Source: Gammaproteobacteria bacterium (GTDB lineage: Bacteria; Pseudomonadota; Gammaproteobacteria; GCA-001735895). From it: a stretch of DNA of 63,012 nt. Below, one piece after another: positions 1 to 63,012 of the stretch (the first letter of the stretch is position 1; the number at the start of each line of letters is the position of its first letter). The notes under the pieces are model-generated. The model made no database searches and was not told the DNA's origin. It was given only the letters and a program-made list of their open reading frames with translations. The translations under genes were made by a program, and so were the position numbers. The DNA lies in the NCBI GenBank assembly GCA_024232855.1, contig JAAEPH010000258.1, forward strand, positions 1 through 63,012, given 5' to 3'.

Positions 1-34
1 AAATTCGATTGGATGCTGCAATCGGCACCTTCCC

Positions 35-118
35 GTCATTGCGAGTCGCGCAGCGACGCGGCAATCTCCAAACGATATGCCAAACTTCATGAGATTGCTT
101 CGCTGCGCTCGCAATGAC
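35..118. repeat. Imperfect palindromic repeat (arms 35-68 and 91-118)
   Basis: Read directly. The reverse complement of 91-118 (GAGATTGCTTCGCTGCGCTCGCAATGAC) matches 35-68 (GTCATTGCGAG..CGCAGCGA..GCAATCTC) apart from short indels. The arms are ~22 nt apart. From memory, it resembles the CATTGCGAG/GCAATC-type intergenic palindromes common in proteobacteria. Confidence 0.6.
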
Positions 119-140
119 CCGGTATGGCCGGTTCGGGCAC

Positions 141-1813
141 AGGCTGTGTGAAAACTCCGATATTGATGCTTGTTCTTCTGTGGGGCATCTTCCGGCTTCA
201 AGCGATCAACTCTAAGCGGTTTTCATTTTCTTTGGGTTTTATTGGGCAAAAAATCTGCATTGGTTAAATAGCCATAGATTCGTGCATATTCAGCGTATTT
301 TATGAAGATAAGGCTATGAGCCCTATGCCGTTATCGCGGCGATCAATTTATCCTGCCCATGGATCGACATCATTCGCCTCAGGTTATAGGCCAGGACATG
401 CAGGTTCATTTCTGTACCGACATTTTTCAATTGCCTCGTCAGAAAATGAGTCGCGCCCATCCAGCTCTTTATCGTTCCAAAAGGATGCTCAACCGTTTGC
501 TTTCTGATGAGCATACTATCTGGCATGGATGCCATTAAGTCTTCCAGGTGATCAATTTCATCCTGATGCTCCCAACGCGTTATTCTGCGGGATTGTTTAC
601 TGTTCGAACATTGTGACTTCAACTCACATGCCCGGCAGGTTGGTGCATCTACCCAGTATCGTTTCACCGTTAACCCCTTCTCGTCGCTGGTAAATCGATA
701 GAGCAGCTCTTGACTGGCCGGGCAGATATAGACATCTTTTTCTGCATCGTATTTAAACAGGGATCGATTAAATATCCCTTTCTTCTCACTGCCCGAGGTA
801 TCGCCCTTGGGTACTAGCGCAGTCATTCCAGCATCCTGGGTATCTTTGATGTCCGGACCACTGTAGTAACCTTTATCGGCAATCACTGTGATCGTCTTTT
901 GAGCGAGTGCAGCTTGTGCTTGTTTCCCCGTTTCGCATAGCTGTCCTCGATCGGGTTTATTGGTAACCTCATGGGCGACAATCAAATGGTGTTCGCTATC
1001 AACCGCAGTTTGTACGTTGTAACAGACTGACCTGGTCATCCCTTGTGTTTTCATCAGCCGAGAATCCGGATCTACCGTGGAAAGCTGCTTTTCCGGGTGT
1101 TCATTAACGCGCACTTGCAGAATCTTCAACTCTGAAAGCCGCTTCTCGAGCCAGGCAAGTTTCTCTTTAATGGGTGTTCCATCAATATGTTTACCATCCT
1201 CCTTGTCTGAGTCATCCAGTTGCTTCAGATATTTATCAATATGCTTTTCAACCCGGGCGATATGAAACTGCAGTTTCTTCGGGGTGTAGTTATTGTCCTT
1301 GCTATTGACCGCCTTAAACTTACTGCCATCAATCGCGACAATCACTTCTGTAAACATGTTCATTTGACGGCAAAGACCAATGAATGCCCGGCAGGTATTC
1401 TTGATGCCCTTACCATTGTCCTTCCGGAAATCAGCAATCGTTTTAAAGTCAGGCGCCAGGCGGCCCAGTAGCCACATCAGTTCAACATTACGGCCTGCTT
1501 CCCGTTCCAGTCGACGCGATGACTGGATACGATTTAAGTATCCGTAAACGAATAACTTGAGCATAGTGGACGGGTGATAAGCCGGGCGACCGGAATCAGC
1601 GGGCACTGTCTTGAAACCCAAATTTGAAAGATCAAGGCTATCGATAAAGTAATCGATGACTCGAATTTCGTTTTCTTCGGTTAGGTAATCATCCAGACGA
1701 TCGGGGAATAATGTGGCCTGTGCTCGGCTTGCGCCTTCAATGAAACCGTTCATTGGATAGCCCATCAGCTGGAAAGTATGATTATACCTTCATAAGGAGT
1801 TTTCACACAGCCT
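141..1813 (-). mobile_element. Insertion sequence, IS1182-like (IS5 superfamily), apparently intact
   Basis: 18-bp perfect terminal inverted repeats: AGGCTGTGTGAAAACTCC at 141-158, and its reverse complement at 1796-1813. They are flanked by the direct repeat GGGCAC at 135-140 and 1814-1819, consistent with a target-site duplication. The element encloses a single 480-aa transposase ORF. Confidence 0.9.
323..1765 (-). CDS. DDE transposase, IS1182 family-like
   Basis: 480-aa ORF. The N-terminus (LFPDRLDDYLTEENEIRVIDYFIDSLDL..LGF...GRPAYHPSTMLKLFVYGYLNRIQSSRRLEREAGRNVELMWL..LAPDFKTIADFRKDN) is the typical InsH-N/DUF772 region of IS1182/IS5-type transposases. The ORF lies between the inverted repeats. 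Confidence 0.9.
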   Translation of the reverse strand: MGYPMNGFIEGASRAQATLFPDRLDDYLTEENEIRVIDYFIDSLDLSNLGFKTVPADSGRPAYHPSTMLKLFVYGYLNRIQSSRRLEREAGRNVELMWLLGRLAPDFKTIADFRKDNGKGIKNTCRAFIGLCRQMNMFTEVIVAIDGSKFKAVNSKDNNYTPKKLQFHIARVEKHIDKYLKQLDDSDKEDGKHIDGTPIKEKLAWLEKRLSELKILQVRVNEHPEKQLSTVDPDSRLMKTQGMTRSVCYNVQTAVDSEHHLIVAHEVTNKPDRGQLCETGKQAQAALAQKTITVIADKGYYSGPDIKDTQDAGMTALVPKGDTSGSEKKGIFNRSLFKYDAEKDVYICPASQELLYRFTSDEKGLTVKRYWVDAPTCRACELKSQCSNSKQSRRITRWEHQDEIDHLEDLMASMPDSMLIRKQTVEHPFGTIKSWMGATHFLTRQLKNVGTEMNLHVLAYNLRRMMSIHGQDKLIAAITA

Positions 1814-2027
1814 GGGCACTTAACAGCCGCCCCTTATAGTGTCTTGAAGGTCCGGTTTGAGCAGTCGGCTCACATCTAGATGCCGCACTATTACGGTCAG
1901 TCGCGGCCTGCAGTGAGCAATTTTGTTCCCTGGAAAACAACAACCGCCACCCGAGGGGCAGCGGTCATGTTTTGCTTCAATGGTAGCTGTGGTCAGAAAA
2001 TGGGAAGTCTGAAACCTGTCACTATAC

Positions 2028-2051
2028 CCCCGCCTGTGCGGGGCTTTTTTT
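2028..2051 (+). terminator. Rho-independent terminator (orphan, no annotated upstream gene)
   Basis: CCCCGC (2028-2033), loop CTGT, GCGGGG (2038-2043), then C plus a T7 run (2045-2051). It follows ~210 nt with no convincing ORF, between the IS and lexA. Confidence 0.65.
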
Positions 2052-2153
2052 GCAGGGACCATGCCGGCGTTTTCGTATCGCTTCCGTACCCGGTTGCAAG
2101 TTCTCGTTTTTTTCTCTAAACTCGCTGAGAATAAAATGAGAAGAGCTACCGAG

Positions 2154-2753
2154 ATGTTGACTTCACAGGAACAGAAAACGCTGCAGTTTATTCGTAATTA
2201 CCTGGCACAGCATGGCTGTGCTCCCAAGTTCAGGGAAATCGGGCTTGCTATCGGGGTGAATTCGCAGGGTACGATCCATCGTTACGTTCAGTCGCTGGAA
2301 GACAAGGGGTACATCGACCGGGTCAAGGGGAATTCGCGCGGCATGAGCCTGGTCGATCTGCCGTTGGTCAGTCCGCCGACGATCCCGCTTGCCGGCAGGA
2401 TCGCGGCCGGTTTACCGCTTGAAGCAATCGAAGATCAACAGGAATTGAACCTGGCCGAAATGTTTATGGGGCCGGAATTGTTCGCCCTGCGCGTTACCGG
2501 TGATTCGATGATCGACGCCGGTATTCTCGACGAGGACTATGTCATCATCAAGAAGCAGCCCGTGGCCCGTGATGGCGATATCGTGGTCGCGATGATTGAT
2601 AAATCGGAGGCAACCTTGAAGCGCTTTAAACGCAAAAGCGAGGATCAGATTGCGTTGATTCCGGAAAACCGGGACATGGAACCCATGATTTATCCCGCCG
2701 AACGCGTCAGCATTCACGGGGTGCTGGTAGGGCAGTTGAGAAATTATCGCTGA
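2154..2753 (+). CDS. lexA: LexA repressor (S24 peptidase)
   Basis: MLTSQEQKTLQFIRNYLAQHGCAPKFREIG.. winged-helix N-terminus. The C-terminus has RVTGDSMIDAGI (Ser nucleophile) and ATLKRF (Lys). I chose the ATG at 2154 over the ORF-track start at 2061 to give the usual ~200-aa length. Confidence 0.93.
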   Translation: MLTSQEQKTLQFIRNYLAQHGCAPKFREIGLAIGVNSQGTIHRYVQSLEDKGYIDRVKGNSRGMSLVDLPLVSPPTIPLAGRIAAGLPLEAIEDQQELNLAEMFMGPELFALRVTGDSMIDAGILDEDYVIIKKQPVARDGDIVVAMIDKSEATLKRFKRKSEDQIALIPENRDMEPMIYPAERVSIHGVLVGQLRNYR

Positions 2754-2775
2754 CCATCAGCCACTGATGATCGAA

Positions 2776-2817
2776 GGAATTGTTGATCAGGAATTGTTGA
2801 TCAGGATTGGGCGATCA
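2776..2817. repeat. 3 x 14-bp tandem repeat, each unit carrying a GATC site
   Basis: GGAATTGTTGATCA / GGAATTGTTGATCA / GGATTGGGCGATCA, read directly between the convergent lexA and suhB genes. GATC sites sit at 2769, 2785, 2799 and 2813. Confidence 0.8.
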
Positions 2818-2820
2818 GGG

Positions 2821-3603
2821 TTAGCGGCTTGACTCGAGAGTGCGTAGCAGGTCGCCGATCAGTTTCGGATTTGCCGCAACCACCTCGCCATTTTCGAGAA
2901 ACTCCGCATCGCCGCTGAAGTCGGTTACGAGGCCGCCGGCCTCGCGTACGATGAGTGCGCCGGCGCCGATATCCCAGGCGTTGAGCCCGGATTCCCAGTA
3001 GCCGTCGAGTCGGCCTGCCGCCACGTAGGCGAGGTCGAGCGCGGCCGACCCGGCACGTCTGATATCGCTGGCCTTGCTGAAAAAAGCCCTGAACAGTTTC
3101 AGAAAATCATCCAGCTGATCGGGGTTTTTGAACGGGAAGCCGGTAGCGAGCAATGCGCCCTGCGCGGTTTTAAGGTTGCCCACGCGAATGCGCCGATTAT
3201 TCAGGGTTGCGCCATCGCCACGGCTGGCGGCAAATAACTCCTGCTTGAACGGGTCGTAAATGACGCCATGGGTCAGGCGTCCCTGGTGTTCGCAGGCGAT
3301 CGACACGGCATAGTGGGGGAATCCGTGCAGGTAGTTGGTGGTGCCATCGAGCGGATCGATGATCCAGCGGTACGCTTCCTCGCCTTCGATAACACCCGAT
3401 TCTTCGGCGAGAATGCCGTGCCCCGGAAAGGATTTGAGCAGGTCTTCGATAATCAGGGCCTCTGCCTGCCGGTCGACTTCGCTGACGTAGTCGTTGCGCG
3501 CTTTTACTTCAACCTTCAAGTCGGGTAGTTTATTGATTTTGCGAACGATGAAATCGCCCGCGTGATGGGCCGCTCGAATCGCGATGTTAAGCATTGGTTG
3601 CAT
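2821..3603 (-). CDS. suhB: Inositol monophosphatase family protein SuhB
   Basis: 260 aa. Motifs AEESG, WIIDPLDGTTNY and the GAAALDLAYVAAGRLDGYWE region. It is divergent from trmJ and the isc genes, as in E. coli. Confidence 0.93.
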   Translation of the reverse strand: MQPMLNIAIRAAHHAGDFIVRKINKLPDLKVEVKARNDYVSEVDRQAEALIIEDLLKSFPGHGILAEESGVIEGEEAYRWIIDPLDGTTNYLHGFPHYAVSIACEHQGRLTHGVIYDPFKQELFAASRGDGATLNNRRIRVGNLKTAQGALLATGFPFKNPDQLDDFLKLFRAFFSKASDIRRAGSAALDLAYVAAGRLDGYWESGLNAWDIGAGALIVREAGGLVTDFSGDAEFLENGEVVAANPKLIGDLLRTLESSR

Positions 3604-3715
3604 GGTGTTCGGCGTGCTGGAAAAGGCGCGCAGTCTAGCAAACGACCTGGAAATAGACCAGAAGGGATTAAATCATAAATACAGCGCATGGCGAAATCGA
3701 CAGGGGCGCCGACAG

Positions 3716-4444
3716 ATGAAATTGCAGAATATCAGGATTGTCATGGTAGGCACCACGCATCCGGGCAACATCGGCGCAGCGGCGCGGGCGATGCACAACA
3801 TGTCCATCGGCCAGTTGACCCTGGTCGATCCACAATGCCCGATCGGTGAAATTGCCTATGCCCGGGCTTCCGGCGCCAACGTCATTCTCGATAACCGCGA
3901 AACCTGCGCCGATCTGCGCCAGGCGATCGCGGATTGCAACCTGGTTATCGCCACCAGCGCCCGCCGGCGCTCGCTAGCCTGGCCCGAACTCGACCCCGGC
4001 GAGCTGGTCGAGAAACTCTTCGCCATGGACGATTCGAGCCACGCCGCGCTGGTGTTCGGGCGCGAACATTCGGGCTTGAACAACGAGGAATTACAGCTTT
4101 GCAACCAGATGGTGTGCATACCAACCAACCCGGACTTCAGTTCGCTCAACCTGGCGTCGGCGATCCAGGTGCTCTGTTACGAGATTTATCGCTGCCAGTC
4201 CACGCTCACTGAAGCCGCGCCGCGTGAAACGGATGAGCAGGACCTGCCGGCCTCGAGCGGCGAAATCGAAGGATACTTCGAGCATTTGCAGAAGTCCCTC
4301 GAGCTGACCGGTTTTCTCAATCCGCGCCAGCCGGGCCTGATCATGCAACGCCTGCGGCGCCTCTACCTGCGTAGTGAAATGACCCGCAACGAGATCAACA
4401 TTTTACGCGGCATGCTTACGGCGATTGAAAAACGGCGCGGATGA
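3716..4444 (+). CDS. trmJ: tRNA (cytidine/uridine-2'-O)-methyltransferase TrmJ (SpoU/TrmH family)
   Basis: MKLQNIRIVMVGTTHPGNIGAAARAM.. and FGREHSGL..IPT.....SLNLASA SPOUT motifs. It occupies the conserved position between suhB and iscR. I prefer the ATG at 3716 over the ORF-track start at 3584. Confidence 0.88.
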   Translation: MKLQNIRIVMVGTTHPGNIGAAARAMHNMSIGQLTLVDPQCPIGEIAYARASGANVILDNRETCADLRQAIADCNLVIATSARRRSLAWPELDPGELVEKLFAMDDSSHAALVFGREHSGLNNEELQLCNQMVCIPTNPDFSSLNLASAIQVLCYEIYRCQSTLTEAAPRETDEQDLPASSGEIEGYFEHLQKSLELTGFLNPRQPGLIMQRLRRLYLRSEMTRNEINILRGMLTAIEKRRG

Positions 4445-4446
4445 AT

Positions 4447-4471
4447 GTTACAAACCGTTACAATTCGTTAC
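4447..4471 (+). promoter_or_regulatory. Triple direct repeat GTTAC-N5-GTTAC-N5-GTTAC (candidate OmpR/CpxR-type response-regulator site)
   Basis: GTTAC occurs at 4447, 4457 and 4467, giving an exact 10-bp phase. This is ~75-100 nt upstream of the CpxP-like gene start (4545) and upstream of the adjacent OmpR-family regulator. It is analogous to the CpxR box GTAAA-N5-GTAAA. Confidence 0.45.
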
Positions 4472-4544
4472 GTTGGTGAAAAGCTTCGTCGTGTCCGGCG
4501 CCGTAGTATCCGTATCCGTAATCAATCAACTACGGAGACAATCC

Positions 4545-5006
4545 ATGAAACTTTCTACCCGCATCATCACCGCCGTTTTACTCGTCGCCGGCAGCTCCGG
4601 TGTGGTCTACGCCTACAGCAAGCACGGCGACTGGGGCATGACGCCCGCCGAAAAGGCCGAGTTCGTCAGCGACCGGGTCACCAGGAAACTGGATCTCGAC
4701 AGCGAGCAGCAACAGAAGTTTAACGAGTTGGCCAGCCTGGTCGTGGACATCATGCATGAAGTCAAGGCTTCGCGGGAGGATCACGTCAGCGAGATTTCAC
4801 GGCTGCTGGAAGAGCCGAGCTTCAACCAGGCGCAGGTGCTCGAACTGATACAGCTGAAGACGCAACTGATCAATGAGAAAGCGCCGATAGTGATCGGCTC
4901 GCTGGCTGTCTTTCTCGATTCACTGAACGCCGATCAGAAACAGGAGTTACAGGAGTTCATGCAACGGCATCATCGTCACGGGCATGGTCACGGACACGAC
5001 CACTGA
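4545..5006 (+). CDS. Periplasmic CpxP/Spy/ZraP-family protein with His-rich tail
   Basis: GGAGA Shine-Dalgarno sequence 7 nt upstream of the ATG at 4545. There is a signal-anchor-like N-terminus (MKLSTRIITAVLLVAGSSGVVYA) and two LTxxQ-like motifs (LDSEQ, LNADQ). The C-terminus is HHRHGHGHGHDH. Confidence 0.75.
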   Translation: MKLSTRIITAVLLVAGSSGVVYAYSKHGDWGMTPAEKAEFVSDRVTRKLDLDSEQQQKFNELASLVVDIMHEVKASREDHVSEISRLLEEPSFNQAQVLELIQLKTQLINEKAPIVIGSLAVFLDSLNADQKQELQEFMQRHHRHGHGHGHDH

Positions 5007-5086
5007 ATCCGCTATTAGCGACGGCGCGGCTTCTCAACCGGGAGCCGCGCTGTACAATAGTCCCGACACGGATAACGGGATAGACA

Positions 5087-5752
5087 ATGCGAAAATTACT
5101 GCTGGTGGACGATGACGAAAAGCTGGCCGAGCCGCTGCAGCTGTACTTTTCCAGGTTCGACCTGTCGCTCGACAACGAGACCAACCCGCTTGACGCGATC
5201 GAGCGCATAAAGCGCGAAGCCTGTGACCTGGTTATACTGGATGTCATGCTGCCGCAAATCGATGGATTCGAAACCTGTAAACGCATCCGTCAATTCAGCG
5301 ACATCCCGATCATCATGCTGACCGCTCGCGGCGAAGTGATGGATCGGGTCGTCGGCCTCGAGCTGGGCGCCGACGACTATCTACCCAAACCTTTCGAACC
5401 GCGTGAACTGGTCGCTCGCATCGAGAATGTCCTGCGCCGGAAAAACCCCACTAATGCGAACACGGTGTACCACTGGGGTGATTTGCACCTCGATCTGGAG
5501 AGGAAGCAATTGCTGCGTAATGATCAGGCCGTTCCGGTTACCGCAACCGAACTCGCCTTGCTGAGCCTGCTGGTGAAAAACCGCGACCGAGTTTTGTCGC
5601 GTGACGATATCATGCACGAACTGCGTGGAATCGATGCCGATATCTACAGTCGCGCCATCGATGTGCTGGTGAGTCGCCTCAGGCAAAAACTGCAGCGCCC
5701 CGGGCTGATCCGCACCGTGCGCGGGCTTGGATACCAGTTGGTGGAGCAATAG
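5087..5752 (+). CDS. OmpR-family response regulator, CpxR-like
   Basis: Receiver domain (LLVDDD, DLVILDVMLP) plus a winged-helix domain. The segment IMLTARGEVMDRVVGLELGADDYLPKPFEPRELVARI closely matches the remembered E. coli CpxR sequence. Confidence 0.9.
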   Translation: MRKLLLVDDDEKLAEPLQLYFSRFDLSLDNETNPLDAIERIKREACDLVILDVMLPQIDGFETCKRIRQFSDIPIIMLTARGEVMDRVVGLELGADDYLPKPFEPRELVARIENVLRRKNPTNANTVYHWGDLHLDLERKQLLRNDQAVPVTATELALLSLLVKNRDRVLSRDDIMHELRGIDADIYSRAIDVLVSRLRQKLQRPGLIRTVRGLGYQLVEQ

Positions 5753-7068
5753 TGCTGGGTTACCTGCGAAGCAAGTGGCAAAGCCTGGTATTCAGGCTGT
5801 TGTTTTATTTCCTGATTTCGATGCTGGCGCTTGCGATCGTGCTCGCGGTCAGTTTCGTACAGCGTTTGCGTCCGCATGTGCAAAATCAGGTTCTGCCCAA
5901 TGTCGAGCGCTACGTCGAATACCTGCTCAACGATATCGGAGAACCGCCGGACCTGGTGGTGGCGCAGCGCCTCGCCGACGAACTGCCTTTCGAAATCAGG
6001 ATCGAAGGTCAGGGTATGAACTGGTCCTCGAATCCTGCCTTGAGGCCGATATCCAGCTACCATTTCGAAGCGGCGCCTCATCCCTATGAACATGTATTTT
6101 TCAGCCATCATCGGCGAAAGGAGTTAATGCTGATTCAGCGACAGGATATTCGCTATCTATTCCAGGTCGATGACAGTATTCGCCGCGGTTCCGAGCGTCG
6201 CCACTGGTTGCTGTTCGTATTTCTCGGTGCGCTATTGCTGGTTCTCTACCTGCTGATCCGGCGCCTGCTGCGTCCGCTTACAGCGATTTCCGAACAGGTC
6301 AGGCGCATTGGCGAGGGCGATCTGGAGCAGACCGTCGACATCGACGCCAGCGGTGAGCTGGGTAGGCTGGCGGCGGGGGTCAAGCATATGTCGCAGCAGA
6401 TAAAATACATGCTCGAAGGCAAGTCCGGCCTGTTACTGGCAATCAGTCACGAGTTGCGCTCCCCGCTCACGCGCATGCGTGTCAATCTCGAGTTGCTCGA
6501 AGAAAGTGAAGTTCGCCGGAAGTTGATCGACGACTGTTGCGAAATGGAGAACCTGCTGGCGGCCATACTGGAATCGGAAAAGCTGGCTAGCGGTCATGCC
6601 CCGCTGTCGCTCAGATCATGCCAGATGTCGAAGTTGATCGAGGAAGTCGTTGCCGTTCACCCCTGCCGAGAGCGCATCCGCAGCAGGCTGTCGGAGGTTG
6701 AGGCCGGTGTCGACGAACTGCGATTCAAGCTGCTGTTGAAGAACCTGCTCGACAATGCCTGTCACTACTCGGGAGAGGATCGAGGGGAAATTGAAATTAC
6801 CCTGCGCGTCGCAGATCACGCGTTTTTGCTGGAAGTGTCCGACCAGGGGGTAGGTATTGCCGCCGACGAACTTCCCCGGTTGACAGAGGCTTTCTATCGG
6901 CCCGACAGCGCCAGACAACGCGGCACGGGCGGATACGGGCTGGGTTTATACCTGTGCCGGTTGATAATCGAAGCACATGGCGGTGAGTTACGCATCGACA
7001 GCGAGCCCGGTAAGGGCACCCGTGTAATTGTCGAACTACCCCTTGATAATCCTGAAATCCTCAGTTGA
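5752..7068 (+). CDS. Sensor histidine kinase (2 TM, HAMP, HisKA, HATPase_c), CpxA-like architecture
   Basis: The GTG start overlaps the regulator's stop codon by 1 nt. H-box SHELRSPLTRM. N, G1 and G2 boxes are present (LLDNACHYS, DQGVGI, GGYGLGLYLC). There are two hydrophobic segments flanking a ~120-aa periplasmic loop. Confidence 0.9.
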   Translation: MLGYLRSKWQSLVFRLLFYFLISMLALAIVLAVSFVQRLRPHVQNQVLPNVERYVEYLLNDIGEPPDLVVAQRLADELPFEIRIEGQGMNWSSNPALRPISSYHFEAAPHPYEHVFFSHHRRKELMLIQRQDIRYLFQVDDSIRRGSERRHWLLFVFLGALLLVLYLLIRRLLRPLTAISEQVRRIGEGDLEQTVDIDASGELGRLAAGVKHMSQQIKYMLEGKSGLLLAISHELRSPLTRMRVNLELLEESEVRRKLIDDCCEMENLLAAILESEKLASGHAPLSLRSCQMSKLIEEVVAVHPCRERIRSRLSEVEAGVDELRFKLLLKNLLDNACHYSGEDRGEIEITLRVADHAFLLEVSDQGVGIAADELPRLTEAFYRPDSARQRGTGGYGLGLYLCRLIIEAHGGELRIDSEPGKGTRVIVELPLDNPEILS

Positions 7069-7230
7069 ATCTACTGCGGTCGTCTACTGCACTGAATCTC
7101 ATGCATTTTTTCGTTATTTTAAGCTCACCCGTAGAGTAACTACGCGATCGCCTAAAATAATGAAAAAATGCATGAGATTCAGCACATTAGACGCCCTCGC
7201 TACGATTCAACTGAGGATTTCAGGATAATA
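7045..7230. repeat. ~185-bp two-tier imperfect palindrome
   Basis: Outer arms are 23/23 perfect: ATCCTGAAATCCTCAGTTGAATC at 7049-7071 versus its reverse complement at 7204-7226. Inner arms are 21/21 perfect and extend further with one mismatch: CTGAATCTCATGCATTTTTTC from 7092, reverse complement ending ~7183. A small central palindrome is GTAGAGTAACTAC. The left arm overlaps the kinase stop codon. Confidence 0.9.
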
Positions 7231-7252
7231 GTTGACCATTTTAGTCAGGATT
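7228..7252 (+). promoter_or_regulatory. IscR type-1-like operator
   Basis: ATAGTTGACCATTTTAGTCAGGATT matches 22/25 positions of the type-1 IscR consensus as I remember it (ATASYYGACTRWWWYAGTCRRSTAT). It lies 38 nt upstream of the iscR start. Confidence 0.55.
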
Positions 7253-7289
7253 GTATACTGGCGCAGTTTTACGCAACCTTACTTGCACA

Positions 7290-7748
7290 ATGCGATTAAC
7301 CACCAAAAGCCGTTACGCAGTGACCTCTCTGCTCGACCTCGTCATGCACTCCGAAAAGGGCCCCGTGTCGCTTGCCGGCATATCGGTGCGCCAGGGGATT
7401 TCACTATCCTACCTGGAGCAGTTGTTTGCCAAGATGCGGCGCAACAAGCTGGTCGTGAGTACGCGCGGCCCCGGGGGCGGTTATAGTCTGGGCGCCTCGC
7501 CCGATCAGGTCTGTATTGCCGATGTCATTAACGCGGTCGACGAAGAGATGCAGGTTGCCGACAAGGATCTCAACAATGCGTCGAGTGCTTACGAACCTTG
7601 CCTGACCGAACAATTGTGGGAAGAGTTGAGCGCCGAAATCGAAAATTTCCTGACGACCATATCGCTGACGGATATGATAAATAGCGACGAGGTTCGGGAA
7701 CTGTCCCGGGCCCACGATTTGCGCCAGGACCAGGCGGATTTACGGTAA
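7290..7748 (+). CDS. iscR: Rrf2-family regulator IscR homologue lacking most Fe-S cluster ligands
   Basis: MRLTTKSRYAVTSLLDL...ISLSYLEQLFAKMRRNKLVVSTRGPGGGYSL aligns colinearly with E. coli IscR. In the ligand region, C92 is K, C98 is S, C104 is conserved and H107 is E. I chose the ATG at 7290. Confidence 0.88.
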   Translation: MRLTTKSRYAVTSLLDLVMHSEKGPVSLAGISVRQGISLSYLEQLFAKMRRNKLVVSTRGPGGGYSLGASPDQVCIADVINAVDEEMQVADKDLNNASSAYEPCLTEQLWEELSAEIENFLTTISLTDMINSDEVRELSRAHDLRQDQADLR

Positions 7749-7753
7749 GCGAA

Positions 7754-8902
7754 ATGCCGGTGTACCTCGATCATAATGCAACCTCGCCGATGCATCCGGA
7801 AGTGGCGGAGGCAATTCTGCCGTTTCTGCGGAATCCGCCGGCAAATCCGTCGAGTCTGCACAGTTACGGGCGCATGGCGCGCTCCGCGGTGGAGACGGCG
7901 CGAGCCCAGGTTGCCGAGCTGTTGCATTGCGGCAGCGATGATGTCGTATTTACCTCGGGTGGAACCGAGGCCAACAACCTGCTGTTAAAAGGTTACCTCG
8001 ATGCTAGCGACGACAGGCCGATCGTCAGTAGCGCAATCGAGCATCCCAGCATTTTGCAGCCGTTGCGACAGTTACAGGCGGCCGGGCGGAAGGTTATCTT
8101 GCTGCAACCCGATCACCAGGGCCGGATCGACCTCAGCGCGGCGGAATCGATTCTTGCCGATGCCAACCCCCAGCTGTTGTCGGTGATGTATGCCAATAAT
8201 GAAACCGGGGTAATTCAGCCGTTGCAGGCGCTGGCGGCAATGGTCGATCGCGAAAACTGCCTGTTGCACAGCGACGCCATCCAGGCTGTCGGCAAGTTAC
8301 CGGTCGATGTGACGCAACATGAGATCGACGCAATCAGTTTATCAGCGCACAAACTGCGCGGCCCCCAGGGTGTTGGCGCACTGGTGGTCAAGCGTAAGCC
8401 CGGGAGCCCGCTCATCACCGGCGGCGAGCAGGAACACAGGCGGCGTGGTGGTACCGAAAATGTTACCGGTATCGTCGGACTGGGTAAGGCTGCCGAGATC
8501 GCAAGCCTTGAAATGGAGCACAAGCAGCATTACTTGATGCAGCTGCGAGATGCCTTCGAAGCCCGCCTGGCAGGCATTCCGGGGTGCCTTGTATTTGGCC
8601 AGTCGGCGCCGCGCCTGCCCAATACTACCTGCTTCGCCCTGCCTTACTATCACGGCGAAACCCTTTTGATGGAAATGGACCGGGCAGGGTTTGCGCTGTC
8701 CAGCGGGTCGGCCTGCCATAGCATGGTCACCGAACCCAGTCACGTTCTCAAGGCCATGGGGGTTGAAGACAGTCTGGCGTTAAATGCAATAAGGGCTAGT
8801 TTCGGTATGGATAACAATCTGCAGGATGTCGAGGCCCTGTGTGCAAAACTTCAGGACCTGGTAGGCCGACTACCTGCCGTTATCCGACAGGCAGCGGTAT
8901 AG
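7754..8902 (+). CDS. iscS: Class I (IscS/NifS-type) cysteine desulfurase, short form (382 aa)
   Basis: PLP-lysine context [10 protein letters not shown]. Active-site loop SSGSACHS. It sits in the iscS position of the operon. It is ~20 aa shorter at the C-terminus than the 404-aa E. coli IscS. Confidence 0.88.
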
Positions 8903-8913
8903 AGAGACAGTTA

Positions 8914-9237
8914 ATGGCAATTCATCTAAGCGATAAAGCGGCATCACGCGTGCAACATTTCCTGCAAAATCGTGGCAAGGGCATCGGTCTGCGCCTAGGG
9001 GTGAAAACCACAGGCTGCTCGGGTCTGGCCTATGTCATAGAGTTCGTCGATGAGCTCCAGGAAGGCGACGAAGTATTCGAAACCAAGGGTGTCAAGGTAG
9101 TTGTGGACGCGAAAAGCCTGGTGTTTCTGGATGGCACCGAAGTCGATTTCGCCAGGGTCGGCCTCAACGAGGGTTTTCAGTTTAAAAACCCCAACGCCAG
9201 GGATGCCTGCGGCTGTGGCGAGAGCTTCACCGTATAG
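8914..9237 (+). CDS. iscA: Iron-sulfur cluster assembly A-type carrier IscA
   Basis: [33 protein letters not shown]...CGCGESF (three conserved Cys). It starts 11 nt after the iscS stop, so there is no room for iscU. Confidence 0.92.
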
Positions 9238-9254
9238 GCCGATCGACCAGTTCA

Positions 9255-9794
9255 ATGCAGTTCCCCGATCTCAGCCAGACCTATTTCGAGCTATTTGGCC
9301 TCAAACCGGTTTTCGCAATAGACCTGGACCAGTTGCGGGTCGAACAGCGGCGATTGCAGGCGAGTTATCACCCCGACCGCCACGTCAACGAGAGCGATCG
9401 TGACAAGCGCCTGTCGGTACAGGTTGCATCGTGGATCAACCAGGCCTACGAAACCCTGCGGGATCCGGTCAAGCGCTCGCGTTATCTGCTGGAAATCAAC
9501 GGCGCCGATTTTCCCGATGATTCCACAACCACTTCGGATACCCGCTTTTTAATGGAACAGATCGAATTGAGAGAAGCGCTCGAAGCCTGTCGGCAGGACC
9601 CGGACGGTCTCGCCAATAGTGAGCAAATCGAAGCCAGGTTGCGGCAACGGGAAGCCGAACTGGCAAGTGAATTCGTCGCCAGATTTTCAGCCTCCGACCT
9701 CGATGCGGCAATCGGCGCCAGCCAAAAAATGCAATTTATTCAACGCATTCAGCATCAGCTTGCCGAAATCCAGTTTGAACTGGAGGATTGTTGA
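9255..9794 (+). CDS. hscB: Co-chaperone HscB (J-domain)
   Basis: YFELFGL...[11 protein letters not shown]-domain with HPD, followed by a C-terminal helical domain. Confidence 0.92.
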
Positions 9795-11665
9795 TGGCCC
9801 TGTTACAGATTTCAGAGCCGGGGCAGTCCGCCACTCCTCACCAGCATCGATCTTCAGCGGGGATCGATCTCGGCACCACCAATTCACTGGTGGCCACCGT
9901 ACGTAGCGGTGAAGCGGTATGTCTGCCGGATGAAGAGGGCCGTAGCCTGCTGCCATCGGTGGTTCATTTCGCAAGTTCCGGCAGACTGGTTGGTCACCAG
10001 GCGGAGGCCCTGCAAAACAGCGATCCGATGAACAGCATCGCTTCGATCAAGCGCCTGATGGGGCGCGGACAGGAAGATGTGTCCCGGCTCGACGATGTCA
10101 GGCCTTACGAATTCGTGACCCGGGCCGACAGCAGCGTTCCCAGAATCCATACGCGTGGCGGCGATTTCAGTGCGGTCGAGATATCCGCCGAAATTCTCAA
10201 GGTACTGGTGCAACGCGCCCGTCAAAGTATCAATTCCGAACTGGATGGGGTTGTCATCACCGTACCCGCTTACTTCGATGATGCGCAGCGACAGGCGACG
10301 CGGGATGCCGCGACGCTTGCCGGCTTAAACCTGTTTCGCCTGCTCAATGAGCCGACCGCGGCGGCGGTCGCCTATGGTCTTGATCAGAATGCCGATGGGT
10401 TGATCGCGGTTTTTGATCTCGGCGGGGGCACCTTCGATATATCGCTGCTGCGCCTTAACAGGGGCGTATTTGAAGTGCTGGCCACGGGCGGCGATTCGTC
10501 GCTGGGTGGCGATGATATGGATCATGCGCTCGGTGAATGGATAATTGCCGAGGCGGGTTTTAGCGATGTCGATGCGGGCCTGGCGCGGCGTATTTTACTG
10601 GCCGCGCGCGCCGCCAAGGAAAATTTGACCTGCGCCGAATCGACGCAGATCACGATCGATGACCGGAAGCATCAGTGGAGCGCAACCATCACTCGTGAAC
10701 GCTTCAATGAATTGATCCATGGCCTGGTCGCAAAAACCCTGACGGCCTGCCGGCGCGCGTTGCGAGACGCCGCTGTCAGCAAGTCCGAAATCGATGAAGT
10801 CGTCATGGTTGGCGGTTCGACACGCGTGCCCCTGGTGCAGTCCATGGTGGCCGAGTATTTTGAACGTAAACCCATGTGCGACCTCGATCCCGACAAGGTG
10901 GTCGCTCTTGGCGCCGCCATCCAGGCCGATATTCTTGCCGGCAACAAACCCGACAGCGATATGCTGTTACTCGACGTGCTGCCCCTGTCGCTGGGCATAG
11001 AGACCATGGGTGGATTGAGCGAAAAAATAATCACGCGCAACACGGCTATTCCGGTGGCGCGCGCGCAGGAGTTCACGACCTTCAAGGACGGCCAGACGGC
11101 AATGTCTGTCCACGTGGTTCAGGGCGAGCGCGAACTCGTTTCCGATTGCCGCTCGCTGGCGCGATTCGAATTGCGCGGGTTTCCGCCAATGACCGCAGGC
11201 GCTGCACGTATACGCGTTACCTACCAGGTGGACGCGGATGGACTCATGTCGGTTAGCGCCGAAGAAATCACCAGCGGAGTAGCGGCGGAAATCGTGGTCA
11301 AACCCTCTTACGGCCTGACCGATTCCGAGATCGAATCGATGTTACGCGCCTCGATGGATCACGCGCGTGAAGATATCGAGTTGCGCATGCACAAGGAACA
11401 ACAGGTCGAGGCGCGCAGGGTTATCGAGGCGATCGATGCCGCAATGAAACAGGATGGCGAAGCATTATTGACTGTTGACGAAAGTGCAAGCATCGAAAAG
11501 CATCGGCACAGCCTCGAGTCGGCCCTGGAAACCGCTGACACGGAAAAACTCAGGCGATTGGTCAGGGCCCTGGAAGAAGCGAGTGAGTTTTACGTCGCCA
11601 GGCGTATGGACAACAGCGTTAAGCAGGCGCTGGCCGGTAAACAAATTGACGAGGTTGATGTTTAA
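9794..11665 (+). CDS. hscA: Fe-S cluster chaperone HscA (Hsp70 family)
   Basis: [12 protein letters not shown]...[12 protein letters not shown] is nearly identical in pattern to the E. coli HscA N-terminus. The ATG at 9794 overlaps the hscB TGA by 1 nt. Confidence 0.95.
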
Positions 11666-12003
11666 TGACGAGGCTAATTATTTTGCCCCACGATGAAATC
11701 TGTCCGCAGGGTGCCGAGATTGATGCCGAACCGGGAATCAGCCTGTGCGATGCGATGCTCAAAAATGGCATCGAGATTGAGCATGCCTGCGAGAAATCCT
11801 GCGCCTGCACCACCTGTCATGTGTATGTGCGCGAAGGTTTCGATACGCTGGAAGAATCGAGCGAAGACGAGGACGATTATCTCGACAAGGCCTGGGGGCT
11901 GGACATGGATTCAAGGTTGAGTTGCCAGGCCATCGTTGGCGATGAACCACTTACCATCGAGATACCGAAGTACACCATCAATATGGTTTCCGAAAATCAC
12001 TGA
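11665..12003 (+). CDS. fdx: ISC-type [2Fe-2S] ferredoxin
   Basis: 112 aa. [12 protein letters not shown] ... LSCQ cysteine pattern. It sits in the conserved position after hscA. Confidence 0.93.
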
Positions 12004-12020
12004 GAGACCGGGAGCAGACA

Positions 12021-12221
12021 ATGAGCCTGATATGGACGGATACGCTTGAAATCGCAATCGAGTTGGCGGAGACGCATCCCGATGTCGATCCGCAATACGT
12101 TCGCTTCACCGACCTGCATGCCTGGATTTGTGCACTCGACGACTTTGATGCCGACCCCAGTCATTCCAATGAGAAAATACTGGAAGCCATTCAAATGGCC
12201 TGGATCGACGAAACTGATTGA
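12021..12221 (+). CDS. iscX: Fe-S assembly protein IscX (YfhJ)
   Basis: 66-aa acidic protein: [36 protein letters not shown]... Confidence 0.88.
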
Positions 12222-12430
12222 TTAAATAATAGTTAATTTATTGACACTAAATCGTCAGAAACCCGACACGGTTTTCGTGCTTAATCAAATACTTCGGTTG
12301 TATATTTAAGGTGGTTTGACCGTCTTTTCACTCACGCACCAAAATTATTTTCTAGTAACACTAAATCAATAAAAAACAAGTTTTACAAATACTTAAGATA
12401 GGTAGTTAATGCTAATTCTATAACCTGTTT

Positions 12431-12446
12431 TGTGAACTTGGTCACA
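12431..12446. promoter_or_regulatory. Perfect CRP/Clp-type box TGTGA-N6-TCACA
   Basis: TGTGAACTTGGTCACA, read directly. It lies 171 nt upstream of the RpfF-like gene start, in an AT-rich intergenic region. Confidence 0.5.
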
Positions 12447-12520
12447 GTTTGCTTGCAATCATTTTCCGAATCGGTAAATTATTGGTTACAAGCCACTATT
12501 AACAACAGTGGATAAATAAT

Positions 12521-12546
12521 TGAAATACAAGCAATTTTGTATTTCA
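12521..12546. promoter_or_regulatory. 10-bp perfect inverted repeat (operator or 5'-UTR hairpin)
   Basis: TGAAATACAA-GCAATT-TTGTATTTCA, located 71-96 nt upstream of the RpfF-like ATG. Confidence 0.4.
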
Positions 12547-12616
12547 AAATACCCGACCAAAGCGATAGCCGCATGCAATATTCGGTGAAGACATTCATAC
12601 TGGAGAGAGAAACTAT

Positions 12617-13489
12617 ATGAGTAACGTGGCGTATTTCAGCGAAGTTACGGCTGAGCAACAGTCCTATACGGACGAATCCCAACTAAAAACCCATTACGAC
12701 AGCAAGAATAAGATCGGTTGGTATATGATGAAAGGTGCGCCTCGGCCTTCATATACGAAACGATTGTTAAGCGACATTGACAATTTTTACCAGGCAGTAA
12801 AAAAGGAAATGGCTGATACCAATGGTGAAAAATATGACTACATCGTTCTGGGTTCAGTCGTTGAAGGGGTGTTCAGCCTGGGGGGCGATTTGAATTTGTT
12901 CAGTCACAATATTCGCAGCAAAGACAGGCACTCAATGATGGAGTATACCCGCCTGAGTATCGATCTTGTTTATCAAAACATGACTCATCTGGGTGAAAAT
13001 CTGACGACCATTTCACTGATCCAGGGAGAGGCCCTGGGTGGTGGTTTTGAATCGGCAATTTCTTCAAACATAGTGGTAGCTGAAAGAGGGTCCAAAATCG
13101 GTTTGCCGGAAGTAATGTTCAATCTCTTTCCTGGCATGGGTGCCTTTTCGGTGTTATCCAGAAAAATTGGAGTCGCCGCTGCCGAGAAAATGATTTTGAG
13201 TGGATGCCTGTATACCGCGGAGCAACTATACGACATGGGTGTCGTAGATATTCTGGCTGAGGAAGGAGATGGCGAGTTGGCAATCTATCGGTATATCAAA
13301 TCAGCACAAAAGAATATGAACTCGTATCGTGCTATGCGCCAGGTAAAAGACATCTGTAACCAGGTGAGCTACCAGGAACTGATTGATATAGGTGAGGTTT
13401 GGGCCGATGCGGCAATGAAGCTATCGGAGAAAGATTTACGCATGATGGAGCGACTCGTGCGTCGACAGAGTTCTCGTGAGTACAGTTAG
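12617..13489 (+). CDS. rpfF: RpfF-family DSF (cis-2-enoic fatty acid signal) synthase, crotonase superfamily
   Basis: GEALGGGFESA...GLPEVMFNLFPGMGAFSVLSRKIG..AEKMILSG.LYTAEQLYDMGVVD ... EVWADAAMKLSEKDLRMMERLVRRQ is colinear with the remembered Xanthomonas RpfF sequence, including both catalytic Glu contexts (GGGFE, LPEV). An AGAGAGA/GGAGAG Shine-Dalgarno sequence is upstream. Confidence 0.85.
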   Translation: MSNVAYFSEVTAEQQSYTDESQLKTHYDSKNKIGWYMMKGAPRPSYTKRLLSDIDNFYQAVKKEMADTNGEKYDYIVLGSVVEGVFSLGGDLNLFSHNIRSKDRHSMMEYTRLSIDLVYQNMTHLGENLTTISLIQGEALGGGFESAISSNIVVAERGSKIGLPEVMFNLFPGMGAFSVLSRKIGVAAAEKMILSGCLYTAEQLYDMGVVDILAEEGDGELAIYRYIKSAQKNMNSYRAMRQVKDICNQVSYQELIDIGEVWADAAMKLSEKDLRMMERLVRRQSSREYS

Positions 13490-13503
13490 CCCGCATCGCT
13501 CAC
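13487..13503 (+). repeat. Copy A of the stop-codon-abutting motif TAGCCCGCATCGCTCAC
   Basis: The TAG is the rpfF stop codon. The motif fills almost the whole 18-nt gap between the convergent rpfF and rpfC genes. The same 17-mer occurs on the minus strand at 60870-60886, and a 1-mismatch 21-mer at 36750-36770. Confidence 0.8.
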
Positions 13504-13507
13504 TGAT

Positions 13508-16105
13508 TTAAAGCTCGGTGTTTCTGGTCGGATATGGCTCATTGTTGATCGTCGTGGCAATATTAAATGCTTCGACGGTACTTCGAAAGTCTTCTTCTAC
13601 GCGTAAGCACATCTGTTTGATTGTTTCGCTATCCATGTCGTAGGGCTTTAACGCTTCGGCTTCTACACAGGTTGCTACAAGTTTGTTGGCGCCCAGTTCG
13701 GTGGCAGAACCCTTCAAAGCGTGCAGGTGCTCGCGATACTCGAGATAGTCGTCGTACATTGCTTGCTTGATATCCAAAACATGCTGAGCCCCTTCATTTT
13801 TAAAATGTGTGAACAGGGTCAGAATAAAGTCTGGATTATCGCCCAGCATATCCAGTTCGTGCAGCACCATATTGTCATACCACTCAGAGCTACAAAAGTT
13901 GCTGTGTAACGATCTTTTTGTGTCGCTTTTGGCGGCCGGCCTGGTGACTTTTTCCTTACGAATATTCTTAGACAACGAGGCAATACATCCAAGCAGATCA
14001 CGCGCATCGATGGGTTTGGTCAGGAATCGATTGGCACCTGCTTTTAGTGAAGCTTCCTTTGCCTCGGGAGTAGCATCCGCGGTCAACATGATAACGGGCA
14101 TCCTGCCCGTGGTATCCATAAACCGAAGCGATTTAACGACCTCAATACCGGTTATTTCAGGCATGTTCATATCCAGAATCAACATATCGATGTCATCGAG
14201 GTCCTCGCTCAGAAAATCGAGGGCAATATCGCCGCGGCTGGCAATGCGAACCGAATGCCCCGCTTTGCTGAGTATTCCTTCAATAACCTGCTGACTTACC
14301 ATGTTATCTTCCGCAACCAGAATTTCCAGACCAGAAACGCCGGCCTGTCTTGCATAGTGTTCAGCAATAGTGACGATTTTGCTGTCACTAAAGCTGACGC
14401 TTTGTGCCGCATGTAATGCGTTGAACAGGAGTCTTTTTTCTTCGGGGTTTGAGATAGTCGATATGTAGTAGAGATCTGACTTATTGGCCTCGATCATGGT
14501 TTCGGAAGAATTGATCAAGACCATCGAAGTATCGTCGAGCAGACCTTCGGAGCTAACCAGTTGGGCAAATTGAGCTGCGTTGATATCCGACAGGCATGAT
14601 TGATCAACGATGATGGTATCAAATCGTTTATCTTCTTCTTTGGCCTGGATCATTTGTGACAGGGCTCGCGTCGACGTCTTGACCCAGTCAAAATTAATCC
14701 GCCAGTTCTTCAATGATGGCCTGATGATATCGGCGGTTTCATCACTGGCCAGCAACAGTACGTGATTCTCCGAAATACTGGTTTCAGGATTCACGCTGGC
14801 GATGAAAGGTATTTCAAACCAGAAGGTAGATCCTTTGCCAACTTCACTTGAAATACCGATTTCGCCATCCATCAGTTCGACCAGATCCTTTGAAATGGTG
14901 GTGCCTAGTCCGGTGCCCCCATATGAACGACTTGTGCTGGCGTCAGCCTGGGTAAAGTTGTCGAATATTTTGTCGATGGATTCTTCGGCTATGCCGATGC
15001 CTGTGTCGGTGATTTCAAATCTGATTCTGGGATTGCTATCAGTTCCATCGGCGAGCCCGACTGACAATGCCACGGATCCTTTTTCGGTAAACTTGATGGC
15101 GTTGTTGACCAGGTTTATCAGCACCTGACGAAGATGTTGCTGATCTCCCTTGAGCGCGAAAGGAGTCTCCGGGTCAAACCTGCAAGATACCGTCAGACCT
15201 TTCTTTGAACCCTGGGGAGTCAGCATGTAGATAACGGAATTCACCAGGTCGTGTAAATCGAAGTTCCTTGAATCAACCAGGGTTTTACCGGCTTCGATCT
15301 TGGCGATATCCAGTACATTCTCTATCAGTTCCAGCAGCGTGTTAGCCGAGTTGTGCATGGTGCGTACCAGTTCTCTCTGCTCGTAACTCAGGTTTGTCTC
15401 GCGCAACAAATCACCCATACCAATGACACCGTTCAACGGTGTTCTGAGTTCATGGGACATGTTGGCAAGAAACTGACTCTTGGCTTCGCTTGCCTGTTTG
15501 GTCAGGGCGATGGCGGCCTGTAATTTCTTGATCAGGAATGCCGCGTATAGCGGCAACAGGCACAGCATCAGCAAAAGGCTGATGCCAAAGCTGCGGTGCA
15601 TTTGCCAGTATTCTCCCCATACTACGACTACCGTAAATCCTGCGATTGCGATCGCCTGCGAAACGTAGAGGTTGGTTAAACCAAAGCGAAAGCCATTTCC
15701 CAGTATTACCCACAGGTAGAGCAGAAACACTGGGACAACTTCTTCACCCGCAAAGAAGAACAGTACGGATAGTGACCCCATATCAAGGATTGCACCACAG
15801 ACGCGCCGCATTGTGGATTGCACGGGATTGACGACAATTGCGAGAAATAAAGCCCAGCCCAGGACCGTCCAGGTAAGCAGTATCTTGCTTCCCAGCGAAG
15901 TAATAACTTCCCTGAACTGCTCATCTGCACCCCAGGGAACACAGATATAGCTAACCAGCAGCAGGGCAATTACAATCCTTACCTTGGCCTGTTCAGGTTC
16001 AGAATCGCCTGTTCCCTTCAGCCTTTTGTTTAAACGGCCCATAAGGCCTGGGTTAGATTTATCGGATCGCATGTTGAGCATCAGAAGGCAATTATTCGCT
16101 GTCAC
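13508..16105 (-). CDS. rpfC: RpfC-like hybrid sensor kinase (multi-TM sensor, HisKA, HATPase, degenerate receiver-like linker, REC, Hpt)
   Basis: ~190-aa N-terminal region with several hydrophobic helices. H-box SHELRTPLNGVIGM. G-boxes DTGIGI, GGTGLGTTISK. Receiver ILVAEDN...MLILDMNMPEITG...MLTADA. C-terminal Hpt HLHALKGSATELGANKL. The start is uncertain (16105, 16081 or 16072). Confidence 0.85.
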   Translation of the reverse strand: MTANNCLLMLNMRSDKSNPGLMGRLNKRLKGTGDSEPEQAKVRIVIALLLVSYICVPWGADEQFREVITSLGSKILLTWTVLGWALFLAIVVNPVQSTMRRVCGAILDMGSLSVLFFFAGEEVVPVFLLYLWVILGNGFRFGLTNLYVSQAIAIAGFTVVVVWGEYWQMHRSFGISLLLMLCLLPLYAAFLIKKLQAAIALTKQASEAKSQFLANMSHELRTPLNGVIGMGDLLRETNLSYEQRELVRTMHNSANTLLELIENVLDIAKIEAGKTLVDSRNFDLHDLVNSVIYMLTPQGSKKGLTVSCRFDPETPFALKGDQQHLRQVLINLVNNAIKFTEKGSVALSVGLADGTDSNPRIRFEITDTGIGIAEESIDKIFDNFTQADASTSRSYGGTGLGTTISKDLVELMDGEIGISSEVGKGSTFWFEIPFIASVNPETSISENHVLLLASDETADIIRPSLKNWRINFDWVKTSTRALSQMIQAKEEDKRFDTIIVDQSCLSDINAAQFAQLVSSEGLLDDTSMVLINSSETMIEANKSDLYYISTISNPEEKRLLFNALHAAQSVSFSDSKIVTIAEHYARQAGVSGLEILVAEDNMVSQQVIEGILSKAGHSVRIASRGDIALDFLSEDLDDIDMLILDMNMPEITGIEVVKSLRFMDTTGRMPVIMLTADATPEAKEASLKAGANRFLTKPIDARDLLGCIASLSKNIRKEKVTRPAAKSDTKRSLHSNFCSSEWYDNMVLHELDMLGDNPDFILTLFTHFKNEGAQHVLDIKQAMYDDYLEYREHLHALKGSATELGANKLVATCVEAEALKPYDMDSETIKQMCLRVEEDFRSTVEAFNIATTINNEPYPTRNTEL

Positions 16106-17237
16106 CGAAAACTTTATTGATGTTAGCTATGTTATCCATGCGTTCGAAGAATGCATCGATGCAAATCGGATCGAACTGACTGCCCGCGTGTTTGTGCAGG
16201 TAGTCCTGGGCATCCGCGGTCGACCAGGCGCGCTTGTATGGCCTCGGGGAAGCCAGTGCATCGTAAACATCGGCGACAGCCACTATGCGCGCCACCAGTG
16301 GTATGTCTTTACCGGATAGACCGTTCGGGTAACCGCTGCCATCGAAACGTTCGTGGTGATTGAGAGCAATAATTGAACCGGTTTGTATGTAGCGTGACTG
16401 GCTGTTGGATAAAATTGCGTGTCCGATTCGCGTATGCTCCTGCATGGTTCTCCATTCCTCCTGCTCGAATTTCCCCGGTTTCAGCAGGATCCTGTCCTGG
16501 ATTCCAATTTTGCCAATGTCGTGCATCGGTGCGGCGTATTCGATTTCATCGCATTCCCTGTCGTTGAGACCCAGCGCTTCGCCAATTTCACGTGAATATT
16601 TGGCCATGCGTACCACGTGATTTCCGGTTACCTCGTCACGATACTCGCCGGCCTTGGCCAGGCGCAGCAGCGTCTCGTGCTCGCGCGATACAATTTGCTG
16701 GGTAGCCACTTCAACCTGGCGCGCAAGCCAGTCGGCGCGATCCTGGATAATGGATTGCTGCTCCTGCAGCTTCAACAGATTGCGGCAGCTGGTGCGGCAT
16801 TCGATTTGATCGATGGGCCGGGTCAGGAATGCGGTAGCGCCGGCCTCGAGCGCGTCATAGCGTACCGATTTCTCGCTGACCACGGTAATCATCATGATGG
16901 GTATATCCTGGCAGGCGGGCCTGGCGCGGATCTTCTTGATCAGTTCGACACCGTTGATATCGGGCATACGATAGTCGGTAATGATCAAGTCCGGGCGGTT
17001 GTGATCCAGCCATTGCAACGCATCCCGGGGATTGTCGAAAGATTCGACGCTGGCATCTTCCTCGGCTTGCTGGATGATTTTGGTGAGAATCGTCCTTCCG
17101 GTCGATTCGTCGTCGACGATCAATACATTACGTTGCCGTCGCAGAATACTGAGCCTGTGGGCATTTTCGTATGGTTCGATATTTGAATCCTTTGGGAAAT
17201 CAGTTTTATTGTCTGTGTTCGAAATCAATTCTCTCAC
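16092..17237 (-). CDS. rpfG: RpfG-like response regulator with HD-GYP c-di-GMP phosphodiesterase domain
   Basis: Receiver (VLIVDDE..LIITDYRMPDINGVEL) plus HD-GYP (APMHDIGKIGI ... HHERFDGSGYPNGLSG..IPLVARIVAVADVYDAL). The ORF overlaps the rpfC ORF by up to 14 nt. Confidence 0.88.
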   Translation of the reverse strand: MRELISNTDNKTDFPKDSNIEPYENAHRLSILRRQRNVLIVDDESTGRTILTKIIQQAEEDASVESFDNPRDALQWLDHNRPDLIITDYRMPDINGVELIKKIRARPACQDIPIMMITVVSEKSVRYDALEAGATAFLTRPIDQIECRTSCRNLLKLQEQQSIIQDRADWLARQVEVATQQIVSREHETLLRLAKAGEYRDEVTGNHVVRMAKYSREIGEALGLNDRECDEIEYAAPMHDIGKIGIQDRILLKPGKFEQEEWRTMQEHTRIGHAILSNSQSRYIQTGSIIALNHHERFDGSGYPNGLSGKDIPLVARIVAVADVYDALASPRPYKRAWSTADAQDYLHKHAGSQFDPICIDAFFERMDNIANINKVFGDSE

Positions 17238-17427
17238 CCCGCACTGATTATGTCAGGATCGGTAATCTTAACAAAATCAATGGCTTATGTCGCTTTGGTT
17301 AAAATCTTATAAGTATCTCTGCGATATACTGAACAGAACCCCTTTCTATAGTCAATTAATTCAATATAATCAAGTTTTTAGGAAACTTTTTTAATTAATC
17401 GGATTACAACTTCCGGCTAACTGCGAA

Positions 17428-17889
17428 ATGTCTCATTCGTATACTTATAGTTCAAAAACGAGAATTCGGCAGCTAGTTGGGGCTGTTTTGCCAGTGTTGA
17501 TATTGTTATGGAGCGACGCAGGCTTGACGCAGACAATCGAGCTCAGGCTGGGTCAGGCCAGCTATGAAATCGAACTTGCGAGGACAGCTCGACAGCGGCA
17601 GGCAGGCTTGATGCATCGCCAGCACCTCTCGTCGTCACAGGGCATGTTGTTGATTTATTCACAAGCCGGTGATCATCGCATCTGGATGAAAAATATGCTC
17701 ATACCATTGCGGGTTTACTGGATCGACGAGAATTTCACGGTGGTCGGTGAGCGACGCCTGCAGCCCTGTAGCGTTTCGCCGTGCCCGGTGTATTCCGTTC
17801 CGGGGGACACGCGCTATATTCTTGAACTGGGCGATTACGAACACCGGCTTGCGCGCGGCGACAAGGTCGAAGGCCTTAGCGGATATTAG
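17428..17889 (+). CDS. DUF192 family protein (secreted or periplasmic)
   Basis: Signal-like N-terminus. GLMHRQHLSSSQGMLLIY....IWMKNMLIPLRVYWID.....V matches the DUF192/COG1430 pattern from memory. Confidence 0.7.
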   Translation: MSHSYTYSSKTRIRQLVGAVLPVLILLWSDAGLTQTIELRLGQASYEIELARTARQRQAGLMHRQHLSSSQGMLLIYSQAGDHRIWMKNMLIPLRVYWIDENFTVVGERRLQPCSVSPCPVYSVPGDTRYILELGDYEHRLARGDKVEGLSGY

Positions 17890-19066
17890 CGTCCAACGGT
17901 GGCCTCTTGTTCATCCATAACCAGCACTGGGCCAGCAACGCCAGACCCAGTACCGGGATTGCCGCGGCATTGACCCGTTCCCAGCTCAGCCAGTGCAGCA
18001 GTGCCCCGGCCGAGAAAGACGAGATCGCGGCCACCAAAAACACCACGAAATCGTTAAAGGCCTGTGCCTTGGAGCTCTCTTCAACCCGGTAGGTTTCGCT
18101 GAGCAGGCTGGTGCCGCCGATAAACATGAAATTCCAGCCGATTCCAAGCGCCAGCAGGGCGATCCAGAAATGCCTGACCGTAGTGCCGCTGAAATTGATC
18201 ACAATACAAACCAGCATCAGCGCCACGCCGCACAGAATAATCCGTTGTACGCCGAAGCGATTGATCAGGTGCCCGGTAAAGAAAGAGGGCACGAACATGC
18301 CGAGTACATGCCATTGAATAACAAAAGCAACGTCGCCGAAGTTGTGATGTTGCTGCATCATTTCCAGCGGGGTCGCCGTCATCAACAGGACCATGACACT
18401 GTAGCCGATCGCGGCGCTTGCGACAGCCGCGACGAAAGCCGGCTGCGCGGCGATCTGTAACATCGATCGCGTTGTCGCGCGGTAATCCCGGGCCAGGGGT
18501 TTGGGCAGCTTGATATAGAGGAGATTGATTGCATTGAGGGCGTACAGGACGATCACCGAAAGTAGCGTGCCGAGGTAGGTGAGGGCAAAAACTTCGCGAC
18601 TCAGGTTGGCGAGATTCGGACCGATAAGGGCCGCCGCAACACCACCGGCGAGCACGTAGCTGATCGCGCTGTTCTTCTTTTCCGGTGGCGAAACCTCGAT
18701 CGCGGCAAAACGGAAATAGTGTCCGAAACCGGTGTACATACCGGTACCGAGAGCGCCGATACAAAAAAGCAAAAATGAATCCAGGTAGATTGCCAGCGCG
18801 CCACAGGAGGCGCCTGCCAGACCGATGAGCGAGGCCAGCAAAAAGCCCGATCTGCGACCCACGGCCCGCATCAGCAGCGATGCGGGAATCGTGGTGCACA
18901 TGACCGCCACGAATTGCAAGGCCAGCGGCAGGCTGGCAAGCGCGGGGTTTCTGCTCAGGTGGCTGCCGATGATAGCGGCCGATGTTACCATCAGCGAATT
19001 CACCGACATCATGATCGCCTGCGCCAGTACCAGCTGGAAGACGCTGCGATTCAAAGTATCGTCCAC
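17876..19066 (-). CDS. MFS transporter
   Basis: ~12 hydrophobic segments. The ORF-track N-terminal extension (to 19279) overlaps the upstream gene and is low-complexity. I chose the GTG at 19066 so that TM1 (VFQLVLAQAIMMSVNSLMV) is retained. The start is uncertain. Confidence 0.75.
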   Translation of the reverse strand: MDDTLNRSVFQLVLAQAIMMSVNSLMVTSAAIIGSHLSRNPALASLPLALQFVAVMCTTIPASLLMRAVGRRSGFLLASLIGLAGASCGALAIYLDSFLLFCIGALGTGMYTGFGHYFRFAAIEVSPPEKKNSAISYVLAGGVAAALIGPNLANLSREVFALTYLGTLLSVIVLYALNAINLLYIKLPKPLARDYRATTRSMLQIAAQPAFVAAVASAAIGYSVMVLLMTATPLEMMQQHHNFGDVAFVIQWHVLGMFVPSFFTGHLINRFGVQRIILCGVALMLVCIVINFSGTTVRHFWIALLALGIGWNFMFIGGTSLLSETYRVEESSKAQAFNDFVVFLVAAISSFSAGALLHWLSWERVNAAAIPVLGLALLAQCWLWMNKRPPLDANIR

Positions 19067-19941
19067 AATACGGTTGGAATGACCAGTAGGCTGGCGAAGT
19101 TCGCGATCAGGACGATCGATGCAACCTTCTGCGGCTCCTGGTTGAAGCGTTCGGCGACGAGAAAATTGAGTACCGCCGGGGGCAGGGCGCAGAACAGTAG
19201 CAATATCGACGCCTGCTCTCCGGGCAAGGGCAGCAGTTGAACGAACGGTATTCCGATTGCGAGCCCGCTGAGCGGGCATACCAGCGCGGCCACGCTGCCG
19301 ATGCGCCAGTCGTTCAGGTCGATGGAAATCATGCGCACGCCGAGCGAGAACAACAACAGCGGAATCGAAACCTGGCCGAGCATGTGAATCGGCAAGCGCA
19401 GAAATTCCGGCACCACAAGCCCCGATATGGCCACACCGATGCCGAGGATGGTTGCCAGAATCATCGGGTTTTGAAACACGGCTTTTAACGACCAGCGCTG
19501 CGTGATCATTTGCTGGCCGAGCAGAAAATGCAGGAAATTCTCGATCGCGAACAGTAATACGGCGGCGGGTAGCGCAGTGCTACCAAAGGTCAGTATGATC
19601 AACGGCACGCCCATGTTGCCGGAATTGCTGAACATCATCGGCGGGACGAAAGTCTTCCATTGGTAACCCAGCAAGCGTGCCACGGGCCAGGCGATGAGGC
19701 CCGAGCCGAGCACGACGACGGCGCCGCCAAGGGTCAGTAGCAGGTAGTCGGAAAGGGCGTAGTCACCGGCCGACAGCGTGTCGAAAATAAGCGCCGGTAT
19801 GAAGACTTCCATGTTGACGCGATTGCCCGACGACATATCGGTACCGCGGCGATAACGTGCATACAGGTAACCGGCGGCAACGATGCTGAATACCGGGAAG
19901 ATGATCGCAACAATGCGATAAATAAGTTCAGCTTGCTGCAA
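19051..19941 (-). CDS. AEC (auxin efflux carrier) family permease
   Basis: 296-aa polytopic membrane protein. The N-terminus IFPVFSIVAAGYLYAR... and overall pattern are typical of Mem_trans/AEC proteins. Confidence 0.75.
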   Translation of the reverse strand: MQQAELIYRIVAIIFPVFSIVAAGYLYARYRRGTDMSSGNRVNMEVFIPALIFDTLSAGDYALSDYLLLTLGGAVVVLGSGLIAWPVARLLGYQWKTFVPPMMFSNSGNMGVPLIILTFGSTALPAAVLLFAIENFLHFLLGQQMITQRWSLKAVFQNPMILATILGIGVAISGLVVPEFLRLPIHMLGQVSIPLLLFSLGVRMISIDLNDWRIGSVAALVCPLSGLAIGIPFVQLLPLPGEQASILLLFCALPPAVLNFLVAERFNQEPQKVASIVLIANFASLLVIPTVLWTIL

Positions 19942-20134
19942 CTTCTGGTCTGAGCATTCGCGATGCGGTTTTTCGTCTCACCGACTGTCCTGTCCTTGCG
20001 GTCGGGTGACCGGGATTTATGTTTTGCCGCAAGTCTACCCGAAACCATCCGCAGGCACAGCCTCGGGAATAACTTGCAGTCCGATTGCACGCCAACTACT
20101 GTGCTTTACCCGTTGGATAAAGGCTTTCCAATTG

Positions 20135-20197
20135 ACTTATAAAAACAGGCCCTCTATTCTGCGATATCTGCCCGGGTAACCGGCACTTATAAAAACA
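20135..20197 (+). promoter_or_regulatory. Two copies of ACTTATAAAAACA exactly 50 bp apart upstream of the TRAP operon
   Basis: 13-mer at 20135-20147 and 20185-20197, read directly. The second copy ends 27 nt before the TRAP binding-protein ATG (GGAGGA Shine-Dalgarno sequence at ~20210). Confidence 0.35.
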
Positions 20198-20223
20198 CAA
20201 TACAATAACGGAGGAAATCCTCA

Positions 20224-21318
20224 ATGAAGCGAAGAGATTTTGTCAAAAATACTACCCTGGGTATTGGCGGTCTGGCCGCCGCGAGCGCTTTTCCGGCACC
20301 CGCGATAGCGGCCGGCAGAGAAAAGCTGACCATGGTCACGGCCTGGGGACGTGGACTGGCCGGTGTATTCGATGCCGCCGATCGCGTCGCCAAAATGGTA
20401 ACCGAGATGTCCGACGGCCAGCTGGAGATCGAAATCAAGGCCCAGGGCGAGCTGGTTTCCGGGCTGCCGGCGGTTTTCGACGCGGTGACTTCCGGGCAGG
20501 CCGATATGTATCACGCCGCCGATTATTACTACGTCGGTCAGCATCCTGCTTTTGGATTTTTTACCGCGGTCCCTTTCGGCATGACCGCGATCGAGTTGAA
20601 CAACTGGTATTACTTCATGGGTGGTCACGAGCTGCACCTGGAACTGGGCGAGGAATTCGGCTTGCATAGCTTTCTGGCCGGCAATACCGGGGCGCAGGCC
20701 GGCGGCTGGTTTCGCAAGGAAATCAACAGCGCGTCGGACTTCAAGGGCTTGAAGTTTCGGATGCCGGGACTCGGCGGCAAGGCGCTTGGCAAGCTGGGCG
20801 CTTCGGTTCAGACCATCCCGGGATCGGAGGTATACCAGGCGTTGGCGTCCGGCGCTATCGACGGAACCGAGTGGATTGGTCCGTGGGCGGACGAAAAGGC
20901 CGGCTTTTTCGAAATCACCAAATTTTTCTACACTTCGGGCTTCCATGAACCCGGTTCCGGCCTGGCGCTGGGGATCAACAAGGACCGCTGGGACAAGCTG
21001 AAGCCGAGTCATCAACGGATGATCGAAATCGCGGCGGGCGAAGTGAATATGTGGAACCTGCACCAGTACCAGGCGAATAACTCGCAGGCCCTGGAGCGAC
21101 TCATCGCCAATGGCGTCAAGACCCTGTCATTTCCTGACGACGTCTGGGATGCGTTTGGTGAGGCGGCCCAGGAAGTCATGGAGGAAAACATGGGCGATCC
21201 GCTGTTCAAGAAGGTTTCTGATTCCATGCGCGATTCAATGAAAAAGTCATCCGCCTGGTATTCCATGGCCGAAGCTTCATACACGGCGCAACGAGACCGT
21301 GTGCTCGGTCTGGGCTAG
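20224..21318 (+). CDS. TRAP transporter substrate-binding protein (DctP-type, Tat signal)
   Basis: Twin-arginine leader MKRRDFVKNTTLGIGGLAAASAFPAPAIAAG. The pattern is that of a DctP/COG4663-like periplasmic binding protein. The membrane subunit genes follow it. Confidence 0.85.
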   Translation: MKRRDFVKNTTLGIGGLAAASAFPAPAIAAGREKLTMVTAWGRGLAGVFDAADRVAKMVTEMSDGQLEIEIKAQGELVSGLPAVFDAVTSGQADMYHAADYYYVGQHPAFGFFTAVPFGMTAIELNNWYYFMGGHELHLELGEEFGLHSFLAGNTGAQAGGWFRKEINSASDFKGLKFRMPGLGGKALGKLGASVQTIPGSEVYQALASGAIDGTEWIGPWADEKAGFFEITKFFYTSGFHEPGSGLALGINKDRWDKLKPSHQRMIEIAAGEVNMWNLHQYQANNSQALERLIANGVKTLSFPDDVWDAFGEAAQEVMEENMGDPLFKKVSDSMRDSMKKSSAWYSMAEASYTAQRDRVLGLG

Positions 21319-21341
21319 GCCCGAATAACTGACCGGATCAA

Positions 21342-21365
21342 GGGCCGGGTTATTGAACCCGGCCC
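21342..21365 (+). other. GC-rich intercistronic hairpin (8-bp stem), no T-run
   Basis: GGGCCGGG-TTATTGAA-CCCGGCCC, between the TRAP binding-protein and small-permease genes. Its placement is typical of an mRNA-stabilising or attenuating hairpin. Confidence 0.5.
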
Positions 21366-21455
21366 GTTCATCCCGCCTGAATCCGCGGGAAAACTGGCTC
21401 CAGGTATCTCCAGGTATAAAGGGTTCTTTTATCCCGGTCAGATGATCATCACATT

Positions 21456-22331
21456 ATGGATATCATTACGTCATACCTTTCCGGTTTCGTCGATCTCCTG
21501 AAGCTACCCTACATCATTTACCGGTGGCTCCAGCTCGAGACATTCAAGGAAAAAATGAATGTCATCCTGTTGGCGGGAAATTCCACTGAATTTCTAAACC
21601 TCGTCCTGGCACTGATTACCCTGCTGCTGATCGCGGGGCTGATACGCCCCGGCTTTCTACGCAAAACCGTGTGCGGGCTGGAAAATTTTACCGGGAAAAT
21701 CGGGCATTTCGCTTGCTGGTTCGTGCTGATTATGATGATCCAGCAGGTTTTGATAATCGTCGTGGGCCAGGTTTTTCGCGGTAATGAAGTAGTGCTGGCG
21801 CCATTGGGATTAACCCTGATCAACGAAGAGCTGCAGTGGTTGTCGGGGCAATTGAAACTATACAATGCGATTTTAATTGCCATGGCCTCCGCATTTACGT
21901 TCGTCGAAGGGGGCCATGTTCGCGTCGATATCATTTATAGCCGGCTATCCTACCGGGCTAAAAAAATCAGCGACCTACTGGGCACACTGATTTTCCTGTT
22001 GCCGTCATCAATCCTGTTATGGTGGTTTTCCTGGCCGCTGGCGACCAATTCCATGTTTTCGCAACGCCCGATGAATATCTTTTCCACCAAGGCCAGTTGG
22101 CGGGCGTTCAAGTGGGAGTCTTCGGGTACCGCCGAATTTACCTGGGTATGGTCGTTTAAGCTCCTGATACTGGTGTTCGCCGGATTGATGATCATCCAGG
22201 CGGTTGCCTTCCTGTTGCGCAACGTCCTGGCCCTGCGCGTGCGAGAGGAAATTGAGTCTCACCACCGCATTGATCCAATAGGGGAACAGGATTCAACCGA
22301 CCCGAAAGCTACCGTGGAACACCTGGCCTGA
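21456..22331 (+). CDS. TRAP transporter small permease (DctQ-like), unusually long (291 aa)
   Basis: Multiple TM helices. It lies between the P and M subunit genes. The assignment rests on context and hydrophobicity rather than a strong motif. Confidence 0.7.
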   Translation: MDIITSYLSGFVDLLKLPYIIYRWLQLETFKEKMNVILLAGNSTEFLNLVLALITLLLIAGLIRPGFLRKTVCGLENFTGKIGHFACWFVLIMMIQQVLIIVVGQVFRGNEVVLAPLGLTLINEELQWLSGQLKLYNAILIAMASAFTFVEGGHVRVDIIYSRLSYRAKKISDLLGTLIFLLPSSILLWWFSWPLATNSMFSQRPMNIFSTKASWRAFKWESSGTAEFTWVWSFKLLILVFAGLMIIQAVAFLLRNVLALRVREEIESHHRIDPIGEQDSTDPKATVEHLA

Positions 22332-22358
22332 GACCAATAAAATGAATAAACGGATGGG

Positions 22359-24470
22359 TTGATCATTATGCTGTTTGGATTATCCGGGGTTGAAATTGCC
22401 CTTCTCATTGTCCTGTTCTGTCTGTTTGCCGGCATATTGACGGGGTACCCGGTGGCATTTGCGTTATGCGGCGCGGCTGTGGTCAGCTTCACGATAATCG
22501 CGTTACTCAGCGACGCGGGGCTGTTGTACACCATCGAGTTACACGATGGTGTTACGGAAAAAATACCGGTGCTGGAGGGTGGGTGGCAAAAAGCCATGCT
22601 GTCGACGCTATCCACCTGGGCCCAGGGTGTTTTTGCGCGCGCATTCGGCGGTAATGTCGAAACCCTGCTGGCAGTTCCGCTTTTCGTGATGATGGGGATA
22701 GCGCTGGAGCGTGCGGGGATCGCCGAAGACTTGCTGACTACAATGGCAAAGATATTTCGCGGCCTTCCCGGTGGACTCGCGATTTCGGTTGTATTAGTGG
22801 GTACCTTGCTGGCCGCTTCCACCGGTATCGTAGGCGCCACGGTTGTCACCATGGGGCTGATAGCCTTGCCGACCATGCTGCGTCACGGCTATTCACCGGA
22901 ACTGTCAACCGGGGTGATTGCGACAGCCGGCACGCTGGGACAAATTATTCCGCCGTCGATCGTTATCGTATTGCTCGGTTCGATTGTTGGCGATATGTAC
23001 TCCATCGGCCAGGAAGCCCGCGCCGATGAACTGGGGATGACCGTACTGGAAATGCTGGGGGAACCCGCGGTCCTGTCCACGGGTACATTGTTTAAGGCGG
23101 CGTTTATTCCTGGCCTGTTCCTGGCGCTGCTCTACGCCGCCTATGCCTTTGGCTACGCATTACTCAACCCGAGCAAGGCACCCCCGATAAAATCCCACGA
23201 AACCGATGAGTACGACCTGGCGGCGCATTACGACAATAAAACCGGCTTGATGGTGGCCGCGGTGGTGGGACCGATGGTCGCATTGATAACTCTGTGGGTC
23301 GCATTGGCGGCGTTTGGCATCGTCGGATCGCAGCAAGTCGTCGAAAACCACGCAAATGCGCCGGTGTCGCACGGGATCATGGCGGCGGTCGTAATTCTCG
23401 GTATCTTGATGTGCCTGGCGCAATCCATCAGGCCACATCATAGCCCACGCCCAATTGTTATCGGTTTATTGGGATTGCTGGTCCTGTTTATTATCGATGC
23501 CTGGTTGATCGACCCCGAGGATACCGGTGGCATACGATTTATCTTCTTCCTGCTGCCGGCACTGGCTGTTATTCACGGTTTGAAGGCCGCCATTCCACGC
23601 CTGATGGAGGTTGATGCCCTGCGGGTAGTCTCTCCGCCGATAATCCTTATCATTGCAGTGCTGGGCTCGATCCTGGGGGGCATTACCAACCCGACCCCGG
23701 CGGCTGCCCTGGGCGCAGCCGGCGCCGTTATGCTGGCGGCCTCGTATAAGTTGAAAAACGACGCCAGGGGACAGCGAATTATCGTGTGGTCGTCGCTGGG
23801 GGTGCTGGTAATGTTGTTGCTGCGCGCCAATTTCGATCTGCGTATGACCCTGGACGAGATCAACTTTGAAAGCCTGATCGCCATCGTGGTTGCCCTGATC
23901 GCTTTTCACGTCGCTATATTCGGGCTGGCGTTCGCATGCTGGGTGTTGATTCGGCAGGGCATCATGAAACAAGTTGTGCGCGAGACAACGAAAGTGACGA
24001 GCATGGTGTTTGCAATCCTCATCGGCTCGTTATTCCTGAGCCTGACGATCCGTTCTTTCGGTGGCGAGGAATACATTCAGGAAATTCTGAAATCTTTCGA
24101 CGATCCCAGAGTCCTGTTACTGGTTGTCATGGGGGTATTGTTTTTTCTCGGTTTTGTACTCGATTTTATCGAGATTATCTTTATCGTGATTCCCATCGTA
24201 GGGCCGGTGATCTACAGCGCCGATCCGGCATTGATGCCCCCCGAGTGGATCACGATCCTGATTGCGGTGAATCTGCAGACATCCTTTATTTCCCCGCCAT
24301 TCGGCTTTGCCCTGTTTTACTTGCGAGGGGTGGCTCCGCCGAGTATTACCACCGGGCATTTATATCGTGGCATTATGCCCTTCGTCATAATCCAGGTGAT
24401 CGGCCTGATCATTCTCTGGAACTTTCCTGCCCTTACGACTTTCTTCCCCGAGCTAGTACCCGCGCAGTAA
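22359..24470 (+). CDS. TRAP transporter large permease (DctM-like), unusually long (703 aa)
   Basis: DctM-like N- and C-terminal blocks (PLFVMMGIALERAGIAEDL, TGIVGATVVTMGLIALP, GTLGQIIPPS; C-terminal SFISPPFGFALFYLRG). These are separated by ~250 aa of extra hydrophobic sequence. The start may be 22359 (TTG) or 22368 (ATG). Confidence 0.8.
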   Translation: MIIMLFGLSGVEIALLIVLFCLFAGILTGYPVAFALCGAAVVSFTIIALLSDAGLLYTIELHDGVTEKIPVLEGGWQKAMLSTLSTWAQGVFARAFGGNVETLLAVPLFVMMGIALERAGIAEDLLTTMAKIFRGLPGGLAISVVLVGTLLAASTGIVGATVVTMGLIALPTMLRHGYSPELSTGVIATAGTLGQIIPPSIVIVLLGSIVGDMYSIGQEARADELGMTVLEMLGEPAVLSTGTLFKAAFIPGLFLALLYAAYAFGYALLNPSKAPPIKSHETDEYDLAAHYDNKTGLMVAAVVGPMVALITLWVALAAFGIVGSQQVVENHANAPVSHGIMAAVVILGILMCLAQSIRPHHSPRPIVIGLLGLLVLFIIDAWLIDPEDTGGIRFIFFLLPALAVIHGLKAAIPRLMEVDALRVVSPPIILIIAVLGSILGGITNPTPAAALGAAGAVMLAASYKLKNDARGQRIIVWSSLGVLVMLLLRANFDLRMTLDEINFESLIAIVVALIAFHVAIFGLAFACWVLIRQGIMKQVVRETTKVTSMVFAILIGSLFLSLTIRSFGGEEYIQEILKSFDDPRVLLLVVMGVLFFLGFVLDFIEIIFIVIPIVGPVIYSADPALMPPEWITILIAVNLQTSFISPPFGFALFYLRGVAPPSITTGHLYRGIMPFVIIQVIGLIILWNFPALTTFFPELVPAQ

Positions 24471-24479
24471 GCTCGGAAT

Positions 24480-25094
24480 TCAGGTTTTAACGCCTATTCG
24501 GTTGCTCGTCGGGGCATCCGACGGTAGCGTTTTTAAACGCTCCCAGGCCAGGCGAACATCGGCATTTACCGTATCGGCCTGGATTCCCAGAAAGCGTGCC
24601 GGAATAGTATCGGGCTGCAGCACCGAATCCGGGTGCCCCTTGGGAAAAGTGGCGCTGTGGCTGAAGAAGAGGAAACCGTGCAGGTTGATATTGCCGGTGA
24701 CCAGTTTGAGCGCGGTGAGCTGGTTTTCCAGTTCGAACAGCGGATTTTCAAACTTGAAGCTCTGTTGCCCGATGACCTGGGCCCATTCCGAAATCTCCTC
24801 GGCACAGTAGATATTGCCGACATAGCGCTTGTACGATATCAACAGGATCGCATCCCGGGTCAGCGCGAGGCGGTCGATGCTGTAATGGCCATCGAGACCG
24901 TCGGGGCAGACCAGGTCGCGCATCTGTTCACAGCCGATGCGATTGAGACAGTCCCGCAGGCGCCATTCACGAAAACGGACGATTATGTGGCGGCGGTTTA
25001 TGAACAAAATCAACAACACAGCCAGGCCGACGATCGCATAGGCAACGATATCGGGTTGCAGGTTGTTGGGGTCTATTATTTCGCTGGAGTCCAT
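24480..25094 (-). CDS. Membrane-anchored NERD-domain-like protein
   Basis: N-terminal TM helix (IVAYAIVGLAVLLILFI). This is followed by YSIDRLALTRDAILLISYKRYVGNIY.....W...........NPLFELENQLTALK, resembling the NERD nuclease-related pattern from memory. Confidence 0.5.
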   Translation of the reverse strand: MDSSEIIDPNNLQPDIVAYAIVGLAVLLILFINRRHIIVRFREWRLRDCLNRIGCEQMRDLVCPDGLDGHYSIDRLALTRDAILLISYKRYVGNIYCAEEISEWAQVIGQQSFKFENPLFELENQLTALKLVTGNINLHGFLFFSHSATFPKGHPDSVLQPDTIPARFLGIQADTVNADVRLAWERLKTLPSDAPTSNRIGVKT

Positions 25095-25195
25095 GCGTAG
25101 GCATAATATCCAAACTCATCCAAATTTCCATCGCAAATTGCGATTGAGGATCGAAAAAATTACACTTTGCTCGCTGATTCGAGAACGATTCTGAT

Positions 25196-25551
25196 ATGAC
25201 CGCCCCCCAACTCACCGTAAAGCAGCTTTTCGACCGCGAAAGCTGCACCTATACCTACCTGCTCGTGACTTTGACATGAACGACCTGCACCGGGTCTGGC
25301 AGGACCTTCCCGAGAACACGCTGGTCATGGACAATCGCACCACAGAGGAATTCGCGCGCGGACATGTTCCGGGCAGCCGCAATATCCCGATGGACACCGA
25401 AAACGCGCGGGTGGATGAATTGAAGCAGTACGACCAGATTTACCTCTACTGCCGCTCGGACCGCCGCAAAAGAATTACCGACGTCCACGCCTTAAAGCTG
25501 TCTCATTTGCGAAAACGGGGCTTCGATTTCTCAGCAAGCCGATCATCTTAG
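25196..25551 (+). pseudogene. Remnant of a persulfide dioxygenase (ETHE1-like MBL)-rhodanese fusion gene
   Basis: 25196-25279 encodes MTAPQLTVKQLFDRESCTYTYLLV, then a stop. This is the characteristic N-terminus of ETHE1/PDO-type MBL enzymes. A different frame from 25276 encodes a rhodanese fragment (EEFARGHVPGSRNIP...IYLYCRSDRR). The ~230-aa MBL core is missing. Confidence 0.65.
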
Positions 25552-25677
25552 AGGCAACCGAAGAATCTCCTCATGACTTTCAGGACCGGCTGCCTCTACA
25601 CTGTTTGATTGTTTGATTGTTTGAGAAATCGAGGCCCCGATATCAACAATTAGATACTTTAAAGGCGTGGACGTAAT
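25474..25677. repeat. ~205-bp two-tier imperfect palindrome with internal 8-bp tandem repeat
   Basis: Outer arms: ATTACCGACGTCCACGCCTTAAAG (25474-25497) versus CTTTAAAGGCGTGGACGTAAT (25657-25677). Inner arms: GGGGCTTCGATTTCTCA (25517-25533) versus TGAGAAATCGAGGCCCC (25622-25638), 16/17 matching. There are also GTTTGATT x ~2.75 repeats at 25603-25624. Confidence 0.8.
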
Positions 25678-25791
25678 CCATGCCGTGACCGGCGTGGCCG
25701 TGTCGATGACGTGCTTGGCGCCGATGGTGGTCAGTGAGTAAAGCCCGCCGCCGCTCATGGTAATAGCTTCTGAATGCCCACTGCCAGCCAT
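25543..25791 (-). CDS. Hypothetical ORF downstream of lpxB, probably truncated by or running into the palindromic element
   Basis: GGAGA Shine-Dalgarno sequence 6 nt before the ATG at 25791, 17 nt after the lpxB stop. Only the first ~37 codons (MAGSGHSEAITMSGGGLYSLTTIGAKHVIDTATPVTA) lie outside the palindrome. I did not recognise a family. Confidence 0.25.
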   Translation of the reverse strand: MAGSGHSEAITMSGGGLYSLTTIGAKHVIDTATPVTAWITSTPLKYLIVDIGASISQTIKQSNSVEAAGPESHEEILRLPLR

Positions 25792-25810
25792 TAGCTTCTC
25801 CGCGAATTGC

Positions 25811-26974
25811 TCACTTGTTACTTAGTCGATCCTGTCGGTTCGTCGACATCGCCAGTACCAGTTCAGCCATGTTACGCGCACCGTTACCACTGCCCAGATT
25901 TTTGCGCACGCGTTCCAGGCCTGAGTCGATACGTGCACGATATTCACGATTTTCGAGTAAATCAAATAATTCCCGGCTGACCTTTTGCGGGTTGGCGTCC
26001 GCCTGCAGAAACTCTTTTACCACGGCCTCGCGCGCGACGATATTGACCAGCCCGATATGGGGTATGGTAAGCAGGCGACTCATGATCTGGTAGGAGAGCG
26101 ATGACATCCTGTAAAGAATGCACATCGGCACCTTGAGCAGGGCAATCTCGAGCGTAACCGTGCCGGAACATGTAGCGATCGCATCACAGCAGGAAATCAC
26201 ATCGTAAATCCCGTCCCGAGTCACGCGGACATCGGCCCCGCTATCCCGCGCCTGCCGCGAAATGTCGTCAAAATCCAGGGTCGAGGCGACCGGTAGCACG
26301 AATTTCAGTTCGGTATCCTGCTCGTGCATGCGCTTCGCGCTGGCAAACATCACCGGCAGCAGGCGGGTCACTTCACTGCGGCGGCTACCGGGAAAAAGTC
26401 CCACGACCCTGGCCTGCGTCGGAATTTCGAGCCGGGCTCTAATGGTATCGGCGGAGGCGCTGGTTTTTACCTTGTTGACCAGCGGATGCCCGACAAAACT
26501 GACCGGGATGCCGGCGGCTTCGTAGTATTGCTTTTCGAAGCGAAAGATGACCGCCATGTGATCGATCAACCGGCCGATCTTGTGGATACGTTTCGGTCGC
26601 CATGCCCAGACCTGCGGGCTGATGTAAAACAGAACCGGGATACCCAGCTCGCGCGCGTGGCGCGCCATTTTGAGATTGAACTCGGGATAGTCGACCAGCA
26701 CCAGCAGGTCGGGGAGGGTGTCGTCGAGACGTTTTTTTACGATTGTCATGGCGCGCTTGATATCGCTCCAGTGGCGTAACACTTCGACCAGGCCGATGAC
26801 GGCGATAATTGACGAATCGAAAAATACATCGACCCCAGCCCTGGTCATCTCGGAGCTACCCATACCGCTGAGTTCGATATCGGGCCGTAGCTGGCGTAAC
26901 TGTTCGACAAACTCGGCCGCGTGGGCGTCACCGGAGGCTTCTCCGGCCAGAATCATGACGTGGGGCGGTTTCAT
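25811..26974 (-). CDS. lpxB: Lipid-A-disaccharide synthase LpxB
   Basis: MKPPHVMILAGEASGD...YISPQVWAWRPKRIHKI... is colinear with E. coli LpxB. The ATG at 26974 forms an ATGA overlap with the upstream gene's stop. The ORF-track start at 27052 is rejected. Confidence 0.92.
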   Translation of the reverse strand: MKPPHVMILAGEASGDAHAAEFVEQLRQLRPDIELSGMGSSEMTRAGVDVFFDSSIIAVIGLVEVLRHWSDIKRAMTIVKKRLDDTLPDLLVLVDYPEFNLKMARHARELGIPVLFYISPQVWAWRPKRIHKIGRLIDHMAVIFRFEKQYYEAAGIPVSFVGHPLVNKVKTSASADTIRARLEIPTQARVVGLFPGSRRSEVTRLLPVMFASAKRMHEQDTELKFVLPVASTLDFDDISRQARDSGADVRVTRDGIYDVISCCDAIATCSGTVTLEIALLKVPMCILYRMSSLSYQIMSRLLTIPHIGLVNIVAREAVVKEFLQADANPQKVSRELFDLLENREYRARIDSGLERVRKNLGSGNGARNMAELVLAMSTNRQDRLSNK

Positions 26975-28062
26975 CCAGCGTCCAGCATTGCCTCGCACAC
27001 GGTTTCCACCTGCTGTGCGTTCATTTCCGGGAATATCGGAAACGACAGGCATCGCTTTGCGCAGGCCTCGGTAACCGGCAAATCCGGTTGTGCGGTATCG
27101 GCAAAGGCCTTTTGCCGATGCAGCGGAACAGGGTAATAAACGGCGCAGGCGATTTCGCGCGCGAGTACCGCCTCGCGCACCGCGTCGCGCTCGTCACAGA
27201 GCAGGGTGTACTGGTGAAAAACGTGGTCACGATCAGCGGCGATGGCGGGGGTCGTGAAGCGGCTGTCGGCGAGCAGTCGGTTATACTGCTCGGCAACCCG
27301 CAGGCGCTGTCGATTGTAATCGTCGATATGCTTGAGCTTGATGCGCAGGACGACCGCCTGCAGCTCGTCCAGGCGGCTGTTGTAGCCGATGACATCGTGA
27401 TGATACTGCCGGCTGCTGCCGTGGTTGCGCAACATTTTTATCTGCGCCGCGATTTCGTCGTCGTCGGTCGTGATCATGCCGCCGTCTCCATAGCAGCCGA
27501 GGTTCTTGCTGGGGAAAAAACTGAAGGCGCCGACGCAGCCGAGGCTGCCGGTCATCTTGCCGCGATAACGACTGCCGAAGGATTGCGCGCAATCCTCGAT
27601 CAGCAGTAGCCCGAATTCGTCGGCCAGCGCCATGATCTCTTCCATGTCCGCGGGTTGCCCGAACAGGTGGACCGGTAGAATCGCCCGGGTTCGGGGCGTG
27701 ATCGCCGCGCGTATTTTTGCGGGGTCGATATTGAAACTGTGCGCTTCGATGTCGACGAACACGGGAATGGCGCCGATGTAGCGAATGGCCTCCGCGGTGG
27801 CGATGAAGGTAAATGCGCTGGTGATGATTTCGTCACCCGCCTGTATGCCGGCGGCCAGCAGGGCGAGGTGCAGAGCGTCGGTGCCGGAGGCGCAGCTGAT
27901 GGCATGATTGACGCCGAGGTATTGCGCCGCTTCCTGGTCGAAGGCCAGCACGTTGGGGCCGAGTATGTAACGAGTCTCGGCGAGCGCCTGCAAAATCGCG
28001 CTGTCAATTTCGGGTTTGAGCGTTTCGTACTGACCTTTCAGGTCGACCATGGGTATGTTCAT
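26971..28062 (-). CDS. DegT/DnrJ/EryC1-family PLP aminotransferase, GnnB-like (UDP-3-keto-GlcNAc aminotransferase candidate)
   Basis: MNIPMVDLKGQYETLK..., SGTDALHLAL, FSFFPSKNLG (PLP Lys), NSRLDELQAVVL. It is translationally coupled to lpxB and to the upstream Gfo/Idh/MocA gene. Confidence 0.8.
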   Translation of the reverse strand: MNIPMVDLKGQYETLKPEIDSAILQALAETRYILGPNVLAFDQEAAQYLGVNHAISCASGTDALHLALLAAGIQAGDEIITSAFTFIATAEAIRYIGAIPVFVDIEAHSFNIDPAKIRAAITPRTRAILPVHLFGQPADMEEIMALADEFGLLLIEDCAQSFGSRYRGKMTGSLGCVGAFSFFPSKNLGCYGDGGMITTDDDEIAAQIKMLRNHGSSRQYHHDVIGYNSRLDELQAVVLRIKLKHIDDYNRQRLRVAEQYNRLLADSRFTTPAIAADRDHVFHQYTLLCDERDAVREAVLAREIACAVYYPVPLHRQKAFADTAQPDLPVTEACAKRCLSFPIFPEMNAQQVETVCEAMLDAG

Positions 28063-29003
28063 TGTGAATCCTTTATTTGCCGGGTAATGGCGATGGCGGT
28101 CTCGAGTGCGCGCCTGCCGTCTTCACCGTTGACCAGCGGCCGCCTGTTAGCGTTGATGGCATCGATAAAATCGAGCACCTCGAGGTTGAGGGCGTCGTTG
28201 TCTTCGAAGCGGAGCTCCTCGTGGCTGATGTCTTTAAAGCCTTCCGTATTGTTGGTTTCGCCCTTGCAATTGAGCGCGAGGATCTTTTCCTGAAAATCGG
28301 CGGACAGGTAGGCATTCTTCTGGAAAATGCGCAGCTTGCGCTCGCGCTTGCGGCTGATGCGGCTGGCGGTGACGTTGGCAACGCACCGGTTTTCGAACTC
28401 GATGCGCGCGTTGGCGATATCGATAGTGTCCGATAACACCGAAATTCCGCTGGCGGAAATATGTTTGACCGGGCTGTCGATCAAATCGAGTATGATGTCG
28501 ATATCATGGATCATCAGGTCAAGGATAACGCTCACGTCGGTGGCGCGCAGGCTGAATGGCGCCAGCCGTGTTGACTCCAGAAACAACGGCTGGTGCAAGT
28601 GCTTCTCGATACCGATCATGACGCTGTTGAAACGCTCGATATGTCCGACCTGCAGCACCAGCCCCTTGTCGCGCGCGATTTCGATCAGGCTGGTGGCCTC
28701 GGCCACGGTTTCAGTCATCGGTTTTTCGATCAGACAGTGAATTCCCGCTTCCAGAAATTCGCGTGCGATTTTATAATGCAGGCTGGTCGGCACCACGATA
28801 CTGATTGCATCCACCAGGGGGATGATGTCGCGGTAATCGGAATAGGCATCGGCGCCGTGTTTGTGTGCGATTTCGCGGGCATTTTCGATATTCGTATCGA
28901 CCACGGCCACCAGCTGGCAAGCCGCGCAGGCCGCATATTTGTCAGCGTGCCATTTGCCGAGATGACCGACACCAACAACAGCAACCTTGAGTATTTGAGA
29001 CAT
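28059..29003 (-). CDS. Gfo/Idh/MocA-family NAD oxidoreductase, GnnA-like (UDP-GlcNAc 3-dehydrogenase candidate)
   Basis: Rossmann N-terminus MSQILKVAVVGVGHLGKWH and the EKPM motif. I chose the ATG at 29003. The ORF-track extension to 29222 would overlap rnhB and is low-complexity. Confidence 0.78.
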   Translation of the reverse strand: MSQILKVAVVGVGHLGKWHADKYAACAACQLVAVVDTNIENAREIAHKHGADAYSDYRDIIPLVDAISIVVPTSLHYKIAREFLEAGIHCLIEKPMTETVAEATSLIEIARDKGLVLQVGHIERFNSVMIGIEKHLHQPLFLESTRLAPFSLRATDVSVILDLMIHDIDIILDLIDSPVKHISASGISVLSDTIDIANARIEFENRCVANVTASRISRKRERKLRIFQKNAYLSADFQEKILALNCKGETNNTEGFKDISHEELRFEDNDALNLEVLDFIDAINANRRPLVNGEDGRRALETAIAITRQIKDSQ

Positions 29004-29037
29004 AGTGGCAGGGGTAAATTGAAACGGCGCATTATAT

Positions 29038-29622
29038 ATGGATGAAAACCCAATTGCTAAGCTTGTTGCCGGAGTCGACGAAGCGGGGCGGGGGCCGCTG
29101 GCGGGTTCGGTGGTTGCCGCCGCGGTGATACTGGATGCGGCCAGGCCGATCGACGGGTTAACCGATTCCAAGAAACTGTCGGCCGCAAGGCGAGCGACGC
29201 TCGAACAGGAAATCAAGCTCAAGGCCAGGGCCTGGTCGGTCGCTGAATCCAGTCAGGGTGAGGTCGATGAGATCAATGTCCTGCAGGCCAGCCTGCTGGC
29301 GATGAAACGCGCCCTGCTGGCACTGGATGTCAAACCCGAACAGGTGCTCGTCGATGGCAATCGCCTGCCCTCCGTCGCCGGTTACCACATGCTTGCCATC
29401 GTCGGTGGTGACCTCTCCGAGCCCTGCATATCAGCCGCTTCGATACTCGCCAAGGAGTTCCGCGACCGCCAGATGCTGGAACTCGACCGCCTCTACCCGC
29501 AGTACTGCTTTGCACAACACAAAGGCTACCCAACCGCCCTTCATCGCGAGCTACTGAAAAAACACGGCGTCTCCCCGGTGCACCGTAAAAGTTTCCGGCC
29601 CGTCAGGGAGTTGCTGCCGTGA
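29038..29622 (+). CDS. rnhB: Ribonuclease HII
   Basis: [23 protein letters not shown]...DSKKLS... It sits in the conserved position before dnaE. Confidence 0.94.
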
Positions 29623-32600
29623 GCAACCGATTCGTGCACCTGCACCTGCACAGCGAGTACTCGTTACAGGACAGCACGCTACGCCTGAAGCCGATGCTGC
29701 AGCAGGTACGAGAACGCGGCATGGGGGCAGTTGCCCTGACCGACCTCAGCAACATGTTCGCCGTGGTCAAGCATTACCGGGCGGCAACCTCCATGGGGGT
29801 CAAACCGATCTTCGGCGCCGATGTCTGGATCCATCATCCCGAGCGTCCCGACGGGCTCAGTCGCCTGGTCCTCCTGTGTCAGAACGAGCAGGGTTACCTG
29901 AACCTGAAGAAGCTCATTTCACGCGCTTACCAGGAAGGGCAGACGGCGGATCGCGCGACCGTACAGATCGACTGGTTGCGCAATGCCAGCGATGGCCTGA
30001 TTGCGTTATCCGCGTGCCTGGAAGGCGACATTGGCCTCGCGCTCAGGTCGCAAAACATGGAACTGGCTGAATCCTGTCTGCGCGAATGGCTGGCGATATT
30101 CGACAATCGCTTCTTTCTCGAGTTACAACGCACCGGGCGCGCGCGCGAAGAAGCCTACATCGCGCAGGCGGTGACCTGGTCAGAAGCACTGCAGGTCCCG
30201 GTTGTCGCTACCAACGACGTGCGCTTTGTCAATGCCGATGATTTCGAGGCGCACGAAGTCAGGGTCTGTATCTGCACCGGTTTCACGCTCGAAGACGAGC
30301 GCCGGCCGAAACTCTTTTCGCCGCAACAATACCTGCGATCGGCCGACGAAATGGTCGAGTTGTTTGCCGATATTCCGGAAGCGACGGCCAATTCGGTCGC
30401 TATCGCCAATGCCTGCAACCTGCGTCTCAAGCTGGATGAAGCCTACCTGCCCGAGTACCCGATACCGGACGGATACAACACCGACAGTTACCTGCGCCAC
30501 GTCGCCGCGCAGGGTCTCGACCGGCGCATCGAATTTTTGCAGCAACAACTACCTGCCGGTAAGACGCTGGATCGCGTGCCTTACGACGAACGTCTTAAGA
30601 TCGAACTCGACGTCATTGTCGAAATGGGATTTCCGGGCTACTTTCTGATCGTCATGGACTTCATCGCATGGGCTAAACGGCAGGCGATTCCGGTCGGGCC
30701 GGGGCGGGGTTCTGGTGCCGGCTCGCTGGTCGCCTATGCCCTCGATATCACCGATCTCGATCCGCTCGCCTACGAATTGCTGTTTGAGCGTTTCCTCAAC
30801 CCCGAACGCGTCTCCATGCCGGATTTCGATATCGACTTTTGCATGGATCGGCGCGACGAGGTCATCGAGTATGTCGCTGATCACTACGGGCGCAACCAGG
30901 TTTCACAGATCATTACCTATGGCAGCATGGCCGCGAAGGCGGTAATTCGGGATGTCGGCAGGGTCATGTCACATCCTTATGGCTTCGTCGATCGTATCGC
31001 CAAGCTGGTTCCCTTCGAGGTCGGTATAACGCTCGACAAGGCGTTGGAGCAGGAAGAAGCGCTGCTCGAACTCTACCAGCAGGAAGAAGAGGTCACCATG
31101 CTGATCGATATGGCGCGTTCGCTGGAAGGCCTGACGCGTAACGTCGGCAAGCACGCTGGTGGTGTCGTCATCTCACCCAGTGATTTGACCGATTTTACGC
31201 CGCTGTACTGTGAACAGGGCGGTGCCGGGCTGGTGTCGCAGTACGACAAGGATGACGTCGAAGCCGTGGGACTGGTCAAGTTCGACTTTCTCGGCCTGCG
31301 TACGCTGACCATCATCGACTGGGCGGTACGCGCGATCAACGCTCGACGCGGTGACGATAAGCTCGAGATCGAGCGTATTCCGCTGGACGATGCCGATAGC
31401 TTCAGGTTATTGCAGGCCTACCAGACCACCGCGGTTTTTCAGCTTGAATCGCGCGGCATGAAGGATTTGATTCGACGCATGCAACCCGACAGTTTCGAAG
31501 ACATAATCGCCCTGGTTGCATTGTTTCGGCCGGGACCGTTGCAGTCAGGCATGGTCGATGACTTCATCGATCGCAAGCATGGTCGCTCGCGGGTCGAGTA
31601 TCCGCACCCGGCGCTGGAAACAATTCTCGAGCCCACCTACGGTGTCATCCTGTACCAGGAGCAGGTCATGCAAATTGCCCAGGTACTGGCCGGATACACT
31701 CTCGGCGGCGCTGATATGTTGCGGCGCGCGATGGGCAAGAAAAAACCCGAAGAGATGGAAAAGCAACGCGCTATTTTTACCGAGGGCGCGGTCGCCAACC
31801 AGGTTGAACCGGCCACTGCCACCTACATTTTCGACCTCATGGAAAAGTTTGCAGGCTATGGTTTCAACAAGTCGCATTCGGCCGGTTACGCGCTGGTTTC
31901 CTACCAGACCGCCTGGCTCAAGGCACATTACCCGGCCGAATTCATGTCCGCGGTGCTATCCGCGGACATGGATAACACCGACAAGATCGTCACCCTGATC
32001 GACGAGTGCCGGAGCATGAAGCTCGACGTTCGCCCCCCGGACATCAATCGCTCGAATTACCAGTTTACCGCGGGTGAAGGCGGGGAGATTTTTTATGGCC
32101 TGGGCGCGATCAAGGGGGTCGGCAAGGGTGTGATCGAGAGCCTCATCGAAACCCGCTCACAGCTGGCCTATGGTTCCCTCGATGATTTCTGCAAGCGTAT
32201 CGATTCACAGAAGTCGAGCCGCAAACTGATCGAGGCCCTGATCAAGGGCGGTGCGATGGACAGTTTCAGTGACAACCGCGCGGCGCTGATGGCGCACCTG
32301 CCTTATGCCTTACAGGCGGCCGAGCAGCAGCAAAACAATCTCGATGCAGGCATCAACGACATGTTCGACAGCATCGCACCGGTTAGCGAGGCCGAACCGG
32401 AATTGCCGCAATGCCAGTGCTGGGACGAAAAGCAGCGCCTGACGCTGGAAAAAGAAGCCCTCGGCCTGTTCCTGACGGGACATCCGCTGGCCATGGTCGA
32501 GGCTGAAATCCGCCAGTTTGCCCCGACCCGGCTCGGGCAGTGGCTCGAAAAACTCGATAACGGCGGTAGTGGCGGCGGCGGTGAACGCTTTCGCCAGAAG

Positions 32601-33107
32601 GAACAGGACACCCGGGTCTGCGGGCTGGTTGTCGATATTCGCATGCGCAACGGTTTCAGGGGTCGCGAGGCATTCGTCACCCTCGATGACCGCAGCGGCC
32701 GCGTCGATGTGCGCGTGTCCCCGGACATGCTGGCGCAAATTGAAGCCATCATACAAAAGGACCTGATTTGGGTGGTTGATGGCGGAATCGCCTACGACGA
32801 TTTCAACAATGGCATCAAGCTGCGCGCCAGCAGAGTGCAGTTATTGGATGACTACCGCGTCGGCAATGCCCGCGCCCTGCACATTCGCCTGCACGCGCCG
32901 GCCGAGCAGCAGCTCGACGATGTCATCGAGGTGCTCGAGAGTTACCGCGGTAGCGACGCGATGCCGGTCGTGTTTCACCTGCGCCGTGAAGACTACGACT
33001 ACCAGTTGCGCACCAATGGCGGCTGGTCGTTAAAACCGGACGAACAGTGCCTGCTGTCGCTGCAACGCTGCCTCAAACAGGCTGAATTCTACTTCGAGTA
33101 CCAGTAA
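29619..33107 (+). CDS. dnaE: DNA polymerase III alpha subunit
   Basis: 1162 aa. PHP domain [12 protein letters not shown] and [21 protein letters not shown]. The GTG start forms a GTGA overlap with the rnhB stop. Confidence 0.97.
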
Positions 33108-33123
33108 CGATCCGCCTGGCCGC

Positions 33124-35982
33124 TCACGCGCGAATACGGCGGTAGTACAGATAAGCGAGCAACCCGGCCAAAAGCAACCACCAGGGTGGCTCCGAGGTTT
33201 GTTGTTCGCCTTCGAACTCCAGCCCGCTGTGGTTTTTCAACGACTGCGCTTCCTTGCGCTGTAGCATCTCCCATTGCGATGCTGCCTCGACGGCAATCAA
33301 TGACGTCGTGGGGATTAACATGCCTTTGCCGCGGCTCATGCCCAGCAAAGCTTGTCGCGCGGATTCGAGATGTGCCGGATTCAAACTCAGATTGCGCCAT
33401 TCGATCCAGATTGCAACCAGTTCCGGCCAAACGGGATTTATTGCGTCACCCGCTTGCGGAACTGCCTGCGTAAAAACAAACCGGTTGGTTTCAGGATCGA
33501 AAATCTGCATCGGTCTGGAACCCGGCGCCTCCACGATCGAATTTTGTCGAGCGGCAAGAATCCTGAGCTTGCTGTTTATTTTCAACGCCACGACATTTTT
33601 CGTGAATCCTTCTTCGAGCCCTGTTTCGGATGATATAGGCACCGCCCGTAATCCATCCCGATCGAAGCGATACCAGCGCTGCATATCGGGAATGAGCCTG
33701 TGCCATTGATCCAGCGCCACCACCTGGTCGACGGCCTTTTTTCTGCCTTCGAGCACGGCGAACACGGGGCGCTGCTGGAAAGATTGGTCACTGATCGATT
33801 CGTGATAGCGCATCATTTCCGATGCCAGGGCCTGCTCCAACCATAGCCCGCCAGCCTCGGGTAGTTGAATACTGTCGATGTAACGCATTATTGTGTCCCG
33901 GTCGCCGGCGTCCAGAAACTCACCTGCAAACGGTTTCGACAGGGTTATATTCGCCGCGGTGACCTTGAGTCTGGAAATGCCCAGCTGTTCGCTCGCTGCA
34001 ACAATTCTTGCAACGTAGTCCGCCGTATCGAGTCTGGACTCCTTCGAATAGTCGAGGATCACATGCAGATAAGTGCTTCTTTGCAGCGCATGCGCTTCGA
34101 GCAGGCCGGCATCAAGTAAAACCCCCCGGGCGGATGCGATCGAAGGTCCGGGGATATCCGGGTTCAGGTCAATGGATTGCTGACGAAGGCTGATATTCGC
34201 ATTCATCTGCGGGTGAAAGTCGAAATCCAGCTCAACTTCGCGTAACCCGCTTGCCGGGAAGGGATAAAGTCGCAGTTCCGCCAATCCGGAGGTTTTATAG
34301 TACAACAGCGCAGGATCCCGCCTGACTTCGGTGATTTTTTGAAAGACCCATTGCGCGGTTTTACGATCGAATATCCGTCCGCTGACCCATTCGTCGCCAA
34401 TCTTCAGCCGGAGCCCGGTGACAAAAACGCCCTCAGGTAATGCCAGATCGCCGACAAACAGGCTGTGTACATCGCTCGTCTGGTTCAACAGGTTCAACCT
34501 CAAGGTGACTTGCCCCGGTGCCAAATTTCGCAGCGCGGTCGATTGCACAATAACGTCCCGATTCGGTGCAACCGGTTGCGGACGGAAAAAACGTCGACGA
34601 TTGTTGTCGAAATTACCGAAAACGGATAGCTGTCGCCGGGGTGGTGCTTGGTTGGTCAGCAATCGGTAAAGGCGCGCAATTTTTGCATCGGTCAAGACCA
34701 GGTCGCCAAAAACTACGCTGTTATAAAAAGCGGACAGATAGGGAAGCTGTAGACCGGCTTTTCGATCGTGCAGTTCGATCAGCGCCTTTGCCGACCGGCT
34801 CATCTGCCGGACCGTCAGGCCTTCTTCCTGCAGGTCATGCGAATAAAAATAGTCCAGGCTGGTATCCAGCGCGCGTTTATCCAGCAACGCCTCCAGGTAA
34901 AAGCCCATGGGCAAAACGAGCAAGCCGGCAAAGCAACAGCCCAGCGCTTTTTTGCGACCCAGCTTGTCGCTGGCCAGGTGAAAGTCCTGCAAAGTCACCT
35001 GGCTCTGGAACAGGCCCAGCGCCAGCGGCGTCAACATCAGAAAACCCATACCGACGACCATGATCGCCAGCAGCGACAAGGGCAGAAACGGCAGAAACAC
35101 GATAAAAAAGTAAGCGATGAACGGGAAGGTGAGGCACCTTAAAAACAATCGCGTCGCGATAAAATTCGGTACCCCGGGTTTCAGCATCAATACCGCCCCG
35201 TTGAGCAATGTAAACAGATAAACCGCCGGGTCCTGGAAATCGACCGGAAACGAAATTGTGTGGTTGAGCGACAGGCCTGCTATCGGTGCCGCAACGCCAA
35301 GCAACGCGGCAAATATGTTATGTCTCTGTATCAGTCCCAGGACCGAATTCTTATGCGCTAGGTGATCGAACAGGCGAATAATCGATCCCAGGAACGCAAC
35401 GACTATCAGCGTCGCGATGACGATACTGATCACCACTGTGAACTGCCCCAGCCAAAAGGGTTGCAGGAGCACCACAAACAGATACCAGATCACCGGCGCG
35501 CCAAGCACGGTGCTCACCAGTATCGGCGTGCGCAGCGAGTCTTGTACACGGGAGAAAAAATAGTTCGTCAAGGCGTAGAGCGACAAAAAAGCGCCTGGCA
35601 TCAACAGGGTTATCGTCCATCGTCCGACATTTCCTTCGTTCAAAATCCAGGGTTGAATCGAATCCGGAATGACGCCTAGCCCGTAAGCCAAGAACAGCCA
35701 CATGGCGATAACATGCACGAGTAGCGAAAACAGCATCAATTTCCAGCCAACCTGGAAACATCTTTGGTGAGACAACCAGATCAACAGGGCAAATACAGCA
35801 AGCATGACAAGCGCCACGACAAGAACCAGCGATGCAGTCACGGCTTGCTCGCGGTTGGCTTCAGCGCCGATTAATGCCCATGCGCGGGTATTCAGGATCA
35901 GTAACAGGGATTGCGGAATCAGAAACCCGAAAATCAGGGCCAGCGAAACCGGCTTCAGCGTTATTCGATCAGGTGTTTGCAT
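33124..35982 (-). CDS. Large polytopic membrane protein with VIT-like ectodomain and C-terminal SEP-CTERM (MSEP-CTERM-like) exosortase sorting signal
   Basis: There are about 10 or more hydrophobic helices in the first ~420 aa. A central beta-rich block (ALPEGVFVTGLRLKIGDEWVSGRIFDRKTAQWVFQKI...ELRLYPFPASGLREVELDF) resembles a VIT domain. The extreme C-terminus is TSEPPWWLLLAGLLAYLYYRRIRA, i.e. a PEP-like motif, a TM helix and a basic cluster. The start is 35982 (ATG) or 36024. Confidence 0.8.
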   Translation of the reverse strand: MQTPDRITLKPVSLALIFGFLIPQSLLLILNTRAWALIGAEANREQAVTASLVLVVALVMLAVFALLIWLSHQRCFQVGWKLMLFSLLVHVIAMWLFLAYGLGVIPDSIQPWILNEGNVGRWTITLLMPGAFLSLYALTNYFFSRVQDSLRTPILVSTVLGAPVIWYLFVVLLQPFWLGQFTVVISIVIATLIVVAFLGSIIRLFDHLAHKNSVLGLIQRHNIFAALLGVAAPIAGLSLNHTISFPVDFQDPAVYLFTLLNGAVLMLKPGVPNFIATRLFLRCLTFPFIAYFFIVFLPFLPLSLLAIMVVGMGFLMLTPLALGLFQSQVTLQDFHLASDKLGRKKALGCCFAGLLVLPMGFYLEALLDKRALDTSLDYFYSHDLQEEGLTVRQMSRSAKALIELHDRKAGLQLPYLSAFYNSVVFGDLVLTDAKIARLYRLLTNQAPPRRQLSVFGNFDNNRRRFFRPQPVAPNRDVIVQSTALRNLAPGQVTLRLNLLNQTSDVHSLFVGDLALPEGVFVTGLRLKIGDEWVSGRIFDRKTAQWVFQKITEVRRDPALLYYKTSGLAELRLYPFPASGLREVELDFDFHPQMNANISLRQQSIDLNPDIPGPSIASARGVLLDAGLLEAHALQRSTYLHVILDYSKESRLDTADYVARIVAASEQLGISRLKVTAANITLSKPFAGEFLDAGDRDTIMRYIDSIQLPEAGGLWLEQALASEMMRYHESISDQSFQQRPVFAVLEGRKKAVDQVVALDQWHRLIPDMQRWYRFDRDGLRAVPISSETGLEEGFTKNVVALKINSKLRILAARQNSIVEAPGSRPMQIFDPETNRFVFTQAVPQAGDAINPVWPELVAIWIEWRNLSLNPAHLESARQALLGMSRGKGMLIPTTSLIAVEAASQWEMLQRKEAQSLKNHSGLEFEGEQQTSEPPWWLLLAGLLAYLYYRRIRA

Positions 35983-36514
35983 CGGCCCGACCTGGTCCCT
36001 GTTTTTCAATTGCCCAGGCAACAATCAGAAAACAGCACAGAAAAGCAATCGAGCCGGTCACTACGTGCAGCTCGACAGCGAGATGATCGGCGTCGAAAAA
36101 TGTCAGAAACTGATGGGCATGAATCGCGGACAACACGCGCATGCTGTTGGCAAACAGCGCGACCGGATATGCCAGCGACAGCCATATTAGCAATTTCTTG
36201 CGGGTGTGCAGCCGATAGACCAGATAAGCGACCAGTAAACTGAAAAATGTCGTGCCACTGCAGGTTTCACCGAGGAGGAAGCGGGTTGCACCTGGTCGAA
36301 ACAACCACTGCTGACCGTCGTAAAATCCGAATCCAATGTACTGCTCCAGCACCAGTCCGGTCGGATAGATAAACGCGGATTTCAAAAACACCAGCTGTTG
36401 AAACAGCAACCGGCAGGCAAAAAAGACCAACAGCAGCAAAATGAATGGCCGGGCGACGGAAATCCGGCTGGAAACGCCTTTCCAATTCAGAAATTGGGTA
36501 ATCGCGGCTCTCAT
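35969..36514 (-). CDS. Minimal exosortase-family intramembrane transpeptidase (XrtK/XrtN-like)
   Basis: 181 aa and highly hydrophobic. It carries the exosortase catalytic signature in the right order: Cys (GETCSG), Arg (ANSMRV), His (LHVVTG). Its 3' end overlaps the start of the SEP-CTERM protein gene. Confidence 0.75.
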   Translation of the reverse strand: MRAAITQFLNWKGVSSRISVARPFILLLLVFFACRLLFQQLVFLKSAFIYPTGLVLEQYIGFGFYDGQQWLFRPGATRFLLGETCSGTTFFSLLVAYLVYRLHTRKKLLIWLSLAYPVALFANSMRVLSAIHAHQFLTFFDADHLAVELHVVTGSIAFLCCFLIVAWAIEKQGPGRADANT

Positions 36515-36696
36515 GCCACCAATGCCGCGTTGACCGGGCCTGCACTACCCGAACCGGCACCAACAGCATGGAGGGCGGCATTGGGTAATCTTGCTACAGT
36601 TTCCAGCCCCATCAATTCTTCCGCCTGACCTGTCAAAACCAGTCAAAATCTACACGATCGCACTGATGAAGTAAATCACCGTTTTACGTAGCGATA

Positions 36697-36712
36697 TGCA
36701 CATGGATGTGCA
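36697..36712. promoter_or_regulatory. 7-2-7 perfect palindrome TGCACATGGATGTGCA upstream of the exosortase operon
   Basis: Read directly. It lies 183-198 nt upstream of the exosortase start on the minus strand, in the only non-coding stretch available for a promoter. Confidence 0.35.
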
Positions 36713-36749
36713 GTAGTAGAGCAACGCAGGAGCAATTGCCGAGAAAATC

Positions 36750-36770
36750 GGTGAGCGATGCAGGCTAGTC
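36750..36770 (-). repeat. Copy C of the stop-codon-abutting motif (TGACTAGCCTGCATCGCTCACC on the minus strand)
   Basis: The 21-mer differs at one position from 60869-60889. It begins at the TGA stop of the SDR gene remnant. Confidence 0.75.
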
Positions 36771-37064
36771 AGGTCGGTGCGAATATCTCGCCGTTGTCGT
36801 CGCAGTCGTCGCTCATCAGGTAGAGGAAAGCGTCGACATGTTCTTGTGGCTCCGGCAGTTGCTCACTGTCATCCGCCGCGGGATAGGCGCGAATTTGCAG
36901 GGGCGTGCGCGTCTTGCCGTGATTGAGGCAATTCGTGCGTAGCTGGCTGCCGGCGTACTCGCGTGCGAGTAAGCCCGCCATCGCCGTGAGTCCCCGCTTA
37001 CCAGGATAACCTGGTCCTCGAGCATGACCTCGACGGCGTGAAATGATGCCGGTATCGCTGTCAT
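36769..37064 (-). pseudogene. YciK-type short-chain dehydrogenase gene remnant (internal deletion plus frameshift)
   Basis: The N-terminal piece (...LEDQVILVSGDS...) starts with an ATGA overlap on the gph stop. The C-terminal piece is in another frame (AGLLAREYAGSQLRTNCLNHGKTRT...DAFLYLMSDD) and matches YciK ..LADEYQQRLRVNCINPGGTRT...LYLWLMGDD. About 150 aa of the Rossmann core are missing. Confidence 0.7.
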
Positions 37065-37723
37065 GATGCCTTCATAAGCTCGTGCTGTAGCAGGTCAGCG
37101 GGTTTATCGATCACGCCATCGGCGTTCCATTGCCGAAAATCGCAACCATCCTCGATGTAGCCGTAGCTGGCGACCAGGGTTTTCATGCCGGCGGCGCGGC
37201 CGGAGATTACGTCACGCTCGTCGTCGCCGACGTACACGCAGTTGCGGCAATCGACGCCGATACGTTCGGCAGCCACCTGCAGTGGTTGTGGATGGGGCTT
37301 GCGGTTCGGCAGCGTATCGCCCCCGATGACGACCGCGCAGCGCGCCGCCAGGTTCAGTTTCTCGAGCAGTGGATGCGTCAGCCACTCGGGCTTGTTGGTG
37401 ACGATACCCCAGGGGATGGAACGCGCCTCGAGTTCGGCAAGCACCGCCTCGTAACCGTCGAACAAGCGGGAGTCGTCGGCGACGATTTCACGGTAATGCT
37501 GTAAAAAGCGCTGTCGCAGGGGCTCGATCTCGGCTTCGTCGACATGGTCCTCAAAGCCGAGCCGGGTCAGCACCAGGCCGCCCTGCGAGACGTAGGGGCG
37601 TATCGATTCCAGCGGCAGCGGCGCGCGCTTTTCCTCGACCAACAGGTTATTCAATGCGCCGACCATGTCGGGCGCGGTGTCGATCAGGGTACCGTCGAGA
37701 TCAAACAGTACAGCGTCAGGCAT
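37061..37723 (-). CDS. HAD-family phosphatase (phosphoglycolate phosphatase Gph / MupP-like)
   Basis: AVLFDLDGTLIDT, GIVTNK and YVGDDERD HAD motifs. It sits in the conserved position downstream of ubiG. Confidence 0.88.
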   Translation of the reverse strand: MPDAVLFDLDGTLIDTAPDMVGALNNLLVEEKRAPLPLESIRPYVSQGGLVLTRLGFEDHVDEAEIEPLRQRFLQHYREIVADDSRLFDGYEAVLAELEARSIPWGIVTNKPEWLTHPLLEKLNLAARCAVVIGGDTLPNRKPHPQPLQVAAERIGVDCRNCVYVGDDERDVISGRAAGMKTLVASYGYIEDGCDFRQWNADGVIDKPADLLQHELMKAS

Positions 37724-38426
37724 CAAACTCGGCGGTCATCAGGTAGTTGACGTCGATATCGCTTCCAAGTGAATAACGGTCGCACAGCGGGTTGTAGCTC
37801 ATACCGCTGATATCGCGCACACGCAAACCATTCGCGCGCAGCTGCGTGGCCATTTCGGAGGGCTTGATAAATTTGCGGTACTCGTGGGTGCCGCGTGGCA
37901 ACAGGCCGAGTATGTATTCGGCGCCGAGGATGCCGAGCGCAAACGATTTCGGGTTGCGGTTGATCGTCGACAGAAACAACATGCCTTCGGGTTTCAGGCA
38001 ACGCGCCGCGGCGTCGATAACCGAGGCCGGGTCGGGAACATGCTCGAGCAACTCGAGGCAGGTGACGATATCGAAGCGCGCCTCGTTGTCGGCGGCGAAA
38101 TCCTCCACCGTGGAGAGTTGGTAATCGACCTCGAGGCCGGATTCATGCAGGTGTAGCCTCGCGATCTTGAGCGATAACTCGGCCACGTCGATGCCGGTGA
38201 CGCGGGCGCCTTTTTGCACCAGCGCCTCGGCCAGGATACCGCCGCCGCAGCCGACGTCGAGCACCTGTTTGCCATCAAGCTCCTGTGCCTGGTCTTCGAT
38301 GTACCTGACTCGTAGCGGATTGATGTCATGAAGCGGCTTGAATTCGCTTTCAGGATCCCACCAGCGACTTGCGATCGACTGAAACTTGTCAATCTCGTCA
38401 GGATCTACATTGGCTTCGGCTGGCAT
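37716..38426 (-). CDS. ubiG: Ubiquinone biosynthesis O-methyltransferase UbiG
   Basis: DEIDKFQSIASRWWDPESEFKPLHDINPLRVRYI and the SAM motif VLDVGCGGGILAEAL. Confidence 0.94.
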   Translation of the reverse strand: MPAEANVDPDEIDKFQSIASRWWDPESEFKPLHDINPLRVRYIEDQAQELDGKQVLDVGCGGGILAEALVQKGARVTGIDVAELSLKIARLHLHESGLEVDYQLSTVEDFAADNEARFDIVTCLELLEHVPDPASVIDAAARCLKPEGMLFLSTINRNPKSFALGILGAEYILGLLPRGTHEYRKFIKPSEMATQLRANGLRVRDISGMSYNPLCDRYSLGSDIDVNYLMTAEFDA

Positions 38427-38429
38427 TGG

Positions 38430-39749
38430 CTAACTCTCTATCTTCTTTTCCCAGGACGCAGCCATGGTAACAATTTTATTCGCATCGAGATGGCAGAACT
38501 CGTGGTTCCTGAGCTGGGCGACACCGTCGATCCACACATCGGAGACCTGCCGGCTGGCCGCCGCATAGACGATCTGGGCGACCGGGTCGTAAACCGGCTG
38601 GGTGTTCAACTCCGCGAGGTTGATGGCGATCAGGTCGGCGCATTTACCGATCTCGATACTGCCGATGCGATCCGCCATACCCAGTGCGCGCGCGCCGTTG
38701 ATGGTTGCCATCTCGATCGCCTGGCGAGCGTTACAGGCACTGGCGTCGCCACTGCTGCCCTTGGCGAGCAGGGCTGCCGTGCGCATTTCACCGAACATGT
38801 CGAGATCATTGTTGCTGGCGGCGCCATCGGTACCGAGGCAGACATTGACACCCTTATCGAGCAGGGTCGTAAGCGGGCAGATTCCACTCGCCAGCTTCAG
38901 GTTCGACTCTGGACAGTGCGCCACGTTGACGCCCGCTTCGGCGATACGCTCGATTTCGAATTCATTGAGTTCGGTCATGTGCACCGCGATCAGGCTCGGG
39001 TTCAGCAGATTCAACTGGTCCAGGCGTTGCAGCGGTCGCTGCCCGTTTTTGTTTTGTGCCTCATCGACCTCGGCGCGAGTCTCATGCAGGTGTATGTGTA
39101 CGGGGAGGTCGAGTTCGTTACTGTACATGGCGATCTGGCGCAACGGCTCGTCCGAGACCGTGTAGGGCGCGTGCGGCGCCAACGCGCTGTCGACCAGCCC
39201 ATAGCCGCGAATTTCATCGTGCACCGCAAGCGCCTTGTGCAGGTACTCGTCGGCATTCCGTGCCCATACGCTGGGAAAATCGAGCACGATCAGTCCGACC
39301 ACGACGCGCATGCCGATCTGCTGCGCACATCGCGCCACTTCGTCAGGGAAGAAGTACATATCGTTCATGCAGGTGGTTCCCGAGCGGATCATTTCAGCCG
39401 CGGCAAGCCTGAAGCCATCGGCGGCAAAACCGGCATCCACCCAGCGAGCCTCGGCCGGCCAGATGTGATTGGAAAGCCAGTCCATCAAGGGTAAATCGTC
39501 GGCGATACCGCGCAACAGGGTCATCGAGGCGTGGGTGTGGCTGTTGACCAGGCCCGGCAGCAGGACATGGTCGGGCAGGTCGATGACCCGCGCCCGTGCA
39601 TAGCATGGCAACTGTCGAACTTCATCGATGCTGGTCAGGCTGTGGATTCGATTGTCTTCGATGACGACGGCACAATCGCGCAATACTTCGAAGTCCGAAT
39701 TGACGGTTACAATCCAGCCGGGTTGTAGGATCTGGTAATCATGCTGCAT
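38430..39749 (-). CDS. TRZ/ATZ-family amidohydrolase, MtaD-like (5-methylthioadenosine/S-adenosylhomocysteine deaminase)
   Basis: LLPGLVNSHTHASMTLLRGIADDLPLMDWL metal-binding motif and HLHET. It is adjacent to ubiG, as in pseudomonads. I prefer the ATG at 39749 over the TTG at 39764. Confidence 0.85.
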   Translation of the reverse strand: MQHDYQILQPGWIVTVNSDFEVLRDCAVVIEDNRIHSLTSIDEVRQLPCYARARVIDLPDHVLLPGLVNSHTHASMTLLRGIADDLPLMDWLSNHIWPAEARWVDAGFAADGFRLAAAEMIRSGTTCMNDMYFFPDEVARCAQQIGMRVVVGLIVLDFPSVWARNADEYLHKALAVHDEIRGYGLVDSALAPHAPYTVSDEPLRQIAMYSNELDLPVHIHLHETRAEVDEAQNKNGQRPLQRLDQLNLLNPSLIAVHMTELNEFEIERIAEAGVNVAHCPESNLKLASGICPLTTLLDKGVNVCLGTDGAASNNDLDMFGEMRTAALLAKGSSGDASACNARQAIEMATINGARALGMADRIGSIEIGKCADLIAINLAELNTQPVYDPVAQIVYAAASRQVSDVWIDGVAQLRNHEFCHLDANKIVTMAASWEKKIES

Positions 39750-39976
39750 AGCCGAACCATACAAGATTTGGCAACCCCTGAAAACGAAAATTGAGACCCG
39801 CGCGACACGCCCGAGAGGTTTTTTGACGTTATCGGGTAAAAACCGCCAAATCCGCTTATTCTGTCCCTGGCAATGCGTTCTTATCAGTAGTGTTAATCCT
39901 TGGGTCTGTGGTAAAATCGCTCAGGTTCAAAATCCAGCATTCCTGCGACATTTCTTAGTATCGAGAATCGAGTTTT

Positions 39977-42544
39977 ATGGCTGATATCGCCAAAGAAATT
40001 TTCCCTGTTAATTTAGAAGACGAGATGCGCCAGTCGTATCTCGAATACGCCATGAGCGTGATCGTCGGGCGCGCCTTGCCCGACGTACGCGATGGCCTGA
40101 AACCGGTGCACCGACGCGTGTTATACGCGATGAGCGAACTCGGCAACGATTACAACAAGCCCTACAAGAAATCGGCGCGTGTCGTCGGTGACGTGATCGG
40201 TAAATATCACCCGCACGGCGATACCGCGGTGTACGACACCATCGTACGCATGGCGCAGCCATTCGCGATGCGCCACATGCTGGTCGACGGCCAGGGTAAC
40301 TTCGGCTCGGTCGATGGCGACTCCCCGGCGGCAATGCGTTATACCGAAGTGCGCATGTCGAAAATTGCGCACGAATTGCTGGCCGACCTGGAAAAAGAAA
40401 CGGTCGACTACCTGCCCAATTACGACGAGTCGGAATACGAGCCGGTGGTGCTGCCGACCAGGGTTCCGAACCTGCTGATCAACGGATCCTCGGGGATTGC
40501 GGTTGGCATGGCGACCAATATCCCGCCGCACAACCTGGCCGAAGTGGTCGATGCCTGCATTCTGCTGATCGACGAGCCGGATTCCGATATCGAACGCCTG
40601 ATGCAGTGCATCCCGGGGCCGGACTTCCCGACCGCCGGCTTCATCAACGGCGCACGCGGCATTCGCGAAGCCTATCGTAGCGGCAAGGGCAAGATTTACC
40701 TGCGTGCCAGAACGCATTACGAGGAAGACAAATCCGGGCGCCAGAGCATTATCGTCACGGAGTTACCCTACCAGGTCAACAAGGCGCGCCTGCTCGAAAA
40801 AATCGCCGAACTGGTCAAGGAAAAGCGGCTCGAGGGCATTTCCGGCCTGCGCGACGAATCCGACAAGGATGGCATGCGCATGGTGATCGAGCTGCGCCGC
40901 GGTGAAATCGCCGATGTCGTCCTCAACAACCTGTACAAGCAGACGCAGATGCAAAACGTGTTCGGCATCAACATGGTCGCACTCGTAAACGGACAACCTC
41001 GGCTCCTCAATATCAAGCAAATACTGGACGCCTTTATCGTGCACCGTCGCGAAGTGGTGACGCGTCGCACGGTCTTCGATTTGCGCAAGGCGCGCGATCG
41101 CGCGCACCTGCTCGAGGGGTTGGCGGTGGCGCTCTCCAACATCGACGAAATCATCGAACTGATCAAACAGTCTTCGAGCCCGGCGGTGGCCAAGGCGGCT
41201 CTACTGGAAAAGCCCTGGCAGCCCGGGGTGGTCATGGAAATGCTGCAGCGTAGCGGCGCCGAATCGTCGAAGCCGGACGGTATTGCCGATCATTTCGGCC
41301 TGATCGGCGACAGCTATCATCTGACCGAAAAGCAGGCACAGGCCATCCTCGACCTGCGACTGCATAAACTGACCGGTCTCGAGCAGGACAAGATCATTTC
41401 CGAATATCGGGGTATTCTCGATAAAATTGAGGATTTTCTGGATATCCTGAATCGGGACGAGCGCCTCAAGCAGGAAATCCGACGCGAGCTCGAGGAAATC
41501 CGCGAGGAATTCTCCGAGCCACGCCGCACCGAGATCATCATCGATCACTCAGACTTGACGGTCGAGGACCTGATCGGCGAAGAAGACGTCGTGGTCACCA
41601 TTTCACACCTCGGATACGCCAAGGCGCAACCGCTCGAATCCTACTCGGCGCAACGTCGCGGCGGCCGTGGCAAGGCGGCGACAAAAGTCAAGGATGAAGA
41701 TTTCGTCGAGCAGATGTTTTCCGCCTCGACCCACGATACGCTGCTGTGCTTCTCGACTCGCGGTAAGGTCTACTGGCAAAAAGTCTTCCAGTTGCCGATT
41801 GGCAGCCGCACCGCGCGCGGTCGTCCCATGGTCAACCTGCTGCCGCTCGAGGAAGATGAGCGCATTACCGCGATTCTGCCGGTGCGCGAATACCCTGAAG
41901 ACCAGTTTATTTTCTTTGCCACCGCCAGCGGCAAGGTCAAAAGAACACCGTTGTCGAATTTTTCACGACCGCGTGCAAACGGCATTATCGCGCTCGATTT
42001 GCGCGACGAAGACAGTCTCATCGGGGTGCAGTTGACGGACGGCAGATCTGGCCTGATGCTATTTACCAGCGCCGGTAAAGGTATTCGTATCGATGAAAAT
42101 GATGTGCGCGCCATGGGCCGTACCGCGGCCGGTGTCAGAGGCATCAAGATGAAACCGGGCGACGAAGTCATTTCGTTGATCGCGGTTGAGTCCGACGAAG
42201 GACAAATCCTGTTTGCCACCGAACACGGCTTTGGCAAGCGCACCAGTATCGCCGAGTTTTCGGTGCAGGGCCGCGGTGGACAGGGCGTTATATCGATCAA
42301 GACATCCAAACGCAACGGTCGTGTCGTAGGCGCCATCAAGACCACTGGCGATGAAGAAGTAATGCTCATCAGCGATGGCGGCACCCTGGTGCGCACGCCG
42401 GCGAACGATATTTCGGTGCTGGGTCGTAATACCCAGGGCGTGACCCTGATTCGACTCGGCAAGGAAGAGCAGCTGGTGCAGATCGAAGCGGTAGCCGCAA
42501 GTGTAGACGGCGCGCCGAAGGAGACCGACAGTACGAATTCATGA
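39977..42544 (+). CDS. gyrA: DNA gyrase subunit A
   Basis: 855 aa. [47 protein letters not shown] (active-site Tyr) and C-terminal beta-pinwheel repeats. Confidence 0.98.
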
Positions 42545-43635
42545 GTGAAGATGCCCTGCAAAAACTGCGCGAGCGCATCGACGCCATAGACGCGGAGTTG
42601 CTCGATCTGTTTAACCAACGTGCGGGCTGTGCCGTCGATGTGGCCACGGTAAAACGCGCGCTCAGCGACGCCGCCGACGAATCGATCGACTTTTTTCGCC
42701 CTGATCGTGAAGCCCAGGTGATCAAGCGCCTCAAGGCGTTAAACCGCGGTCCGCTCAGCGACGACGAAGTAGGGCGCCTGATTCGTGAAGTCATGTCGGC
42801 CTGTCTGGCGCTGGAGCAGCCGCTGAAAGTCGCCTATCTCGGGCCCGAGGGCACCTTTACCCAGAGCGCGGCGCTGAAGCACTTCGGCCATTCGGTCACG
42901 ACCGTGCCGATGAGCAGTATTCCCGACGTGTTTGCATCGGTGGAATCCGGACATTCCAACTATGGCCTGGTGCCGTTCGAAAATTCCACCGAGGGCGTCA
43001 TCAGCCATACCCTCGACATGTTCATGGATTCCAGCCTCAAGGTTTGCGGCGAAGTGGAAATTCGCGTGCATCACCACCTCGCCAGCAAGTCACAGGACGT
43101 TTCCCGGATCAGGCACATTTATTCTCATCAACAGTCTTTCGCGCAATGTCGGCACTGGCTCGATCAGAATTTGCCCGGTATCGATCGCCTGCCTGTCAGC
43201 AGCAACGCCGAGGCAGCCCGGCTCGCCGCTATCGAAGACGCCGCCGCCGCAATCTGCGGATTGCCCGCGGTCGAGATCTTCGACTTGAAGATATGCCACG
43301 AAAACATCGAGGACATGTCCGATAACACCACGCGTTTCGTCATAATCGGCAAGCAGGACGTGGGACCCAGCGGCAACGACAAAACCTCGCTGCTGATTTC
43401 GACGAAGAACGTTCCAGGCGCCTTGCTGGGCTTGCTGCAACCGCTCGCGGATCACGGTATCAGCATGAACAAGATCGAGTCGCGACCGGGCAAGGGTCAC
43501 AAGTGGGCTTACGTGTTCTTTATCGATATCGACGGGCATCAACTCGACGGCAACGTGGTCGACGCGTTAAATGTGCTGAAACAACAGGCCGCGTTGTTTA
43601 AGATACTGGGTTCTTATCCTAAAGCCTCACTCTGA
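42541..43635 (+). CDS. pheA: Bifunctional chorismate mutase / prephenate dehydratase (P-protein)
   Basis: CM domain ([20 protein letters not shown]), PDT domain ([12 protein letters not shown]..., TRF) and ACT domain (ESRP). ATGA overlap with the gyrA stop. Confidence 0.94.
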
Positions 43636-44744
43636 TGTCCGTAATCGATTCCGCACTGGTGCAAATCAGGCAGCTGCACCCATATTCACCCGGCAAGCCG
43701 GTCGAAGAACTCGAGCGGGAGCTCGGCATTCGCGATGCCATCAAGCTCGCCTCCAATGAAAATCCGCTGGGTTGTTCGCCACGGGTTAGCGAGGTGCTGG
43801 GGCAGGCGGGTCAGCACCTCGAACTCTACCCCGATGCCAACGCCTATTACCTGAAACAGCGCCTCGCGCAAAAGCTCGCGCTCGGCGAGAACCAGATCAC
43901 CATCGGCAACGGTTCCAACGATGTCATCGACCTGGTGGCGCGCAGTTTTCTCGATAGCAGCGCCGAGGCCGTGTTTTCGCAGTATGCCTTCATGGTCTAT
44001 GCGATGGTGACCCAGGCCTGCGGCGCGACCGCAAAAGTTGCCGACGCCCTGCCGGAGACGGCGGCCCAGCCCTACGGCCACGACCTCGATGCCATGCTGG
44101 CGCTGATCGGCGATAAGACACGCGTCGTTTTCATAGCCAATCCCAACAATCCGACCGGCAACTGGTTGCTGCGCGATGAACTCCGGGATTTTCTCGACGC
44201 GGTTCCCGATCACGTCGCCGTGGTCGTCGATGAAGCCTATTTCGAATACGTTTCCCGCGCGCAGTATCCGGATTCGATGCAATGGCTGCAGCACTATCCC
44301 AACCTGATCGTGACCCGGACCTTCTCCAAGATTTACGGGCTCGCCGGCTTGCGCATCGGTTACGCGGTATCGAGTCCTGAACTCTGTGACCTGCTCAATC
44401 GGGTCAGGCAACCGTTTAACGGTAATACGCTGGCGCTGGCCGCGGCCCGTGTCGCGCTTGACGACGAGTCTTTTGTCGAGCAGAGCCGCATCAGCAATCA
44501 GCAGGGACTGCAACGTATGCAGGACTGGTTGGCCGAACACGAGCTTTACTACATCCCTTCGGCCGGTAATTTCCTCACTGTACGCTTCGGTGAGCGCAGT
44601 GCCGAGATAAACCAGGGTTTGCTCGAGCGCGGCATCATCGTCAGGCCCGTGGCGAATTACGGCATGCCGGAGTTTCTGCGCATCAGCGTCGGTAACGCTG
44701 ACCAGGTCGGGCAACTATTCGATGTTCTGGACGAAGTACTATGA
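43635..44744 (+). CDS. hisC: Histidinol-phosphate / aromatic aminotransferase (HisC2-type)
   Basis: LASNENPLG, FIANPNNPTG and TFSKIYGLAGLRIGY (PLP Lys). It sits between pheA and tyrA. Confidence 0.92.
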   Translation: MSVIDSALVQIRQLHPYSPGKPVEELERELGIRDAIKLASNENPLGCSPRVSEVLGQAGQHLELYPDANAYYLKQRLAQKLALGENQITIGNGSNDVIDLVARSFLDSSAEAVFSQYAFMVYAMVTQACGATAKVADALPETAAQPYGHDLDAMLALIGDKTRVVFIANPNNPTGNWLLRDELRDFLDAVPDHVAVVVDEAYFEYVSRAQYPDSMQWLQHYPNLIVTRTFSKIYGLAGLRIGYAVSSPELCDLLNRVRQPFNGNTLALAAARVALDDESFVEQSRISNQQGLQRMQDWLAEHELYYIPSAGNFLTVRFGERSAEINQGLLERGIIVRPVANYGMPEFLRISVGNADQVGQLFDVLDEVL

Positions 44745-45604
44745 TCCACACGCTCAGCATTATCGGCGTCGGCCTCATCGGTAGTTCGCTTTCGCTGGCG
44801 TTGAAGCAGGCCGGGATCGTCGACCGCGTCATCGGATTTGGTCGAAATCGTGAAAACCTCGAAAAAGGCGTCGAACTTGGTGTTCTCGATGGCTTCGAAG
44901 CATCCATAGAAGCGGCCGTGGCCGATGCCGATGTCATCGTCGTGGCGGTGCCGCTGGGGGCGATGCAGGGCGTGTTCAGTGAACTCGCGGGCTCGATAAA
45001 GCCCGACGCGATAGTCACCGACGTCGGCAGCTCCAAGGGCTCTGTGGTCGCCGCGGCGCGCGCGGAACTGGGCGCAAGCCTGAAGCATTTCGTGCCCGGT
45101 CACCCGATAGCCGGTAACGAAAAGAGCGGCGTCGAGGCCGGCTTTGCCAGCCTTTTCCAGAATCGCCGGGTTATCCTGACACCGCTGCAGGAAACCGATG
45201 CCGATGCGACCGCGCGCATTGACGCCATGTGGCGTGATTGCGGCGCGGAGATCGAATACCTCGAGGTCGATCATCACGACAAGGTGCTTGCGGCAACCTC
45301 GCACTTACCGCACATGCTCGCCTACGCGCTGGTGCATCATCTGTCGAACCTGAACGATCACGATGAAATCTTCCGCTACGCCGCGGGCGGTTTTCGCGAC
45401 TTCACCCGCATCGCTTCGAGCGATCCGGTGATGTGGCGCGATGTCTGCATGGCCAACGGTGATGCGCTGGGTGAGCTGATCGAACAGTATCAGCGCGAGC
45501 TGGATCGAATTGGCGTTGCCATCAAATCCGGTGACCGTGCCGAGTTACTGCGCCTCTTCAGCAGAGCCAAGACGAAACGTGATTCACTGATAGGCAATTG
45601 CTGA
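44741..45604 (+). CDS. tyrA: Prephenate dehydrogenase
   Basis: Rossmann LSIIGVGLIGSS, GHPIAG and SHLPH motifs. ATGA overlap with hisC. Here it is a separate ORF that overlaps aroA by 1 nt. Confidence 0.92.
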   Translation: MIHTLSIIGVGLIGSSLSLALKQAGIVDRVIGFGRNRENLEKGVELGVLDGFEASIEAAVADADVIVVAVPLGAMQGVFSELAGSIKPDAIVTDVGSSKGSVVAAARAELGASLKHFVPGHPIAGNEKSGVEAGFASLFQNRRVILTPLQETDADATARIDAMWRDCGAEIEYLEVDHHDKVLAATSHLPHMLAYALVHHLSNLNDHDEIFRYAAGGFRDFTRIASSDPVMWRDVCMANGDALGELIEQYQRELDRIGVAIKSGDRAELLRLFSRAKTKRDSLIGNC

Positions 45605-46908
45605 TGACAGGCTTCGTGTGCAGTCCCGGCACGCGCGTCAACGGGGACATTCGCGTGCCCGGCGATAAATCGATTTCGCATCGATCGATCATCCTGTCTT
45701 CGATCGCCAATGGCCGCAGCCACATCTCGGGCTTTCTGCAAGGTGAAGACAGCCTCAATACGATCACGGCATTTCGCCAGATGGGTGTCTCCATCGAACG
45801 AAACGGGGACCGTGTCCGTGTAGACGGCGTCGGCTTGAACGGTCTTGACGCACCCGCGGGCGACCTCGACATGGGCAACTCGGGCACCGCGATGCGATTG
45901 TTGCTGGGGCTGCTGGCCGGCCAGAACTTCGATTCGCGGCTGATCGGCGATGCTTCGCTTTCGTCGCGGCCGATGCAGCGGGTCATCGACCCGCTGCAGT
46001 CGATGGGCGCGCGCATCGAAAGTGAAGCCGGTGGCCGAGCGCCTTTGCAGGTTCGGTCGAGTGGGGGGCTGCGGGCGATTCACTATGACATGCCGGTCGC
46101 ATCGGCACAGGTCAAATCCTGCCTCATGCTGGCCGGTCTTTACGCCGATGGCGAAACCGTCGTTCGCGAACCGGCACCGACGCGGGATCACAGCGAGCGC
46201 ATGTTGAAAGCCTTTGGCTGCGAGGTCGGAAGCACCGATTCTGTAATCCGCATTCGCGGCGGCCAGGCGTTAACCGCCTGCGACGTCGAAGTGCCGGCGG
46301 ACGTTTCTTCCGCGGCGTTTTTCATGGTTGCAGCGGCGATTGCGCCGGGTAGCGACATCACCCTGCGACATGTTGGAATCAACCCGACTCGGACCGGCGT
46401 CATTGATATCCTGCGTTTGATGGGTGGTGAGATCGAGTTGCTCAGCCGGCGTGAAATCGGGGGAGAACCGGTAGCGGATATTCGCGTACGCAGTGCGCAA
46501 TTAACCGGCATCGATATCCCGCTGGAACTGGTGCCTCTGGCCATCGACGAGTTCCCGGTATTGTTTGTCGCCGCCGCCTGCGCCCGCGGCATAACCCGCC
46601 TGAGCGGCGCCGGGGAACTGCGCGTCAAGGAGAGCGACCGCATCCAGGTCATGGCCGATGGCCTCGCCGAGCTCGGAATCGAAACGCAGGTAAAGGATGA
46701 CGGCATCGTCGTCGAGGGTGGGCCAATCGGCGCTGGCAGGGTGGATGCACACGGGGATCATCGCATTGCGATGGCCTTCAGCGTCGCCTCGTTGCGCGCC
46801 GCGGGGGACATACGCATAGAGGATTGCGACAACGTCAAAACCTCGTTTCCGGAATTTGTCGAGCTGGCCCGAGCGGCAGGCTTACGGATCGATATCGATG
46901 ATGAGTAG
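45604..46908 (+). CDS. aroA: 3-phosphoshikimate 1-carboxyvinyltransferase (EPSP synthase)
   Basis: VPGDKSISHRSIIL, LDMGNSGTAMRLL, ELRVKESDR, GDHRIAMAF. Confidence 0.96.
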   Translation: MTGFVCSPGTRVNGDIRVPGDKSISHRSIILSSIANGRSHISGFLQGEDSLNTITAFRQMGVSIERNGDRVRVDGVGLNGLDAPAGDLDMGNSGTAMRLLLGLLAGQNFDSRLIGDASLSSRPMQRVIDPLQSMGARIESEAGGRAPLQVRSSGGLRAIHYDMPVASAQVKSCLMLAGLYADGETVVREPAPTRDHSERMLKAFGCEVGSTDSVIRIRGGQALTACDVEVPADVSSAAFFMVAAAIAPGSDITLRHVGINPTRTGVIDILRLMGGEIELLSRREIGGEPVADIRVRSAQLTGIDIPLELVPLAIDEFPVLFVAAACARGITRLSGAGELRVKESDRIQVMADGLAELGIETQVKDDGIVVEGGPIGAGRVDAHGDHRIAMAFSVASLRAAGDIRIEDCDNVKTSFPEFVELARAAGLRIDIDDE

Positions 46909-47575
46909 GGAACCTTTCGTCGTCGCCATCGATGGGCCAGGCGGGTCCGGAAAGGGCTCGCTCGCCTTCAGTATCGCCAGGGCGCTGGATTTTCACCTGC
47001 TCGACAGCGGCGCCATCTATCGGTTGCTCGCGCTCAAGGCGGAAAAACTGGGTGTCGATCTCGATGACGAAGACAAGCTGCTCGAATTGCTGCCGGATTT
47101 CGATATTCGCTTCGAAACGGGCGCGGAACTCGCGATTCCGTATCTCGACGGCGAGGACGTGGCACAGTCTGTGCGGCTCGAAAGCTCGGGTGATGCCGCC
47201 TCGCAGGTCGCTCGTCACGGTCGGGTGCGCAAGGGTCTGCTGGCCGTGCAAAGGGCTTTTTTCAAGCCCCCGGGGCTGGTTGCCGATGGCCGTGATATGG
47301 GTACCGTGGTATTCCCGCGGGCGCGTTTCAAGTTTTTTTTGCGCGCCAGCGTCGAAATTCGTGCGCAGAGGCGATATAAGCAGTTGATAAATATGGGGTT
47401 ATCGGCTAATATCGCCCACCTTCAAGCGGATATGGCCGAAAGAGACGAGCGCGATCAGAATCGCAACGCCTCGCCGCTGGTACCCGCTGAAGATGCATTA
47501 GTCGTGGATTCGAGCTTGCTGGACCTGGATCAGGTTACCGAACTGGTTCTCGGTCACATTAAAGAGAACGGATAA
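46898..47575 (+). CDS. cmk: Cytidylate kinase
   Basis: VVAIDGPGGSGKGS P-loop and DGRDMGTVVFP. The start is ATG 46898 or 46901, overlapping the end of aroA. Confidence 0.93.
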   Translation: MMSREPFVVAIDGPGGSGKGSLAFSIARALDFHLLDSGAIYRLLALKAEKLGVDLDDEDKLLELLPDFDIRFETGAELAIPYLDGEDVAQSVRLESSGDAASQVARHGRVRKGLLAVQRAFFKPPGLVADGRDMGTVVFPRARFKFFLRASVEIRAQRRYKQLINMGLSANIAHLQADMAERDERDQNRNASPLVPAEDALVVDSSLLDLDQVTELVLGHIKENG

Positions 47576-47590
47576 ACGACACGATAAGGC

Positions 47591-47621
47591 CCCTGTAGAT
47601 ACACTGTCTGCAGGGTTTTTT
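47591..47621 (+). terminator. Rho-independent terminator after cmk
   Basis: CCCTGTAGA-(TACACT)-GTCTGCAGGG gives a ~9-10-bp stem including G-U pairs. It is followed by a T6 run (47616-47621). Confidence 0.6.
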
Positions 47622-47681
47622 AACTAACCAGATGGTTAATTCATCTCGATTAACTATCATCATATCTTTTAGGATTATTCC

Positions 47682-49355
47682 ATGTCAGAAAACTTTGCGG
47701 AAATGTTTGAGCAAAGCATTAACCAAATGAATATGCGCGTTGGTGAAATCATCACCGGCGAAGTAGTCGATATCAACCGTGACGTCGTCATCGTCAACGC
47801 GGGCCTCAAGTCTGAAGGCGTCATCCCCGTTGAACAGTTTTATGATGAAAACGGCGAACTTGATGTCAATGTCGGCGACACTGTCGAAGTGGCGCTGGAT
47901 TCCTTCGAAGACGGCTATGGCGAATCTCGCCTGTCCCGCGAAAAAGCCAAGCGCGCCCGCGCCTGGACACGTCTCGAGGAAGCGCAGCAAGCCGACGAAA
48001 TCGTTACCGGCCGTTTCACCGGTAAGGTCAAGGGTGGATTTACCGTCGATATCGGCGAAATTCGCGCCTTCCTGCCCGGCTCGCTGGTCGATGTTCGTCC
48101 GGTACGCGACACCGCCTATCTCGAGGAAAAAGAACTCGAATTCAAAATCATCAAGCTGGATCAAAAACGTAACAACGTCGTGGTATCGCGCCGCGCCGTG
48201 GTTGAAAAGGAATTCAGCGAAGAACGCGAAAAACTGCTCGAAACCCTCAAGGAAGGCGAGCGCGTGCGCGGTATCGTCAAGAATCTCACCGATTACGGTG
48301 CATTCCTCGACCTCGGCGGTATCGATGGCCTGCTGCACATCACCGACATGGCGTGGAAGCGGGTCAAGCATCCGTCTGAAGTGGTCGAGATCGGGCAGGA
48401 AATCGACGTCGTCGTACTCAAGTTCGACCGCGAAAAGAACCGCGTTTCCCTGGGTCTGAAGCAAATGGGCGACGATCCATGGGAAAACCTCATGCGCCGC
48501 TATCCCGAGGGGCAACGCCTGTTCGGCCATGTCAGCAACATTACCGACTATGGCTGTTTCATCGAAATCGAGGACGGGGTCGAAGGCCTGGTTCACGTTT
48601 CCGAAATGGACTGGACCAACAAGAATGTCAATCCCAACAAGGTTGTCACCCTGGGCGATGAAGTCGAGGTCGTTATCCTCGAAATTGACGAAGAGCGCCG
48701 TCGCATCTCGCTGGGCATGAAGCAGTGCAGGCCGAATCCATGGGAAGAGTTCGGCACGACCAACAACAAGGGCGACATTATTGCCGGCAAGATCAAGTCG
48801 ATTACCGATTTCGGTATCTTTGTCGGTCTCGAAGGCAACATCGACGGATTGATTCATTTGACCGACCTGTCCTGGAACAAGCTCGGCGAAGAAGCCGTAC
48901 ACGACTACCAGAAGGGACAGGAAGTCGAAGCCATGGTATTGTCGATCGATCCGGAACGTGAACGTATTTCACTCGGTATCAAACAGATCGAAAAAGATCC
49001 GTTTGCAAGCTTTATCGCGGGCAAGCCGAAAGGTAGTATAGTCACTGGTACCGTGATTTCGGTTGACGCCAAGGCCGCGGTCATTGATCTCGGTGATGGT
49101 ATTGAAGGTCTCTTGCGTGCCTCCGAGATGGCGACTGACCGGGTTGAAGATGCGCGTCAATTTACTAGTGAAGGTGAGCAAATAGAAGCTAAAATCAGCG
49201 GTATGGATCGCAAGGGTCGCAGTATCTACCTTTCGATCAAGGCCAAGGATAGCGACGAAGAGCAAGAGGCGCTCAAGGATTACGCTGCAACCAGTGATGC
49301 CAGGGCGGCCACCACCAGTTTTGGTGATTTGCTCAAGGAAAAAATGGATTCCTGA
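47682..49355 (+). CDS. rpsA: 30S ribosomal protein S1
   Basis: 557 aa with six S1 repeats. [12 protein letters not shown]... is closely similar to enterobacterial S1. Confidence 0.98.
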
Positions 49356-49364
49356 TCCACAATC

Positions 49365-49390
49365 GGGTGACGGGGTAAAACCCGTCACCC
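49365..49390 (+). other. Perfect 10-bp GC-rich hairpin after rpsA (no T-run)
   Basis: GGGTGACGGG-GTAAAA-CCCGTCACCC, between rpsA and ihfB. It is probably an attenuator or processing hairpin rather than a full terminator. Confidence 0.6.
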
Positions 49391-49439
49391 AATCAGATTA
49401 TCGGACCTTGATATGAAAGATACAGAATTTGTACCCTCG

Positions 49440-49724
49440 ATGACCAAGTCAGACCTGATCGACAACCTGTCGAGAAACCAGGGGCATCTGGCATACAAGG
49501 ATGTCGAGTTGGCGGTAAAAAGCCTGATCGAAATGATGAGTAGCGCACTGTCCAATGGCGAGCGCATCGAAATCAGGGGCTTCGGCAGTTTTAGCCTGCA
49601 TTACCGTCCACCGAGGACCGGACGTAATCCCAAGTCCGGCGACAAGGTCGATCTGCCGGGTAAGTACGTGCCGCATTTCAAGCCAGGCAAGGAATTACGA
49701 GACAGGGCCAATAATCAGAAATAG
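49440..49724 (+). CDS. ihfB: Integration host factor beta subunit
   Basis: [11 protein letters not shown]....L....VE.AVK.LIE.M...[33 protein letters not shown] prefer the ATG at 49440 over 49413. Confidence 0.95.
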
Positions 49725-49759
49725 GCCGCCTGCGTCGGGGCTGGGCCGGTCACCGAATC

Positions 49760-50914
49760 ATGGACATCTGGTTATTTTTTCTGGTTTTCGCAGCCGTTTT
49801 ATGCGGCTGGTTGCTGGGTCGCTGGCAGCCTTTTAAAAAAAATAGCGGCAAACAGCTTCCCGACCAGTTCACCGAACGCTACGCCAAGGGATTGAATTAT
49901 CTCCTTGCCGACGACTCCGATAACGCCATCAAGGTCTTTACCGACCTCATCGAAGTCAACAAGGAGACCATCGAAATCCACATCGCGCTGGGCAACCTTT
50001 TCCGCTCCAAGGGCGAGGTCGATCGCGCCATCAAGGTTCACCAGAACCTGCTGGCGCGCCCGAACCTGACGCGCACACAGCGTCATATGGCGATCGCCGA
50101 ACTGGCCAGCGATTACCTCAAGGCCGGGCTGCTGGACCGCGCCGAAAAACTCTACCGCGAAATGATCGAACTCAATGCCGATCCGCAAAAGGCCTATCGG
50201 CATTTGCTGGATTTGTACATTACCGAAAAATCCTGGGAGGACGCGGTCGAGTGCGCCCAGGCGTTGTATAAAATGGGCCAAACCGAAGCGGGTATCGTCT
50301 ACAGCCAGTGCCTGTGTGAAATCGCCGCCGAAGCGATCGCCAGCGGCAATCACCGCCTCGCGCGTAAGCGTCTTGACCAGGCACTGGAAGTTGATGCCGA
50401 TTCGGTGCGCGCTTCGCTGCTGTTGATACAATTGCACCTTAAAACCGAAAAATCGTCGGCCGCGAAACGAATATTTTCGCGTCTGGTGCGCCAGAGACCG
50501 GATTACCTGGGGCTCTTCATAGAGCCGGCACGACAGGTTTTCTTGCATGACAAAGACCGGGTTTACCAGGATTTCCTGCAGGAGCAGTACCGGCAACATC
50601 CCTCGACCCGACTCGCGATCGCGCTGCTGGAGCACTATGCGCGCTATGACCAGATCGAAAAAGCGCGCGAGTTCCTGTCGGATATCCTGCACCAGTCACC
50701 GTCCTTTGAAGCTTTCGAGTTCGCGTTGCGCTTTCTCAAGTCAAACCCCGAGCAACTCGGCGAAACCTGGGAAACCCTGTCGGTTTTTCTGAAGACGCTG
50801 CAGGATAAGAAAATCGAATACGTGTGCTCACGCTGTGGCTACGAAAGTCATGCAATACAATGGCTGTGTCCGAGTTGCCGTAACTGGGCCTCGATGAAAT
50901 CGGTGAGACCATGA
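49760..50914 (+). CDS. lapB: Lipopolysaccharide assembly protein LapB (YciM)
   Basis: N-terminal TM helix, TPR repeats and a C-terminal rubredoxin-like [21 protein letters not shown]. Confidence 0.92.
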
Positions 50915-51609
50915 ACGACCCCAGGATAATCGTTGCACTCGATTTTGCGGGAAAAAAGCAGGCGCTTGAGTTTGCGCGCAAGACGACCCCCGCGCAATGC
51001 CGACTGAAGGTGGGCAAGGAGCTGTTCACCAGCTGCGGTCCCGCCCTGGTCGAGGAGCTGGTCGCCGCCGGCTACGACGTGTTTCTCGATCTCAAGTTTC
51101 ACGATATCCCCAACACGGTGCAAAAAGCGGCAAGCGCCGCCGCGAGGCTCGGCGTGTGGATGCTGAACGTGCATGCGCTGGGCGGGTCTGCGATGATGCG
51201 GGCTGCACGCGACGGGGTCGAAATCGTGGCGCGGCGCCCCTTTTTAATCGCGGTAACGGTGTTGACCAGCATGTCGGAGCAGGATCTGCGGGATTCCGGT
51301 ATCGATAAACCCTTACCGCAACTGGTGCGGCAGCTGGCTCGCAACACGCTCGACAGCGGTCTCGATGGCGTGGTCTGCTCCGCCCGCGAAGCCGCCGGGT
51401 TACGCGCTGATATCGGAGATGCCGCGCTGCTGGTGACACCCGGCATACGCCCCGAGTGGGCCAGGGCGGACGATCAGCAGCGCATCGTAACGCCCCGGCA
51501 GGCTCTGGCCGCGGGTGCAAGCTACCTGGTCATCGGCAGGCCCATCACAGGGCATGCGGATCCCGCGTATGCGCTGGAGCTGATATCCGAGTCAATCGCA
51601 CAGCGTTGA
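50911..51609 (+). CDS. pyrF: Orotidine 5'-phosphate decarboxylase
   Basis: [14 protein letters not shown] and [12 protein letters not shown] motifs. ATGA overlap with lapB. Confidence 0.95.
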
Positions 51610-51680
51610 AGCTGCGTGGATGACAGCCATATCCCGAATCGTTAAACTAGCGCTAGATACCCTGAACCTGGCCTTTGCAG

Positions 51681-52640
51681 ATGGACCCCAACTTTTTAGA
51701 TTTCGAACAACCGATTGCTGAATTGCAGGCCAAGATTTCGGAACTGCGCTACGTTACCGACGACTCGGATATCAACATCAGCCGCGAGATCAAGACACTC
51801 GAGCGCAAGGCGGATTCGCTGACAAATTCGATCTTCGGCAAGTTGACAGCCTGGCAGATCTCGCAGTTATCGCGCCATCCCAACCGGCCTTATTCACTCG
51901 ATTATATAGAGCGCATGTTCAGCGATTTCGAATTCCTGCACGGGGATCGCGCTTACGCCGACGACCATCCGGTGGTTGGCGGCGTGGGTCGTCTCGACGG
52001 TAAGCCGGTCGTGGTCATCGGCCAGCAAAAAGGGCGCGATACCCGGGAAAAGATCAAGCGTAATTTCGGCATGCCGCGACCCGAAGGTTACCGCAAGGCC
52101 CTGCGCCTGATGGGATTGGCGGAAAAATTCAAAATGCCGCTGTTGACGCTGGTCGATACACCCGGAGCTTACCCCGGCATCGGCGCCGAGGAAAGAGGGC
52201 AGAGCGAAGCCATTGCCCGCAACCTGTTCCGGCTTGCCGAGCTGAAGACTCCGGTCATCTGTACCGTCATCGGCGAGGGCGGTTCCGGCGGTGCGCTCGC
52301 GATCTGTGTCGGCGACCGCATCAACATGTTGCAGTATTCGACCTACTCGGTGATTTCTCCTGAGGGCTGCGCATCCATACTGTGGAAAAGCGCCGACAAG
52401 GCCTCGCAGGCCGCGGAAGCGATGGGCATTACCGCGCAGCGCCTGTCCGAGCTTGAACTGATCGATAATGTCATTCCGGAACCGCTCGGCGGCGCTCACC
52501 GCAACTACGACCAGATCGCCAGCTCGTTGAAACAGAAGCTGATGGAAACGCTGGACACGCTCGAAAGCGTCAGTATCGACAAGCTGCTGGAGCAGCGTTA
52601 TCAGAAGTTAATGGCTTTTGGCGAGTACCGCGAAACCTGA
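51681..52640 (+). CDS. accA: Acetyl-CoA carboxylase carboxyltransferase alpha subunit
   Basis: [19 protein letters not shown]... and [24 protein letters not shown]. Confidence 0.96.
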
Positions 52641-52670
52641 TCGCCTTCAGTCCGGCCCGCGCTCACTCAC

Positions 52671-53888
52671 ATGCAATCCTGCCTGGCGTTAATACCCGAC
52701 GATACCGAGCGGGTTTACCTGGCGTATAGCGGCGGCCTGGACTCGAGTGTCCTGTTACACCTGCTGCTTTCCCTCGACAATAGTTTCACGCTGATTCCGT
52801 GGCACGTAAACCATGGCCTGCTCGAAGCGGCGGCGCGCATGGAGCAATTCTGCATCGACCAGGCACGGCATTATGGTTTGCAGATTCGCGTCGACCACCT
52901 CGGGCTAAGCGACGTAGGAAGTAACATCGAAGCCGAGGCGAGACGTCAGCGCTACCGGCTTTTCGCAGCCTCGAGCGGGCCTGGTGATTGTATTCTGACC
53001 GCCCATCACGCCGACGATCAGGCCGAGACTTTTCTGCTGAATGCCCTGCGCGGGTCGGGAAGCGCGGGCCTGCGCGGCATCGCCCGGCAACGCGGTCTGG
53101 GTGAAGCCCTGCTGTTACGTCCGTTACTGGATTTTAGCCGCCGGCAGCTGGAATCTTACGCCGCCGAGCACGCTCTTGCCTGGTTTGATGACCCCAGTAA
53201 CGAGGATAGCCGCTTCGACCGTAACTACCTGCGTAACGAAGTAATCCCGTCGCTGCGCTTACGCTGGCCACATTTCCATGAAGCCCTGTCCACGGCAGGC
53301 CAGTTGCAGGCGGAAACCCAGCAGGTGCTCGATGAAATCGCCCGGCTTGACTTCGAGGCGCTGGCGCAACCCCGCTTGAACAGCGACCCGGTGCTGGACC
53401 TTGCTGGTATGCTGCAACTTTCTTCCGGACGCTGTAAAAACCTGCTGCGCTACTGGGTCGCGCAGGCGGGGCTTGCGGCTATTCCTAACGCGCGCCTGCG
53501 TGAATTGACGAAGCAGTTGCACGCCAAACCCGGCGCGGTGCCTGAAATCGCGATGTCGGGGTACTCGATACGACTTTACGACCTGCGCCTGTTCCTGGTG
53601 CGCGATGACGCGCTGCGACGCTATAGCGGGGAATTTGAGTTCGGTTTACAGCCGCGGATCGAAATCGAGGACTTCGGACTGCACTGGCAACGTGACGAGA
53701 TTTTCAAACGGTTGCAGGCCGAAGATCACAACCAGCAACTCACGCTTAAATTTCGTGACGACGGCAAGCAAAACAGCGATCGTCGCCGTCTCAAGCGCCT
53801 CTTCCAGCAGCAGCGCGTACCCCCGTGGGAGCGTGCCGCGGTGGCCCAGGTTTACCTCGACGGCAAACTTTGCGGGTTGCTGTCATGA
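52671..53888 (+). CDS. tilS: tRNA(Ile)-lysidine synthase
   Basis: PP-loop LAYSGGLDSSVLLHLL and TAHHADDQAET. Confidence 0.92.
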   Translation: MQSCLALIPDDTERVYLAYSGGLDSSVLLHLLLSLDNSFTLIPWHVNHGLLEAAARMEQFCIDQARHYGLQIRVDHLGLSDVGSNIEAEARRQRYRLFAASSGPGDCILTAHHADDQAETFLLNALRGSGSAGLRGIARQRGLGEALLLRPLLDFSRRQLESYAAEHALAWFDDPSNEDSRFDRNYLRNEVIPSLRLRWPHFHEALSTAGQLQAETQQVLDEIARLDFEALAQPRLNSDPVLDLAGMLQLSSGRCKNLLRYWVAQAGLAAIPNARLRELTKQLHAKPGAVPEIAMSGYSIRLYDLRLFLVRDDALRRYSGEFEFGLQPRIEIEDFGLHWQRDEIFKRLQAEDHNQQLTLKFRDDGKQNSDRRRLKRLFQQQRVPPWERAAVAQVYLDGKLCGLLS

Positions 53889-54616
53889 GTCGCGAAGACG
53901 ACAGGGACCGGGTATTTTCCAGGCCCCTGAGCGAGGTGCGGGCTTTCGAGTTCAATGAAACCGTTGCCGCGGTTTTCCGGGACATGATATCGCGCTCGGT
54001 TCCCGGATACTCGCTGTTACTGCGAATGATCGGGCTGTATGCCGGCATCTTCGTACAGCCGGGCAGTCGGGTTTTCGACCTTGGTTGCTCGTTGGGGGAG
54101 GCCAGTCTGGTCATTGCCGACCAGGTCGAGGCGGGCGCCTGTAAAATTATTGCGGTCGACAACTCGGAGGCGATGATCGAGAAGTGCAGGCAACACCCGG
54201 TAAGTCCGAACAGCATCGAGTGGCGCTGTGAGGACATCCGCCAGACCCGGATCGGCAACGCCTCCATGGTGGTGCTAAACCTGACCCTGCAATTCCTGCC
54301 ACCCGACGAGCGACTGCCATTGCTGCGCAACATATTCGAAGGCATCAACCCCGGAGGCATACTGGTATTGTCGGAAAAAGTCGAGTTTGCCGACGCCACC
54401 GAGAGCGGGCGCATGCAGCAGTTGTACGCCGGTTTCAAGAAAACCATGGGCTACAGCGACATGGAAATCAGTCAAAAGCGCAATGCGCTGGAAAACGTCC
54501 TTGTTCCCGATACCGAGCAGCAACATCTGCAGCGCCTGCAAACGCTCGGTTTCGGTGAAATTTACCAGTGCTTCAGGGGCTTTAATTTCGTTTCTTACCT
54601 GGCGATCAAGGTGTGA
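53885..54616 (+). CDS. cmoA: Carboxy-S-adenosyl-L-methionine synthase
   Basis: DRVFSRP......F.FNE.VAAVFRDMISRSVPGY and DLGCSLGE. ATGA overlap with the tilS stop. Confidence 0.92.
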   Translation: MSREDDRDRVFSRPLSEVRAFEFNETVAAVFRDMISRSVPGYSLLLRMIGLYAGIFVQPGSRVFDLGCSLGEASLVIADQVEAGACKIIAVDNSEAMIEKCRQHPVSPNSIEWRCEDIRQTRIGNASMVVLNLTLQFLPPDERLPLLRNIFEGINPGGILVLSEKVEFADATESGRMQQLYAGFKKTMGYSDMEISQKRNALENVLVPDTEQQHLQRLQTLGFGEIYQCFRGFNFVSYLAIKV

Positions 54617-55566
54617 CGCACGCCGCCCTGTTCAGCTACCTGCGCAGTCATGGTCTCAATCAGTGGGCGCGGCAACTCGAATCCGCGAGCACGCGCTGGC
54701 TCACCGGACACGGCGATTACGCGCGCTGGTCGGCGGCGCTCGAAGCCTTACCTGCCCTCGAAAACATACGGGCGAGCTTCGATAGCGCGGCGATTACGCT
54801 CGATGCGCATTGCGCCGATAGTGATGCGCTGCGCCAGGCTTTGCGCGGTCTGATGCCGTGGCGAAAGGGACCGTATCGTTTCGCCGATGTTTTTATCGAT
54901 TGCGAATGGCGCTCTGATTTCAAATGGGAACGGGTCGCTCCCCACCTCGCCGCGTTAAACGGTCGGCGCATACTCGATATCGGCTGTGGAAACGGCTATC
55001 ACTGCTGGCGCGCGTTGGCGCAGTCACCCGGGTTTGTACTCGGTATCGAGCCCTCGGTGCTGTTCAACCTCCAGTTTCAGGCGGTGCAGGGCTACCTGCA
55101 ACGAAGCGATATCGACATGCTGCCGATCGGCATCGAAGATATCCCCGCCGATCTGGACTGGTTCGATACCGTGTTCTCGATGGGCGTCCTGTACCACCGT
55201 CGCAGCCCGCTCGACCATCTCTATCAATTGAAGGGATTTCTCAGGAGTGGCGGAGAACTATGCCTGGAAACCCTGGTTGTCGAAGGCGGTCCCGGGCAGG
55301 TGCTGTTACCCAGGGATCGCTATGCGCGCATGCGTAACGTCTGGTTTATTCCCTCATCGGCCGAGCTTCTGCTGTGGCTGGAACGTTGTGGCTTCGTCAA
55401 TGTCAGGGTTGTCGACGAAAGCGATACCCGCCTCGACGAGCAGCGCAGTACCGGCTGGATGCAGTTCGAGTCCCTGCGGCAATCCCTCGACAGCGACAAT
55501 CCCGGGTTGACCGTCGAAGGTCTGCCGGCGCCGCGACGCGCGGTCGTAATTGCAAATAAACCCTGA
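54613..55566 (+). CDS. cmoB: tRNA U34 carboxymethyltransferase
   Basis: LMPWRKGPY......IDCEWRSDFKW and ILDIGCGNGYH. The GTG start overlaps the cmoA stop. Confidence 0.92.
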   Translation: MTHAALFSYLRSHGLNQWARQLESASTRWLTGHGDYARWSAALEALPALENIRASFDSAAITLDAHCADSDALRQALRGLMPWRKGPYRFADVFIDCEWRSDFKWERVAPHLAALNGRRILDIGCGNGYHCWRALAQSPGFVLGIEPSVLFNLQFQAVQGYLQRSDIDMLPIGIEDIPADLDWFDTVFSMGVLYHRRSPLDHLYQLKGFLRSGGELCLETLVVEGGPGQVLLPRDRYARMRNVWFIPSSAELLLWLERCGFVNVRVVDESDTRLDEQRSTGWMQFESLRQSLDSDNPGLTVEGLPAPRRAVVIANKP

Positions 55567-55604
55567 TTCGCCGTTGGCGAAACCGCGTCGTTTTTTGTGG
55601 GTAA

Positions 55605-59479
<3,875 letters not shown>

Positions 59480-59497
59480 GCTTGCGTCCATGGACCG

Positions 59498-59791
59498 ATG
59501 AAGATACTGATTATTTTCCTGATCCTGTTACTCATCGGCCTGCAATACAAGCTGTGGTTCGGTGATGGCAGCCTTTCCGAGGTCGTCCAGCTGAGCCGTG
59601 AGCTCGAAATACAGAAGCAGAAGCTACAGGTGCTCGAGGAACGCAACAGAATTCTCGAAGCGCAGGTGCTCGACCTGCAAAACGGTCTCGACGCCTTCGA
59701 AGAAAAGGCGCGCAATGACCTTGGCATGATCAAGCAGGGTGAAACCTTTATCCAGCTGATCCCCGCGGAAGGGGGCTCGATTGGACAGTAA
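59498..59791 (+). CDS. ftsB: Cell division protein FtsB
   Basis: 97 aa: a TM helix followed by a coiled coil (LQYKLWFGDGS...LEERN..LEAQV.DL). It sits in the conserved eno-ftsB-ispD position. Confidence 0.9.
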   Translation: MKILIIFLILLLIGLQYKLWFGDGSLSEVVQLSRELEIQKQKLQVLEERNRILEAQVLDLQNGLDAFEEKARNDLGMIKQGETFIQLIPAEGGSIGQ

Positions 59792-60500
59792 GGCCGGGGT
59801 CTGGGCAATCATTCCGGCCGCCGGCAGTGGCAGCCGCATGGGCGGCAGCACCGCCAAGCAGTATCTTGCTTTCCAGGGTAAAACCGTTATCGAGCACTGC
59901 CTCGACCGCCTGTTGTCGCATGCCGACATCGATGGCGCCGTCGTTGTGCTGAGCGAAGATGACGACCATTGGGACAAACTCGCTTATGCCTCGAACAAGC
60001 CCATGTTTACCGCCATCGGCGGCAGTGAGCGACAGCATTCGGTTTACAACGGATTGACTACCCTGCAGCACCGCTGTGGAAATGACGTCATCGCGCTGGT
60101 GCATGACTCGGTGCGGCCGCTGGTGAGCCACGCCGACCTGGGCAATGTTATCGATGCCGCGCGCCATAACGAAGCCGGGGCGATACTCGCCACCGCGGTT
60201 GCCGATACCCTGAAACTGCAAAATGAACGGATGGAGATAGCGAGCACGATGTCGCGCGAACACCTGTGGCGGGCGCTGACACCGCAGGTATTTCACCTGG
60301 CGCCGCTGTTGAATGCGCTCAAGCGGGCGATCGACGACGCAGTCGCCATTACCGACGATGCCCAGGCGGTCGAAATGATCGGCTATGCGCCGACGCTGGT
60401 CAGCGGCAGCGCGGACAATTTCAAGATTACTTCACCCGGTGACCTGGAGCTGGCGGAGATGATCTGGTTACACCAGCGCGATCAGCACAATGATGAATAA
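59781..60500 (+). CDS. ispD: 2-C-methyl-D-erythritol 4-phosphate cytidylyltransferase
   Basis: WAIIPAAGSGSRMG, VLVHDSVRP-like (ALVHDSVRP) and TDDA motifs. The TTG start at 59781 is uncertain. Confidence 0.92.
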   Translation: MDSKAGVWAIIPAAGSGSRMGGSTAKQYLAFQGKTVIEHCLDRLLSHADIDGAVVVLSEDDDHWDKLAYASNKPMFTAIGGSERQHSVYNGLTTLQHRCGNDVIALVHDSVRPLVSHADLGNVIDAARHNEAGAILATAVADTLKLQNERMEIASTMSREHLWRALTPQVFHLAPLLNALKRAIDDAVAITDDAQAVEMIGYAPTLVSGSADNFKITSPGDLELAEMIWLHQRDQHNDE

Positions 60501-60647
60501 CACCACCGCCGCCATCGGCAGCACATAACCCATCCAGTCCTTGAGGCTGCCCTTGGGCGAATTCTGGACCGCGTGTTTAGCGCGTGGGAAAAGGTAAATG
60601 ACCATCGCCAGCATGAACAGCGCCGATCCAATTTTTAACCAGTCCAT
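60468..60647 (-). CDS. Small two-TM membrane protein (hypothetical)
   Basis: MDWLKIGSALFMLAMVIYLFPRAK....LKDWMGYVLPMAAVVLFIIVLIALV has two clear hydrophobic helices. However, it lies immediately downstream of a strong minus-strand terminator and overlaps the ispD 3' end by 33 nt. It is therefore uncertain whether it is expressed. Confidence 0.4.
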   Translation of the reverse strand: MDWLKIGSALFMLAMVIYLFPRAKHAVQNSPKGSLKDWMGYVLPMAAVVLFIIVLIALV

Positions 60648-60676
60648 CCTAACCTCGTAATTTTTAACAGGCAAAA

Positions 60677-60700
60677 ATAAGCCCCGTTTACGGGGCTTAT
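60677..60700. terminator. Bidirectional rho-independent terminator
   Basis: ATAAGCCCCG-TTTA-CGGGGCTTAT is a 10-bp perfect stem. An A5 run lies upstream (a T5 run on the minus strand) and CTGCTTTT lies downstream. It sits between the convergent ispD and yccA-like genes. Confidence 0.75.
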
Positions 60701-60723
60701 CTGCTTTTGATTAAGACAATCCT

Positions 60724-60889
60724 GGCCCGCATATCTCACCAGGATGGCGGGCCCTCGCTTGTTCTTTGAATCCACAAGGGATTTTCTTCAGCGGGTTACG
60801 CACTGTTATTCCGCTCCTTCAGAAAATCCCTTGTGAATCCAAAGCCCTGCGCGATCATCCCGCCCCCTGGTGAGCGATGCGGGCTAGTC
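60724..60889. repeat. ~165-bp imperfect palindrome whose ends are inverted copies (B, D) of the GCCCGCAT(CG/AT)CTCACCAGG motif
   Basis: Left end: GGCCCGCATATCTCACCAGG (60724-60743). Right end: CCTGGTGAGCGATGCGGGCT (60867-60886). Inner arms share CACAAGGGATTTTCT (60774-60788 versus its reverse complement at 60819-60833). By eye the arms align at roughly 75% over ~80 nt. The right end contains the stop codon (TAG) of the yccA-like gene. Confidence 0.8.
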
Positions 60890-61543
60890 GTCGCCGAAAG
60901 CACCAAGCAAGTGCAGCAATGCCTGGAACAGGTTTAGAATCGAGAGGAACAATCCCGCGGCAGCCATGATGTAGTTGGTTTGCCCATCGTGAATCATGCT
61001 CGAAGTTTCCCACAGGATGAAGGCGCTCATGATCATAACGATTGCCGCATTGATCGCCAGGAACATCGCCGGAATATCGAGGAAAATGTTCAGAATCGCG
61101 GCACCCAGCACGACCAGCATGCCGACCATGACAAAACCGCCGAGGAAGCTGAAGTCTTTGCGGGTTGTCAATGCGTACCCGGAAAGCCCCAGGAAAATAA
61201 CGCCGGTACCGCCCAGCGCCATCATGACGATACTGGGATTAACCGCGAGATAATAATTCAGCACGGGCCCGAGACCGAAACCGAGCAGGCCGGTAAACGC
61301 AAAGATAGTCGGGATACCGGCGGCCGAATTCGCGGTGCGCGGCAATACAAACCAGAGGATACCGATGGCGACCAGGTCCGCCACCAGTGCGGCGCCGTGG
61401 CCAATACTGGAAACGACGCCCAGAAAGGCGGTGAAACCACTGAAAATCAGCGTCATGGATAGCAATATATAGGTATTGCGTATGACTTTATTGGTTTGCA
61501 GAATCGCCTCTTGCGAGCGGGTTACAGCAGTGTTCATTTGCAT
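60884..61543 (-). CDS. BAX inhibitor-1 / YccA family membrane protein
   Basis: 219 aa with 7 hydrophobic segments. N-terminus ...NKVIRNTYILLSMTLIFSGFTAF and C-terminus LNLFQALLHLLGAFGDD, typical of the YccA/YbhL family. Confidence 0.88.
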   Translation of the reverse strand: MQMNTAVTRSQEAILQTNKVIRNTYILLSMTLIFSGFTAFLGVVSSIGHGAALVADLVAIGILWFVLPRTANSAAGIPTIFAFTGLLGFGLGPVLNYYLAVNPSIVMMALGGTGVIFLGLSGYALTTRKDFSFLGGFVMVGMLVVLGAAILNIFLDIPAMFLAINAAIVMIMSAFILWETSSMIHDGQTNYIMAAAGLFLSILNLFQALLHLLGAFGDD

Positions 61544-61797
61544 TTCTATCTCCGTTTTACATTTAGTCGAATAGACTGTTGGGCATCATTCTAAGTTCCC
61601 GCCCAACCGATATCAAGCAATTCCGCAGGCGTTTGCCAGACGGGGTCGCAATACAATCGATAAGTCACGAGATGCGGCCGATTCGAACGAATTCAAGTCT
61701 CAAAGATCGATATTTGGGGATGACTCGCCGACGTAAATGATTATAATACGCCAGCGTTTATTTGCGCGATTAGGCGCAAACAACACCGAGTACCGAA

Positions 61798-61885
61798 GGA
61801 GAGCTGGCTGAGTGGTCGAAAGCGGCGGTCTTGAAAACCGTTGACCCGAAAGGGTCCGGGGGTTCGAATCCCTCGCTCTCCGCCA
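61798..61885 (+). tRNA. tRNA-Ser (anticodon UGA), class II with long variable arm, CCA encoded
   Basis: I folded it by hand. Acceptor GGAGAGC/GCTCTCC. D-arm GCT..AGC. Anticodon stem GCGGT/ACCGT with loop CTTGAAA. Variable arm GACCC-GAAA-GGGTC. T-arm GGGGG-TTCGAAT-CCCTC. Discriminator G, then CCA. Confidence 0.93.
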
Positions 61886-61891
61886 TATATA

Positions 61892-61924
61892 AAGCCTAAG
61901 TCATTAAAATACTTAGGCTTTTTT
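61892..61924 (+). terminator. Rho-independent terminator after tRNA-Ser
   Basis: AAGCCTAAGT-(9-nt loop)-ACTTAGGCTT is a 10-bp perfect stem running into a T6 run. Confidence 0.8.
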
Positions 61925-62262
61925 ATTTAAGATAAGGTATGTCCCACCAATTATCCCACCAGTTAGATATTTGCTTCCCCCTATGGCATTGCTTTGCCCA
62001 AACATTCAGGATTGCCGCAAAGGTATCGTTGAGCTTGGGGAGCGAGGCTACTCCAAACTTTTTTAAAAAATTTTAGGGTAGGTATCGATTTCTAAGAACT
62101 TCAAAGGCATTTTTCAATTATTGCTATATAAGTTGATACCTGAGAATATTGTAAGAACAATTAGCAATATTTCGAGACATTCTTGCTAGTGATAGATATA
62201 TCTGTTTCGCAATTAGTCATCTAAATCACTATTCCTTTAAAGAAGGTCTTTTCTGAGGCTGA

Positions 62263-62330
62263 TTTTTCCCAATGCTGGCACTCTGAAGGTCAAGATTAAC
62301 GCATTTAGTCAACGCCAGTATTGGGAAAAA
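62263..62330. repeat. 17-nt inverted repeat (16/17) with 34-nt spacer in AT-rich non-coding DNA
   Basis: TTTTTCCCAATGCTGGC (62263-62279) versus GCCAGTATTGGGAAAAA (62314-62330). Confidence 0.6.
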
Positions 62331-62533
62331 TTAGCAACCCATCGAGGCCGTGGTATGAGGTTGTGGCAAAGTTGAAATCGAAGTCGAAAGAAGTGCGGAT
62401 AGCACCAGAAATACCCGTCGGATCATCCCGACGAATCGGAGTTTAATTGCCTTCCCTAAGCTATGGTAGTCCTATCATCATCTATTGATTATTCACCTCC
62501 TGCATTTCAGCTGTAGTTATCGATTCTTCGTTT

Positions 62534-63001
62534 TCATAGCAGTCCTCTTTCAGCAAACGAAATCACTTCTTCACCAACGATAAGATGATCGAGAACTCGA
62601 ACATCGATTAAAGCCAATGCATCCTTCAGCCGTTTTGTGATCCTCTCGTCAGCTACGCTCGGCTCTGCGACTCCGGACGGATGATTGTGCGTAAATATAA
62701 CAGCTGCTGCGTTATGGCTCAGGCAGGCTTTTACGACCTCCCTGGGGTATACGCTAGCACCATCAATGGTTCCCCTGAACAGCTTTTCAAAAGTAAGTAC
62801 ACGGTTCCTATTGTCAAGGAATAGGCAAGCGAATACTTCATGCTCATAAGTGGCTAACTGAAGTTTTACGTAATCTCGACTGGCTTGAGGACTGGTCAGT
62901 GATGGTGAGTCTGGATTGTACGATATACGAGATTCCAGGATTTTAAGTGCTGACTCAATAATGGCATCGTCGTTAGGTATAGCTATGTGATTTTTATTCA
63001 T
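62534..63001 (-). CDS. radC: RadC-like JAB/MPN domain protein (UPF0758)
   Basis: 155 aa. FLDNRNRVL......GT.....[58 protein letters not shown]. This short RadC form is typical of integrative elements and prophage-like islands. Confidence 0.88.
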
Positions 63002-63012
63002 GATGATCTCCA

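Follow-up and report, generated by a model that had tools for sequence, protein, structure and literature searches.

A putative dedicated exosortase system of the MSEP-CTERM/exosortase K kind on an accessory island in a gammaproteobacterium

Exosortases and archaeosortases are Cys/Arg/His endopeptidases, and dedicated exosortase systems have been recognised by the adjoining genes of an enzyme and its target (Haft preprint 10.1101/2023.06.07.544157). The canonical PEP-CTERM/XrtA system has many targets, which bear a signal peptide, while the XrtN system (TIGR04476 and TIGR04477) and the MSEP-CTERM/XrtK system of Bacteroidota (TIGR04286 and TIGR04287) are each one-target systems. The last of these, or its type, is widespread across phyla, yet our full-text search of the literature found no paper naming MSEP-CTERM or exosortase K and no experiment on such a pair. 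Here we compare with these systems a gene pair found in what we call the window, namely the whole analysed stretch of 63,012 nucleotides of DNA from a gammaproteobacterium. Judged by its sequence, the pair is an added member of the system already catalogued as MSEP-CTERM/exosortase K. We consider it probable that the island on which the pair lies encodes a dedicated system of this kind, with one enzyme and one substrate, which works in the manner proposed below and was acquired horizontally.

The likeness is clearest in the large protein. Its gene occupies 33124..35982 on the minus strand (952 aa plus the stop codon) if translation begins at the ATG at 35982, which agrees with the lengths and N-termini of homologues; an alternative TTG start at 36024 gives a longer minus-strand frame of 966 aa (33124..36024). 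With 356 bits (E 4e-106) against a cut-off of 150, and with residues 24-963 of the 966-aa frame (10-949 of 952) aligned to positions 5-914 of 920, the protein matches TIGR04286 along its whole length, and by this match it is clearly a member of the MSEP-CTERM family, within whose expected range of approximately 920-990 aa its length also falls. It has 97 homologues; leaving the window's own protein aside, the nearest shares 53% identity, whereas the Bacteroidota counterparts are 21-25% identical. What is more, all 18 columns that are invariant in an 88-sequence family alignment including the window protein are retained in it. The family itself is broad, with at least 264 relatives in species-representative genomes of Gammaproteobacteria, PVC phyla, Omnitrophota, Bacteroidota and Leptospirales.

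The architecture, too, is that of the Bacteroidota system, in which a polytopic N-terminal domain is likewise followed by VIT and then by a tail of EP motif, helix and basic residues. In an AlphaFold2 model (pLDDT 88.5, pTM 0.87), residues 9-379 form approximately 11 helices, 477-623 fold into a beta sandwich and 636-830 into an alpha/beta domain, and the last helix spans 934-951. This agrees with the sequence-only reading, which had described a protein of about 950 aa with ten or more transmembrane helices followed by a VIT-like block. That reading had also found it odd that a polytopic membrane protein should be a substrate; the substrate is indeed polytopic, but this is no oddity, as the architecture defines the whole family. 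The membrane domain (residues 1-379; 34846..35982, minus strand), delimited by the model, hydropathy and loop charges, has no Pfam hit and no significant fold match in the PDB. The VIT-type sandwich (34114..34554, minus strand) is identified from its model strands, a Foldseek match and the Pfam VIT score, which at 25.5 for residues 506-600 of the 966-aa frame lies just below the PF08487 gathering score of 26.5; precomputed PF08487 hits are present in many homologues. A PDB sequence search with the target returned marginal VIT hits only. There is, in addition, a weak match (E 0.0096) of residues 528-566 in the 966-aa frame to TIGR03788, a model which we take to describe VIT/vWA proteins that are dedicated sortase targets.

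Downstream of the sandwich, the possible degenerate vWA-like region of the earlier reading proves to be a modelled alpha/beta domain (33493..34077, minus strand), delimited by its secondary structure. Foldseek matches the ectodomain to the heavy chain ITIH1 (PDB 6FPY) with E 7.4e-9, and this fold match, running through VIT, vWA and a further domain, supports the reading of the target as VIT plus vWA-like. The match is loose globally, with a TM-score of 0.23-0.33, and the sequence identity is 9%. D644 and S646 are kept in 86 and 85 of 88 aligned sequences, respectively, while G, D or A stands where the MIDAS motif would have its third serine; a Pfam search of the target gave no vWA hit. The domain has an incomplete MIDAS, lacking the full set of DxSxS and distal Thr and Asp that a functional one demands, and its likeness to vWA is in fold only. 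Between this domain and the tail, alignment and model show a conserved helical block (residues 852-925; 33208..33429, minus strand) in which E899 and Q903 are invariant.

The tail itself (33127..33198, minus strand) has the three parts that had been read from it earlier, a PEP-like motif, a transmembrane helix and a basic cluster. Namely, T929-S930-E931-P932 is followed by PWWLLLAGLLAYLYY, with the helix at 934-947, and then by RRIRA; in the model, residues 927-932 are disordered and 934-951 helical, so that the motif immediately precedes the last helix. In a comparison with homologues that had been fixed beforehand, the order of EP, helix and basic residues is kept: 82 of 88 sequences have E931 and 87 have P932. 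The residues before EP differ by clade, being MSEP in Bacteroidota but TSEP in the window and [TA][SP]EP in its gammaproteobacterial clade, and the Met is typical only of Bacteroidota (28/30). In the alignment, in other words, the conserved core of the motif is EP, not MSEP. The tails of two PVC-clade family members match generic PEP-CTERM models.

The enzyme gene, read from the open reading frame listing and model scores as a minimal exosortase of the xrtK type, spans 35969..36514 on the minus strand. Its 181-aa product contains the motifs GETCSG, ANSMRV and LHVVTG, with Cys85 (36260-36262), Arg126 (36137-36139) and His150 (36065-36067, all minus strand) in the exosortase order that had been noted at first sight. 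On the exosortase/archaeosortase signature TIGR04178 it scores 36.2 (E 5e-9; cut-off 23) and on PF09721 30.5 (gathering score 25.7; model positions 100-249 of 254); matching such models had been set beforehand as the test of the assignment, and by these scores the protein belongs to the exosortase/archaeosortase superfamily. Across 71 partner proteins, C85, N123 and R126 are invariant and 70 also have H150 and G154, the remaining sequence being gapped there, while outside the catalytic residues identity falls below 30%; the window enzyme keeps every invariant column. Its AlphaFold2 model (pLDDT 79.9) has five helices. No relative was found in a PDB sequence search and no significant match in a PDB fold search (best E 0.19), nor did a literature search yield an exosortase structure for comparison.

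The subfamily is less clear-cut. XrtK is the best-scoring exosortase subfamily for the protein, but at 26.9 bits it falls below the TIGR04287 cut-off of 55. That said, all six non-Bacteroidota partners tested are also below this cut-off with XrtK likewise on top: gammaproteobacterial, Planctomycetota, Omnitrophota, Verrucomicrobiota and Leptospirales partners score 35-44, whereas Bacteroidota partners in the same scan reach 170-175. A profile built from gammaproteobacterial partners nonetheless finds Bacteroidota XrtK proteins with E 1e-8 to 1e-11. After one iteration, two Bacteroidota partners that lie above the XrtK cut-off (L065 and L076) and several others are recovered with E of at most 1e-47 (155-165 bits), and some Bacteroidota partners come lower, at 96-140 bits (E 1e-28 to 1e-42). 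The proposal that the pair belongs with MSEP-CTERM and XrtK therefore stands for the large protein, while the small one lies below the curated threshold. A practical consequence is that, outside Bacteroidota, such enzymes are labelled 'hypothetical protein' in public records while the target is named.

With the other two systems the kinship is more remote. XrtN is absent among the model hits of the window enzyme, and its model length of 406 far exceeds 181 aa. The target families, however, are homologous, which makes XrtN a sister system: of 28 members of the MSEP-CTERM family, 27 match TIGR04477 (best E 1.9e-21), the window target itself at 13.5 against a cut-off of 250, in its membrane region (187-346 of the 966-aa frame, approximately 173-332 of 952). 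With PEP-CTERM/XrtA the pair shares the enzyme superfamily, the catalytic residues and the logic of a tripartite signal, but there is one target instead of many, with a large membrane domain in place of the signal peptide, and no EPS locus lies near the pair. Moreover, only positions 81-236 of 241 of the 8TM_EpsH model align to the window enzyme, from which it follows that the N-terminal helices are absent.

The two genes are intact, full length and on the same strand, and, as read directly from the sequence and frame coordinates, the exosortase stop and the target ATG overlap by 14 nt (35969..35982, minus strand), or by 56 nt from the TTG start, the very range given by the sequence-only reading. 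This arrangement suggests that the pair is co-transcribed and translationally coupled. In Bacteroidota the enzyme is likewise small (approximately 165-180 aa) and encoded directly upstream of its target, and co-occurrence, another comparison decided on in advance, extends much further: of 80 related loci, drawn from more than six phyla, 70 have an exosortase partner upstream of the target gene and in the same orientation. In four of the ten loci with no partner the upstream DNA is missing, which leaves six of 76 loci with sufficient upstream DNA and no nearby partner. An apparent fusion of enzyme and target in one locus (L015) was an artefact of a masked run of N. No other flanking gene is common to the window and related loci, and no third gene is conserved across clades. 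Individual clades do have neighbours of their own that are absent from the window, namely a winged-helix regulator in 11 loci, and a GntR regulator, an ABC ATPase and a membrane protein in 9-13 loci. The window holds just one exosortase homologue and one EP-helix-basic tail, which, with the recurrent pairing in other loci, supports the idea of a single-substrate sorting system.

How would such a system work? Loop charges and the models suggest that approximately 11 helices anchor the 952-aa protein in the inner membrane and that its N-terminus is cytoplasmic. Its ectodomain, VIT plus vWA-like and resembling an inter-alpha-inhibitor heavy chain, would lie in the periplasm, and the twelfth, C-terminal helix would re-enter the cytoplasmic side and end in RRIRA. 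The 181-aa exosortase would be an intramembrane cysteine protease of four or five helices, with Cys85 and His150 close to the periplasmic face. It would recognise TSEP where this abuts the last helix and probably cut there through an acyl-enzyme intermediate, so that helix and basic tail are lost. Either hydrolysis of the acyl intermediate or its transfer to an envelope acceptor might follow, and the mature target would still be held by its N-terminal domain, with the ectodomain freed at one end.

The comparison with ITIH becomes relevant once one asks what happens to the new C-terminus. Heavy chains carry a C-terminal pro-domain when synthesised, and in the end their C-termini form an ester bond with a glycan (PMC7170535). 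One could argue by analogy that XrtK is a transpeptidase, moving the C-terminal carboxyl of the ectodomain to a lipid head group, peptidoglycan or exopolysaccharide, which we regard as possible but on the whole doubtful. Sortases offer one parallel, and the esterification of heavy-chain C-termini to chondroitin sulfate after loss of the pro-domain another. The target ectodomain matches the entire mature ITIH1 chain; the Cys/Arg/His triad is common to exosortases and sortases, with one-step transpeptidation suspected (10.1101/2023.06.07.544157); and the XrtN system, a different exosortase subfamily, also has a homologous VIT-type target. However, no acceptor, glycan or lipid-modifying gene is conserved beside the pair, the MIDAS is incomplete, unlike that of ITIH1, and the fold match is globally loose. 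Maturation of ITIH chains removes a C-terminal segment (PMC7170535), as it would in the target. ITIH chains are secreted and have no membrane domain, and covalent transfer of their C-terminus is established, while for the window target it is a hypothesis. The specific version, in which an XrtK-type transpeptidase would couple the C-terminus of an ITIH-like ectodomain covalently to an envelope glycan or lipid, we hold to be unlikely. If true, it would be a prokaryotic counterpart of the ITIH ester linkage, and would explain why the unrelated sorting enzymes sortase, XrtN and XrtK each have a private VIT-type target. At any rate, an ectodomain with the fold of a protein that undergoes C-terminal processing and glycan attachment provides a testable idea of what this exosortase may do.

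Would the picture change if nothing were cut at all? The small protein might be a non-catalytic assembly factor or subunit, and the C-terminal helix an uncleaved, permanent second anchor. The pairing of the genes is by itself no proof of cleavage, and XrtK lacks the first 80-100 or so model positions of canonical exosortases. Yet Cys85, Asn123, Arg126 and, with a single exception, His150 persist in a protein that has otherwise diverged widely, which fits catalysis rather than scaffolding, and the conserved EP motif coincides exactly with the boundary of the helix; we find this reading improbable. Highly improbable, in our judgement, is that the island is decaying or non-functional cargo here, as the broken yciK gene next to it and a promoter scan that found none might suggest, for both frames are full length, target and enzyme keep all their invariant columns, and the tight 14-nt overlap is preserved. 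The preferred reading is a dedicated, catalytically active pair, in which cleavage of the target is probable.

The whole module lies in a window-specific accessory island (33122..36764, minus strand), delimited by composition and by breaks in blastn alignments. Namely, alignments to three relatives (L082, L085 and L087; 86-89% identity) stop at 33101-33121 and resume at 36764-36782, which leaves 3.6 kb between dnaE and a partly deleted SDR gene of the yciK type. GC content is 53.6% in the island and 57-59% in its flanks, and GC3 is 0.60-0.64, compared with 0.73-0.76 for the genes on either side; a search of the edges turned up neither flanking repeats nor att-like sites. Upstream of the exosortase gene the island has a non-coding leader (36515..36764, minus strand), and a promoter and terminator scan around the module did no better than on shuffled sequence, with no promoter identified. 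In close relatives the site is empty or holds other cargo, and in L087 dnaE lies approximately 0.8 kb from the SDR gene with only a 45-aa frame between them. The module was probably acquired horizontally into this variable dnaE-yciK site, and the island marks the site as strain-variable in an uncultured marine-type gammaproteobacterial lineage, synteny being demonstrated with close uncultured relatives only. The earlier proposal that the pair was inserted beside dnaE, with a decayed SDR gene on its other side, is supported by this comparison: the closest relatives have intact SDR genes of 233-247 aa, while the window has a yciK-family remnant (36765..37064, minus strand) with an internal deletion of approximately 430 bp, the stretch matching L082 10741-11170, and a frame shift. 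A 74-aa frame of this remnant still matches the YciK model NF006509 with E 3e-14 over positions 175-236 of 248.

The large protein of the window belongs to the MSEP-CTERM sorting domain-containing family, as it scores 356 bits (E 4e-106) in an end-to-end alignment with the NCBIfam model TIGR04286, whose cut-off is 150. Its Pfam VIT score, at 25.5, is slightly below the gathering score of 26.5. A search of 5.8 billion proteins returned 97 relatives, the nearest of which, the window's own protein aside, is 53% identical. In particular, there is a gammaproteobacterial clade of MAGs and isolates (Arenicella xantha, Thalassotalea sp. PS06, Exilibacterium and Aestuariibacter) at 36-53% identity, followed by PVC and Omnitrophota members at approximately 25-31% and Bacteroidota members at 21-25%. 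In a representative alignment of 28 members, all match TIGR04286, and 27 match TIGR04477 as well (best E 1.9e-21), the model for the XrtN-system VIT protein. Judging by these profile matches, the MSEP-CTERM targets and the XrtN-system VIT proteins are therefore homologous families.

The sequence-only reading had described two overlapping open reading frames, the smaller with Cys, Arg and His motifs, and both are present as described. Namely, the small one (35969..36514, minus strand) encodes 181 aa with GETCSG (Cys85), ANSMRV (Arg126) and LHVVTG (His150), and the large one, also on the minus strand, ends at 33124 and starts either with TTG at 36024 or with ATG at 35982. From these positions, the overlap is 56 nt (TTG) or 14 nt (ATG), the same 14-56 nt reported earlier. 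The 952-aa ATG version agrees with the homologues, both in length (mostly 950-965 aa) and at the N-terminus.

The small protein passes the exosortase/archaeosortase signature TIGR04178 (36.2 versus a cut-off of 23) and Pfam PF09721 (30.5 versus 25.7), in line with its proposed identity. It can be called a minimal exosortase in the sense that its alignment to the long exosortase models covers just their C-terminal part (TIGR02602, 81-236 of 241; PF09721, 100-249 of 254). XrtK (TIGR04287), one of the subfamilies suggested earlier, is the best subfamily match, but the 26.9 bits obtained are under the cut-off of 55. When the same test was repeated on partners, i.e. the small exosortase genes beside the target gene in related loci, those from Bacteroidota scored 170-175, whereas all of the tested gammaproteobacterial, Planctomycetota, Omnitrophota, Verrucomicrobiota and Leptospirales ones scored 35-44. 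On these scores, then, the curated TIGR04287 model is one fitted to Bacteroidota, and the name "hypothetical protein", carried by public homologues of the window enzyme, fits with such tuning. What is more, Cys85, Asn123 and Arg126 are invariant across 71 partner sequences, the window's included, and 70 of them also have His150 and Gly154, the remaining sequence being gapped there.

The tail of the large protein reads T929-S930-E931-P932, then PWWLLLAGLLAYLYY, then RRIRA. This signal is conserved, as the earlier reading requires: of 88 aligned sequences, 82 have E931 and 87 have P932. The residues preceding EP are decided by clade, with MSEP in 28 of 30 Bacteroidota sequences, TSEP (19), TPEP (16) and ASEP (10) in the gammaproteobacterial clade, and [SV]PEP in PVC, where the tails of 2 members are matched by generic PEP-CTERM models. 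A block of about 35 residues just before the motif (window 33208-33312, aa 891-925), with the pattern TS(Y/F)IVVE..SQW..L.RKE.Q.L...(L)(D/E)FEE, is conserved above most of the ectodomain, and its E899 and Q903 are invariant in the 88 sequences. It may offer the enzyme a docking surface.

The large protein has at least 264 relatives in a scan that covered a single genome for each species, and 80 loci were kept for the analysis of co-occurrence, with partners detected by a profile of homologues of the small protein, iterated once. Of these 80 loci, 70 have a partner upstream of the target and on its strand, directly upstream in most, and the expected co-occurrence is thereby borne out. Among the other 10 loci, four offer under 340 nt of DNA upstream of the target, and in six a partner appears to be truly missing within 1.6-6 kb. 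No flanking genes are common to the window and the 80 related loci, no third gene beside the pair is conserved across clades in the related loci, and the 63-kb window encodes a single exosortase homologue and a single EP-helix-basic tail. These are the very criteria used by Haft (10.1101/2023.06.07.544157) for a dedicated one-to-one sorting system.

As for gene neighbourhoods, loci of Omnitrophota and Planctomycetota (L013, L014, L016, L017, L019, L026, L031, L032, L042) have a conserved set of genes just upstream of the exosortase gene, coding for a GntR-type regulator, an ABC ATPase and a polytopic membrane protein (about 470 aa), which may form a clade-specific extended operon with the pair. 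A small winged-helix transcriptional regulator, missing from the window, recurs upstream of the pair in Verrucomicrobiota and Bacteroidota loci (L024, L035, L049, L056, L067, L069, L071, L072, L077, L079, L080). An apparent in-frame exosortase-target fusion (L015, 1493-3340) was rejected as an artefact of a run of N masked in the record.

As modelled by AlphaFold2 (pLDDT 88.5, pTM 0.87), the large protein comprises about 11 helices (aa 9-379), a helical linker (391-466), a beta sandwich (477-623), an alpha/beta domain (636-830), further helices (852-916), a disordered stretch that coincides with the motif (927-932) and a terminal helix (934-951). The charges of the loops are consistent with a topology in which both termini are inside and the ectodomain is outside. 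A polytopic substrate had earlier been considered odd; it is, in fact, the norm of the family. In a Foldseek search against the PDB, the ectodomain matches mature inter-alpha-inhibitor heavy chain 1 in its entirety (6fpy; E 7.4e-9, probability 1.0) over 593 columns, with 9% identity and a TM-score of 0.23-0.33; the membrane domain gave no significant match. In contrast to the complete MIDAS of ITIH1 (D298/S300/S302/D403; PMC7170535), that of the large protein is incomplete, with conservation of D644 and S646 but not of the third serine. In the enzyme model (pLDDT 79.9; helices 15-40, 42-60, 86-104, 109-139 and 143-171), Cys85 caps helix 86-104, Arg126 is in helix 109-139 and His150 is early in helix 143-171. 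Because loop 100-107 is strongly basic, we infer from this model that Cys85 and His150 would face the periplasm, where the substrate motif would sit. No solved structure resembling the enzyme was found in the PDB, by sequence or by fold.

The enzyme would cleave the neighbouring large protein at or beside the EP motif, and the resulting acyl-enzyme intermediate would then be either hydrolysed or transferred. In ITIH heavy chains, a C-terminal pro-domain is removed and the new C-terminus is ester-linked to a glycan (PMC7170535). Given this parallel, transfer of the acyl intermediate to an envelope acceptor is an attractive, if rather unlikely, hypothesis. A literature search found no experimental study of MSEP-CTERM/XrtK function. 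The MSEP-CTERM/XrtK kind is already catalogued in TIGRFAMs/NCBIfam, and NCBI already names the members of the gammaproteobacterial clade MSEP-CTERM proteins. What the window's pair adds is an enzyme that scores below the threshold outside Bacteroidota, a motif with EP at its core, an ectodomain resembling ITIH and the setting in an island.

Relatives of the neighbouring HAD phosphatase are 75-97% identical to it, all named ones being "MAG: Gammaproteobacteria bacterium", and the backbone of the closest long contigs shares the gene order of the window (gyrA, amidohydrolase, ubiG, HAD, SDR ... dnaE, rnhB, GFO-type oxidoreductase, DegT) at 86-89% DNA identity. Homology to these relatives ends at 33101-33121 and restarts at 36764-36782, which delimits an island at approximately 33122-36764. 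In close relatives of the window backbone, the yciK-dnaE site varies between strains of the lineage: it is empty in L087 (10401-11210), with about 0.8 kb from an intact 246-aa SDR gene to dnaE; it holds a 686-aa protein and a small OMP beta-barrel in L082 (11412-14698) and L083, and 541-aa and 695-aa proteins with a small OMP beta-barrel in L085 (10404-15471), none of the larger proteins having a Pfam or NCBIfam match. In the window, the yciK-family SDR remnant (36765-37064, minus strand) lacks about 430 internal bp relative to close relatives, about 25 first and 70 last codons survive in different frames, and the 3' fragment matches the YciK family (E 3e-14). The insertion between dnaE and a decayed SDR gene, proposed from the sequence, is upheld by the homology breaks, the empty L087 site and the intact SDR genes of the closest relatives. 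The GC content of the island is 53.6% versus 57-59% in the flanks, and its GC3 is 0.60-0.64 versus 0.73-0.76. Together with the breaks and the varying contents of the site, this contrast supports the view that the island was acquired horizontally, at a site that varies; neither flanking repeats nor mobility genes were found there.

Beside rnhB/dnaE, and beside lpxB in relatives, a DegT-type aminotransferase gene adjoins one for a GFO/IDH/MocA oxidoreductase, best matched by UDP-GlcNAc 3-dehydrogenase (window 26971-29222, minus strand), a pair that resembles GnnA/GnnB for GlcN3N-type lipid A. The TTG start listed for the product (387 aa) probably lies too far upstream, given that the product called in relatives has 314 aa.
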